From Callorhinchus milii (Eukaryota), in assembly GCF_018977255.1 (NCBI RefSeq), contig NW_024704742.1:42596001-42660000 (forward strand): a stretch of 64,000 nucleotides of DNA, in the 5' to 3' direction. A program made the position numbers and the translations under genes. The notes under the pieces were generated by a model, which was given only the letters and a program-made list of their open reading frames with translations, was not told where the DNA came from and made no database searches. How positions within the stretch are numbered: the first letter of the stretch is position 1; each line of letters begins with the position of its first letter. Shown piece after piece: positions 1 through 64,000 of the stretch.

Positions 1-1539
1 CTTGAGTGCTAGCCCATTATGGAGTACCAATGTACACAGGATTACATAAAAGAAAAACAATCAGAGACACTTTGAATGGAGGTGACAAGTAAAAATTAGA
101 CTTTTAGTCGGGTTCCTTGGATACCAAGAACAACCTGTACTTATATTATGTCTTTCAGATAGGAGAATGTTTTGAAGCATTATAGAGAGATGGAATTAGA
201 GCCTGAGCAGAGTGTGAGATAGAAGAAATTGAGAGGAAGTGGCTAAAGGCACAGTCAAAGATAAAAGTATTTAGACAGGCTTTGAAAGCAGAAAAAGGAG
301 TGAGGCAAAAGGATTTAGAGAGAGAGAGATTACCTTCAAAATTCGAGTGCTTTTGCACTTCAGAAAGGTTATGCAGAACAGATTTTTTTTATTTTCTCAC
401 CATTTTTTTCTCCTCACAATATCATAAAATTGGTTTGGTTGAAGAAGGCCCTTTGGCCCATTCAATCTCATCCCTCCAGAACACCCACCCATCACTGCAT
501 CAAGTTGTTTTTTAAATGAGCCCAGTGTCTTAGCTTCTACCACCTTTCCAGTCATTGATTACTCGCTATGTAAAGGAAAAGCTCCAAACAGAGAAAGAGA
601 GAGTGCAAAGTGGCTGAAAGCTCACCTACCAATGACACATAGGAGCGGCAATTTCCTCACTCCCTATTCCAGGGGCACTGAGCATCCTCACCAAAACCTT
701 AATGAAAAGCAGCCAATTCAGCACAGACCAAGGATAAAAACAATTGGACTTCCCGATCTGTGCATCTCAGCGCCGCTTCACCCAATCCATTTACCCATTG
801 AACCATCAAAATGTTACATATATATTAGAAATTAGCTTTGTGCTGTGTCTGTGTGTAACCTTTCAGTAAAAACTAATTTATCATCAATGATGACTACAAA
901 CCTCCGGGTATGGGGAGGGCCTGCTATGTTGACAAAGAGACCAAATTGGTTTGACTAGATCAATACCATGCAGCATACTATAGGCTCACTGTGCAGCAGC
1001 TCTGCCATATTTGATGTGACAGATTCAGAAGGAGAGATTACTGAAGTTGCAAAAATTACACAATATTTCCACAGATGTCATCTACGTGCTCTGCATTTGT
1101 CTATGTGGGTGCTGGGAGCTGTATTTCTTAAACCATGGCATTGGAGTTCGATTAAAGATTTGCCTCAAGGGTTCTGTGAACAATTTGCAGCACTGACAAA
1201 ACTGCTTTCCAGAGCTGTGCTTAATATTCACTCAGCCACTTGAAGTCTTTACCAATCTTTTGACAATCAGAAAACTTATTAAGTTTTGCATTCCTGCCAC
1301 CCCATTGTTTAGAATAGAATAACCACATGAATTTTAGTGGAAACAAAATATATGAAGAAATCGTTGCCTTGATCCATTAATTGATTTTGCAATTATGTGA
1401 ACCTTGGTTTCCACTTCATTTCTTCTGCGTGGAATGCGGTTTGTTCAATGCAGTTGTATCATTTCAGACATACACAGGGACAATTTTGTATAGCGGAGTG
1501 AGTGGAGAGGGAAATAGAGAATAACATCTAATAAGCACG

Positions 1540-1734
1540 AAATTCGAACGGGATTCAGGAGCCTGAGTGGAGAAACCTTCTGGTAACTATTTTCATGACA
1601 CACGTCATTCCGATCCATGGGAAGTACACTCCAAAAACAGATCACATCGGAGTAGAGTTTTCGCAAGCAGGTATGGGATGTTTCTGGTTTCCTTAATAAG
1701 GAATCCGATTAGAAATTGTCACCCTTTAGACCCC
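1540..1734. mobile_element. Degraded short MITE, GGGTCTAATT...AATTAGACCC family
   Basis: Right end ggaatccgattagaaatt...tttagacccc resembles the ends at 10655-10692 and 25032-25069. Confidence 0.45.
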
Positions 1735-2072
1735 AGTTGTAAAAAAAATTACAGAGGGAATCCTTGCAGAGGGATAAAAGGTAAGAATATACTATGCATA
1801 CTAACTTTCAATAGGATAATGTCAAAATTAACCAGCATCATCAGCTGCCTAAATCTGTACATGGAAAAAGTTATCAAATCAATAGCATCAGGATTTTCAT
1901 TAAATATTCAATAAATTACACACTTATTCAAAATAAAACCTTGTTAAGTGTAATTGCCTTTCCTCAACAATGGAGGTTCACGTTGATATAACACTATTTA
2001 ATAGTAAGAATTAATTATTAAAACTTTACAGCAGCAATAACAAAACAAATCAAAGTGCATCACTTTGCCTAC

Positions 2073-2130
2073 CTTTACGTTGGTGCCTCTCTTTTGTCTG
2101 GAATGACAGAGTACCCATCAGAGCCCCCAT
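2073..2130 (-). CDS. KCNIP1: First coding exon of Kv channel-interacting protein 1 (KChIP1, myristoylated MGA- N-terminus); downstream exons lie left of the window
   Basis: Reverse complement reads ATG GGG GCT CTG ATG GGT ACT CTG TCA TTC CAG ACA AAA GAG AGG CAC CAA CGT AAA G|GTAGGC = MGALMGTLSFQTKERHQRK plus a phase-1 donor. This closely resembles human KChIP1 exon 1 (MGAVMGTFSSLQTKQRRPSK-D, also phase 1). Strong Kozak context (GAAGATGG) and Gly2 are present. Confidence 0.88.
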
Positions 2131-2720
2131 CTTCAATGGTTTTATCAGAAACTTGCAGCCAGTTCTCCTCTCTCTCCCTCTCTCAAACACACACACACAC
2201 ACTCACACACACAGTGTGGCTAATGTTTATGACTTGCTGTGATACAGTGAGTGAGGAATCAAAGCACAGTTTGAAAGCTGAGATAAGGTGCACATAAGCT
2301 TTGAGACTTCTTTTGTCAACACTGCTGGCTACTTGCTGTGATGCTATTATTCAATCTGCTGCTCATCAGAATTTTAATTTTGACGTATTCGCTCACAGCT
2401 CAAAGACTTGCTTCAGAGGGAGCTGTGCTACTGAAATATCTCAGCTTAGCGCCATTGTATCTGAGCACTTTGATTAATTGTACTAACTGTATCTGCAGTA
2501 ACTTGTCACACGGTGAGTCTTTAAAGCTTCTACAGGAACCGCCACAGCAACTTTCAGTACAGCTGCGAACACCAGCCATGAAAAACGTGAGTTCATGCTG
2601 CTTGTGTAATTTTATAAATATACAGTATAAGGAGATGTTTTATTATAAGATTCACCAACAGGAATGTATAAAGATCCATTCACTCATTGGAGTCGATGTG
2701 CAGTAAGCCTGTTGTGGTAA
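2131..2720 (-). promoter_or_regulatory. Putative 5'UTR and proximal promoter of the KCNIP1 MGA-exon
   Basis: Transposon-free stretch directly upstream of the ATG. Contains a CT/CA microsatellite, a CRE-like TGACGTA (2381) and an E-box CAGCTG (~2560). The TSS cannot be placed from sequence alone. Confidence 0.5.
2166..2213. repeat. (CT)n(CA)n compound microsatellite
   Basis: ctcctctctctccctctctcaaacacacacacacacactcacacacaca seen directly. Confidence 0.9.
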
Positions 2721-3479
2721 GATAACATTCCCTGGAACAGTTTGCTTATTTTAATGATAACAAATTAAAACATGTAGTTTCAGGCACTGTTTTGTAAAAT
2801 GGATTAAGTCCATGTGTATACAGTTGAGAATAGATGATTATAGGAAAAATAAAAATCTATATTTGCTTCCAGTAGGTTAAATTATTTTAATAGATGATTT
2901 CACTGTGAATGATTTCTATGCAATCTAGACAAAACAGACCATTGGAACAGTTTTTGTGTAAGAACCTAATCTACATTATTGAACAAAATTAACAGCAGTC
3001 CCATAGTATTACATCTAATAATAATGGTCTGGCAGGTTTCTGAAAGCACAATAAACTGGGAAAACGGAGCAGAGCAGAATATCTGATTTTAACTCCCTCC
3101 AGCTCAAGTTATTTTATGTTCTGTGTTATTATAATTGCAAAGCTATAGGGAAACATCCATGCTCACCTGTGATTTAATTATATTTCCAGTTGACCATAAA
3201 AACAAATGTCATTTCATGGGACTCTAGAATGTAATGCCCCAATTCCAAAATAACTAAGTCACATGATTCACAAGAGTTATAATTATGTTTTACTAACAGT
3301 AAATTACCTGGAAATTCACCTCATTGGTATGAATTACACAGAAGCATTGTAGAGGGAACCTCTACCCAGAAAAAAGTAACACCTGCATTTCGCATTTCAA
3401 TGCTTTACTAAATGTACTGATTAAAATATGTCCTTTTGCAGTTACTGGATGGAAGACTTAATAATAAAAATAATAATTA

Positions 3480-3812
3480 TGTAAAGATTGTTATTTTCAT
3501 GTCGGGAGGACATATCAAAGCACTTCACAGGCTTTACTGTAAAAGTAATCACTGCATATTTTGTAGGTGAACGTGGCAGCCAATTTGCACATAGCAATAT
3601 CTCACAAACAACCATGAAGTGAATGACCAATTCTATGTGGGAATTGTTGGTCAGGACACCGGGAGCCAAAAAGGAGCTCCCTTCTTTTTTTGAATAGTGC
3701 CAAGGGATCTGTAATGTCTACCTGAACAAGCAAAAGGGATCTCGGTTTAACGTCTCATCCAAAGATCGGCACATCTAACAATGCAGCACTGCACTGGAAT
3801 GTTTGTCTAGAA
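3480..3812 (-). mobile_element. SacSINE1-like Deu-domain SINE, interrupted by a hAT MITE
   Basis: Reverse complement contains GGATGAGACGTTAAACCGAG, GATCCCTTGGCACTATT and TGTGCAAATTGGCTGCC (Deu core) and an L2-type tail. Confidence 0.8.
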
Positions 3813-4219
3813 CAGTGGTTCTAAAAACCAATTTTTTGGGTTGGCCACAGTGAACGGCTACCAACACTTACTGCTGGCTGCAGTGTTTAGTTTTTCCTAA
3901 AACGAATCAATTAATTATATGAAAAATAAACGAAATCTAGACATATGCACATCTCAAATGATTTCATTTATTTCTGTACATTTGACAAATCACATTCGAC
4001 AAAACTCTTTTTCACAAAACCTAAGAGCAGCACAAAAATTTTTTGAGATGTACATAAAAATTATTATTATTATTATTATTGGGGACTAAAATTGTAATTG
4101 CAATTGCAGTTGTAATTGCCTTAGTGGTTAAGAGGGACTGCAAGTTTGTTCTATCACTTTGTACGACTTTCACTGTATTGACCCTAATAGCAGTTGCACA
4201 CCGCATTTGAGAAACACTG
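3813..4219. mobile_element. hAT-Charlie-type non-autonomous DNA transposon (MITE)
   Basis: TIRs CAGTGGTTCTAAAA / TTTGAGAAACACTG. The 8-bp flanks gtctagaa and gcctagac (6/8 identical) fit the Charlie NTCTAGAN target preference. Confidence 0.8.
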
Positions 4220-5574
4220 GCCTAGACTATAAAAATTCTAAATCCCAAAGAGGGCTACAGAAGCTGGGCCATTTGGAGCATTGTGCAGGAAGTCTGTGGT
4301 TTATGTAAAGTTAAAGGAAGTGGACTTTCTTCTCTCATTAAGGACATGATTAATCACAATGGTGGCTAGATGACAATATTTGTAAACAGGATTCAAAGCA
4401 GTAATTATGATTTATATTTGCGACTTATGTTTGTCTAGACTGCTTTCACAAGTTACAATGTAAATATGCAAACTCTGAAAAACAGTTAATTGCAATCTCC
4501 AGAAGTTGGCAAGGTGCAAACAAAAGGTTCCCACAGCACTAGACTACAGCTTCAGTTCAGGTAGTGTCAAGCCTTGGTTCTAGTCACACTGGACACTCTT
4601 TACAGCTCTTTAGATGTTTTGACATTATAGGCTCTATATCAAAAGCAGGGCTTATTATTAAATTAGTTAGCAGTCAGTGTCTGTTAGCGGAGATGTGAGG
4701 ATACAGCTAGTTGCACAGATGCAGTTGTGCATGCGTGGACCGTTTCTCAATTTCCAACGCCTGTGATTTGCAGCAGATTTATATGAACTTGACTTGCTGC
4801 TCCAAATTACTTTATGATTGGAAGTGATTTCAAACCTCTCCAGCAGCAGTAGTATAGAAGAAACATTAGGCAAGAATAACCATGAAGATAAACCAAAAAA
4901 GAATTCATTCAGTGTCGGCTCCATGATCACAAGCGGCTATTCCGCAATGAGGAACTCATTCAGTAATACAAATATAGATATTTTGACTCAATTTGTATGT
5001 ATGCATCTAGAAAATTGGAATTACTTAATGTATGCATAGAAATATAAAGCAGGTATAGAACATATTGCCTGTCACAACAGAAAAGGGCTGCCCAGGTCTG
5101 AGAGGCAGTGGAGAGGTGAGCAATGAGGATAACTGGCTGTGCTGGAGGGATGAGCTATAAGAAGTTGATAAACCAGGGTCTTTTATCCTCAAAGAGAGAT
5201 AACTCAGAGAGGAGGGACCTTACAAAGGTGACAGTGGTAGGCAAAATCAGTGTCATCAAGTGCTTTGAGACATCCTACTGATATGAAAGGCGCTATGCAA
5301 TTGTAAATGATATCGATTGTATTGTACAAACAGAAAAAACTACCATAATGGTAGTAAAGATACTGTAATAATACTAATGCTAATAATTATTACAGTTGAT
5401 AAGCATGTTGGGAGGACATCTCTAAGGACGTCACAGGATTCACTGGACAGTAATGCAGCACTCCCTTGGCACTGTTTGAAGTGCCATCTTAGACTCCGAG
5501 TCCCAACCTGGGGCTTGAACCCACTACTTCTGAGTCAGAAGCAAGTGAGCTGATCCAAACTGTACTGACCAAGC

Positions 5575-5715
5575 GAGAAGACCTAGGTTCGATTCCTAGG
5601 CAGTGTGAAACTTAATGCAAGTTTTCTTACTCCACACGCCTCTGTTTACATAGCAGTAATTAGGAACCGGTTGTTAGTTGATTGGCAAATTGCTTTTCTA
5701 GGGGTGATAGTCCCT
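5575..5715 (+). mobile_element. tRNA-Ala SINE (family A), head/CORE-like portion; the only clear plus-strand copy
   Basis: GGTTCGATTCC B-box followed by gcaagttttcttactccacacgcctctgtttacatagcagtaattaggaaccggttgttag. Confidence 0.75.
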
Positions 5716-5847
5716 TCAAAAATAATAAAAATAGTAATAATAATTTGGTCACTCAATCCATGACTGTTTGTAGGAAAAAGCATTCAATCTGCCCCTATCT
5801 CTCACTCTGTTTGGGTTCCCCTCAGAGTCTGATAAAGCTTTTTTGCG

Positions 5848-6235
5848 TGTCAGCCTAGCTCAGGAGGTAGGACTCTTACCTCTGAATCTAAAGGTTATGG
5901 AATCGAGCCATATATCGATTCTTGTAACTCATATAATCTTGGTTGTTGTTCCAATGCAGTGCTGGGGTATGCTGCATTATTGGAATTGCCATTCTTCTGA
6001 TGAGACCTTAAACAATGCTAAAGATTCTGTGGCACTATTCAAATAGAGAAGGGAGTTTATCCTGTTGTTCTGGCTAACAACCCCCAAATAAATTGGTCAT
6101 TTACTTCATGACTGTTTAGTGGGAGATTGCTGTGTGCAAATTGCCCATATACTTTACAGTATATCAATGAAGTGCTTTGAGATGTTATCGAATGTGAAAG
6201 GATTATTATTGTAAGGATGTAAGGATTATTATTTT
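5848..6235 (+). mobile_element. SacSINE1-like Deu SINE (diverged, near full length)
   Basis: gtgtcagcctagctcag head, gatgagaccttaaac, ggcactattc, gattgctgtgtgcaaatt and L2-type tail. Confidence 0.75.
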
Positions 6236-6890
6236 TTTGAAATGTTTAAGTGTAAGAAAGTCCTTGTATAAGTACAACTTTGTTGTTGCTGCTGTTGAAA
6301 TCTGTCCTCCCCATGGCCCTAATTTAAAAATTTTCAGCTGAGATTGATTCACAGTCTTGATGCAGCAGATATCAGTTGTACAGCAGTTGAAGGATAGCGA
6401 TTGGCCTCAGGGCTAATCAGGGCTTAGGACTAACATTAACCAAGATTCCTAATACTTCCAGCTGGAAAGTGCAACAAGGTACCAGAAGGCATTTGTTGCT
6501 GTAAACCCGTTACAGTGAGAGACAATGTCTTTAGACAAGGGAGAAAAGTGGGGGAAATTGACAAAAACAGATGATCATTCATTAACTGACAGTAACTTTG
6601 GAGCAGTGCTCAGAATTTATTAAACTATTTTTACATTTATTTTAGTTCTCAAGTCCTGTTTACTTAGAAGTAATAATGATAATAATCCTTGCATTTGATA
6701 GAGTGCCTTATCATGTCTTCGTAATGTCTCAAAGCACTTCACAGAATGTAATGTAAAGTGAATTGACTGTATATTTCATGGGCGAAACGCGGCAGCCAAT
6801 TGCGCTCAGCAGTGTCCCACAAACTGTCGTGGATTGAAGTGACCAATTTTTTTTTAAAGTACTTTAAGGTTCAATAATAATAATAATAAT

Positions 6891-7282
6891 TCAGGGACTA
6901 CTGATGAGAGGCCACCCATCTGTTTTGTCAGCTGAAGGGACGGACCTTCACAGTGGCAGGAATTCTTCCCATTCACTACTATTAACCCTGCAAGCCAAAG
7001 CTCTAACTGGTACAAGGTCTTAGCTGGGCACATAGTGTTAAACTTGCCAGACAGCAATATCAATGACAAACTGTGCAGTTTCAGTGGATTAAACTTGAGT
7101 AGTACCTCAATACATACTCTGTGGTTCCCAAGACTTCACTCCTGCCAACCTGCACTTAACATTCCCCAGAATTAGGTAAGCAGGATGCGTTCCTCCACAG
7201 AGAGAATGTACATTCCATTCCAGACCCAGGTAACTTCCCATGTAAGGTGGCATACATATGTGGAACTCTTAAGCATGGTGAA
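6891..7282 (-). mobile_element. Partial copy of the ~860-bp TIR element, inverted relative to 7290-8151
   Basis: ttaaccctgcaagccaaagc, aattaggtaagcaggatg and gtggaactct are reverse complements of segments at ~7703-7722, ~7516-7532 and ~7438-7448. Confidence 0.8.
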
Positions 7283-7289
7283 CGATAGC

Positions 7290-8151
7290 TTTTTTTTTGT
7301 CAGCTGGATGTCTGACACATGCGGAAACCCCTCACAAGTCCCAGTGGCTTGGCACTACCTCCTCACGTGAGAGGCACGATACCAATGTATTTTGTATTGT
7401 ATTGTGTCACTATACTTAAGAGTATCTAAACCAAGATGAGAGTTCCACCCATCCCACCTACACATGGAAATCCCAGAGATAGATTGGAATGCACACTCGC
7501 TCCCTAGAGGGACATATCCTGCTTACCTAATTCCGGAAAGTATTAGGCACAGGTTAGCATGAGCCAAGGCTTGGGGACCCCAGAGTGTGAGTTGGGGTAC
7601 TGCTGGAGTCAAACCAGCTAAAACCATATAGCTTGCCATTTATATTGCTGTCTGACAAGCTTTCCTACTGCTTGTCCAGCTAGGACCACCCTACCTGCTT
7701 GGGCTTTGGCTTGCAGAGTTAACAGGAGCTGAGTGACAGGATTTCCTGCCCACAGTCTTCCCTTCCAGGTCCTGCTGATGAGTCAGACTGGCTGTGCTGT
7801 TATCAGCAGTGCTCTGGAATACTGCAGACCCGCCTGGCTCAGGAACCAGACTTCTGAGACCGCCGTAGAGGGCTGGATCGATTTCGACATTCTATTGCCA
7901 GGCAACTCAAGTTGGAGCCAGTTCAACTCCAACAGGACCCCACTTAACTCCCCACCCCCCCTACCCCAAGGAAGATAGTCACTAGTTTGTTGTTCGATAT
8001 CCAACAAGCGCGCATTTGAGCCTCACTAGGTGGATAGTAGGTTCAAGGAACTTCCTGCGAGCTTCCTTGTCTTTGTACCATTCGCCTAGTTAAGGCTCAA
8101 AGCTATGAATGATATCTACTTGTGTCAGACACTCAGCTGGACAAAAAATAC
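7290..8151 (+). mobile_element. Unclassified non-autonomous DNA transposon (~860 bp, ~35-bp TIRs)
   Basis: Left ttttttttgtcagctggatgtctgacacatg and right ttgtgtcagacactcagctggacaaaaaatac form an inverted pair. The internal sequence recurs at 6891, 15347, 60840 and 63589. Confidence 0.75.
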
Positions 8152-8499
8152 TTACTAGAAGCATTCTTCTTCTACCATAAGTATACTTCAATAAAGAAAC
8201 CAGTCTTACATATATCTACTGTGTCATTTAAATTGACGTATTTCCTCCAGGAACGCAATACAGTAATAAGTCAAAACTTTGCAATTATCATTGTGGAGAC
8301 TTTTTTCTTGAATTTTTTAAAATTAATTTTACTATAATAACAAATCATTTATAACCATCATTTTAAACAGCAGGCAAAACTAAGTGCCTGTACAATTCAG
8401 TGTTCAATAGGAAACTAAAAACAATTCCTGCATTTTCATTGCTTCCACCTTCCATTGAAACTCCATCCTATAATCGTAGGATATACTATAATATGAAGT

Positions 8500-8845
8500 A
8501 GATATATTTTGTGGCTAAACACAGCAACCAATTTGTACACAGCAATGTCCCACCAACAGCTATGAAGTAAGCGACCAGTTTTATTTGGGGGATTGTTGGC
8601 CAGGACACTGAGAGAAACTCCCTTCTCTTTTCGAATTGTGTCATGGGAACCTTCATCCACCTAGACAAACAAGACCACAGTTTAATGTCTCATCCTAAGG
8701 ACGGTACCTCCTACAATGCAGAACAGCCCCAGTACAGCATCAGAGGGTCAGCCTAACTTGTATGAGTTCCAAGTTTCAATATGTGAAGCTGGAACCCACA
8801 ACTATCTGAAATAGATGTGAGAGTGCTGCCAACTGAGTCAGGATG
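8500..8845 (-). mobile_element. SacSINE1-like Deu SINE
   Basis: Deu core and tRNA-like head (ctcagttggcagcactctcacatct) on the reverse strand. Confidence 0.7.
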
Positions 8846-9924
8846 ACACAATAATTGATGTAGTGTTTGATGTACTATGTAACATTTAATTAACATTAGG
8901 GTCAAAACTGTGGTATTCCTAAACATATTCTGGGGAGAAATTTCCACTGGGGCTAAATTTATTCTATTTTCATATCATTTTAAAGTGTGCAGAAATTGAC
9001 AAACTCTTACCTTTGAAGCCAGTTTTCAGCAGTTCTTAAAACATACAAAAAAGCAAGGTTCAAAATTAAGATTCCATTTAACAATTTGCCAAATTCTGCA
9101 TTCTTCCATAGAGTAATTTGGATCCTGATGGAATTTTTAGACCTTGATTCCTTAACTGAGGTGCATTAGTTTGAAATATCCGTTCCCCCAACTCCTGAAT
9201 TAAGGTAACAAATAAAGTTGACCACAAATGTTGCGAGCTGCCACTTTGGATTCCTGCTCAGTTTGAACCATTGTTTCCAGCATAGGCCCAATGGGCTGAA
9301 TGGTCTCTTCTGTGCTGCAAAATTCTGCAATATTAAATATGGCCTGCAAATTGCTTTTATCACTCAATTGAATGTCAAGCTGCGAAGTGCAGATAAATCC
9401 ATCATCCGACCAATGCAGTAACAACTACTTGAGAAAACGTACTGTAGCAAGGCTACACAAACCTGATGTTAGCACCAAAGCATGAAGACAAACTTTTGTC
9501 TTGTTTCATTATAACTTTCAACATAGTTTAATAACTGAAATGAAGGAAGCCTGTGATTTTGGCAGATAACTGTGGTAGAAATGATGTACCTTTAATAAAA
9601 GCTCTTATCATTTCCATTCAGACATAAATAATAATTCCATTGGGATTACAACCAAAATATTAGTAAGTAAAAATTGAACTCTGAAGATTTTTTTTCACTT
9701 ACATTCAAAGTGTAGGAGCTATGTAAGAGTCTTGTGTTGAGTCCCTTTTTCAGAAAAAAATATTATTTAAATGTAAATGAGCTTGACTATATCTTTGAGG
9801 ATAATAAACGTTACTTTACTGGCAAGGCTGAAATGGCTGAAGGCATTTTGCTGAGTCTCAAGGACAATTGTTAGCAATTTCTTACTTGCCGCTGTATTGC
9901 TTAAATCATCCACAGCCCCGCTCC

Positions 9925-10140
9925 AGAGGTGCATGGAGTAAGGAAACTGGCCCAATGTTTCACCCTGCCCAGGTCCTCTCGCTTTTGAGATGAGTGCTCT
10001 AATCACGAAGCTACAGGACACCACAATTGTAAACAGGGCAAAATAATTGCAGACAGAACCATGTTAGTGCGCAGTTGTTGGGATCCAGAAAATTATAAGG
10101 GAAAGTGAAAAACAGCTGTCCAGTAAGGGCTTCCGTGTTT
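9925..10140 (-). mobile_element. Family A SINE head plus a ~120-bp 5' extension shared with 14820-14938
   Basis: SINE head ends ...gctacaggacaccacaattgtaa and is followed by gggcaaaataattg...cagttgttgggatccagaaaatt...agggcttccgtgtt, as at 14820-14938. Confidence 0.75.
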
Positions 10141-10472
10141 GCAACATCACTTGTGATATTACTAGGGAATGTTGTAAATGCGTATAGAAAACCGGCTGGC
10201 AGCTCCCATGATGCACAACCTAACCTATCATTCTCCTCCCGACATAAAAGGCGCTGTATCAAATGCAAGGATTCTTATAATGATGAGATGTTTAGGCTTT
10301 GATGTCACAAAATTGTCTTAACATAGACATGTCAGAGTTTGTTGCGTATCTGCTACATGAATGAAGCAGTGTTACCTGCCATATGAATGAAGCAGTGTTA
10401 TATTGGGTTCCCTCTACTTGAATTTGATATTGTACATATCAAGTCAACGTGTCTCAAAATACTTCATGCAGT

Positions 10473-10692
10473 GGGATGTAATTTGATGCATTTTTAACAT
10501 GATTCTTTGATGAGGAATACTGCTATACTTCTCATCAACCTGTAGGAAGTGTTGGGACTGAGATTGAGTCAAAGCTGAGTTCCCGTGGGTTGGCGTGACA
10601 TAATTCCAATTACCGAAAGGAATCCCATTTACGTAACCTGGAATTCTTATTATGGAATCCTGTTAGGAAATCCTGTACTGCAATTTAGACCC
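10473..10692. mobile_element. Short MITE with GGG...CCC termini (Harbinger-like, tentative)
   Basis: Left gggatgtaatttgatgcatttttaacatgattc; right ggaatcctgttaggaaatcctgtactgcaatttagaccc (imperfect TIR). Confidence 0.6.
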
Positions 10693-12133
10693 ACAATGGC
10701 TTTGAAGTGTAGTTATGTGGACAAACAGAGGAGCTAATCTACATCAAAAACGTCCTTCAAACAACAATAAAATGAATGATTGATTTGTGTGTTAGAAATT
10801 GATAGTTAGGTGATCTCAAAATTGTATCTTAAAAGCTAAAAGGTTATAAGAGAGAACCAAGACTTAAGGAGGGGTGGAGAGTTCCACATCGTATACGCAT
10901 TGGAGAAGAATGAGTTGGTGGTGTAGGATGAACACCACCAACTCAACACCAACTAAACACAACAACAACTTGCATTTGCATAACACCATGTGGGGAAGCA
11001 TCTCCGAGCACTAAAGCTGCCCATAAAAGATAATTAACACCAAAATCCCACCAGGCATGGAAAATCTAAACTGACAATAATATTAGCACTGTTTTTAATT
11101 GATCTTGCAACAAATATAGGAGCCAAAGACCTAATACAGCATAGCCCTGTTCTTACAGGAAAGAGCTGGCAATGTCCATCACATATTGTTGAGGCATTCA
11201 ATGTGTGAGTGACGATATTTTATCAAGAACCAAGCAGACAAGACAAGACACGTTATCTGGGGCTCACGTAGAATAAATCATTGAGACAGAAGATGAAAGT
11301 CATAATATATTATTCAAGGAAGCAGGATTACAACAACTGTGATCTATCATAAAATATATTTAGCATTTTTTCCACATCTAGTTCCATAGTGATTTGAGTT
11401 ATTCCTCTGGTAATAATAAAAAATCTGCTGAATAATAATCAGAATTTTTAATTCTCAGCTAATTCTTGAAGAACACACTAAATCACAAGCCTTTATACTA
11501 TTGTGTATAACAGCCATATGGATTCATTAAAATTCACCTCCTGCTGTGTATATGAATATTTTGTACTGATACTGCACTGACAGACTCAAGAAAATCCTGG
11601 AAACCTTGTAAAGCTATAACTGTATTTCAAACAATTCATTGATTCTCTGGAACTCTTGCCTCAAAGTCAGAAGTTGTGGCTTCAAACCCCACATTAGGAC
11701 TTTCTGCTTTCAGTCTAGGCTGACACTAATGCAGTGCTGGGGGAAGACTACCTCCTTTTGATGAGAAGTTAAATTGATTGGGGGACATTACTGTAAACAA
11801 ATTGGCTGACATGTTCACCTGCAAACATAGTCATTCCATTTAGTAGTAAATCCTGTGAAGTGCTTTGAGTCATTTTGGCAATGTGATAAGCACTATATCA
11901 AATGCAACACTTATTACTTAATTATTATAACCGTGGTCTATGTAGAACCTTCAAAGGAGAATAATCAATCCTTGTACAAACTGTGCAGTAGTAACATTTC
12001 TATATCACTGTTATTTACCCATTTATTTCAAGGATAAAAAGAATTTGCATTTTAATACAAATGGTACCTTATTATGTCAAAATTTCCCAAAGCAATCTAC
12101 AGTAATTACTGGCAAGCGTAGTGACTGAATGTA

Positions 12134-12467
12134 ACAATAATAATCCTTGCATTTGAAATAGCACCTTATCACATCTTCAAGATGTTTCAAAGCACTTCAA
12201 AGAATATACTGTAAAGTGAATTGACTGTATATTTTGTGGGCAAAACGCGGCAGCCAATTTCACGCAGCAGTGTCCCACAAACAGTCGTGGATTGAAGTGA
12301 TCAATTATTACATTTTTTTTGAAAGAATTATTAACCCCGGAAAAGCGATCCGCCAATCGACTAACAACCGGGTTCCTACTTACTGCTAGGTAAACAGTGG
12401 CGTGGGGAGATAGGAAACTTGCCCAACATTTCGCCCTGCCGGGAATCGAACCCAGGTCTCTCGCTTA
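12134..12467 (-). mobile_element. Family A tRNA-Ala SINE, long subfamily, 5'-truncated
   Basis: GGGTTCGATTCCCGG T-arm, CORE-like segment, Deu-like segment and (TTA)n tail. Confidence 0.85.
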
Positions 12468-12771
12468 CAGTATCCATTTCATAGGCATGAGTTGAATGAT
12501 CAATTAATCTGGTGGAATGTTGACCACGACTCTTGGGAAAGATCCAGTATTTAAACAAAATATATATATTTATTTGTTGATATATATTTACGCTTGTCTC
12601 AGACAGTATCATCCCGTTACAGAAAAGAAGACATAACAGGTTATTATCCCGTTACAGGATGCAACAGACCCCTTGTATTGGGGTGAGGTGAGTGGGGATT
12701 GCCTCAGCGCACTCCACTTTGATGAAGGATTTGCCTTGGGGTTCTGACGCCCTTTACAGGGTGCAGTTACA

Positions 12772-13042
12772 AATAATAATAATAATAATCCTTGCATTTG
12801 ATATAGCGCTTTTCACGTCGGGAGGACTTCCCAAAGCGCTTCACAGAACACACTGTAAAGTGAATTGACTGTATATTTGTGGGCGAACGCGGCAGCCAAT
12901 TGCGCACAGCAATGTCCCACAAACAGTCGTAGATTGAAAATGACCAATTTATTATTGTTTTTGTTTTTTGGAGGGATTATTATTAGGCGTGTGGAGTAAG
13001 GAAACTTGCCCAAGGTTTCGCCCTGCCTGGAACTGAACTCAG
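12772..13042 (-). mobile_element. Family A SINE, short subfamily, tail loop TCCTCCCGA
   Basis: Near-identical to 44334-44649 over its length. Confidence 0.9.
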
Positions 13043-14459
13043 ATGGGGTCTTGTACACCCTTTCCTATCCCTCCCCTCTTAGTGGGGAGCGTGGACAGCT
13101 TCACAGCACACAGGTTGCGCACACAATTTTTTGGGACGCTTCCTTTAAGACAGTTCGGGGATCGTCCTTGTGTGCACTACATCCACATGCGCGCCCGCAC
13201 ACACCCTGATAAGGCGCACTTGCCACTTTTGGATGGCGCCCCAATGTGCACCGTAATCACAGGTTTATTAAAATGCTGCTTTTTCTGTAATTTATCAATA
13301 TAGATTTGTAGATATGAATTTTGAAAGCTGAAAAGGTTTTTAGTCCTCAAGAGTTCCTTTTCATTGTCACGCATCTTTATGTTCAACTGACTTCCAGGGT
13401 ACCATAAATCATTTTTCCAACTGTTTGACTAGCAGAGATACTTGACAGGTTTTAAAGCCAGCATTCAGCACTGAGATTCTCGTCAGATATCACTTATGTG
13501 ATAGCACTGCGGCTTTCAAAGGGAAGTACATCTAGATTCTTAACAAAATGTGTTCCTTTAGTCTTACTGTCACTCACTTCTGTCTGAGGTATTCATTGTC
13601 AAGTGATGAATGCTTGTCATTGCTATAAAATATCATAACCAGACTTGTTCTTTTTATATGTCCTGTACTGGTGCATTTACATGCTGAGCCACAGATTTTA
13701 TTTACAATTTACTCTAGTAATTCTTTTCCAATATTTAGTTACCAGTCTCATGTTGGGACATTTTGGGTGAATATTATAGGACACTTTAATGAAAGTTATG
13801 GCAAAAAACTTCAAGCCAAGCCACTCTCTACTTCTATCGACTGCAAATACTGACAAAAGTTCTTTGAATAGTGATTAAATGTAAGTGTGTGTGTTGTGTG
13901 CGGCATTAGCAATTGGCAGGGAGAAGATAACAAATGGGTGAGGGAAAAGAAAAGAGCTTTTTTTATTTTAAGTTGTAGCATACTGAAAGTTTGTTCCCCC
14001 TCTTTCTCCACCTGGCTCGTTGTCACACTCCGCCATGGTCAAGCACTCCGGGTCGATAGATGCAACTTGTTGTTGTTGTTGGTGGTGGAATTACTCAGTT
14101 TATTCTTATATCAATTGTTAAATTGACCAAGGTTTATGATCATAGAAGGTTTGGATGAAGAGGGCCCTTTGGTCTATTGAATAATAATAAAAAATAATAA
14201 TAAATATCCGTGTATTTGATTGAACAACCAACCTTCACGCAGCAATGTCTCATAAATAGTCTAACATTCCCATGGTGCGCCCACATCACTCAGCAGGCTC
14301 TCACTGCTGGTCTCAAAGTCTGCTGCACTACCATGAGGTTCTTAACACACACTTAAACACGAATAAATGGAACCTTATTTTAATGTTTTAACTGAAGGAT
14401 GACACACTTTTCTTTGACAATAACTGCGATCTCCCAGCACTATACTGTAGTACAAATGA

Positions 14460-14820
14460 AAATAAATAATAATCCTTGCACTTGATATAGTGCCTTATCA
14501 CCTCTTCGAGACATCTCAAAGCGCTTCACAGATTATACTGTCGAGTGAATTGACTGTATACTTAGTGGGTGAAACGTGGCAGCCAATTGCGCACAGCATT
14601 GTCCCACAAACAGAATTGGATTGAGTGACCAATTTATTATTATTATTCCCCGGAAAAGCGATCCCCCAAATGACTAACAACCAGGTTCCTAATTAATGCT
14701 AGGTAAACAGAGTCTTATGGAGTAAGGAAACTTGCTCAATGTATTGCCCTGCTTGGAATCAAACCCAGGTGCTCTTGCTTGCAAGGCGAGTGCTCTAACC
14801 ACTAAGCTACAGGACTCCAC
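14460..14820 (-). mobile_element. Family A SINE, long subfamily, full length, nested inside an older split SINE
   Basis: Head ...agctacaggactccac; (TTA)n tail at 14460. Halves of an older SINE lie at 14180-14260 and 14938-15123. Confidence 0.85.
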
Positions 14821-15346
14821 AATTGTAAAGAAGAGGGCAAAATAATTGTAGATGGAACCATGTTATTATGCAGTTGTTGGGATCCAGAAAATTAGAAGGG
14901 AAAGTGAAAAATAACTGTTCACTTAGGGCTTCCGTGTTGTGGATTAAGTAACAGAATTATTATTATTATTTTATTTTAAAACAATGTTTTAAAGGGATCA
15001 GCCATTCGACTAACAACCGGGTTCCTGCTTACTGCTAGGTAAACAGAGGCATGTGGAGTAAGGAAACTTGCCTAACATTTTGCATATGAGGCAAGTGCTC
15101 TTACCACTAAGCTATAGGACTCCAAATGCATTTGTTCTCCATTCTTCAGGAATACCCTTCCTTCTTTCTCATTACAACATCAAGCTGTTTCTCAAATGAT
15201 TCCAGTGTTCTGGCCACTACCAGCCTCCCTGATAATCCAGTTAATTTATCTCTTTTTAAAAACTGCTTCCTGTTTTCTGTTCTAAAATTGCTCTACACAA
15301 CCCTGAATCTGTGCCCTCAGATCGTGCTGCCTTGGTGTATCTGATA

Positions 15347-16090
15347 GTATTTTTCTACATCCCATGCATATATAAGCACGTCATGCAGTGTTGTGCTGAT
15401 CACTAAGAAGCTTGCAGGAAGTTCCTGATTCCTGCCATCCACCTTGTAAGGGCTCAAGTTTATGCTTGTTGGATGTTAAATGGCCAATTAATGACTATCC
15501 TCCTGGGAGGGAGGTGAAATCAGGGTCTATTTGGGGTTGAGCTGGCTCCAAGGTATCGTATTTGCCAACAAATTGTCAACAGAATTGAATCAACCCTGTC
15601 TGGTAATATCAATAGTCTGGTTCATGAGCCAGGCAAGTACGCAGTACACTAGGGGCTGTTGATAAATGACCGATCAGCTTGCCTAATCAGTGGCAACAAC
15701 AACAAATTTACATTTATATACCACCCTTCATTTTGGGAGGATATCCCAAGATTTGGCAGCAGAGCAGTCACTGGGAACAGCAATTCTTCTGATTCAGCTC
15801 CTGTTAACCCTGCAAGCCAAACTCTAACTGGACAAGCATTGGGAAGCTTGCCAAACAGTGCTTTCAATGGCAAACTTTATAGTTTTATTTGGTTAAACTC
15901 CAGCAGAACCCCAACATAAACTCTGAGGTCCCTAAGCCTTTTGTTGTGCCAACCTGCGCCTAGTACTTTCCAGAATTAGGTAAGCAGGGTGCATCCCTTT
16001 GGAGAGTGAAATAGGTAGCATAGGTATGTGGAACCTTCAGTTTGCTTTGGATACTCTTCAGCATGGCGATAGGTTTCTGCATGTGTCCAA
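15347..16090 (-). mobile_element. Copy of the ~860-bp TIR element with an L2 tail inserted at ~15694-15750
   Basis: aagcttgcaggaagttcc, ttaaccctgcaagccaaa, aattaggtaagcaggg and ggatactcttcagcatggcg match the reverse complement of 7290-8151. Confidence 0.8.
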
Positions 16091-16094
16091 AATT

Positions 16095-16480
16095 CTTGCC
16101 TCTGAATCAGAAAATCGTGGGTTCAAGCCCCACGTCAGGACTTTGGACTCACAGTCTAGGCTGACACTTCAATACATTGATGGGGGAGCAATGCATTGTT
16201 GGGAGGTATCATTCTTCAGATGAGGTGTTAAACCATAGTTTGTTTGTTCTGGAGGGTGTTAGAGAAGCCATAACACTATTTGAAAAGAGAAGTTAGTTTC
16301 TCCTGGTGTCCTAGCCAACAATCCCCCAAATAAAATTAGCCATTCACTTCATGGTTGTTTGTGGGACTTTTTTGTGTTCATCTACAATAAAATACGTATT
16401 TTACAACAAATCCTGTAAAATGCTTTGAGATGACCAGCTGATGTGAATCGCGCAATGTCAAGTGCAGGGATTATTATTGT
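16095..16480 (+). mobile_element. SacSINE1-like Deu SINE
   Basis: gcctctgaatcagaaaatcgtgggttcaagcccc head, ctaggctgacac, cagatgaggtgttaaacc and tail. Confidence 0.75.
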
Positions 16481-17255
16481 GTGTATTGGCAATAATACTC
16501 TTAAGCATAGTGATGGGTCATCATTCGCTGTAAAATTTGGAGTACATGTCGATATTGAGGCAATGAATATCAAGCTCCATCCCTGCTCTTGACATGACCT
16601 CAAGGAGGTCATCTCAGGAGTTCAATTCTATCCACAGTACTAAAACACAGTGAGTACAAATTAAACTGGGCTCCACTTCCACATGGTTCATTGGATGTTC
16701 TCAAGCTATCTGTATCATTAGCTCTTTTCCAACAGTACAGCAACAGCTAGATGTGGAGTTCAGAACAATACCAGAACCACAGAATTTGCATTACATTTTA
16801 ATGGTGCTGATGCAATGAAATAAAAATCAGTATTCCCTTCTCCAAAATGATCTTCTTCACTCCCAGCTCTGTAAACTTGAGAGTGCTATAGTGAGAGACT
16901 ACAACTGCACTCTAAAAATCTTCCGCAAATAAGAAAGTCAGAAGATACACACTTTTGGCCAAAATTAATTCTGTGATTTACAACAACAAGAAGATTACAT
17001 TTGTATAGCGCGTTTTTAAGATGGACTCCTGGCCATACTAATGGTTCATATATCTTTTGGTCTGTTTGGTGTAACGCCACTATATGAGGTGAAGTTCAGG
17101 AGTCTCAAGCCAATTCCTATGACAAATCTGACACTAAACAGCAATCTCACTCAGCGAAGTTATGGAAAACCTGGTGAAGAATATGGAACCAATACATCAC
17201 ATTGGTTTAGATTAACATTGCAACATCATGACTTGACCTCTGAGGTTAATATCTA

Positions 17256-18270
17256 CTTTAATATCTACGTGCTCCCCCTTGGTGACATCATCCACAGACA
17301 TGGGGTCAACTTCCATATGTATGCAGATGACACCCAACTCCATCTTTCTGCCTCCACCCTCAACTCCAGGACCACTGCTGTCCTGACAGACTGCCTGTCG
17401 GACATCAAGTCCTGGATGAGGGCAAATTTCCTACAGTTGAATGTGAACAAGACTGAGGCCCTCCTGATTGGCTCGCGCCAGCGCCTCAGCACCTCAGGCT
17501 CTGGCAACATCAACCTCTATGGTTGCACACTACAACTCACCAAGTCAGTCAGGAACCTGGGTGTCTTGTTCGACCCTCAACTGTCTTTCCTTCCCCACAT
17601 TCAAGCCATGACCCACTCTGCCTTCCCTCACCTCCGTAACATCGCCCAACTCCGCCATACCTCACCTCTCAGCCCCCTGAAACTCTTGTTCATGCCTTCA
17701 TCACCTCCAGGCTCGACTATGTAAATGCCCTGCTTGTCGGCCTTCCCAACTCCTCCCTCCACAGGCTGCAGATAATCCAGAACTCTGCAGCCCGTGTCCT
17801 CTCCTGCACCCATCTCCCCCATTCTCGCCCGACTCCATTGGCTCCCTATCCTTCAGAGGATCCAGTTCAAGATCCTGGTCCGCACCTACAAAGCCCTCCA
17901 TGACCTCGCCCCATCCTACCTCTGCAACCTCCTAACCCCCGACCAACCCACCCGTTTCCTCCGTTCAGCCGGCTCCGGCCTGCTCCATGTCCCCCGCCCC
18001 ACCATTGGTGGGAGAGCCTTCAGCCGCTCTGCCCCCAACCTCTGGAATTCCTTCCCCAATCACTCCTCCTCGCCCCCTTCTTAGCCTCCTTCAAGTCCCG
18101 TCTCAAAACCCTCCTCTTCGACCATGCCATCGGCCAACCCCTTCCCCTCCCCTTCCTTCTCCCTCCCTACCCCAGCTCGGGTCTGAAATACTGTACACTG
18201 TCCAGCGCCTTGGGATGTCCTCCCGACGTGAAAGATTCTAAACAAATGTAATCTTGTTGTTGTTGTTGTT
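17256..18270 (+). mobile_element. L2 LINE, 5'-truncated ORF2 (RT C-terminus) and 3' end
   Basis: [26 protein letters not shown] and LHWLPILQRIQFKIL motifs with frameshifts; 3' hairpin and (TTG)n tail. Confidence 0.95.
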
Positions 18271-18424
18271 AATGTTATGATCTTTATTAATTAATAAGCA
18301 ATAGACAATGGAACATAACAACTACAAGTTGCATTTACATAGCACCCCTCACGTAAGGTAGTGTTCCAGAGCCTTAGACATTTTGTGCCTGGTTTGGCAG
18401 AATAGAAAGAACGTTTCTCTGTAT

Positions 18425-18960
18425 CTAAGACTGCAGCCATCAATAGTGATAGTATCAGTGGCTGAGGTGCAGAGGCGCTGGTGGGAGCCAAGCAGGAGGG
18501 CCTCTGTCTTGCCAACAATGAGCTGGAGGAAGTTGGCTCTCGTCCAGGACTTGATGTCAGACAGACAACTTGCCAGGTCATTGTCATTTGTCGTCAGGTC
18601 CTGGAGTCGAGGGTGGAGGCGGTGAGATAGAGTTGGGTGTCATCCGCATACATGTCGTAATTGACCTGATGCCTGCGGATGACATCACCGAGCGGGAGCA
18701 TGTAGATATTGAAGAGGAGGGGACCGAGGGCACAGCCCCGAGGGAAGCTACACGTGACAATGCGGGGGCTAGAGGAGAAGCCGATGGTGGACACAAAGTG
18801 GACACAGACGGTGGGAAAGATAGGATTGGAACCAGGCAAGAACAGAACCATTGAGGTGGAGGAGAGAGGAGAGGCGGTGAAGAACAATAGAGTGATTGAC
18901 GGTATCGAGAGTGGTCGAGAAGGATGAGCAGTGTCTCACAAACAGCCAGCAATGTCCAAT
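18425..18960 (-). mobile_element. L2 LINE RT fragment
   Basis: [20 protein letters not shown] and MYADDTQLY on the minus strand. Confidence 0.9.
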
Positions 18961-21709
18961 GAACAATCAACTACTTTCTGACCAACACTAAAGATACTGA
19001 AGTCTCAAATCATAGCAATTGGGTCACATTTCTGATTTTCAACCACTTTTTGTCTGTAATGTTTCCCAAGAGCACCACCATGTGTCTAATTGTGGTATAG
19101 CAGCTCTGCCACTTGGAAGCAACTTGCAGCAAAACTCCATCAATTATTTCAAATTTCTCTAAATAATTTGCAATCCTTTTCATTGCTGACTTTATTTCGT
19201 CTTTTGTTTCTGAAATACTTGCTGGTTTGCTTAAATCAAAAATACACAGCTACATTCTCTCAGCTTTTCAGTTGGGATTTTGAGTTCACAGTCCAGGCTG
19301 ACATTCCAGTGCATTACTAGAAGAGCAACTGTATTGTTGAAGGTATTATCATTCGGTTGAAATTGGTTGCACTTATACAGTGTCTTTCACTTAGGAAAAT
19401 ATCTCAAAGTAAGTGCTCAAGCTGGGAGGGAGGAATGGGGAAGGCGAAAGAGGCTGAAAGTTTTTAGATGAGTTTTTAAGGCAAAGTTGGAGGGAGCAAG
19501 ATTTGGGACAGTGTTCCAGAGAGTAGAGACAAAGCAGCTAAAAGCTATTTGTCCCCCCAAATAAAGTGATCATTCACTTTGCAATAATAATGAAAATCCT
19601 TTCATTTGGTTATAGCGCCTTTCATGCCACGAGGACATCCCAAAGCACTTGACAGGATATATTGTAAAGTTCAATGACTGTGTGTTTTGTGGACAAAGAC
19701 AGCAGTCCACAACTTCATGGCTGTGGAATATTGTTGCACACAAATTGGCTGCCACAACTACTTACAAAGACAAATTACTGTACTTGAGACCAATTATCTG
19801 TGAAACATTTTGAGATGTTTTGACATTAGGTGATATATTCAAGGCAAGAAATATTTATTTTATAACGTGTGACTACTTCTCATAAGTGCGTTGATGCTGC
19901 TGACTAAAAGTGTCCTGCCAAATACAAAACCTTGTAACACAGTAAACAATGACTGAATCTCTTCACACATCCAAGAAAATAGCATGCAAAGCAATCTGAA
20001 TATTCATCAGAAACCTTTGACAGTTGAGTTTTCAGAGAAACCACTTCTGGGTTTTAGCCCACTGTCAAAACATGGCAGGGAAGATGGGAACAATGATATT
20101 TTAAAGATAGCATCCTTTTTTTCAACCATGACACCCTGTCCGCTTGTCTCAGAAATAAAGCACTTCACTTTCACATCAATTCTCAAAGATTTTACCCCTA
20201 AGTGTCTATCTGTCACTTGATGCAAAATAGATCATTTTATGACATCATCTCCTTCAAAGTCCTCTTTTAACATTTCACACGTTCATTTTCTCTAAACAGG
20301 GATTTTTTTTGTTGGGATAATTGGGATAAACTGATCTAATTTGACATTTCAGACAATCCAAAAATAACAGAGTAATTACACATTCAAATTGAATTATTAT
20401 TCAGTTATTCCAGCCAATCCATTTCAGATGACAAACCATTAACATGTTATATACATCCATTTCCGCAACATTATATACACAATTACTGCGTCAGATCATT
20501 CAGTCTTTTATCTAAAGGAGGTTACAGGATTGTATAGTTTTACCCACAATCATAGTAGCACAATAGCTGGCCCATCAAGCCTGTACTAGTGTTTTTTCTC
20601 CAAATGAGCAATCTGATCTACTCCCAAACCATACACTTTAAGATTAGTAGAATCATACAGTCATAGAAATTTACAGCACAGACGAAGCATTCAGCCCATT
20701 GGGTCTGCACCTGCTTTCAGAGCAAGATGTTCATTCAATTCCACTTAGCCTGCCTTATCTCCATATCTGTTCAAGCCCCTAAACTTCTATACCTATCTAC
20801 TTTGTTTCCCCACAAAATGCACATTCACCCCACTTTACAACAAATCCCATGGTATTTACCTTGGTTCATCCTCCCAAAGCGAAAAGCACTTTACTAAATT
20901 AAGCAGTATTGTTTGTTATTTCCATCTTGAAACCTACAATGAATTCCGTCTCTGCATAGTGAATTGGGTCCACAGTACAGCTGTGTTATAACCAAATCCT
21001 TGCTGTAAAGTAGCACGATATAATAAACCTTGCTGTATTGTTACCCAGGGTAGCACCTCAGCACTCTGGAATGCAACCCTGCATGAGGGGTGCCATATAA
21101 ATGCAAGCTGTTGTTGCTGCCATCACAGTACTCCAAATAATCAAATGACCAACGAAATTCGACGAAAACTTAGTGGCATTAGGCTGGGAAAAGTTGTTTT
21201 TTTTCCCCTCTCTGTCTCTCTTTGCCAAATGTTTGCCCACAAAATATATAGTCACTCCAACTTTGCAGTAAATACTGAGAAGCACTTTGAGACATTCCCA
21301 CCAACATGAAAACAGCTATATCGAATACAAGGATTATTATTATAGCAGGTATATTCTTCTTGCTAATGCTCTTTCTGTCTTATTCTGGAGAGGTACCTAA
21401 GGCAGTACAAGAGCTGAAAAATTTAGAACCCAATGGGATGAGATCCAGGCAAAATGAGATTGACTCTGTCTGATGCCATTGCTTTGCAGAGGAATGATTG
21501 TCAGGCCCCAGGATTAAAGCAACACCATTTTCATCAAAAGTTGTTTGACAAGTCATCTTTCACAATAAATAAAAAAACATAGGTATGTGTGTACAGATTC
21601 ACAGAACTTCTTAACGGGCACATTTTTAGAAAAAATAAAAAAAATAGAAGAAAGAGGGCTAGATTACTCGGCAGTGATGAAAAATAGTGTAATCTATCAA
21701 AGTGTAGAT

Positions 21710-22145
21710 GTATCAGTCTGGCTCAGTTGGTAGCATTCTCGCCTTTGAGTCAGGAGGTTGGGGGTTCAGGTCCCAGGTCAGGACATTGAACTCACAGTTT
21801 AGGCTGATACTCCAGTACGGATCTGGGGAAGCGCTGCATGGTCAGAGGTCCTTCAGATGAGATATGAAACTGAGGTCCTGTTTGCTTATGAAGGTGGACA
21901 TTAAAGATTCCACAGCACTATTCAAAAATGGAAAGGAATTTCTCCCAGTATCCTGGACAACAATCCCACAGATAAAATTGATCATCACTTCATGGTTGTA
22001 GGACATTGCTATGTGCAAATTGGCTGCCACGTTGGCCTGCATTATACAAAGTCGTGACACTTCACAGTAAAACCCTGTGGATCCCTTTGAGGTGTCTTGA
22101 AGACATGATGAAGTGCATATCATAATGCAAAGGTTATTATTATTT
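21710..22145 (+). mobile_element. SacSINE1-like Deu SINE, full length
   Basis: tggctcagttggtagcattctcgcctttgagtcagg head; Deu core gtggacattaaagattccacagcactattc...tgtgcaaattggctgcc; (TTA)n tail. Confidence 0.85.
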
Positions 22146-23154
22146 TTAGCATAGAGAATCATTTTAAATAATGGGAAGGACCAAGAGTACAAGAAGCTTG
22201 CCTTATGACCGTTTGAAAAAAATCATGTCTGCTGCCCTGAGCAGTAACTGTGAGATGGATGGGGGTTTCTGGCAACTGTGAGGTTAAACATCTGTCACCA
22301 GTGGTGTCCATCATTCTATTAGATGGAAATCTGCACATCCATGTTGATTGGTGTGCTCATTGCTTTTCAAGCCTCTGGGTGTACTATTTGTTTGTCATTA
22401 CTGCCTTGAAACCAATAAAAATTACAAAGCTCAACATCAAAGAGATGAGTTCTCACATGGATGTATTCTGACTCCAGGCACTGTTTGCGCTATTCTTAGC
22501 TGAATAAATAGCAATGATCTCATTTACCCTTTCACATCAGGGTATTAAGATTTCAGAATATTGGCAGAATTTGCAAGCATGTGATTCAGCAGGAGTGATG
22601 AAGCAGCTTTGCACAAAGGAAAAATGTTTAAAAAACCATGATGTCAGTATAGGATATATCTCTGAGATGTTAGTCCACACACTGTCTACTCTATCAGTGA
22701 GTCAAGCGTGTCACATCAGAGTCACACAGGGCGAGTGCCATCTTGTTTGTTTCTCGGCCCTTTCTTTGTGGATTTCTGCAAACAAGTGTTTTGCAGCGAA
22801 TAGAAGTGGACGAATAAGTTAAATTGTTTCCTTTCTGGTAAAAAATGATTCATAATGACAGGATAGACCCATTTGCCTGACCTCAATAATTGGAAAAATG
22901 ATCAAATAATTTCTATGATGGAGTCAATCATCAGAAAGAAAACGGAAGAATGCTTATAAAAAAACTAATCTAATATCAAACACAAGCTATTGCAATATAG
23001 ATCTTCTCTGATTAACCTCATAGACTATTTTTTGAGGAGGATATGCCAAATTAACTGTGGGAAGTCATATGTTATAGTGTATCTAGACTTTTAAAAGTTA
23101 TTTGACAAAATATCTCACGAAACATATGAAAAAAAATGTCCCCACTCTCTAGAA

Positions 23155-23372
23155 CTCCATCCAGCAGTTCCTCCACCTCACTCCCTCCCTTGCCACCTTC
23201 AAGACCCATCTCAAGACCCTCCTCTTTGACCATGTTTTCAATCTCCCTGCTTCCCCCACTGCCCTCCATCTTCCCCGACCCCGACCCCCAGCGAGGGTCC
23301 AAAACTCCAGCCCCTTGGGACGTCTTCCCGACGTGAAAGGCGCTTTACAAATGTAATTTTGTTGTTGTTTTT
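23155..23372 (+). mobile_element. L2 3' end
   Basis: ccttcaagacccatctcaagaccctcctctttgacc...cttgggacgtcttcccgacgtgaaaggcgct...(TTG)n. Confidence 0.85.
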
Positions 23373-23409
23373 GAAAGATTCCATCACAAACTGATGTCAC
23401 TGGGTAACA

Positions 23410-24050
23410 AGGGTAAGACATGGACATGGAGTCAAAATTGGTCGCAGGGAAGGAAACAAGTGATTAATGTTAGTGCAGCTAGGTTTTAAACAGGATGCTG
23501 CAGGGGTTAATATTGGGTTTCCTCCTGTTCCTTGTATACATTAATGACTTGGGTTTGCAGAACCAGTGTAAGGTAGATAACAGCAAGTTAGAAGGAATTA
23601 TGGGGTCAAAGAAGCTAGCAAAGGTCTTGCAAGGAGAGTTTGATAGGCCACATGGGCTGACGATTGGCAAATGAAGTCCAATACAGATAAGATAATGCAT
23701 ATAGGAAGTAAGAATAAGAAATACACAAGTCAGTAGGATGGGATAGAACTTGTCAAGGGGGATCAATTGAATTGAGATCCCTAGAAGTCATACTCAAGCT
23801 GTATAATGCACTAGTCAGACTGCCTTAGTATAACAACTGTATACATTTTTGCTCGCTGCAACATAAGGACCCCAATCCCTGGAAGCAGTGAAAAAGAGGG
23901 CAACAAGGATGATCCCCAGTATTAGATGAATGAATTATGAGCAATGGTTATACAAGCTGCAACTCTTCAAGAAGGTTGAGGTCAGATGGACCAAAGAACA
24001 ATCTTCATAGGAACTAGTTGTAAAATGCAACTCAAATGTTCAGGTCTGAT
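23410..24050 (+). mobile_element. Highly decayed CR1 LINE fragment
   Basis: Remnants of the PQGSVLG/YINDL, WQMKFN and RATRMIP coding regions. Confidence 0.6.
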
Positions 24051-24479
24051 TTCAAGCAAAGGCAAACGCAACCAAACCTTGTCCCAATTCTCAATCAATC
24101 TTTTCAAAATATACAGTGCAGATATCCATAACACAACTGCCTAAGTTAGAATGAAATCCCCCTCTTCTTTTGTTTGACACTGTTATCAGAATCAAGTCCC
24201 CTTTTATTCTGTATGTTCCATTGCATAATAAGGTTCAATTTGCAGTATTTCTGAACGGAAATAATTCCTCAATCATAAATCTTACTTGAATTCCCATCAG
24301 TAAGAATCCTGTGAGACACATTTACAGTCACCAGGAATCCCCATTTGTGCCACGTGGATTTGTTAATAAGGAATCTGGGTCATGATCAAGAAACAAAAAT
24401 GTTGGTCGATTTCTGTTGCTTACTGGGCTAGCATTTTCAAGTAAATCTCTTCAGAATTAAGTACAACAAGAGCATGATG

Positions 24480-24780
24480 TAATAATAATAATAATCCTTG
24501 CATTTAATATAGTGCTTTTCACGTCTTCTAGACATCTCAAAGCGCTTCACGGAATATATTGTAAAGTGAATTGACTGTATATTTGTGGGCGAACGCGGCA
24601 GCCAATTGTGCACAGCAATGTCCCACAAACAGCTGTAGATTGAAAATGACCAATTTATTATTGTTTTGTTTTGGAGAGATTATTATTAGGCGTGTAGAGT
24701 AAGGAAACTTGCCCGAGGTTTCGCCCTGCCTGGAATTGAACTCAGGTCTCTCGCTTGCAAAGCGAGTGCTCTAACCACTC
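24480..24780 (-). mobile_element. Family A SINE, short subfamily, tail loop TCTAGAAGA
   Basis: Body near-identical to the 44334 copy but with a different 3' hairpin loop. Confidence 0.9.
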
Positions 24781-26029
24781 CCAATGTAAGTAATTATGAA
24801 GACATTATGCGGTGTGGGAAAAAAGCATAATAAACTCATGGCTACAAATTGAGTGAAAAGTAAAGTGACATCTCATTGTAAATGAAATAGCTGCTTTATT
24901 GATCTCTGTCCCTGTAAATTTGGAAAGAATCGATCTGGATTCTGAAGAAGACTTAATCAAATTTACCTCAAAATAGAAACTCTGCTTTTGAGTCGTTGAG
25001 TTGACATTCCAGTTGTCAGAAAATGAAACATGGAATCCTGCTAGGAAGGGCTACTGCAAATTAGATCCCATTGAACCTGGTATTATTTGAGTTTATTCTG
25101 TCAACCATATTTTCTAGCACTACTGTATTTATACTGTTATTTCCCTCCTCCAACATTTGCTTTGCTTTTTACCATTAGCCCTCTTCTCTTGGAGGTGAGG
25201 ATGTATGTTACGTACAAATTCATAGGTACCATCAACAGTCCTTATGGAGGGTTTGCCAAAGTGCCTTTTCTTCAAGTGTGAATGTTGACAGTGTTGCCTT
25301 ATGCATTATCCATGTGATGGCATCAAAGACAGGCAATCTCGTATTATCATTCATATTCACAAGTGTACTCCCTGTAACTGGCACTCAGGAACAGGCCAAC
25401 TTGTGTCTCTCACTGGGCCAAAGTATCCAATTTTTCTAATTAAGTGCAATGAGAGCTTGCTGTAATGATAACAACATTGTGAAGTGAGAGAATAGGGGAA
25501 GAAACTCTGATAACAAACTGACTAAAAAGAAAAGGACATCTCATCCTATAACAAATGTCTGTTTTATACATTTTCTTACAGCACTGCAGTTGCAAGTTTG
25601 GAACAAGACTTAATTAAATTTGGCTTGAAGAAAAACTGTGCATTCAAGTTGTTGCTTTGACATTTGAGTTGCTAAAAAAATAAGTTACTGGTTGTAGGTT
25701 ACCACAAGATAACACATGCACATGTACAGAGACGCCAGAAATCAGTAGGCATTGCTATTCACAGGGATCTTTGCTGTGCAATAAGAAAATCTGTAACTGA
25801 TTCTGACTATTAGCAGTTAGCAAGTGCAGACATTTACCCACATCTCAACATTTTAGCCGTGAAATAGAAAGTGTGTATTTAAGGAAATTATTCAACACAT
25901 TGTGCTTGCAGGCCTTCCTCAAAGAATATCTGTAAAAGTATTTTTTTGTAAATCCTAAACAGAATTAAGAAGCTCAATGAAGCACATTGTGTATTTATAT
26001 TTTCAGTCTGCTATGACTAAATGGAAACT

Positions 26030-26575
26030 TGTAATTAAACAATGTGAGGCAGCAATAAACAAGACAAATGTATGCTGGATACATTTCCAAATCAGTAGAA
26101 TCTAGCTCCCCAGAAATCATGTTCACGTTATATAGTGCCCTGGTTAGATGTCTGGAGGAGTACTTCTTACCGATCTAATCACCCAGCAAGGGGGTGGGTT
26201 GGGGAGTGTTGCTGATCAGGTCCAAGAGGGAGTGAAGAGGAGAGCAATGAGGCTGGTCCCCAGTGCTAGAAAGATGAGGAATGACAAAAAAAAAACTCTT
26301 CATCCACGAAAAGAGACATCTCAGAGGGAACCTTACAGAACTATACAAGATTTTGATGGGATGGAGAAAGTGAAACTCGGATAATATTTTAAATACATCA
26401 AAGCAGCAGTAGAAGTGGGTACAGGTTCAGGATTGTGGAAGGGTACGTTTAGGACAAACACTAGGAAATACTCTTTACACAGTCAGTAATCAACAGCTGG
26501 AATGGGCTATAAAGAAGAGTGGTAGATGCCAGGACACTGGACTTATTTAAAAAATTCAGTTTGATACTGAAATGG
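26030..26575 (+). mobile_element. Decayed CR1 LINE 3' fragment
   Basis: Remnants such as tatagtgccctggttag, gtccaagaggg...gcaatgaggctggtccc and tttacacagtcagtaatcaacagctggaat. Confidence 0.65.
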
Positions 26576-26579
26576 AACG

Positions 26580-26950
26580 ATAATAATAATATAACAATCC
26601 TTGTATTTGATACAGCGGCTTAGCACATCTTTGAGACGTCTTAAAGCGCTTCACAGAATATACTGTAAAGTGAATTGACTGTATACTTTGTGGGTGAAAC
26701 GCGGCAGCCAAGTGCGCACAGCAGTGTCCCACAAACAGTCGTGGATTGAGTCACTGATTTATTATTATTTTATTGAGAGAATTATTACCCCCAGAAAGGC
26801 CAATCGACTAGCAACCGGGTTTCTACTTACTGCTAGGTAAACGGAAGCATGTGGAGTAAGGAAATTTACGTTTCACTCTGCTGGTTAATCAAACCCAGGT
26901 CTCTCGCTTGCGAAGTGAGTGCTCTAACCGCTGAGCTACAGCACTCCACA
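26580..26950 (-). mobile_element. Family A SINE, long subfamily, full length
   Basis: Head GGAGTGCTGTAGCTCAGCGGTTAGAGCACTCACTTCGCAAGCGAG (Ala-type anticodon arm), CORE-like and Deu-like segments, L2-type tail. Confidence 0.9.
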
Positions 26951-28668
26951 GATTGTAACATATGTATTCTGGAAGACTGAGATCAAACAGTTTGGAAGGT
27001 CTTCTTCATACAAAGTTATTTTGTGATTTTCTGTTAATCTTATTGCAGGTATATTTGTAATTCTGGCGCAAAAATGCAACATCAATCATAAAGGGTTTCT
27101 TCGGTTTATAAAAAAAATCCTTGCATTTGATATAGTGCTTTTCACTTCAGGAGTACATCTCAAAGTGCTTCACATGATTAGCTGTAATGTGTAGTGACTG
27201 TATTTTAGAGGTGAATGACAGTTTTCACTGGTGGTTGAACATAATAATAATATTAAGCCTTGCATTTGGACGTCTCAAAGCACTTCACAGGATGTACTGT
27301 AACGGTAGCCCGTTTGTACACAGCAATGTCCCACAAACAGCCATGGAAGTAAGTGACCAATTTTTTTATTTGGGGGATTGTTGGCCAGGATATTGGAAGA
27401 ATCTTCCTTCTCTTTTCGAACAGTATAATGGGATCTTTCACTTCAGCCTGAACAGGCAGCCGGACCCTCAGTTGAATGTCTCATCAAAAGGACAGGAGTA
27501 ATAAACATATATATATATATATATGCCAAAATCTGACTTCTTACCACCAGCGTACCACATTTTACACTCTGAATCAATCATTCCTGCCTCTGAGGTGGGT
27601 TTCATACTAAGATTCTTTTAGGATTATTCCATACAAGACAATTGCTTTTTTAACCAATGCACAAACTACATTCTGCCCCACCAAATTTACTACATTTCGA
27701 CTGGGCTCTGGGTAGCAACTGGGAGAAACTCCCATGTCTTTTCGAATAGTGCTGTGGGATCTTTAACTTCAACCTGAACAGGCAGACGGAATCTCAGTTT
27801 AATATCTCAACCAAAGGACAGGGGTGGAATATAATTTCCTGAATCTGACTTCCAATTGCCACCAATAAGTAGAAAAAGAAGGTATATGTGTGCAGTCTCA
27901 TGCAACTACTTAATAGGCACATTGTTAGAAAGAAACTAAAGAATTGAAAGGAAGAAAGGTAGATTATGAAATACCCTCAATGACAACTATATTTATAACA
28001 GAGTAGCTGTATCTATCACAGTGTATTTGGTTGCCTGGACTGAAGGATGAGTAAGAGTTTGGGGGAGCGGGGGCTGAGTTGTACCAATCTTTTCTTTTTT
28101 ATTTCTATTTGATTTTCTATTCTTTATTGCCAGAGGTGCTGCACATCATATTAAATTTCAGCGCCATGAGACATTGCTCCATGTGAAGGATGCTATATAA
28201 ATGCAAGTTGTTGTTATTAAATGGAGCAAAGTTTTACCCCTCATTGATCTCTCTCATGCAATCTTCAACAGGGTCATTGGATACTGGTCACGAGTGATAT
28301 TTTAGCCTGAGATTGATCATGGTCTTGTTGCTCATTCTGGTAAGCAGTGCATTGACTATAAGAATCTTACTGTTCGCATCATCTTGTCTTTTTGTGTATG
28401 ATACTGGAAAAGGAACTGCCTTGGAAGAGCATTTTTGCAGTTCTATCAACAAATGCTAATTTACGGAAAGGTGTACTTCAACAGATCTGCAATACTTTTG
28501 CAAATAGAGGAGCCAAAGTCAAAGCATATAAGTATAAGGCCCAGTGCAAAGTGCAATGTGTGAGAAATACCACACAGTGGCACTACAGGTAGCAATCATC
28601 CAAAGAGTGAGCAGTAGCTGACGTTTCCAAAAAATGTGTTAGAAAATTGAAGCACCCGACACCTGACT

Positions 28669-29834
28669 AACAACAACACAAGCAACAGCAAATTACACTT
28701 GTATAGCGCCCTTCACGTGGGAAAGACGTCCCAGGGCACTGGACAATCGGGTTTTGTACCTGAGTTGGGGTCAGAAGGGAAGGAGGGCAGCGGTGAAAGG
28801 TGCAGGAAGGCGGCCGAAGGCACGGTCGAAGAGGAAGGTCTTCAGACAGGACTTGAAGGAGACAAGAAAGAGGGTGAGGTGGAGGGATTGTAGGATAGAG
28901 TTCGAGAGTGTGGGGGCAGAGATGCTGAATGCCCAACTGCCAATGGTGGGCGGGAAGTCCGGGGGACCTGAAACAGGGCGGTGTCCGTCGAGCGGAGGGA
29001 GTGGACAGGCTGATATGGGGTTAGGAAGTCGGAGAGGTACTGGGGAACAAGACCATGGAGGGCCTTGAAGGTAAGAACAGGGCTTTTGTACTCGATTCTC
29101 TGAGGGATGGGGAGACAGTGAAGCCGGGCAAGAACAGGGGTGATTGGTTTGCGGAGCCTGGTGCGGGAGAGAACACGAGCTGCAGAGTTTCGAATAATCT
29201 GCAGCTTGTAGAGGGAAGAGTTAGGAAGCTCAAAGAGCAGGCAGTTAGCGTAGTCAAGTCAGGACATAATAAAAGCGTGGATCAGGGTCTCGGCGGCCTC
29301 CTGTGAGAGGCAGTTGCAAAGGCAGGCAATGTTGTGGAGGTGTAGAAAGGCAGAACAGGTCACGGCACGAATGTGGGGTTTGAAGGATGATAGCTCAGGG
29401 TCGAAAAGGAAACCAAGGTTTTGGATTGGCTCGGTGAGGTGAAGAGTGCAACCATAAATGGTGATAGTGTCAGTGGCTGAGGTGAGAAGGCGCTGCTGGG
29501 AGCCAAGCAGGAGGACCTCTGTCTTGCCAACATTGAGCTGGAGGAAGTTGGCTCTCGTCCCGGACTTGATGTCAGACAGACAATTAGCCAGGACATCAAA
29601 GATCCTGGAATTGAGGGTGGAGGTGGCGACATAGAGTTGGGTGTCATACACATACATGGGGAAATTGACCCCATGCCTGCGGATGACATCGCTGAGCTGG
29701 AGCTTGTATAGATTGATGAAGAGGGGACCGAGGACAGAGTCCTGATGGACCCCACACGTGACAGTGTTGGGGCTAGAGGAGAAGTCATTGGTGGCCACGA
29801 AGTGCTGACGGTGGGAAAGGTAGGATTGGAACCC
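28669..29834 (-). mobile_element. L2 LINE, 5'-truncated
   Basis: ORF 29259-29798: GVHQDSVLGPLF, MYVYDTQLY (decayed YADD), LNVGKTE; 3' hairpin and (TTG)n tail at 28669. Confidence 0.95.
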
Positions 29835-32528
29835 GAAATGCGATCACAATTTAACAGTTACTACCAATATTTCTGATCTGCAAAGACTGTTCAAGGAGAG
29901 TGAACTAATGCTGGTCCTAGTGACCATGCAAGTTATTTGATTATAATATTTCTATGCTATCTATTAAGAATAAATTAGCTAGATTAGGTAGATACCTCTA
30001 AAGGGAATGGAGCGAACACCAGAGTGGGATTAGATTAAGGTGGATTGCTTAGAGAAAAACATTAGCACAGACATAATGTGCAAAAAGGACTGTTTCTGTG
30101 TTGTAACATTTTGTGAGTCTACTAATTGATGATAATATAGATAGGGTTTTATACTGTAGCCTTTTCCCTCGCCTAGGCTCTATGGTCCATTCTACTTTAT
30201 GTGCACAGCTCAACATGCCCTGTCCTGAACCTTTGCACCTGATGTCCTGTTTTATTCAAAATGATACAGTATTTTTAATATTTGTGTATTTATTTTTTTT
30301 AAAAAGCATACCCACACAAATGCCATCAATTTATTCAAAATTAAGACTATAGTTTAATCATCTATCTAAGTCCTGTATTTGATGGAATTCAAAAATGGAA
30401 AACTACTGTATTTGAGCTGCAATTTAACTCACAAATAACACATGAATTTTGAGTACTGCATTGTGTCATTGAGTGGGCATCAAAAGCAAAAGGAATTCCA
30501 ATAATGTGACAATATATCACCAGTGATATTTATCACATTGAATTTTTTTTTATCTTTCCATGTGGTGTTACAATGATAATGATTCTTTGCATTTGATACA
30601 GTGTCTTTCATGTCTTTTCTCCATATCCAATGCAGCCACAAATTCCAACCCACATTATAGCAAGGTGCATTCAATTAACAAATACACACAACCGATTGAC
30701 GCATAGAGCGGATGGACGGATTCTGTGATGGAAGAAAAACTGGTACTGCAATGACAATTCCTAATTTTCTGTACCTGCACAAATTGGGAAGTGACTTCAG
30801 CGCGGAGGGGGAGGGGGGGGAAGAGCTGGAAGTCGGCCTTTTATTAATGTGGGAATCTAAAACAACTGTCTTCCAAGTCCCTGCCAAATCATTGGGTCCC
30901 TGCATGCGCAGCAATCAGGAAGTGACATGAATAACAACCTAATGGTTTGGAAGTCATCCATTTTAAAATGAAAAGCCAGTGTGGGAAGCAGCACATGCCT
31001 AAAAACAGGCTCCACAGTGCAACATGTTATAAGTGAATTTGCGCTTTAACCCTGAAGCATGTTATAATAGAGCTGCATTCCACTTCCAAAATACGCATCA
31101 ATGTCTCTTAAACATCCTAATCAGTCCTAGATGTAGAATCGATTGGGACAGCGGAGGATAGACAATGTCCATTACACTCTTTAATGGACATTAGTGCATT
31201 AGGCATCTGCTGAAGCCCAGAACAGAATCACAGAGCAATTCTTTAAATGACAATCTCAGAATTAAGTTTGTGCTTTGATATCAAAGGCAAGCTTCAGCAT
31301 CAAAAGGGACAAAATGCTTCTTGTAATTTAATTATTCAGCACTCATTTCATTATCATACTTCATAACAATGAGAAGGTAGTTTAAATAAGTTCAAAAATG
31401 GAGAAAGGCTAAAAATGTTACCGGATTATTTGAAGGCTGTTAAACTTTGTTTCAGTTGAATAATCTGTTCTCAAATGTATAATAAAAGGCTGTTCTTGAC
31501 TGATTTAATTTACAAGGAAATAAAGGTCATTGAACAAACGTTCTTCTAAGAATGCTTGGAACTTGATCAAATTCTCTGCAGACCTTAGTGCCTTCCAACG
31601 CATCCCACATCACTTAATTCGGCCCTAAACTCTACAAGTTGCAATGAATTCAGTCTTGCCAAGTAGCTAACTACTGAGCCTCACCAGCACACCCACTCAC
31701 CCCTTCTAACCTGATTAGAAAGCTCATCCAATATAAGTACCTGCAGAATTACTGATCAAACACACAGAATGAAAATTCTAATCATCAAAACAATTTTATG
31801 CTTTAAAATTCATCCGAGAATATGTGCTGCTTCTCTGGCTTGCTGGTTCTTTCCCATGTGTTCTGAAGGTCATAATATAGCTCCGGTTTCCCTGGGAGCA
31901 TTGGTGCTGAGTGGAGATGAGAGTTCTTTACACTGCCTTTGATTTTGCTAATGTATACTTTTCATAAGATTTGCTATTGAGTCATCCCAAACATGATGTG
32001 ACTTTCAAATTATGTTTTATTACAATTTAAACAGGAATATTCATTTTAAATGCAAACATGTCATGAATGTCACTAATTCCGACATTAGTGTGAAATGGTT
32101 TTCTTATGATGCTGTCTTTTCTCAGTTAAGATGTTTTGCATAACATGTTAAATGTATTTCATGCACATGAAGTTGTCAAATACACCATATTAATTAATCT
32201 CATTCATAAACTGTGGTAGTAAAGCAGAGAGGAATGGGTATTTCACGATGTTAACAAATCCCTGCCTCTATATATGTTGATATTACATGACAAAACATTT
32301 TTTGAAAGCTATCATGAAGAATGATAAAATTCTACATCAATGACTTAGATGTGAAAATAGAGCTTAATGTATCTAAATTCATGGATGATACAAAGCGAGG
32401 TGGGAAAATAAGCTGTGAGGAGGACATCCTTGAATGTACTAAATTGCAGCTATGGAATTGTAGTAGTAGATTCTATAATGTACCCTTATTGTCCTCCATT
32501 CTTCTCTCATCCATTTGAACTATACTCA

Positions 32529-33085
32529 AACAACAACAACAACTTGGACTTATATAGCGCCCTCCACGCCGGACGGCGTCTCAAGAGCGCTTTACAGTAC
32601 TGGATCCCGGGGCCGAGCCAGGGGGAGGGGGAGGAAGGTGACCAAAGGCGCGGTCAAAAAGAAAGGTCTTCAGCAGGGACCTGAAAATAGGAAGAGACGG
32701 GACGAGGCGAAGGGAGTGAGGAAGGGAATTCCAGAGCCTCAGGGCATTGTGGCTGAAGGCACGGCCACCAAGGGTGGAACGGAGGACTCGGGGACGAGGA
32801 GGAGGCCAGACCCGGAGGAACGAATGCAACGGGTATTGTTTTAAGGAGAGAGGAGATCAGAGAGGTAGGAGGTGCAGAGGAGTGGAGGGATTTGAATACA
32901 AAGGTGATGATCTTGAAGTCGATCCCCTCTGGGATAGGCAGCCAGTGCAGTCTGGCAAGGACTGGGGTGATCGGGGAGCGGAATTTGGTGCGGGTGAGAA
33001 TGCGGGCGGCAGAGTTTAGAATGATCTGGATTTTATGGATCGTAGTGGATGGGAGACCGGCGAGGAGGGCGTTACGAGTAGTCGA
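32529..33085 (-). mobile_element. L2 LINE 3' part, second tail subfamily
   Basis: STLGGRAFSHNALRLWNSLP; tail gcgctcttgagacgccgtccggcgtggagggcgct...(TTG)n, also at 42775-42917 (+). Confidence 0.9.
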
Positions 33086-36000
33086 GCAGTATCAGTGTTA
33101 ATTAACACATTGCACATCATAGCTATCACCCCTATGTTCTCCAATGGCTCAGTAGAACAACAACAACAATAAATTACATTTGTAAAGGGCCTTTTATGTC
33201 GTTCAGTAAGTAGCTGAACAATACGGATCTAAGGTTTACCAGCTCAGAATCTAACATTTAGCTCTCACATTAATTAATGAATAGTTGCAGTATTCATCTC
33301 TGCAGAAAATTGGTGCAACATGAACTCTGTCTGACCTCCTGAATCTCACAACACTGGTGAACGTTTCAGATCTGGCAATGGTTACGCAGGCTGTCGCTAC
33401 CATGGCCTTGCCTTCAAATGTTGAGAACTACCGATCGTTCCAAGAGGCGAGGCGGATGGATGATGACAGCTGCAAGAGAGTTTATCCACAGAGTATCAGA
33501 AGCAGCCACAAGGTCAAGGGCTCAGAACCAGAATTCAGTCCCATAACAAGCTACGCGAAGGAGGAACTATCTCCCTTCAGACGCTGTGGCACGGAGCTGG
33601 CCTGCTGCACTGAGCTCTGTAACAATGTGCCAATCAGCAGCTGCTGCCGCCGAGGACTCAGTGATCCAGTTCTCAATATGAGAATATAGTATGAGTTTTT
33701 CATTGGCAGCTCAGTTGCTGGTATCAGATTAATAATACAGTGGCTTCTGTGGGTTAAAATCAGAATATTTCCTGTCATAGACCAGGAAATTGATCACGTA
33801 GTCAGCTTCTTGTTTTTTTTAAGCTGAGCAAGCAACCAGACAACATTTTGCAGGCAGTATACTAAACAGCCTTGTCACCAAAGGAGGGTAGGTGGGAAAC
33901 GGGGGGAGTGGGGGGCAGAGATCTGACCAGCAAAATTAGAAGCCATCATTCATGAATTTCAAACAACTGTGGTTTAAATATCTCACTCAAGCAATTCTGT
34001 GATATAAACGGGTACAAGATGAAATATCTAACTTGTAGTAATAATAATAATAAAAAGACGTCTCAAAGAATTTCTCAGGATTTACTGTAAAGTCTCGTGG
34101 CTGTGTCTTCTGTGGGCGAACGTGATAGCCAACATACAAACAAAACTACAGCTAACCAGGATCCCCGAGGGGGTGGTTTTGCCACTTCACACTACCAAAA
34201 CTTTGATTGAATTCCAAGTCGCTTAAAAACGACACAAAGAGATCATATATTGTGCAAGTAAAATGGATTTATTTTCAACATTTCCAAAAATAGTTGCAAT
34301 TAAGAATGAACAGATGGCGTGTTATTTCAGTTTGTGTTACTTCAGGAAAAGTACCAAAATAGATGTTTAGAGCCACAGTTGGTAGGAGGCCGAGAGCAGA
34401 GCTCTGCTACAGTTCACTGCTACAGCCTGTGATGGTCAATTTAGGGAGGGTTCCGTAACGTGCACAAGGTCCTCTTTGAGATGGCTCCTTCCAATACTGA
34501 AGAGCCGTAACTGTCTAATTATTGCTCTTAGCTCATTCCTCTATAACAATAATCAGCAGTGCTACCTTCCTTTTGGAAGCTCATCCAACAGGATCCACCC
34601 CAGAACTACTAATCAAGAGAATAGCTCAAGGACACGTCTGAAGATACAGTGAGGTTCTCTTTTAAAGCTGCAAAGATCTAGCCAAGAGATGAAGTCAGAC
34701 CCAGTAAATCAAAAAGAGACTGTGGACAAGACCAAACAATGGCAAGTAGCTGTACCAGGTCTATCGGAAACATCTCAAAATCAACCCAGACTGGCAGATT
34801 GTCTTAATGATGCCAAAGGGAGTCGAAATTCTACCTAATTGTCCTGTTTAATAATCATTCCATCGCCAGACAAAACAAACTATAAGCTGGTTATCACACC
34901 ACCTAATTCGCTATGCTTTGCTGTTGTATTTGATTTTGTCATGCTGTGTTGAGTTGCTCATCAATAAGCAATTTGCTTTTATAATCTGAAGGCTGAATTT
35001 TTATGGTTGGGCCAATTCTGATTAAATTAATAATTGATTTACAGTATGCAGTAGGTGTAGTTAAATAATGTACCTACAGCATTTAGCAGTGCAAGTTCCA
35101 TTGTTTCAGATCCTTATTATATCTAAGATGAGCTAAACTAACTGATAACTTTTATTTGTGTTACAGTCCAATCTTAAAAAACACACCAGGCTGTGATCTC
35201 TATTAATGTCTTTAGAGTCCATTTTCATGTTCTCCATGAGCCAAAGATTACAGTTTAACCTGGAGTAATTCACTCCACATAAAGTTCCTCAATCCACTTT
35301 TCCCACCAGTTTTTGTATTACACTAGTTTATGACTCTTCAAATATTGTAGTTTCATGACTGTTTGTCATATTTGAAGATGGATTGTTGTGCTCCACTAAT
35401 GGTTGAAGCTCTGCAGACCGGAAGGGTGCAAGTTCAAGTGATAATCCGTTAGGGTACTATAAATTGGCTTACGTGCCCAGGCTAGCGGGAGGATGGATTA
35501 ACCTACTCATCATTACTATACATTGACCACATCTCAAACCCCAGTGTGTGAATGGCAGAAAGAACAGAACCAAAATTGGTTGCGCACTTCCACTGATTTA
35601 CCGTTCCTCACTGTGTTTGGTCATGGTTGAACAATGCCCACTCAAGTGAATCAACTGGAGAGCTACTAACAGCTGTGCAAGAACTGCATATCCTTGCAAG
35701 AGGCAGCTCTGCATGAAGGAAGAAGGGGAACAAATAATAATAATAATAATAATGGTTTGCTTGTGATTGAATACATTTACAGCAAAACTTAAAAGATTTA
35801 GGGATATCGTCACACAACTGACGAAAGCGTTCAATTAAATATTGATCGACTTATACACACATCATCAAGAGCAGCTTGGATGTAAGCGTATTTATAGTTC
35901 TACACCTGAGCAACATATTTCTAAAATGGAACAATAACTTGACTTCCATTGATTGTACATTACCAGGCATTAGCATTCATAAGCACAATAGAATCATTCA

Positions 36001-37357
36001 AGAGAGATCTAGATAACTCTTCAAAATTAAGTGCTAGAAGGAATATGTAGAACAAGCTGGAAAGTGAAACTTAAAAAAGGGACAAGTTGATAAAAGAAAC
36101 AGAAGGTAGACACAATGGGCTGAATTCTTCTACACTGAAAATTTCTATACTTCTAAATAGGGTAAAATTGTGCCATGTTAGCACTCGTGAGGTGATAACT
36201 ATCACCCACCAATAATGCAGTTAATAGTACGTCAACGACAAATTGCAATTATATCTTGTTCTTCATGCTGGGTAGTATCGCAAAGCACTCAGATCAAGGT
36301 GGGGGAGGTGAAATATTGCATTCCCAAAGCCAGTGATAACTATTGATTACAAATGTGACAGAAGCAACAGTGATATCACGTGCTTCAATTTTAATCCCTA
36401 GGTTTAATGGTCATTAGCTTCAAAATCCAGAGCAACCCTCTGTAAAAGGGAAATAACTGGTTATTTGCTTTGGGTCTGGATAAAACAGATGAAGAGACTA
36501 ACATGTGACTTTCTGAGGAAAATGTATTATTTTAGGCATGAGATTAAGTCAGTGACATTAAACAATGTCATTACAATGTCACTGTCCTATATTTCCATTG
36601 GAAGCAAGCAATCAAATGAAGCGTTTCTTCAGCAAACCTCTCTTGTGATCTTAAGATCTTGTGATCTTGTATTCAAGGTAACCTGTTTTTCAAAGGAGCT
36701 GGGCACATACTTGACAGGCAAATGGTATCTTCATCCCTGCTTAGGATATGTTTTTGTCCCCAAGTGGTTTATCTTCCTCCATAATATCTCTAGGTCAGTC
36801 AGAGAGAACACGATGCTGGTATTAAGAGGCATGGCGAAAGGACAGGGAATTGGGATTAAAAGATTGGCCAAGACCTAATAAATAGGCAGAACAGGCTCTG
36901 TGGGCTGAAAAGCCTCCTCCTATTCTCGTTTTCCTATGTTCTTATGCTCAGCTCATTTCGACTGCACTTATACTGCAGGGACGTCAGGAATTGGGTCAGA
37001 TTGCACAGCCTGCCAATTACAAATTGGTTCACAAAATTCATTTAAAATACCTCCATTAGAACACAACTTATATCAAACTTATATTTCATTTTAGAGTTTA
37101 GTAAGTATCCCATTGCATTGTCCTCACTCAAGCAGAGAAAGGAGTTATCCATGATATGCATCATTTACAATTTACTGTTGATTCAATTGGTTCAACATTT
37201 ACTTGGGAAAGCAGGAACAGCAGGAGGCCATTAAGCCCACTGAACTAGTTCCACCAGTTAATTAGATCTTGTCAGATCTTTTATTCCCAACACCCTATCC
37301 TTTCAACATATACATTTATTGGGGTACAGTATATATCATATCATCCCATTCATATCT

Positions 37358-37466
37358 TCCCATACGTGGAATAAAATGAAAATCCTCACATACTCCCTCA
37401 GCAACATTTTGCAAACATCTCTTGTCAATAAGGTGTGGGCATTTTCATATTATTCCACATGTGGGA
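37358..37466. repeat. 33-bp inverted repeat / hairpin
   Basis: Arm tcccatacgtggaataaaatgaaaatcctcaca matches the reverse complement of tgtgggcattttcatattattccacatgtggga at 28/33 positions; spacer ~43 nt. Confidence 0.8.
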
Positions 37467-39161
37467 TGTGCACTCTATATTAATACTCAGGTCTCAAATG
37501 TAGCATTTGCAACCTGAAAGTACAGTAATTGTAACTTTCAGCGTGTGACTGAAATTATGAAATTATTCCATAAAGGCAAGCACATCGACCTTTGATGGGA
37601 TTTGGGGATTTCTAGGGTTTTTGACAACGAACAAACTGTTGTGACTTCCGCTTTCCAAATTACAGACGTTAGTTCCCATCGTGCTTCAGAGTCACAACCC
37701 ATTATTATACTGAACTCCTTTCTTGTTTTTACAAAAAATAATCTGGAAAATTCTCCCCACTCACTTTAAACAAGGGGAAATACAGTACCCTCTTGATCAG
37801 CCCCTTAGAAAATAAATGACTGTGACCTTCTTGATGTTTTGATGCCATTATTTATTCAGATTCAAAGAGCTTTCATCCACATCTTTAAAATTCTAGACAG
37901 AATAATGGATTGTTAGTTCAGGATTTAATTCATGGCAGAATCAGGTAGTTTCTGAGCAATGTTATCCAATAGACTTCTGAATATTTGATTTGGGATTTTC
38001 CCAGACAGAAGATTAACAGATGAGTCATGATTGACACAGCAGTGACTGAAAAGGTGAAGGGCACAAGGTACATTCCTCCTTCGGAGTTTAATTTTTCTTG
38101 TTTTTATATGCTATTGCTTTGCATGTGTATTATTACAGCAATACCAATGTTCCAATTTATTTCCTTAAAAATACCAACATTTTTCTCCCCCTCTTCCTTT
38201 TGTCTAACTAGGATTGGCAGCCTTCAGAGAACAGAACTAATGGGACTATTATCATAAGAACAATAATATAATTGATAAGTGACCTGAGGCTCCACATTCC
38301 ATCCATAGTGGCCCACAGCCTTTTCCAATGATCACATTCTTTTTCTGTGTTTTAAGGGCATTTATTTTAGAAAGGTAAATAACCATTTCTTCCAATACAG
38401 ATTTTGCAGCCAGATAGTAGTTTTGCTTTGAGCATTATTTAAAATATTATTTCTTCAGTTTTTCGTACAATAAGGTATAATACGCAGTTCAAATTTAGAG
38501 ATTCGAAAAGTATGGAATAGGGATTATCCAGGTATGCTGGAACTGAACCCTCAAATGTCCAATTGACAGCTGGCTCACACACCCTGACTGACAATTTACT
38601 GTGATCGCAAGTTTCTTCAAAACAAAAGTACTCCAAAAGTAAAGCTGGTGGGAACTTTTAAATTAAATCCCATGTTAGACCTCTGTTAAGAATCAGGAGC
38701 CTCACAGGGGGAAGCTAATAATCGGCAGTGTACAGCACAGGAAAAAAACGAGGAAACCATAGGGGTGGAAAAGATAACATTTCGTAACAGACTTCATGAT
38801 TATTGAACGTGTATTGAATCTCTTTTGAACAGTGGCATTTTTTCATCCATTTTTAAAGACTGGCTGAAGAACAGCCTCCCTCTAACTCCCTCACCCCACC
38901 TGGATTTCAGCACAGTGGTTTGCTCTCAAATTTATTTTCTTACAATTTTACTGCCATCTTCCTTGTGATCTAACAGGTCTGGCATTTGTTTATTTCAGTC
39001 ATGGAGATAGCATTTGATCAGGGCTTCACATGATGCCGGTAAAACTAAGTCAGTGGCCTAAATTTACCTGCAATCAAACACTGATCTCTATAATGTGCGC
39101 AGCAACTATACAGGTTTTGTTCAGCCTCACTAGTTACCTGAGGCTAGGGGAGAGGGGAGCT

Positions 39162-39465
39162 ATAACAATAATATAACAACACATGCATTTGATATAACAC
39201 CTTATCATGTCGTTGAGGCATTTCAAAGCACTTCACAGAATATACTCTAATATGAATTGACTGTAGCGGCAGCCAATTGCGCACAGAAGTGTCCCACAAA
39301 CAGTTGTGGATTAAGTGACCAAATTATTTTTTTTAAGCAATTAATTCCCCCAGAAAGCGATCCGCCAATCGACTCACAACCAAGTCCCTACTTACTGCTA
39401 GGTAAACAGAAGTGTGTGGAGTAAGGCAACTTGCCTAAGAATTCGCCCTGCATGCGAATTGAATT
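39162..39465 (-). mobile_element. Family A SINE, long subfamily, 5'-truncated
   Basis: Same Deu-like and CORE-like blocks as the 26580 copy. Confidence 0.8.
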
Positions 39466-40313
39466 GGGTTGCCACCAAATGGGGAGAGGGTAAGGGGAAA
39501 TGGGACTGACCAACACCTCTTACCATCTCTCCAGGTTTTTGAATGAACAAGCTTCAGAAATTAACTTAATTTATTTTAACACTTCTCTCCTATATTTTAG
39601 AAGGACTGTGTGCTGAGTCATAATGCCTTTGATTCACATATGTATAGAGGCACAACATGCTTCCTGTTAGATCATTTATGTGCAGAAAAATACATTGATA
39701 CATTCTAATGCTTAATTTGCATTTCATTTCTTTCAGTGCTTGCGATTGAACAGTTGTGCCCTTTTTAATGCAATCATCACAATAAAGCAGTCAGATTAGA
39801 ATGTTTGATTAGTCAAAATAGAGAAAATTTTGTCGAATACGCAACACTTTCCAAAAATAGTTTCTCAAACAATTCCACGCAATTCTATCCAGGTGCTTCT
39901 TATATATGATGCCCTAGTTTCTAAAATATGCTGTGAGCTATGTAACAGCACCATTAACATTTGCATAAAACTACAAAAAAAGCTAACCATTGATTTTATT
40001 AATTATAATACCACTGTACAGTATTTCATAATAATGTGAACATTAAATTGCAAAGGAAAATCATCCAGAATTCAAACTGAATGACATGCAAATAAATGCC
40101 TGTTATTCATATGTGAGCTTTGACAGTGAGTGATGACAGTGCTATTCAATCATGGTCAAATCACAATCGAGCTCAATGCTGTCCTCACATACACACCAGG
40201 GTTCTTTGGTTAATGATACAAGAATGAGAAGCCCTCCTGTGTTAGCTGAACGGAGGAGTTAAACGGAAGAATGGAGTACGAACAGATAAGAGATAGGAAA
40301 GCGCTAGGGCATG

Positions 40314-41280
40314 AACAACAATAACAACAACAACAAAATTACATTTATAGAACGCCTTTCACATCGGGCGACATCCCAAGGCATTGGACAGTCAGGGTCA
40401 GGACCCGAGCATGCGGTAGGGGTGGGTTAGGGTTGAGGGAAGACAGAGAGGTGGGAGGACGACTGAAGGCACGATCGAAGAAGAGGGTCTTGAGACCGGG
40501 CTTGAAGGAGGCAAGGGAGGAAGTGAGGTGAAGGGACTGTAGGATGGAGTTCCAGAGTGTGGGGGCAGAGAGGCTGGAAGCCCGATCACCAATGGTAGGG
40601 CGGGTCGGGCGGGACACATGGAGCAGGCCGGAGCCCGCTGAACGGAGGGAGCGGGTAGGTTGGTAGGGAGTCAGCAGGTCAGAGAGGTACGAAGGGCAAG
40701 GCCATGGATGGCCTTAAAAGTGAGGACGAGGATCTTGAATTCGATCCTCTGAGGGATGGGGAGCCAGTGGAGTCGGGTGAGGGTGGGAGTGATGGGGTTG
40801 TGGAGACTGGTGCGTGAGAGTACACAAGCTGCAGAGTTTTGGATGATCTGCAGCTTGTGAAGGGAAGAGTTGGGAAGGCCGATGAGGAGGGAATTTCTAA
40901 AATCGAGCCTTGATGTGACGAATGTGTGGGTGAGGGTTTCGGCAGCCTGAGGGGTGAGGCAGTGGCGGATTCTGGCAATGAAGATTTATATGTGAGGATG
41001 AGGATCTTGAAAATCATCTGTTTGAAGCCAGTGGAGCCTGGGAAGGATTGGGATGATAAACCTGTGGAGTTTGGAGTGTGGTGTGGGTGAGGACGAGGGC
41101 AGCAGAGATTTGGATCAGTTGGACCTTAATGGAAATGGGGAGACAAGCAAAGAATGCACTTGAAAAATTAAGGCAGGAGGTGACAAAAATATGAATAAGG
41201 GATTTGCCAGCATTTAATATGAGGTAGGGCAAAGACGGTGTAGAAAACCAATTTTAGGGATCAAATGTGAGGGAGTACAA
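40314..41280 (-). mobile_element. L2 LINE 3' part (40314-40980) adjoining an older L2 fragment (40985-41280)
   Basis: RPTIGDRASSLSAPTLWNS and LHWLPIP-type coding, (TTG)n tail at 40314; a second diverged fragment covers the same region. Confidence 0.9.
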
Positions 41281-44200
41281 TGTGTAATAAGTGTATGCTC
41301 AACATATTTGCTCATAGGATTTGGGGCTCCTTGTTGGATATTTATTTTCTATATAGAAGTGATTTGTGTGGTAAAACAAAAACTCGGGTTTACTTCCGGG
41401 TTCTGTCATTACAAGTCTTTACAAAGAATTTAACTACAATTCTTGTAATAATTATATTCATTCCAGTGATTATTAGTGAAACTTGTGCTTGGACGCAGTG
41501 AATGTTGTCTCACTGCAGAACAGCTGAAGAGGTGTCAATTTGTAAGGTACAATGTAGCCAAAAGTTGAGAGCTATTATGGTTGAAACAGCAGAGCACACA
41601 ACAAGCACTGGTACAGACTCGTGTAGTTGGGCTGAATGGTTTGTTTTCATGCTATACCACTCTATGTAATTGTTAGCAGAGCCGGCGTATGGGATTTTAT
41701 ATCAAAACTTTAGATCTTTATTCACCACTGATTATTTAAACTCCTACACTATCCTTTTGATGTGTCCACCAACAGGCATTCTCTCTGAGTTACAATAAAC
41801 AGACATTGTCTCGGAGTCTGTCACCTGGTTACTGATTGCTATCACACTCTTCCAAGCAGTTTAGAAACAAGGTTCTTTTAAGAGATTTTGCCCTGCAGGC
41901 AGCATCCATATTCCTGAATTGCTATTAGTCTTGTCAGAACAGCAGATATTTCAGCGGAAATTTTCCCTTAAAATCTCCTATCTGCCATTTATCATTTATT
42001 CCTCATTCTTCTTCCCATCCCTCCCTTTTTATTTCCCGTTTTATCTTATCCTCAGATATTATGGAGGACAAATTTGCAGGGCTATGGGGAGAGAGCGGGG
42101 GAGTCGAATTAATTTGGATAACTCTTTTCAAAGAGCACGATGGGCTGAATAATTCTATGATTTCCAGCAGTGACCACTAGGGGAAAGCACCTCTTGAATA
42201 ATGACACTGGTGCATTTTCAACCAGCGCAGAAGGATGAAATTCATCCTGGGTCTAAATTTATACTATTTACGTAGCAATATAGAGCACCGGAATATAACA
42301 AATTGTTGAATTCAGTCTTAGCTTTGAAGTAGATTTTGTGTAGTTCTTAAAAAATAGAAGCTCCAAGAAAACTGGCTTCATAATTAAGGCTGTATTTAAG
42401 AACTTGCTGAATCTTGGACTTGTGAAATGTTAAGCTAAAGTGGAACCAAACATTCTTCAGAAAATAACTTCACTTTCATTCTATCTTCACACATCTTCCC
42501 AAAACCACTATTCCAGCTTCTCTGCTTGTCACTAATATGTTGCCTGAGCATTTATTCAGCAATTCTAATAATATGCTATTTTATTAGTGCACATTACCCT
42601 GCATTTTAATCAGTGCACAATACCCTGCCTTTTCTATGGAGAAACTACTTTTGGAATAAATTTAAACATACTTTTCTCTCATCTGATAAAAGTGACTAGG
42701 ACTGCACTGTTCGGGAATCTGATATGGAAGTATAACTTATTGTGTGCTGCAATTATGGGGGACTATAGACCGGCTAAAGACCTTTCTTTTCAACTGCGCC
42801 TTTGGTCACAATCTTCCCCCTCCCCCTGGCTCGGCCCCGGGATCTGTTATTGTGAAGCGTTCTGAGATGCCATCCGGCGTGGAGGGCGCTATATAAATCC
42901 AAGAAGTTGTTGTTGTTGACTGTAGGGTGGGTATTCTGGAAGGATGACATCAGATGGGCCGAAGGGCCTTCTTCGCCTAAACCAATCTTGTGATCTTGTG
43001 TGCTGTACAATAATTATAATAATAATAATCCTTGCATTTGATATAGCACTTTATCACGTTGTTGAGACATATCAAAGAACTCACAGAATATACTGTTAAA
43101 TGAATTGATTGTGTATTTTGTGAGTGAAACGCAGCAGCCAATTGCGACCAGTAGTGTCCCACAAACAAAGGTGGCCAATTTGTTTTTGGGTGGGCAGGAG
43201 GAGTTTGTTGGATAGAAAGGTGGTGACACAAAGAAAGCAGAAGGTAGGGTTAAGTTGATGTTTCTTTCCAGTTGGCAGAAAAACAAATAGAAAGATGCAT
43301 CTCCTCAGAGAATAGCACTGGTTTGTTTTCATTTCTCCCAGTCAGTGGTGGCAGGCTGCAGGGCAAATTTTCGATTGTAGTATAATGTATTAGCAAGAGA
43401 GGAGCAGATTTCAATCATTTCACAAAGCATGGGGAAAAATGTGCACTGACTGAGCACTGGGTTCAAATCTTATTGATACCACTACAAATAGGATTCTTCA
43501 CCATTGTAAAATGCACAAAATTGAGGTCAATGCTTCTAAACTATTCTTTTTAGAACCGATAATCCTGCTGTTTCTATAGCGTGTGTGTTTTAACCCTTTT
43601 ACTTCTTCACTGAGGATGTACAAGTACAGATTTTAGATTTGATTTGGAGGAAACTGGCTATCCTTACCATTATTTTTATGAAGTGTAACTTTCACTGCAG
43701 AGTCTACACTGTCAGCCTATAACTGCAAACACATCATCTCAGAATGCAAGCCATCAAACTTTACAAGTCAAATAATACAGCAGTGAATTCAGCAACGCAG
43801 CTTGTGCCAACAGGATTCTGATTGTCCTTTAAATTCATTACCATCACTAAAAATGACAATTATAGACTACTGTTCGATATGTTAATTTAGTTACTTTAAT
43901 CCATTTCTTCAAGATATTAATTGAATGCTTCAGTAAAGCAAATCTCTTAAAATAAGAACTGTTAATCTGCTGCCTCTGACCTTACTTTGCCAGTGTTCAA
44001 TCTCTTTGAAGCCAAGTTCCATGTTTTTCCTTTTCATTGCAGAAATATGCAGCCACATGCTTTCAGATGATTTCATTTTCGTTTCAATAACTTAATCACG
44101 TTCAGCCTTTAAAATGCTCTTTTTCACCTTCTGTCCTCAACATGTGAATTTAGAATCTCAGGCATTTAATGATTATTCTAGTGTTGCCTTTGTAACAATT

Positions 44201-44333
44201 TCCATTTTTCTGTATCGCCTTTTACAATGAAATAGCAAGAAATCCCCTGTAAAAAAATCCATATCCTCTGTGATTTGCAGCCTTCACTAATATGTATCAG
44301 CTTTGCCGAATGTGGGCTCCAGAGGTTAACAGG

Positions 44334-44649
44334 TAATAATAATAATAATCCTTGCATTTGATATAGCGTTTTTCACATCGGGAGGATGTCCCAAAGCGCT
44401 TCACAGAACACACTGTAATGTGAATTGACTGTATATTTGCGGGTGAACGCGGCAGCCAATTGCGCACAGCAATGTCCCACAAACAGTCGTAGATTGAAAA
44501 TTACCAATTTTATTATTGTTTTTGTTTTGGAGGGATTATTATTAGGTGTGTGGAGTAAGGAAACTTGCCCAAGGTTTCGCCCTGCCTGGAATTGAACTCA
44601 GGTCTCTCGCTTGCAAAGCGAGTGCTCTAACCACTGAGCTACAGGACTC
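44334..44649 (-). mobile_element. Family A tRNA-Ala SINE, short subfamily, full length and young
   Basis: GAGTCCTGTAGCTCAGTGGTTAGAGCACTCGCTTTGCAAGCGAG: A-box and anticodon arm CTCGC-TTTGCAA-GCGAG (TGC, Ala). B-box GAGTTCAATTCC; probable TSD aggtaa on both sides. Confidence 0.92.
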
Positions 44650-44862
44650 TTAGGTAACGGCTAACTGGATTTTATGTGGTTTTGTGCAACATTTTCTTCC
44701 GAAAAGCAAATTTTAACCACACAGACCAGACGTTAATGGATTGAAATAGGCTCCAACGTTACAGAAAACATGGAAAATTAACTGTGCCGTTTGACATAAC
44801 TGGATTTCTAATACAAGGTGATTTATAATAATAATAATAATACTTGCTGACGAAATAATAAT

Positions 44863-44968
44863 CAGTTCTGACGAAAGGTCGTAGACCGAAAACGTTGTCC
44901 CACTTTCCTTTCTCCATAGATGCTGCCTGACCTGCTGAGTGTTCCCAGCGACTTCTGTTTTTGTTTCA
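44863..44968 (+). mobile_element. Penelope-like element terminal fragment carrying a minimal hammerhead-ribozyme motif
   Basis: cagttCTGACGAaaGGTCgtaGACCGAAAacgtt...tctccatagatgctgcctgacctgctgagt...ttctgtttttgtttc resembles the common shark Penelope terminal repeat; flanked by ataataat duplication. Confidence 0.75.
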
Positions 44969-46028
44969 TAATAATCCTTGCATTTGATATAGCTCCTTAT
45001 CCCATCTTCGAGATATCGCAAAGTCCTTCACAGAATATACTGTAAAGTGAATTGACTGTATATTTTCTATAGCGTGTTTCTAACAGAAGTCTTCAAGAAG
45101 GATTCCAATTCTGAAACAGTGACTCCTTTCTGTAACTGAAGGTGTATCATCGCACCCTTATTGAGGAATGGATCGAATTCAAGGTCCTCACATCCGCGTA
45201 CAAATCATTTGACACCCTGACACCTCCTTACCTCTTTGACTAGATGATACCCCACTCCAATACCCGCCACCTGTGCTCAGCTGGCTCCAGCCTCCTACAC
45301 ATCCCTCATCCCCTCCACTCTACCATTGGCAGCTGTGCTGTTAGTCACTACGACCTGAAAATATCTAAATTTCTGCCTCACCCGCTCTGCCTTGCCTCCT
45401 CCTTGCTCGTCTAAAGATCACACTGCTGTATGATAAGGAACTAGTTCTATGACAATTAGCCAGCAGAAAACTGACAAATCTTAGTTTTAACTTGTATTAC
45501 GAAGATGGTGATTTGTCCAAAAATCTTGGTCTCAATAAACAGCTAAGGGAAGTCAATGGGGATTATCCTCAATATATTAGTCACTTGTTTAAGGTCACTC
45601 ATATCATGGTATTATTTTTTTACATATATATTTCAAAGGCATAGGATCAATGACACCAAATAGGATAGAACAATTAGCTGCCACATTTTCCTACACAACT
45701 ACTGTCATTACACTACAAAGTAAATGTTTGGGTGTTAGTCAGTAGGTAGGACTCCCACCTCTGAATCAAAAAGTTGTGGGTTCACACCCCACATTAGGAC
45801 TGTGAACTTTAGACTGACACTTCAATGCAGTGCTGGGACAGTACTGTATTGGTGGAGGTGCAACCTTTAAGTGAGATATTTAACTGAGGCTAGTACTGTA
45901 TAAATCATTGTAATTCTATATTCTGAAGTGATAAGGCACTACTTCAAATATGCATATAATATTAAAAACAAAGTTAAATGAGGCCACAATAATCCTGATT
46001 CATCGCGACCTGTACAAATGTAGACAAT

Positions 46029-46189
46029 GGGGTTTAATTTGCAGTATTTCTTAACAGGAATTTTAAGGAATTGGAGTTACCCAAATAGGGAATCCTGGTA
46101 AGCAGAACACATCATGCAGGCACTCTGCTCCAACTCAATCTACTTCCAGTGTGACAGAATCCTGTGAAGAAACATTGGGAATTAGATCC
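46029..46189. mobile_element. Short MITE, GGG...CCC family
   Basis: Left gggtttaatttgcagtatttcttaacagga; right gaatcctgtgaagaaacattgggaattagatcc. Confidence 0.65.
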
Positions 46190-46389
46190 AAATACCAAAC
46201 CCGATGCTTTACTATATTCTCTCATCTCTTTTTGTATTAGTGTCCTGATCCTCCTTGATGGAATTTGCATATATATTGTTTAAAAGGTAAAGAATGATTG
46301 CACTTGAAAATGGAAGATGCTATTTAAGGCAAATATCAAGCACTTTCAGATCAGCTGATAACAGCTATCTACCTCTAGACTACTCAAAA

Positions 46390-46665
46390 AATGTATCTTG
46401 ACCTCCCAACTTCATACTGTGCTAAAATGGCATTTCCGTTTCCTGCATCAGTCCTCTGGTGGCTTCAGGATTGCAAAGCATTGCTGAATTAAGTGTAATT
46501 ATGCGCTGGGCTCACATGCACACACTATAGCATCTGGGTTGAGAAACAGAACCCTCATGGGCAGCAGGCAAAGGAATCTTTCATCCCATCAGTGTGAGCT
46601 GGATTGAAGCCCACATCCAGCAATTGAAAGCTCAAGGCACTCACTATCTCACTGGGCCATGATGC
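46390..46665 (-). mobile_element. LF-SINE-like ancient SINE
   Basis: Reverse strand gagctttcaattgctggatgtgggcttcaatccagctcacactgatgggatgaaag resembles the LF-SINE head; a related fragment lies at 47365-47460. Confidence 0.55.
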
Positions 46666-47804
46666 TCAGTGGTTCACCTACGACAATACAGTCACTGCAC
46701 TTGACAAATGCAAGGATTATTGTTACTGTATAAATATTATTCATATTAAACATCGATTAAGATCCATAGAAACACAGAGTTTTTCACAGACTTTTCAGCC
46801 TATTATGTCTGTCACTGCTACCTGTATTATCACATTTTATTACTAATTCCAATTTTTATCAAACTTCCCATATCCATTAACACTTTTACTGCTCAGGTGC
46901 TTTTCCACTTTCCTTTTAAATTATTCCATTGATCCAGCCTCAGTAGCCACTTGTGGTGATAAATTCCAAACCATACCAGCTCCCTGAGTACATAACTTCC
47001 TTCCAGCTTTGTAAAGCTTTGCGTTACCTAAGTCATAGAGTCATTTGTTTAATATCCTGTATTAGTACCTTCGGAAAGAGTTATGTGTTGTGGTTCGAAT
47101 GTCCTTATGCTGACCCTTAATCTACAGCTTAACATTTCCAGTTGCTGCCTGACTTTGGTTTAAGTGATCTCTGTCAGACTAAATGTGGCCTCAGCAGTGA
47201 TGTACACAAGGTTAGAATAACATCTTTGAATTTATAGTGAAATGCCCTTGAGAAGCAAGCAAGTATTTGATTTGGCTTGTTGACAGCAACTTCATATGAA
47301 CTGGAAATCTTCAGCAAATGATCAATAATCACCCACAGATCAATTTCATTGTGTGTCCTTGCTAATTCAGGATTGCATAAGCACTTGCTGAATTAACAGT
47401 AGTTTTACACTGTGGGTGCTCACACACATACACATCAGAATTTAGTTTGCACAAGAACAGTCATTACTAGCATTTGTAAAAGTGTACTGACCAGTGTGCT
47501 GACCAGTGCTATAGGTCACAGTCTCATCACTTGTGTACAAATAAAACAGATCAATACAAATTAAAGAGTTTAGATTTTTTCAAATATCAAAATAAATAAT
47601 AACAATCCTTGCATTTGACATAGCGCCTTATTATGTTTTCGGTTCATCTCAATGCGCTTCACAGAATATACTGTAAAGTGTATACTTTATACTTTTGGGT
47701 GAAATGCAGCATTTCATTCAAAGCCTTTCACTGAATTCCACTAAAATCCACAAACATTATCAAGAGCCTTGCAGTGATGAGCATTATTTCTTCTGGAGTA
47801 TTCT

Positions 47805-49338
47805 GGAGTTACTGAGGGAAGTAAGGATGGAAATAGCAGAGGCTCTGGCCACAATCTTTCAATCCTTCTTGGACACTAGAGTGGTGCTGGAGGACTGGAC
47901 TGTTGCAAATGTCATCCCCCTGTACAAAAAGGGGCAGAAGGATAAACCCAGGAACTACAGGCCAGTCAGCCTAACGTCAGTAGTTGGGAAATTCCAAGAG
48001 ACTAAAATCCGGGACAAAATAAAGTTTCACTTGGAAAAATATGGGTTAATAAAGGACAACCAACATGGATTTGTTAAAGGCAAATCATGTCTAACAAACC
48101 TGATAGAGTTTTTTTATGAAATAACAGAAAGGGTGGATGGAGATAGTGCAGTTGATGTAGTTTATATGGATTTTCAAAAGGTGTTTGATAAGTGACACAT
48201 AAGAGAATTGTAAGCAAAATAGAAGCTCACAGTATTATAGGAACAGTGGCAGCATGGATATAGAACTGGCTGAGAGACAGAAAGCAGAGAGTTGTGGTAA
48301 ATAGTTGTTTTTCTGACTGGCGGGAAGTGTGCAGTGGTGTCCCCCAGGGGTCGGTTTTGGGACCACTGCTCTTTCTGATCTATATAAATGAGCTGGACTT
48401 GGGTATAGGGAGTAAAATTATAATAATAATAATCCTTGTATTTGATATAGCGCTTTTCACGTCTTCTCGACGTCTCAAAGCGCTTCACAGAATAGACAGT
48501 AAAGTGAATTGACCATATATTTGTGGGCGAAATTTCCAAGTTTGCAGATGATACTAAGATAGGAAAAGTAGTAAACAGTGAGGAGGATAGTGGCAGACTG
48601 CAAGAGGACATAGACAGACCGGTAAAATGGGGGTTCATATAATTAAATCTTTGAAGGTGGCAGGACAGGTAGATAAAGCTCTTAAGAAAGCTTACGGGAT
48701 ATTAGGCTTTGTAAATAGATGCATAGAATACAAAAGACAGGAAGTTATGATGAACCTTTATAAAACACTGGTTAGGCCTCAGCTAGAATACTGTGTTCAT
48801 TTCTGGGCACCACACTTTAGGAAGGATGTCAAGGCATTGGAGAGGGTGGAAAGAAGATTTACCAGGATGGTACCAGGAATGAGGGACTTCAGTTATGAGG
48901 AAAGGCTAGAGAAGCTGAGATTATTCTCCTTGGAGCAGAGAAGGTTAAGAAGAAATTTAATAGAAGTTTTCAAAATTATGAGGGGATTTGATAGGGTGAA
49001 CAAGGAGAAATTATTTCCATTGGCGGGTGGGTCGGTAACCCGAGGACACTGATTTAAAATAGTTGTTAAAAGAAATAGAGGGGAGGTGAGAAGACATTTT
49101 TTCACACAGAGAGTTATTCGGATCTGGAATGCATTGCCTGAAAGGGTGGTGGAAGCTGATTCAATAACAACTTTTAAGAGAGAGGTAGATAATTATTTGG
49201 GGAGGACAATTTTTAGGGCTATGGGGAGAGTGCAGGAGTGTAGGATTGATTTGGATAGCTCCTTTAAAAGAGCCTGCACAGATACGATGAGCCAAATGGC
49301 CTCCTTCTGTGCTGTGTAATTCTGTGATTCTATGATTC
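47805..49338 (+). mobile_element. CR1 LINE, 5'-truncated ORF2 (RT) through the 3' end; decayed
   Basis: [64 protein letters not shown] and RPQLEYC motifs; ATTCTRTG terminal repeats; contains stops, an internal deletion and a SINE insertion. Confidence 0.97.
48420..48529 (-). mobile_element. 5'-truncated family A SINE tail inserted into the CR1 RT
   Basis: Interrupts GSK-ISKFADD; aaatt duplicated at 48415-48419 and 48530-48534. Confidence 0.9.
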
Positions 49339-49989
49339 AGTGTCTCAAAGTCTAACTAGATTTATGCACTGAGACTCGAGGTACCTTTCCACATTTCTAG
49401 GACTACAACTTTCAAACATTTTCAACAAGTCACAAACAGAAAGGTCATCTCCTAAGTCCTTATATGTGAAATCTGAAATCTGACCAACATGTGCAAAACC
49501 ATTGTCTGAATAAGACAAATATCTTTCAGACTTTGTGCTTTGTTGAGATATATCAATAGTTCTCAAAACGTAAAATCTATTTGTTGTTTATCTATTAATA
49601 CAGGTGATATTGACAGATTCCTCCCATGCCTTCCATGCACTGGTACAAATATTTGCTGGCATTTTCCACCTGACTCTGATGAACAACAATGTTCTCCTGC
49701 AAAGATTTGCAAATCTCTCCTTAACCCCCTGCTACAAGGAGCTAGCAGATGGTAAAAGTGACTCACATTTGTGATTCACTTCCTGATTTCCCATGGTGCT
49801 AGCATTCACACAAACAACAGGTAGAAGATCAGCCAATAGCTACTCTCACCTTCAGCATCTACTGAACAAAAAATAAGCACATGGGCTACAATAAATTGCA
49901 ATGCTATAACACTGGAATGCTTTTATCCTTTAACCTCTATTTGCTGGAGATTTTCCGGTCTTCTTGTATTCTACCAATACTATTAGGAT

Positions 49990-50260
49990 CACACTCCAAT
50001 ACAGTGTTGGAGTGTGGGTGTGCTGCATTGTGAGAGGTGTCGTCTTTCGGATGAGACATTAAACCAAGGTCCTGTTCAGGTGAGTCTTAAAAATCCCATG
50101 GTGCTATTTGAAAAGCAAAGGGAGTTTCTCCCATATTCTGGCCAATAATCCCTCAGACAATATTAGTCATTTACTTCATAGCTGGTTGCAGGATATTGCT
50201 GTGTGTAAATTGCTGTTGCGTTTGCCTACAAAATACAGTCACCATACCTTACAGTAAATC
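49990..50260 (+). mobile_element. SacSINE1-like Deu SINE (core)
   Basis: gaggtgtcgtctttcggatgagacattaaacc...aatcccatggtgctatttg...gatattgctgtgtgtaaatt. Confidence 0.8.
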
Positions 50261-52583
50261 CAAGCAGGAGAGTGGGATTAGTTTGGTAGAGAAAATGAAA
50301 TGTGCTGACTTGGTGAGTTTAATGGCCTGTTTCTGTGCTGTGAGATTCAATTCTATGATTTGAGAACATGAAGTAAAATCATGTATTTAATAGCTTCAGG
50401 TATGTACAGTATGAACATTTCTGATTTCGGCAAATCCTAATCTTGTGCTAAAACAAATTAAATTGACAGGTAAAGTCTCAAAGCTTTGTATGTTGCTTTA
50501 AGATTCATATCTGCCCTTATTCATATCTGCCTCACCCCCACCCTTGTCTCTTTCAAGACCTCTTCTTCGACCATGCCTTCGATCACCCTCCTTCCCCCCC
50601 TACCCTCCACCCTCCCTGATCCCAAACCCCATCTCGGGTCTGAAACACTGATTGTCGAGCACCTTGGGACGTCCTCCCGACGTGAAAGGTGCTATACAAA
50701 TGTAATTTTGTTCTTAAGCAACCTCCTCAATGAAAAGTCCCTTAATTCATGCCAATGGATCAAGACATCTGTAAACTTGAAACACATTAGTGGTATAGTG
50801 TTATTTAATTCAGTGTGAGCGTTATTGGAAAATATATAATGAAAGTCATGTAAATTAATGACTTGGACACTTTACCATCAGTGTGTTAGAAAATTTAAGA
50901 GAATATATGGAAAGGAAATAGTTTTGCAATGTTTACACAAATCCAATGACAATTCCCTTTTACTAAATAGAAGGAACATGAATTTTAAAAATTGCTCCAG
51001 AAATATTCAGTAACCATCTTGAACATAAGAAAACAAGAAAGGTAATGCCGGCCAACAAGCCAGCTACTTCTCTAAACTATTTTGATGGAACTCGATTTAT
51101 CAGGAACTATATCCATTTAATCTGACAGAAAGCTCTGATTAACACATTACCTGCAGCCAATTAAACACAGGACTATCTACAGTATTCAGTTCCACAGCTC
51201 TGTAAGTCAACTTTGGATGACTGCTCGCCACAGACAGTGCCTCCCTCATGTCCTTTATGGTATTTGATCCTCTCGGTCTTCATGACTATCTTCATGACCT
51301 CTTCCCTACCTGATACGTCCATCTCCTTTTTGAAGGATATATTCGACATAGCTTTTGCTCCACTTCCCCACTTACTCAGCTGGGAGTAAGAAACAAATCT
51401 TCGAATCTCAAGACTCATTTATGCAGTTACATAATGATTGACAGCACTGATTGGCACCCAAGAGTGAAAGTAAAGCCAATCACTCTTGAGCCAGTGGAGA
51501 AGCTGTTAACAGAGGTGATGGTTAATATTACTTTGCATCTATCCGCCGACTTCCTGATCTGAAACCTATTGTCTTAACAGGTGTGGAGAAGAGATCTGTT
51601 TCTTCCTCTTTGGAAGGAAATACTTTCAAAATGTTCTTTGTGTTATCTCTAGAGAAATGTTATTTGCCATTGAAATGATTTCCTTCCAATCAGAATGTTC
51701 TGTTTTAATGTCATTACACTTTTACTTTTCTATTTGTAATAGACAGGCCTCCAATCAACTTGCTTGAGACCGATCCGTATCATTTACACAGTTGTTAAGT
51801 GGCAGCAAGCTAAATAATTCTGTGCTTGAAAGATAGAATTACTGGTATATTGAGTTCACCCTGGGTCTTATTATGTTCTTTATAGAACTTGCATATCTGT
51901 CCTTCTTTCATTTTAACATTCTAGTGCGTAAATACAGGATTGAGCCAAGTTGGTTTTGACTGAGTAATGAGAACAAGAGGTGGCCACTTGCATAGATTTT
52001 TAAACACCGCCTTCAGTTGAATATGTAAATGATGTGAGAAAATTTTTATAGCACTATCAAAACATTTTACAAGTGTTGAGTGTCAAGTGGACTGACTGCT
52101 TTTGTAGACAAATGCAGCAGCCGTTTGCATTAGCAAGGTCCCACAAGCAGCCCTGAGATGAACAGTCAATTATTCTGGAGGACTTAGGCCCAAAACACTG
52201 GGAGAAACTCCCGTCTATTTTGAAAAGTATCATAAGATCACAGGAAAGGGTCAGATGAAGACGCCCCTTGGTCCACTTATTCCCATCCCTTCAGAATACT
52301 CACCCACCATCCTCTCATTGCAGAGTCCAATGTCTTGACCTTACCTACCTCCTTCTTGTTCCTGATGTTAACTATTTATTGGGGATGATAAATATTTCTT
52401 GGTATCCTAAATTCTAAACCTATACCGTCTTTTTCTGTTGTCTCGGTGTATTCCAAATTATTGTTCTGGGTTTACACTCTCAATCGTGTTTGAAATTGTG
52501 TACACCTCTATAAGGTCTCTTCAGAGATCTTGAGGTGACATCCTCATTGTTTTCCTATGTCCTGTCTCTAAAGTCTGGGCAAC

Positions 52584-52960
52584 ACAACAACAACGACAAC
52601 AAATTACATTTGTATAGCGCCTTTCAGGTCAGGAGGACATCCCAAGGCGCTGAACAGTCAGGGATCTGCATCCAAGCTAGTGGTTGGAATCAGGAGGGGT
52701 GGAGGGCAGAGAGGGTAGGGGTAGGAGGGCGACCAAAAGCACGGTCGAAGAGGAGAGTCTTGAGACGGGCCCTGAAGGAGGCAAGGGAGGGGGTGAGGTG
52801 GAGGCACTGTGGATGGAGTTCCAGAGATGGGGCAGAGAGGCTGAAGGCTCGACAACAATGGTGGGGTGGGCAAGGCGGGGACGTGAAGCAGGCTGGAGTC
52901 CACCGAGCGGAGGGAGCAGACAGGTTGGTAGGCGGTTAGGAGGTCACAGAAGTAGTGAAG
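52584..52960 (-). mobile_element. L2 3' end
   Basis: LRSVDSSLLHVP-type coding, tail hairpin and (TTG)n. Confidence 0.85.
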
Positions 52961-54880
52961 AGTGATAATGCTTAAGGTGTGACCTGACCATATCACTAGA
53001 CAGCTTAGGTACGGCTTCTGGACATCTGAGCTCAACTGATTTGGCGATATAGACCAACCTGTTTGCCTTATTTATTGCTGCCTCAGATTGTTTTGACAAG
53101 ATGAGTGATGAATCAGTATCGTTAGATCTTTTTGTGCTTCTCCTACAACAACTTCTATATAATTCATGTTTTTCTTATTCTCACTTCCTGTATGCAGTTC
53201 ATCTGTATTGGACTTTATTTACCAGCCCATTTGCATCCTCTATCAAAGCTCTCTTTATTATTATTAATAATAATCCTTGCATTTGATATAGTGCTTTTCA
53301 CATCAACAGAAATGTGAATATTTCACAAAATATTGCACAGAATTTACAATGAAGTATAGTGACTGTATTTTGTAGGTGAACGCAAATAATTTACACAGAG
53401 CAGTTTCTCACAGTCATGAAATGAATGACCAATTTTTAAGACCTATTCTGTCTCCTTTGATTGCACAGTAACTCCCAACATAGTGTCATCGGCAACTGTA
53501 ACTACCTTACGCTGGGTCCAGGTTATTAACATATACAAATTACAGGAGAGGTCCCAGTTCACACCCCTGAGCCACCCTGCTTAATACTTCCCTCCATTTT
53601 GACTCAGCTCCCCTAACAATGACTTTCTGCTTCCTCCCCTTCAGCTAGATGAGGGACAAGAGACGAGTGACAACCTTCTCCAACTGAACATCAACAAGAC
53701 CAAGGCCCTCCTGATTGGCTCAGGCCAGCGCCTCCGCACCTCGGGCGCTGACAGCTTCAGCCTCCACGGTTGCACACTCAACCTCACTAAGCCAGTCAGG
53801 AACCTCTGTGTCTTGTTTGACCCTGAACTGTCCTTTCTCCCCCACATCCCCGCAGTGACCGGCACAGCCTACCAACCCCTCCGCAACATTGCCAGACTCC
53901 GCCACTGCCTCACCCCTCAGGCTGCCGAAACCCTCACCCATGCACTCGTCACCTCAAGGCTTGACTATGAGAACTCCCTCCTCATCGGCCTTCCCAACTC
54001 TTCCCTTCACAAGCTGCAGATCATCCAAAACTCTGCAGTTCATGTACTCTCACACACCAGGTTCCGCGACCCCAACACTCCCACCCTCGCCCGACTCCAC
54101 TGGCTCCCCATCCCACAGAGGATCTAATTCAGGATCCTCATCCGCACTTTCAAGACCATCCATGGCCTCGCCCCCTCCTACCTCTCTGACCTGCTGACTC
54201 TCTACAAGCCTGCCCGCTCCCTCCGTTCAGCGGGCTCCGGCCTGTTCCATGTGTCCCGTCCGACCCGCCCTACCATCGGTGGTCAGGCTTTCAGCTTCTC
54301 TGTCACCACATTCTGTAGCTCCATCCCACATTCCCTTTGCGTCACTTCCTCCCTTGTCTCCTTCAAGGCCGGTCTCAAGACCCTCCTCTTCGATCGTGCC
54401 TTCGGTCCCATCTCTCTGCCTTCCCGCACTCCTCCCCCACCCCAGCGCCTTGGGACGTTCTCCTGATGTGAAAAGTGTTCTATAAATGTCATTTTGTTGT
54501 TGTGGTAGACATGTGATACTTTGTCAACTATCATTTGTCTAGATCCATTATGTCATTTGGCTTCCCTCAGATAATTTGGGCTGTCACCTTAAAAACGTCA
54601 ACAATCTCCTCTTTCTGAATCCCTATGGGTTGTCACTTATTTGGTTATTTTTGTACAAGCAAGCTTTTTTTTCTGATGATTTTTCCAGTTACTGAGATCA
54701 GGCTAATGAGTATGGTTTTGTCATATTTCTTGAACATAGCAGCAACACTTTCTTGTTTCCAGTATATTGGAACTTCCCAAGTGGCGATTGACTCCCTCAT
54801 AATGTCTGTCAGTGCTACACAAATCTTCTGTCTTGTCTCCCTAAGAACTCTGGGGTACAGTTCATCTGTCCCAGGGATCT
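52960..54880 (-). mobile_element. Old CR1 fragment split by a SINE tail (~53265-53440) and an L2 (53652-54503)
   Basis: Minus-strand remnants ADDT (53481-53496), DKVSH (~54505-54525) and PGTDELYPRVLRET (ORF 54645-54965). Confidence 0.65.
53652..54503 (+). mobile_element. L2 LINE, 5'-truncated
   Basis: LNINKT, FDPELSFLPHI, SRLDYENSLLIGLP and LHWLPIPQRI; 3' hairpin and tail. Confidence 0.95.
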
Positions 54881-55734
54881 TTAATGTCCACCTAAAACTG
54901 GCAGATACGATCTCAGTATAATGGCAAACCTGAAAGAGAGAACCTCTGACTGTGCAGCACTCCACAATACTGCAACGTCTAATGCTTTGTGCTTTGATGC
55001 ATATTGATTTCTCTCATCTGCGACTGATCACTTTGAACCTAAAGTGCACTGCATCCTAATTTAAATGTTGTGTATCTGCTATTACATCTGCCTTTAAAAT
55101 AAGTTTTTCTCGGTAATTAGCCAAAGTAGACTGTATTTCAAACAGAAAAAGCAACAGATAAAACCAGCTCTTTCATTTGTACTTTTGTTGCATTAATGTA
55201 AGCATAATAAGACCTTATATATGTCATGGTGACAAGCTTTGCCTCTGCCTGCGGTATTTGAACGAACAACCACTTTTTAAATGTAATATTGCTCAAATAA
55301 CGCAACTGTAGATATATTAAAAAATTGTTATCTGCATGGGCTGATTGATTGCAGTTGTTGTGTAGGTCTGAGAATAAAATGCAATGCGCATCCCTGATAT
55401 TTAATACTTGTTTCTATTTTGGACTGAAATTAAGCAGTTAATGTACTCAACTTTTACTTTCAATGGAACACTGCTGGCTTTTTTTCAGATGTTTTCTGAC
55501 AGGTTTAGTTCCCCAGAAAAGCCTGATTGACTGTCAGGAATGTTTGCACTGCAGCAGATGTGAAGAGCACTGAAATACAAATTATTAAAATATATTTTTT
55601 AATCAGTGCTTTAATTTTTAACGTTTTGTTACAAACAAAAGCAAGATCAGTCACATACGCTTTGCATTTCTCCTGCTTACAATGCTGGTAAAATGATAGC
55701 CCTATCGTTTTACTGAGACATCAAGGATTCTTTA

Positions 55735-56158
55735 TGTGTCAGCTAGGCTCAGTGTTAGCACTCTTGCCTCTGAGTCAGAAGATTGTGTGTTCAAGTCCCA
55801 TGTCGGGACTTGCGATCATATAGTCTAAGATGACACGCCAATGCAGTACTCGGGGGAGAGCTGATTGTCAGAGGTGCCGTCCTTCGAATGAGATGTTAAA
55901 CCAAGGTCCGTTAAAAATCCCATGGCACTGTTCGAAAAGTGAAGGGAGTTTTTCTCTCCTGGTGTCCTTGCCGACAATCCGCCAAATAAAATTGGTTGCT
56001 CATTCCATAGTTCTTTGTGGAACATTGCTGTGTGCAATTGGCTGCCGCACTGTGCCCACAAAATACAGTCAATCCATTTTACAGTATATCTTCTGAAGCA
56101 CTTTGAGACATCTCAACGATTTGATAAGGTGTCGTATCAAATGCAAGGATTATTATTA
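55735..56158 (+). mobile_element. SacSINE1-like Deu SINE, best-preserved full-length copy
   Basis: gtgtcagctaggctcagtgttagcactcttgcctctgagtcagaag head, Deu core, tail caaatgcaaggattattatt. Confidence 0.9.
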
Positions 56159-57494
56159 AGTGAAAATTCTAGTGGCCAAATATATGGAGTATTTGTTACT
56201 GAGCAAGTCTTGTCTTGTAATAAAGGACAGTCATTTGTCACTATAAAGTCCTTCAATATTCTAAACAGTGTGACCATTTTACAGTGGAAAAATGAATTCA
56301 GCAACAGTCTTTTTAATAAGTCTGAATATATTTCAGAATGGGAAGATGATAAATCTTTTCCCAATACTCAGAAAAAGAAGCAACTGGGAATTATAGACCA
56401 AGCTGCTTGACACTTGTGGGCCAAAATGCAGATCATTTAAATGATGCTACTGATGCCAATATAAACAGTGTGAAACCATCAGGAATATTCATCATGCATT
56501 TATAAATAAACATCAACAAATCTACTGGGACTTTGTAAGGAGATAACTTGGTACATGAGATCAATTCAATGGTTAGTATCCACTTGAATTTGCAGAAAAC
56601 ATTTGATAATGTCTCATTCAATGTTACTCCTATTCGACCGTGCCTTCGATGACCCTCCTTCCCCCACTGTACTCTACCCTCCCCAATCCCGATCCCCAGC
56701 TTGGATCCGAAACACTCATTGTCCAGCAACTTGGAATGTCCTCCCGTGGTGAAAGGCGCTATACAAATGTAATTTTGTTGTTGTTGTTGTGATAAAGTTT
56801 CTCATGTGAGCCTTCCTTAGAGGAATACACAGCTTAGAATAATTTTATGTCTAACCAACAAAGCGCTTGTTTGTTTCTGAAATACATTGAGAATCTCTGT
56901 TGAATCAACTGTGAAACAGTGACAAAGTAAACTAACCATGTAATTGACCAGTTTTTTCTGCATACTCCGTGCAAAATTCTTTGTCTATTTCCACTCTGCA
57001 AAACATGTACCAGAAGGAAGAAGGAATCAGCATTTTTTTAATTGAATAGCTAATAGAGTACCTGTTTTCTTTCTAAAAAGAAATATAGGCATCAGTTCAA
57101 ACAGATAAAATATCTTTTGCGGACTATCCATCTTTCCTGTCCATTGAAACATGTTGTTGATGACATTTCCCAAATGTAATATTCTATTTAGCTTCACATT
57201 GTCTAATAGTATCTACTGACGTGAGTTTCTGATGTATTTTCACTTTAGTGTCTTGGGTGCACAGGCACGTTAAAAATATCCTTTCTGGATTAATGGGATC
57301 AACACTTTTTAAAAAATCATATCAAATTTAGGCTATTTTTTGAATGAATTTTAAAACAATGTAGGGATGCAGAAATCATACCTATGACACAATTGCAATT
57401 GTACATAAATACTACTAAATATGTCTCAATGCTCCTAGCATGGTGATTAATCTGATAAATCTACCTTTTACAACACACACCTCCTTTCACTAAA

Positions 57495-58600
57495 GTCCAA
57501 GGCCCATATTGCTAAACACATGTGGCTCAAATCTGGCCTCGTAATCCATTGCCAGTCTTCCACTGCGCCCTTACCTCAGCTAAATTGTCTTTCTACACCG
57601 GATAACCCTAAGGTCCTCTTCTCCACCATCAACCACCTCCTCTGTTCTCCCTCCCATGCACTTCAATCTTCATATTCAACTTCAGATGCGAGGAGGCAAT
57701 GGACTTCCTCAGGTCCATAAAGCAGCAGATTTACTCAGCTGTTTCCACCTCTGTCATTCCCCCCACCTCCTTCCTCCCTTTCCTCCTTCCTGGCCTCCAC
57801 TCACCTCTTTTTCCACACCTTCAACCCTGTCTCCACCTCATCACTCTGCTCTCGCATGAACTGCATCATTTGTTCTTCTTGACCACAGTTATATTTGGCT
57901 GTGTCAGGGATCAAGTCCTGGTTGAGTATAAACTTTCTACTACTAAACATTAACAAGAATGAGGCTGCTTGGCTACCATAAGTGCCTTTTCACCTTAGAT
58001 GATGACTGCATCAACTATCATGGATAATCAGTCCACCCCGCGGAGTCTGTTTGGAACCTTGATATCTTGTTCGGCTTTCCATCACCTCTGCTACATTGCC
58101 TGCCTCCAGCACTCCCTCTCCCCTGGGGTGCCGAGACTCTAATTCACCCTTTCATCATGTCCAAGCATAACAATTCAAATGCTCAGCTCGGTAGATTTCC
58201 CAGCTGTTCCCTAAACACAAGCTGCAGACCATTTAGAAATTTGCAGCCCATGTCTTCACCCATATCAGGCTTTGCAAGTGCAACACCCCCATTCCCATTC
58301 TGCTCAATGATTTCCCATTTCCCAGTGGATCGATTCAAGATCCTTGTCCTCATTTTAAAAACTCTCCAAAGCTTTGCGCTACACTACGACTGTGACCTCC
58401 TGCAACTCTACTGCCCTGGGCACTCCCTCTGCTCAACAAATACCCGCCTGCTTCATGTCCCCGGCCAGCAAAACTAAGCTTGAAGACTAAGACTTATCTT
58501 TTCAACCGATCCATCTCCTTCCCCCCAGCTTGGGCTCCCAGTCAGCTGTGTATTTTGAGACATCCTCCTGATGTGAAAAAAATATACAAACACAAATTGT
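57495..58600 (+). mobile_element. Old fragmented L2 LINE
   Basis: DNPKVLFSTINHLL, AETLIHPFIMS and RFKILVLILK remnants; L2 tail at ~58550-58600. Confidence 0.75.
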
Positions 58601-60164
58601 TTCTGATAATTCCATCAAGGACTTTTTATAACATTGAATATTAAAGAGACATAAGATATTCGTAAGCAGGAAAGGGAACGGGTAAATTGTATTATGAGCT
58701 TTCTGTCTGAAATACAAAGGCTATGTTTGCTGTCCTCCATTTGACCTAACAACCTATTCATTTCGGTTGAAACTTCAGCACCATATCAGATTGGCACTTT
58801 CAAATCTGTTGCAGTCTTCCTGCCTATGAGTTATCAATTAAACATTCATCATAGTGATTGCATAGTTTACTTACAATGGAACCACAAGATAACATAATTG
58901 CATTTAGCCACATGCTTTTCTTTTGAATATGCATTAAGTCATTCAATGCGGAGTCTCATACCAACATTGACTATAACAATAGCATTTATTGAATTCACAA
59001 CTGTATTTATGGAAGCTTCTGTTCCTGCATCTACCAGGACTTGATATTACAAGGGCAAGATGGTCAAATGGCATAATTAGTAACAATTTAGTTAAGAAGG
59101 CTTATCCTGTTGAACTAACATGTGTAGTTTCCACACACAATATGGTAAGTATTTATATTTATGCCAGGAAAACTACATGGAAGCTGGCTCGCTTATACTT
59201 TTCACAGCATATCCCATGGGAAGGATTAAGCTTTTCTGTGAAAGTGCATGTATACATGCTATGAATGTGTAGAAATATTCAGGTTGCTGAAGCAACAAGG
59301 CAGGCACAACAGGTGGTACAGGTTATAACGTGGATGCAATGTGACTGAATGACACTATTCTGTCTCCTCAGAATAGTATTGTTCAGAATGCATGACTCAT
59401 TGGATCTATGCTCGGAGGCAATACAGCAGTTCTGAATGCTACATTCTTCTTGCCTTGCAAGATTGGATAGTCCACCCTGTGGACATCTTCTCAGATGTTC
59501 TCAAAGCCACTTCCCAATCAGCACACTTCAGTAATGTGGCAATTCCACCCACTGTTCATTCCTAGACAGATCATAAAATACTAGCAGACTTGTCCTCCAG
59601 GCAGTTGGAGTATGAATGACAATTGAGAGAAGGTTTGAAATGTAGTCTCCTAGCTAAAAACATAAACCCTATTGCTATGTTGCAGCTATAAGGGTGCCCA
59701 CAGCTCATCCCTCTGAACTGTTTACTTATCAATGTAGCCTGTAATTGAATAAAATGTGAAGACAAGTGTCACATTTGATTATTAATTCCTTTAATGACAC
59801 AAGTTTCTCTTCAAAGTCAACCTAACTCAGTTGCTAGCACTGAGAACTCTCATCTCTCAGTCAGAGTTTGAGTTCAAATCTGACAACAGGACTTTGAACT
59901 CACAGTAAACGTTGACACTCTACACAGTGCTAGGAGAGCACTGAATTGTCAGACGTGTAGCCCTTCGTATAAGAAGATAAACCTAGGTCAGCCTGTTCGG
60001 GTGGATATTTTGCCCACAAAATACACAGTAATTGCATTGTTTCTGGTTATGACTCAAGGCAATTTAGATCACTATTTCTTAAACCAATTTGTTCAAAACT
60101 CTCACAGGCCAATGATATGTATATTTTATCTCATTTTATTTTGGTCCGTCAAGTAACGCAGATC

Positions 60165-60833
60165 AATAGAGGTATAAAAAAGGCAAACTAGGCATTCGCG
60201 TTCATTTCTCGGGTGATAGAAATGAAAAGCAGGGAAGTTATGGTAAACTTTACAGTAACTTGGTTAGACCACACTTAGAATACTGTGTGCAGTTCTTGTC
60301 ATCACATTATAGAAGGGATGTAGAGGCACTGGAGAGTGTGTAAAGGAGATTGACAAGGATGATCCCAAAACTGAGAGTTTACACCTATCAGGAAAGGCTG
60401 AACATGCTTGGACACTTTCCTCTTGAACAGAGGAGGGTAAAGGGTGACCTGATAGAGGTCTATAGGTTTATGGAAGGTTTTGATAGGATAGACATAGGGA
60501 GGGTGTTTCCACTTTTGGAGGAGACCAAAACCAGGGCCATCAACATAAAATAGTCACAAATAGATCAAACAGAAGTTAGAAGATATTTCTTCACACAGAG
60601 ACTAGTGGGAATGTGAAACACGCTACCATAAGGAGTTGTTGAGAGAAATAGTATAGATGTATTTAGGAGAAAGCTAGATAGGTACTTGAGGGAGAAAGGA
60701 ATAGAAGCTTATGTTCGAAGGCTTAGTTGAGGAAGGGCAGGAGGAGGCTCATGTGGAGCATAAACACCGGCATAGACCATTTGGGCTGAATGGCTTGTTT
60801 CTATGCTGTATATTCTAATGTATTCTAATGTAT
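60165..60833 (+). mobile_element. CR1 LINE 3' fragment
   Basis: LVRPHLEYCVQF, TRMIPKLR and GDLIEVYR; terminal attctaatgt repeats. Confidence 0.9.
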
Positions 60834-60839
60834 AAAGTG

Positions 60840-61160
60840 TACAGAAACCCAGCGCCATGCTTAAGAGTATCCAAACCAAACCACTAAAGAGTTCCACATT
60901 CATATGAACATTTCCATGGTATTCTGACTGCACTCTCTCCCCAGAGGGGTGCACTCTGCTAACCTATCTTCGAAAATGTTTGACACAAGTTAGCAAGAGC
61001 CAAGGCTTGGGGACATAAGAGAGTGCAATGTGACACTGCTGGAGTTTAATTACCTAAAACTCGCCAGCTTGCTACTGTGAACACTGTCCAGCAATCTTTC
61101 CAATTTTTGTCCAGCTTGGACTACTCTAACCATAATTAGGATTTTGGCTTGCAAGATTAT
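60840..61160 (+). mobile_element. Partial copy of the ~860-bp TIR element
   Basis: cttaagagtatccaaacc, agagttccac, gagccaaggcttgggga and ttggcttgca are shared with 7415-7715. Confidence 0.75.
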
Positions 61161-61797
61161 ATCATGTCATCACCGTGAACTGGATCAAACTTTTGTCCAA
61201 GAGGAAACAGAATAGCGTACCAATTCATATTCCACCACCCTATCTATTCAACAGCCATTATTAAACAAGACCAGACAACAAAGCACATAGTAGATACAGT
61301 AGATGACAACAAGTAGATGACAACTTCTATATTCTTCTTAATTACTGGGAAGTGTACCATGGGCTGTGATCTCTTTGCATAATCATGCCAGAGCATGAAG
61401 CACAGCAACTCATTTCAATGTATTAATCAAAGGATAAATGATGCTTTATGTGTTTTTACATTGCACTTAATGTGGAAGTTCAATGTAATGGCCACTTAAA
61501 ATGGAGTGCAACTGTTCAAGGTGGCTTCAGTTCCACCAATTAGTCAAATAACGAGAATGTATTATAAGTGCTTTGGATCTGCCACTTAAAATGAAGCATA
61601 ACTGTTCTATATATACCTCCATCTAATAATCAATCAACATATAGTGCTCTAAACGCTAATTTGGAAGCACTTACATACTAGGACCAAAACCCTTAGTGCG
61701 GAAACAAACACAAATTGTTTTCCCACCAAGGACCATTATCAGTGAGAAGCATTACAAATCTTCCTGACACTCGTCCATTGACATTACTGTGTATATA

Positions 61798-62460
61798 TGT
61801 TGCAGAAAAGTCCTAATTTTCAGTAATATTTTGAAACCATGAAATCATTGATATTAGGAGTCAGGGGTTTCGTGAAAAAATGATCCCAGCAGTGGACAGG
61901 GGTAGAGAGGATCCCAGGAACATCCTTGGTGTTATCATTAATGATGATTTAGACACTGACCAGTGCAAAATAGCAGTGAAGACCTGAGGGGTCACTATTC
62001 TAGATACCAATTTGACCTCTGCCCACATGATTGTTAACAGAGACCTGCTTCAACCAGGAGAAGTCAATGTCACTTCATGAAGCTGTCATTGTACAGTCTG
62101 TTTGTGGTGGACAAAGCTTTATGAAGTCTAACTACGGTCAGAAGAAATATCAGACCAACCATTGTAAATGCTTTAAAGCAAAGCTAAAATTTAGCTCCCG
62201 GTGTCATAGAAGCCTCACTTGTGTTAACAAATGAACATTTGACTTATCAGTGAATGAAATGTCACATGAAGTTTATGGTGAATAAAATATTAATTTTCAT
62301 TATGTGTTATTTATTTGTTGATCATGGTAACAGCAACAGTGTCAAGGCAAGGTTATCAATATGATGACATGATTACTTTTTCCCAAAATCACTGACTCCT
62401 GATTTCAGTGATTTCATGGTTTTACAATTTAACTGAATGTTTCACAATTTTACTGTAACA
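61798..62460 (+). mobile_element. Internally deleted Ginger-like (KRBA2/SCAND3-related integrase) DNA transposon
   Basis: ~90-bp TIRs starting TGTTGCAG and ending CTGTAACA; flanks tata / taca; internal transposase C-terminal remnant. Confidence 0.75.
61880..62234 (+). pseudogene. C-terminal fragment of a Ginger-type transposase/integrase (frameshifted)
   Basis: IPAVDRGREDPRNILGVI...IAVK / LRGHYSRYQFDLCP / SLHEAVIVQSVCGGQSFMK...TNHCKCFKAKLKFSSRCHRSLTCVNK* resembles the Cys-rich C-terminus of 'KRAB-A domain protein 2-like' transposases. Confidence 0.75.
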
Positions 62461-63588
62461 TACATATCTAAAGAAAGGCTTTACTTTTTTTCAAATAGTG
62501 TAACAGCTGAGCTGAAATTCCAGTCATTGTTATGCAGGGTGATACAGACAACATATCGGGTACCAGAAATATGCTACACGTAAAGACAAATGGAATTTCA
62601 TCCCCAATGTATAATTCTGAATTTTGGTCAAGTTTTCCAATACATATGCGCTATATGAATGCAAGCTGTTGTTATTAACATATCAACATAAAAGACTGCT
62701 GGTTCAAAGGTAACTTAATCATAGAAGCATAGAAGTTTACGGCACAGAAGGAGGCCATTCGGCCCATTGAGTCTGTGCCGGCTCTTTAAGAAAATAAATC
62801 CAAGAACATATAAATGGAAACTCACACAAAAACATGAGGGCAGATATCATGAAAATCTTCTTTACTTACAGAATAGTTTTGGAACCAAAAAATGCAATCG
62901 AGGCAAAAACACAGAGGTCAGTCAAAAGATAGCTGGACTCCATAACAGGGAGTGAATGCCCCGGAGAGATGAACATCAGTGAAATACTTCTTATTGCCCC
63001 AATTTACCATAAATGAAATTGAAACCATGAATAACCTGACACATCTAAAGGGAGTCAACTGTGCAATGTTTCTGTGTCCTCTGGGGCAGCAGGCAATGCT
63101 TCAGCTTATTGACCGTACATAATCCAGGAGATAGATCCACTGAACAGTGACTGATACCTCAATGAAGTTACCTCTCAACATGCATTGACATTACATGCAA
63201 CAAACAACAGAATTGCCAGTTAAGATGAAGGCCCTGTTCATATTTGCGGTGCAGTAACTTTCTTTCTGAAGGCCATTCCTGAAGAGAAGATTAGACATTA
63301 CAAATGGCATCAGAGTCAGTTATATTGACACAGGTAGATAATTAAGTTCTTTACTGTAGAATTGAATCCTTAATTCTAAGCCTTATAGAAATATCCACAG
63401 GTCAGCACTTTCTAAATCTCATAAGAGTTGTTGAAATAACATACTCATAGCCTGGGTACCAGTATAAAGATTATTCCAGGACCATTATTTTACTTATTTC
63501 CCTGTGAACCAGGCTGGATCGTCAGAGCTACTCACTCATCAAAGCTGATAGCTCACTAAACTACATGCAACTCAACTGCAATGATTAC

Positions 63589-63935
63589 GTATTTTGGTCA
63601 CCCAGTGTCTAACACACATGGATACCCATTTTCGTACTTAAGAAATATCCAAACCAGATATGGGACCAGATTTGGTGTTTGTTTGAGGGACTGTTGGAGT
63701 CTAACCAGCTAAAACCACGTAGCTTGGCACTGAGACCTCTGTATAACAAGTATCCCACTGGTTGTCCAGTTAGGAGCTCCCTACTTTTATTATGGCTTTA
63801 ATAATAATCCTTGCATTTGATATAGTGTCTTATCATGTCTTTGAGACATCTCAAAGCTTTTATGGGTAACAGGACCTGAGTGGGAATAATCCCTGCCCCC
63901 AGTGACTAGTCTTCCCCACAGTTCCTCCAAACTTT
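63589..63935 (+). mobile_element. Deleted copy of the ~860-bp TIR element with a SINE tail inserted at ~63800-63857
   Basis: Begins gtattttggtcacccagtgtctaacacacatgg (TIR); ggagtctaaccagctaaaacc and ttgtccagttagga are shared with 7605-7685. Confidence 0.7.
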
Positions 63936-64000
63936 GTATTATCTGCAAACCTTACTCTGTATTAAGTCCACCAATCCAGGTCATTAATATATACAATTAC

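Follow-up and report, generated by a model that had tools for sequence, protein, structure and literature searches.

We identified a 663 bp transposon remnant, bounded by both of its inverted ends, at positions 61798–62460 of the window (the whole 64,000 nt stretch of DNA that was analysed). It is very probably a defunct copy, non-autonomous and MITE-like, of a DNA transposon of the cut-and-paste group Ginger2, and it belongs to a multicopy family that occurs in several related species.

The left terminal inverted repeat (TIR; 61798–61885, plus strand) aligned with the reverse complement of the right TIR (62371–62460, minus strand) at 68 of 90 columns. The alignment score of 98 compared with a mean of 21.3 (sd 3.9) and a maximum of 41 in 1000 shuffles, bearing out the long TIRs proposed in a preliminary description of the sequence. 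A repeat finder returned an ungapped core of 67 nt (81%), and the full arm length of about 88–90 bp fits the Ginger2/Tdd range of 50–180 bp. The element opens with TGTTG at 61798 and closes with TAACA at 62460 (TGT...ACA); both ends fit the Ginger2 rule TGTNR, the right end reading TGTTA inward. The right arm, which begins inward with TGTTACAGTAAA, resembles invertebrate Ginger2 ends. The element is flanked by TATA (61794–61797) and TACA (62461–62464), 4 bp copies with one mismatch. The TGT...ACA ends and the imperfect 4 bp target site duplication reported earlier are both present as sequence, but the flanks are equally compatible with an exact 2 bp duplication of TA. An A precedes the left copy, and the empty site as reconstructed, A-TATA-T, matches the Ginger2 target RTATAY (PMC2836005). 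Self-search of the 64,000 nt window found no second copy of the element.

Between the arms lie the final 115 or so codons of a transposase, split over three frames on the plus strand. Piece 1 (61883–61984) encodes the start of a C-terminal beta-barrel and is joined directly to the left arm; piece 2 (61984–62028) follows a first frameshift; piece 3 (62022–62234) follows a second, and carries a cysteine-rich tail that ends at a natural stop codon, TGA, at 62232–62234. An AATAAA at 62281–62286 (plus strand), 3′ of the stop, is probably the polyadenylation signal of the parent element. All of the peptide motifs on which the preliminary description had based a frameshifted transposase C-terminus were found, distributed over the three frames. 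A full HMMER scan of 1.84 billion representative sequences with the 66-residue piece 3 returned 71 proteins at E≤0.001 (best 1.6e-12); a word-index protein search with the same 66 aa piece gave no match, nor did a Pfam search with the three remnant pieces. When 175 homologous proteins were aligned to the window by tblastn, 173 matched the element and none matched elsewhere. For 124 of them homology began at 61883, by the inner boundary of the left arm, and this common start locates the deletion junction. The same search found no catalytic core in the window, so that the assignment to Ginger2 is based on three features: the C-terminal fragment, the two ends and the target.

To characterize the parent enzyme, we used the C-terminus of a long relative, which identified 99 proteins, many of them annotated as KRBA2-like or SCAND3-like. 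Species names were attached to 29, all of which were crustaceans, molluscs or a sea spider, and the other 70 carried no species name. Further names obtained from protein clusters were Mya arenaria, Penaeus chinensis and an aphid, again without a vertebrate. All 33 long relatives examined contained a D-D-36-E core and 31 contained an H2C2 finger. A YPYY-like motif was present in none of the 33, some of which are N-terminally incomplete, and GP[YF] occurred twice, both times in a variable proline-rich linker. No OTU or Ulp1 domain was found in the relatives scanned, and a search of viral contigs found no relative. Pfam matches of the relatives to rve and Integrase_H2C2 scored below the curated cut-offs, and their profile matched foamy-virus integrase with an E value of 1.8e-15. 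The C-terminal domain is conserved throughout the family. The fragment retained in the window was modelled (pLDDT 82.5) as a small beta-barrel with a cysteine-rich tail that matched generic SH3/Tudor barrels (best Z 4.3) and retroviral integrase C-terminal domains (Z 3.6–3.7), similarities that are not diagnostic. The full-length protein model was poor (pLDDT 50.6), yet matched integrases. In four of the proteins (P0055, P0162, P0164 and P0172), whelk or sea spider gene models combine parts of a Ginger2 transposase with EGF repeats, Integrator subunit 11 and other unrelated domains; these are probably gene-prediction fusions with inserted transposons.

With X placed at the frame breaks, and 88 of 90 alignment rows retained, the remnant was 73.5% identical to P0086, 70.8% to P0087 and, over 113 columns, 69.0% to P0090. 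The P0087 cluster contains Mya arenaria proteins, and two Penaeus monodon proteins (P0004 and P0150) are likewise near relatives of the remnant. By eye, the core of P0090 corresponds at 110 of 111 residues to that of Ginger2-1_PMon as given in Data S3 of PMC10045372, which connects the remnant with a Ginger2 family that already has a name.

In Bao et al. (2010, PMC2836005), Ginger2 is defined by TGTNR ends, TIRs of 50–180 bp, a 4 bp duplication at an RTATAY target, and a transposase with H2C2 and DDE but without YPYY or GPY/F. Relatives with D-D-36-E and H2C2, the match to the Ginger2-1_PMon core, the TGTNR ends and the RTATAY site together identify the element as a non-autonomous Ginger2, rather than Ginger1 or GingerRoot. 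The preliminary description, which had proposed a Ginger derivative akin to KRBA2/SCAND3-type transposases, was supported and could be narrowed to Ginger2: one of the closest relatives of the peptide carries the core of a Repbase Ginger2.

Ginger1 resembles Ginger2 as an integrase-related DDE transposon with TIRs, TGTNR ends and a 4 bp duplication, but is described as inserting at CCGG/CCGT, with YPYY and GPY/F motifs and usually OTU or Ulp1 domains (PMC2836005). We excluded it because the target here is AT-rich, because both motifs are missing and because the relatives gave no OTU/Ulp1 match. GingerRoot/IS3EU, our first lead, is likewise integrase-related with a DDE core and TIRs, but was dropped because the account in PMC6839031 gives a 6 bp duplication and mostly TA...TA ends, whereas the present element ends in TGT...ACA and its relatives share the Repbase Ginger2 core. 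The 6 bp flanks, TATATA and TACATA, also differ by one base.

Among the closest named systems, Ginger2-1_PMon is connected with the remnant through P0090, although P0086 and P0087 are slightly closer to the remnant and the window copy differs in being non-autonomous, coreless and in a vertebrate. In architecture, the element recalls the Ginger2_NA MITEs of Bombyx mori and Rhodnius prolixus (531 and 651 bp), described as internally deleted with a preference for TATA (PMC3845634), and Ginger2-1N1_NV, likewise a non-autonomous Ginger2 derivative from an invertebrate (PMC2836005). The 16 nt terminus given for the insect Ginger2_NA elements (PMC3845634) shares 13 of its 16 positions with the right end of the window element and 9 with the left. 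Compared with these invertebrate MITEs, the window element retains a recognizable transposase C-terminus and is more decayed. KRBA2 and SCAND3 are described as mammalian genes derived from Ginger2 transposases, grouping with insect Ginger2, but they are intact single-copy host genes with KRAB or SCAN domains (PMC3575427). In NCBI annotation, many of the remnant's relatives are entitled 'KRAB-A domain-containing protein 2-like' or 'SCAN domain-containing protein 3-like'.

We also examined the ends of related elements. From 80 metagenome loci encoding relatives we derived 17 termini at 13 loci, which with the two ends in the window gave 19. The start TGTNR was present in 18 of the 19, and RTATA preceded 14; as background, TATA precedes 7 of the 1396 TGT sites in the window. 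Three of the relatives' termini matched the right end of the window element at 19 of 21 bases, and DNA likeness of the element to the 80 loci was restricted to short stretches, the best being 81% over 47 nt. The dinucleotide adjoining the element was TA in all 19 termini, and the outer pair was TA in 14; all six departures from TATA fell in the outer pair. The five elements with both ends defined had TA on each side, and identical 4-mers in only two cases. At locus L017 the first 30 terminal bases are the same at both ends, yet the flanks are CGTA and TATA.

These patterns could be explained if the subgroup duplicated TA alone, in the middle of a TATATA-like target, instead of the published 4 bp. 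We consider this less likely than the 4 bp duplication, although the invariant inner TA and the scarcity of identical 4-mers keep it in view. Ginger2 is reported with 4 bp duplications (PMC2836005), the insect MITEs in Table 1 of PMC3845634 have variable inner bases (WRTH, KHTM), and integrase-type enzymes are described as staggering their cuts by 4–6 bp (PMC10045372). Five of the six departures are transitions, as expected from decay, and the termini are few and non-independent. The published data favour the 4 bp duplication. In contig alignments from four sequencing runs, no empty site was found among the 15 joints listed (of 105), and five contigs from one organism (organism C, below) run on past the right end with a TATAC-like consensus.

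The inverted repeats of the relatives also contain 22 bp palindromes of the form CAG...CTG, which usually run from position 23 onward and often recur at intervals of 29 bp. They were present in 12 of 17 relative ends, compared with 1.3% of shuffles, and palindrome-related termini were recorded at L005:44-193, L010:143-292, L013, L014, L017, L022, L029, L030, L034 and L042. These palindromes are probably transposase-binding sites. Neither arm of the window element (61798–61885 and 62371–62460) contains a 22 bp palindrome at the same threshold. In all four sequencing runs, however, loose contig ends show that other copies have such a palindrome immediately beyond 61815 or 62444, and the window copy thus seems to be one unit short in each arm. 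It should be noted that L017:3431-5212 is an independent internally deleted Ginger2 of 1782 bp with 153 bp arms; its deletion has brought part of the catalytic core up against the C-terminal tail, and it sits among copies of another inverted-repeat element.

Contigs of 4 of 21 listed sequencing runs aligned to positions 61450–62700 at 80% likeness, a cut-off that limits the divergence values that could be seen. The runs were X12 (organism A; 374 contigs aligned), X5 (organism B; 189), X6 (organism C; 239) and X10 (unlabelled; 88). Relative to the single-copy left flank, summed contig depth over the element was 26–101x in organism A, 8–34x in organism B, 19–71x in organism C and 9–27x in the unlabelled run; this ratio is not a copy number, and we take it to mean only that there are many copies with the same boundaries. 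In all four runs depth stepped up sharply at 61786–61827 and down at 62458–62499, the intervals that contain the two termini. The element is therefore one of a multicopy non-autonomous family, as had been proposed, and other copies share these TIRs. Depth rose again at 62626–62700 in all four runs, indicating that another repeat starts about 165 bases beyond the right end of the element.

Majority differences from the window copy were identical across the four runs. One organism C contig covers 61823–62330, across the deletion junction, and a differing organism A contig extends 74 letters on each side of 61908; the deleted structure thus exists elsewhere than at the window locus. Other contigs align only from 61883 or 61885 inward (record 2 of X10 and record 10 of X12), indicating that the family includes forms with other upstream sequence.

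The age of the family was assessed from 29 of 32 listed pieces (of 1057 in total), leaving out the locus's own contig and two flank pieces. Among the pieces listed, divergence from the window copy was 12.7% in organism A, 13.5% in B, 14.2% in C and 13.8% in the unlabelled run. Orthologous flanks, represented by two short pieces, differed between species by 9.4–9.5%. Because the copies are more diverged than the orthologous flank, the simplest reading is that amplification preceded the split of these species, an age relative to the split that is estimated from sequence divergence. The family is neither specific to the window's fish nor recent, contrary to the earlier description of a family 'in this fish': it occurs in all four runs, with copies that exceed the flank divergence, and was thus inherited among these species. 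Left-flank contigs of the other species align again just before the element, with the two flanks on contigs of different depth, and among the records listed none bridges or skips the window insertion in the other species.

Given that every named relative is an invertebrate and that the enzyme family is similar to retroviral integrases, we considered whether the element could be an invertebrate contaminant of the assembly, part of an LTR retrotransposon, or a KRBA2-like domesticated gene with chance inverted repeats. We judge all of these very improbable. An organism A contig passes from the single-copy flank into the element (61476–61938) with zero differences, which rules out contamination, and the left flank has counterparts of about 90% identity in the other three runs. 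Two breaks interrupt the reading frame, and related loci have inverted ends that match those of the element.

Elsewhere in the window, a CR1-type frame at 48591–49049 supports the vertebrate host proposed at the outset, though it does not single out a cartilaginous fish. It matched only birds and turtles among named proteins, at ≤52% identity, and unnamed proteins at ≤70% (among the 120 matches listed). The frame lies in a decayed LINE with a CR1-type reverse transcriptase region at 47677–49052. Further decayed LINE fragments occupy 17020–17724, 28842–29843 and 53603–54127, and several of the LINE frames in the window are putatively L2-like. The 121 non-repeat frames of at least 62 aa gave a single Pfam match, to a reverse transcriptase, and thus revealed no exon of a host gene. 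Three tRNA-like Rfam matches on the minus strand (44577–44648, 14744–14816 and 26873–26945) lie within a high-copy repeat and are most likely SINE heads. The single-copy left flank of the element contains a 42 nt imperfect direct repeat (74%) at 61476–61517 and 61566–61607.

We propose with high confidence that the element arose by deletion of an autonomous Ginger2, that the short form spread to TA-rich sites with the help of transposase provided in trans, and that the copies then decayed. The parent would have encoded one integrase-type transposase, with an H2C2 finger, a DDE core, a low-complexity linker, an SH3-like barrel and a cysteine-rich tail. An internal deletion would have fused the left inverted repeat to the last 115 or so codons, removing the catalytic core. 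With its ends intact, the element could have been excised and reinserted at AT-rich RTATAY sites by the transposase of full-length partners; this mobilization in trans is suggested by the known behaviour of the family and by the insect MITEs. In an ancestor of the species studied, the deleted form may then have multiplied to several sites before it decayed, and the window copy is presumably neutral.

As the origin of the parent, we lean towards horizontal transfer at an ancient date, from a mollusc, crustacean or similar marine invertebrate lineage into an ancestor of these species, followed by vertical inheritance. The restriction of all 29 species-named matches to crustaceans, molluscs or a sea spider is consistent with this origin, as is the content of the clusters, in which no vertebrate joined Mya arenaria, Penaeus chinensis and the aphid. 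Even in its decayed state the remnant retains the 73.5% and 70.8% identity to P0086 and P0087 given above; after a rough correction for 5–7% neutral decay, the parent would have been about 79–86% identical to these proteins. It would thus have been as close to them as clam and shrimp proteins are to each other (80%), whereas two families of a single snail are further apart (60.5%). Against transfer, 70 of the 99 matches lack a species name, a tree built from 121 columns places the remnant in no well-supported set, and the DNA likeness to the 80 loci is short. Ginger elements are described as transferring often per copy (PMC12400950), and transfer of Ginger2 between insects has been reported (PMC3845634).

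Alternatively, the family could have descended vertically from early deuterostomes, having been lost or decayed in most lines and overlooked because few slow-evolving genomes have been examined. We regard this as a possible, though less probable, origin. The C-terminal domain is conserved family-wide, as vertical descent would allow. The split between vertebrates and protostomes is deep, and by our estimate the parent is closer to protostome proteins than such a depth would lead one to expect. Published accounts place Ginger2 in the lancelet (PMC2836005), describe Ginger1 relics revealed by sensitive methods in alligator, turtle, coelacanth and frog (PMC9004415), and mention single- or low-copy Ginger2-related sequences in birds (PMC11835228). 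The lancelet core in Data S3 of PMC10045372, however, is by eye visibly further from the subgroup than the shrimp core. Taken together, the decay-corrected identity of 79–86%, set against 80% between clam and shrimp, speaks for an old transfer out of a marine invertebrate rather than for unbroken inheritance, and on these sequence comparisons horizontal entry is plausible as an ancient event.

Llorens et al. (2012, PMC3575427) reported no GINGER2 transposon in any vertebrate, and on that basis proposed horizontal transfer from insects for KRBA2/SCAND3. None of the 24 Ginger2 names at the places inspected in PMC10045372 Data S3 (30 of 39) reads as vertebrate, with several host codes expanded by us; the paper used 30 entries. 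FishTEDB is described as holding 19 'Ginger' consensus sequences from 28 fishes, Callorhinchus milii included (PMC6404401), and repeat masking is reported to assign 6053 zebrafish copies and 236 medaka copies to 'Ginger' (PMC4746887). As presented in these two sources, the fish counts are not divided into Ginger1 and Ginger2. The PMC9004415 supplement makes no mention of Ginger. We found no description of a vertebrate Ginger2 family in the literature searched, which lay outside most subscription journals and Repbase Reports. Only tentatively do we suggest that the element represents an undescribed, amplified, KRBA2/SCAND3-like Ginger2 family in vertebrates, derived by ancient transfer from a marine invertebrate, that would overturn the 2012 claim of absence.

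The element itself is an ordinary dead derivative with no indication of a host function, and unspecified 'Ginger' repeats have already been counted in fishes, which limits the gain. The occurrence in vertebrates of a transposon group known mainly from invertebrates is modestly important: a multicopy Ginger2 with intact ends in several related vertebrates shows that transposition took place in at least one vertebrate line, and because the insertions can be dated, transfer and inheritance can be tested against each other. If the tentative reading of an undescribed family acquired by transfer is true, Ginger2 would have been mobile within vertebrate genomes, and the subgroup may also duplicate TA instead of 4 bp. 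KRBA2 and SCAND3 would then not need to stem from a one-off transfer from insects to mammals.
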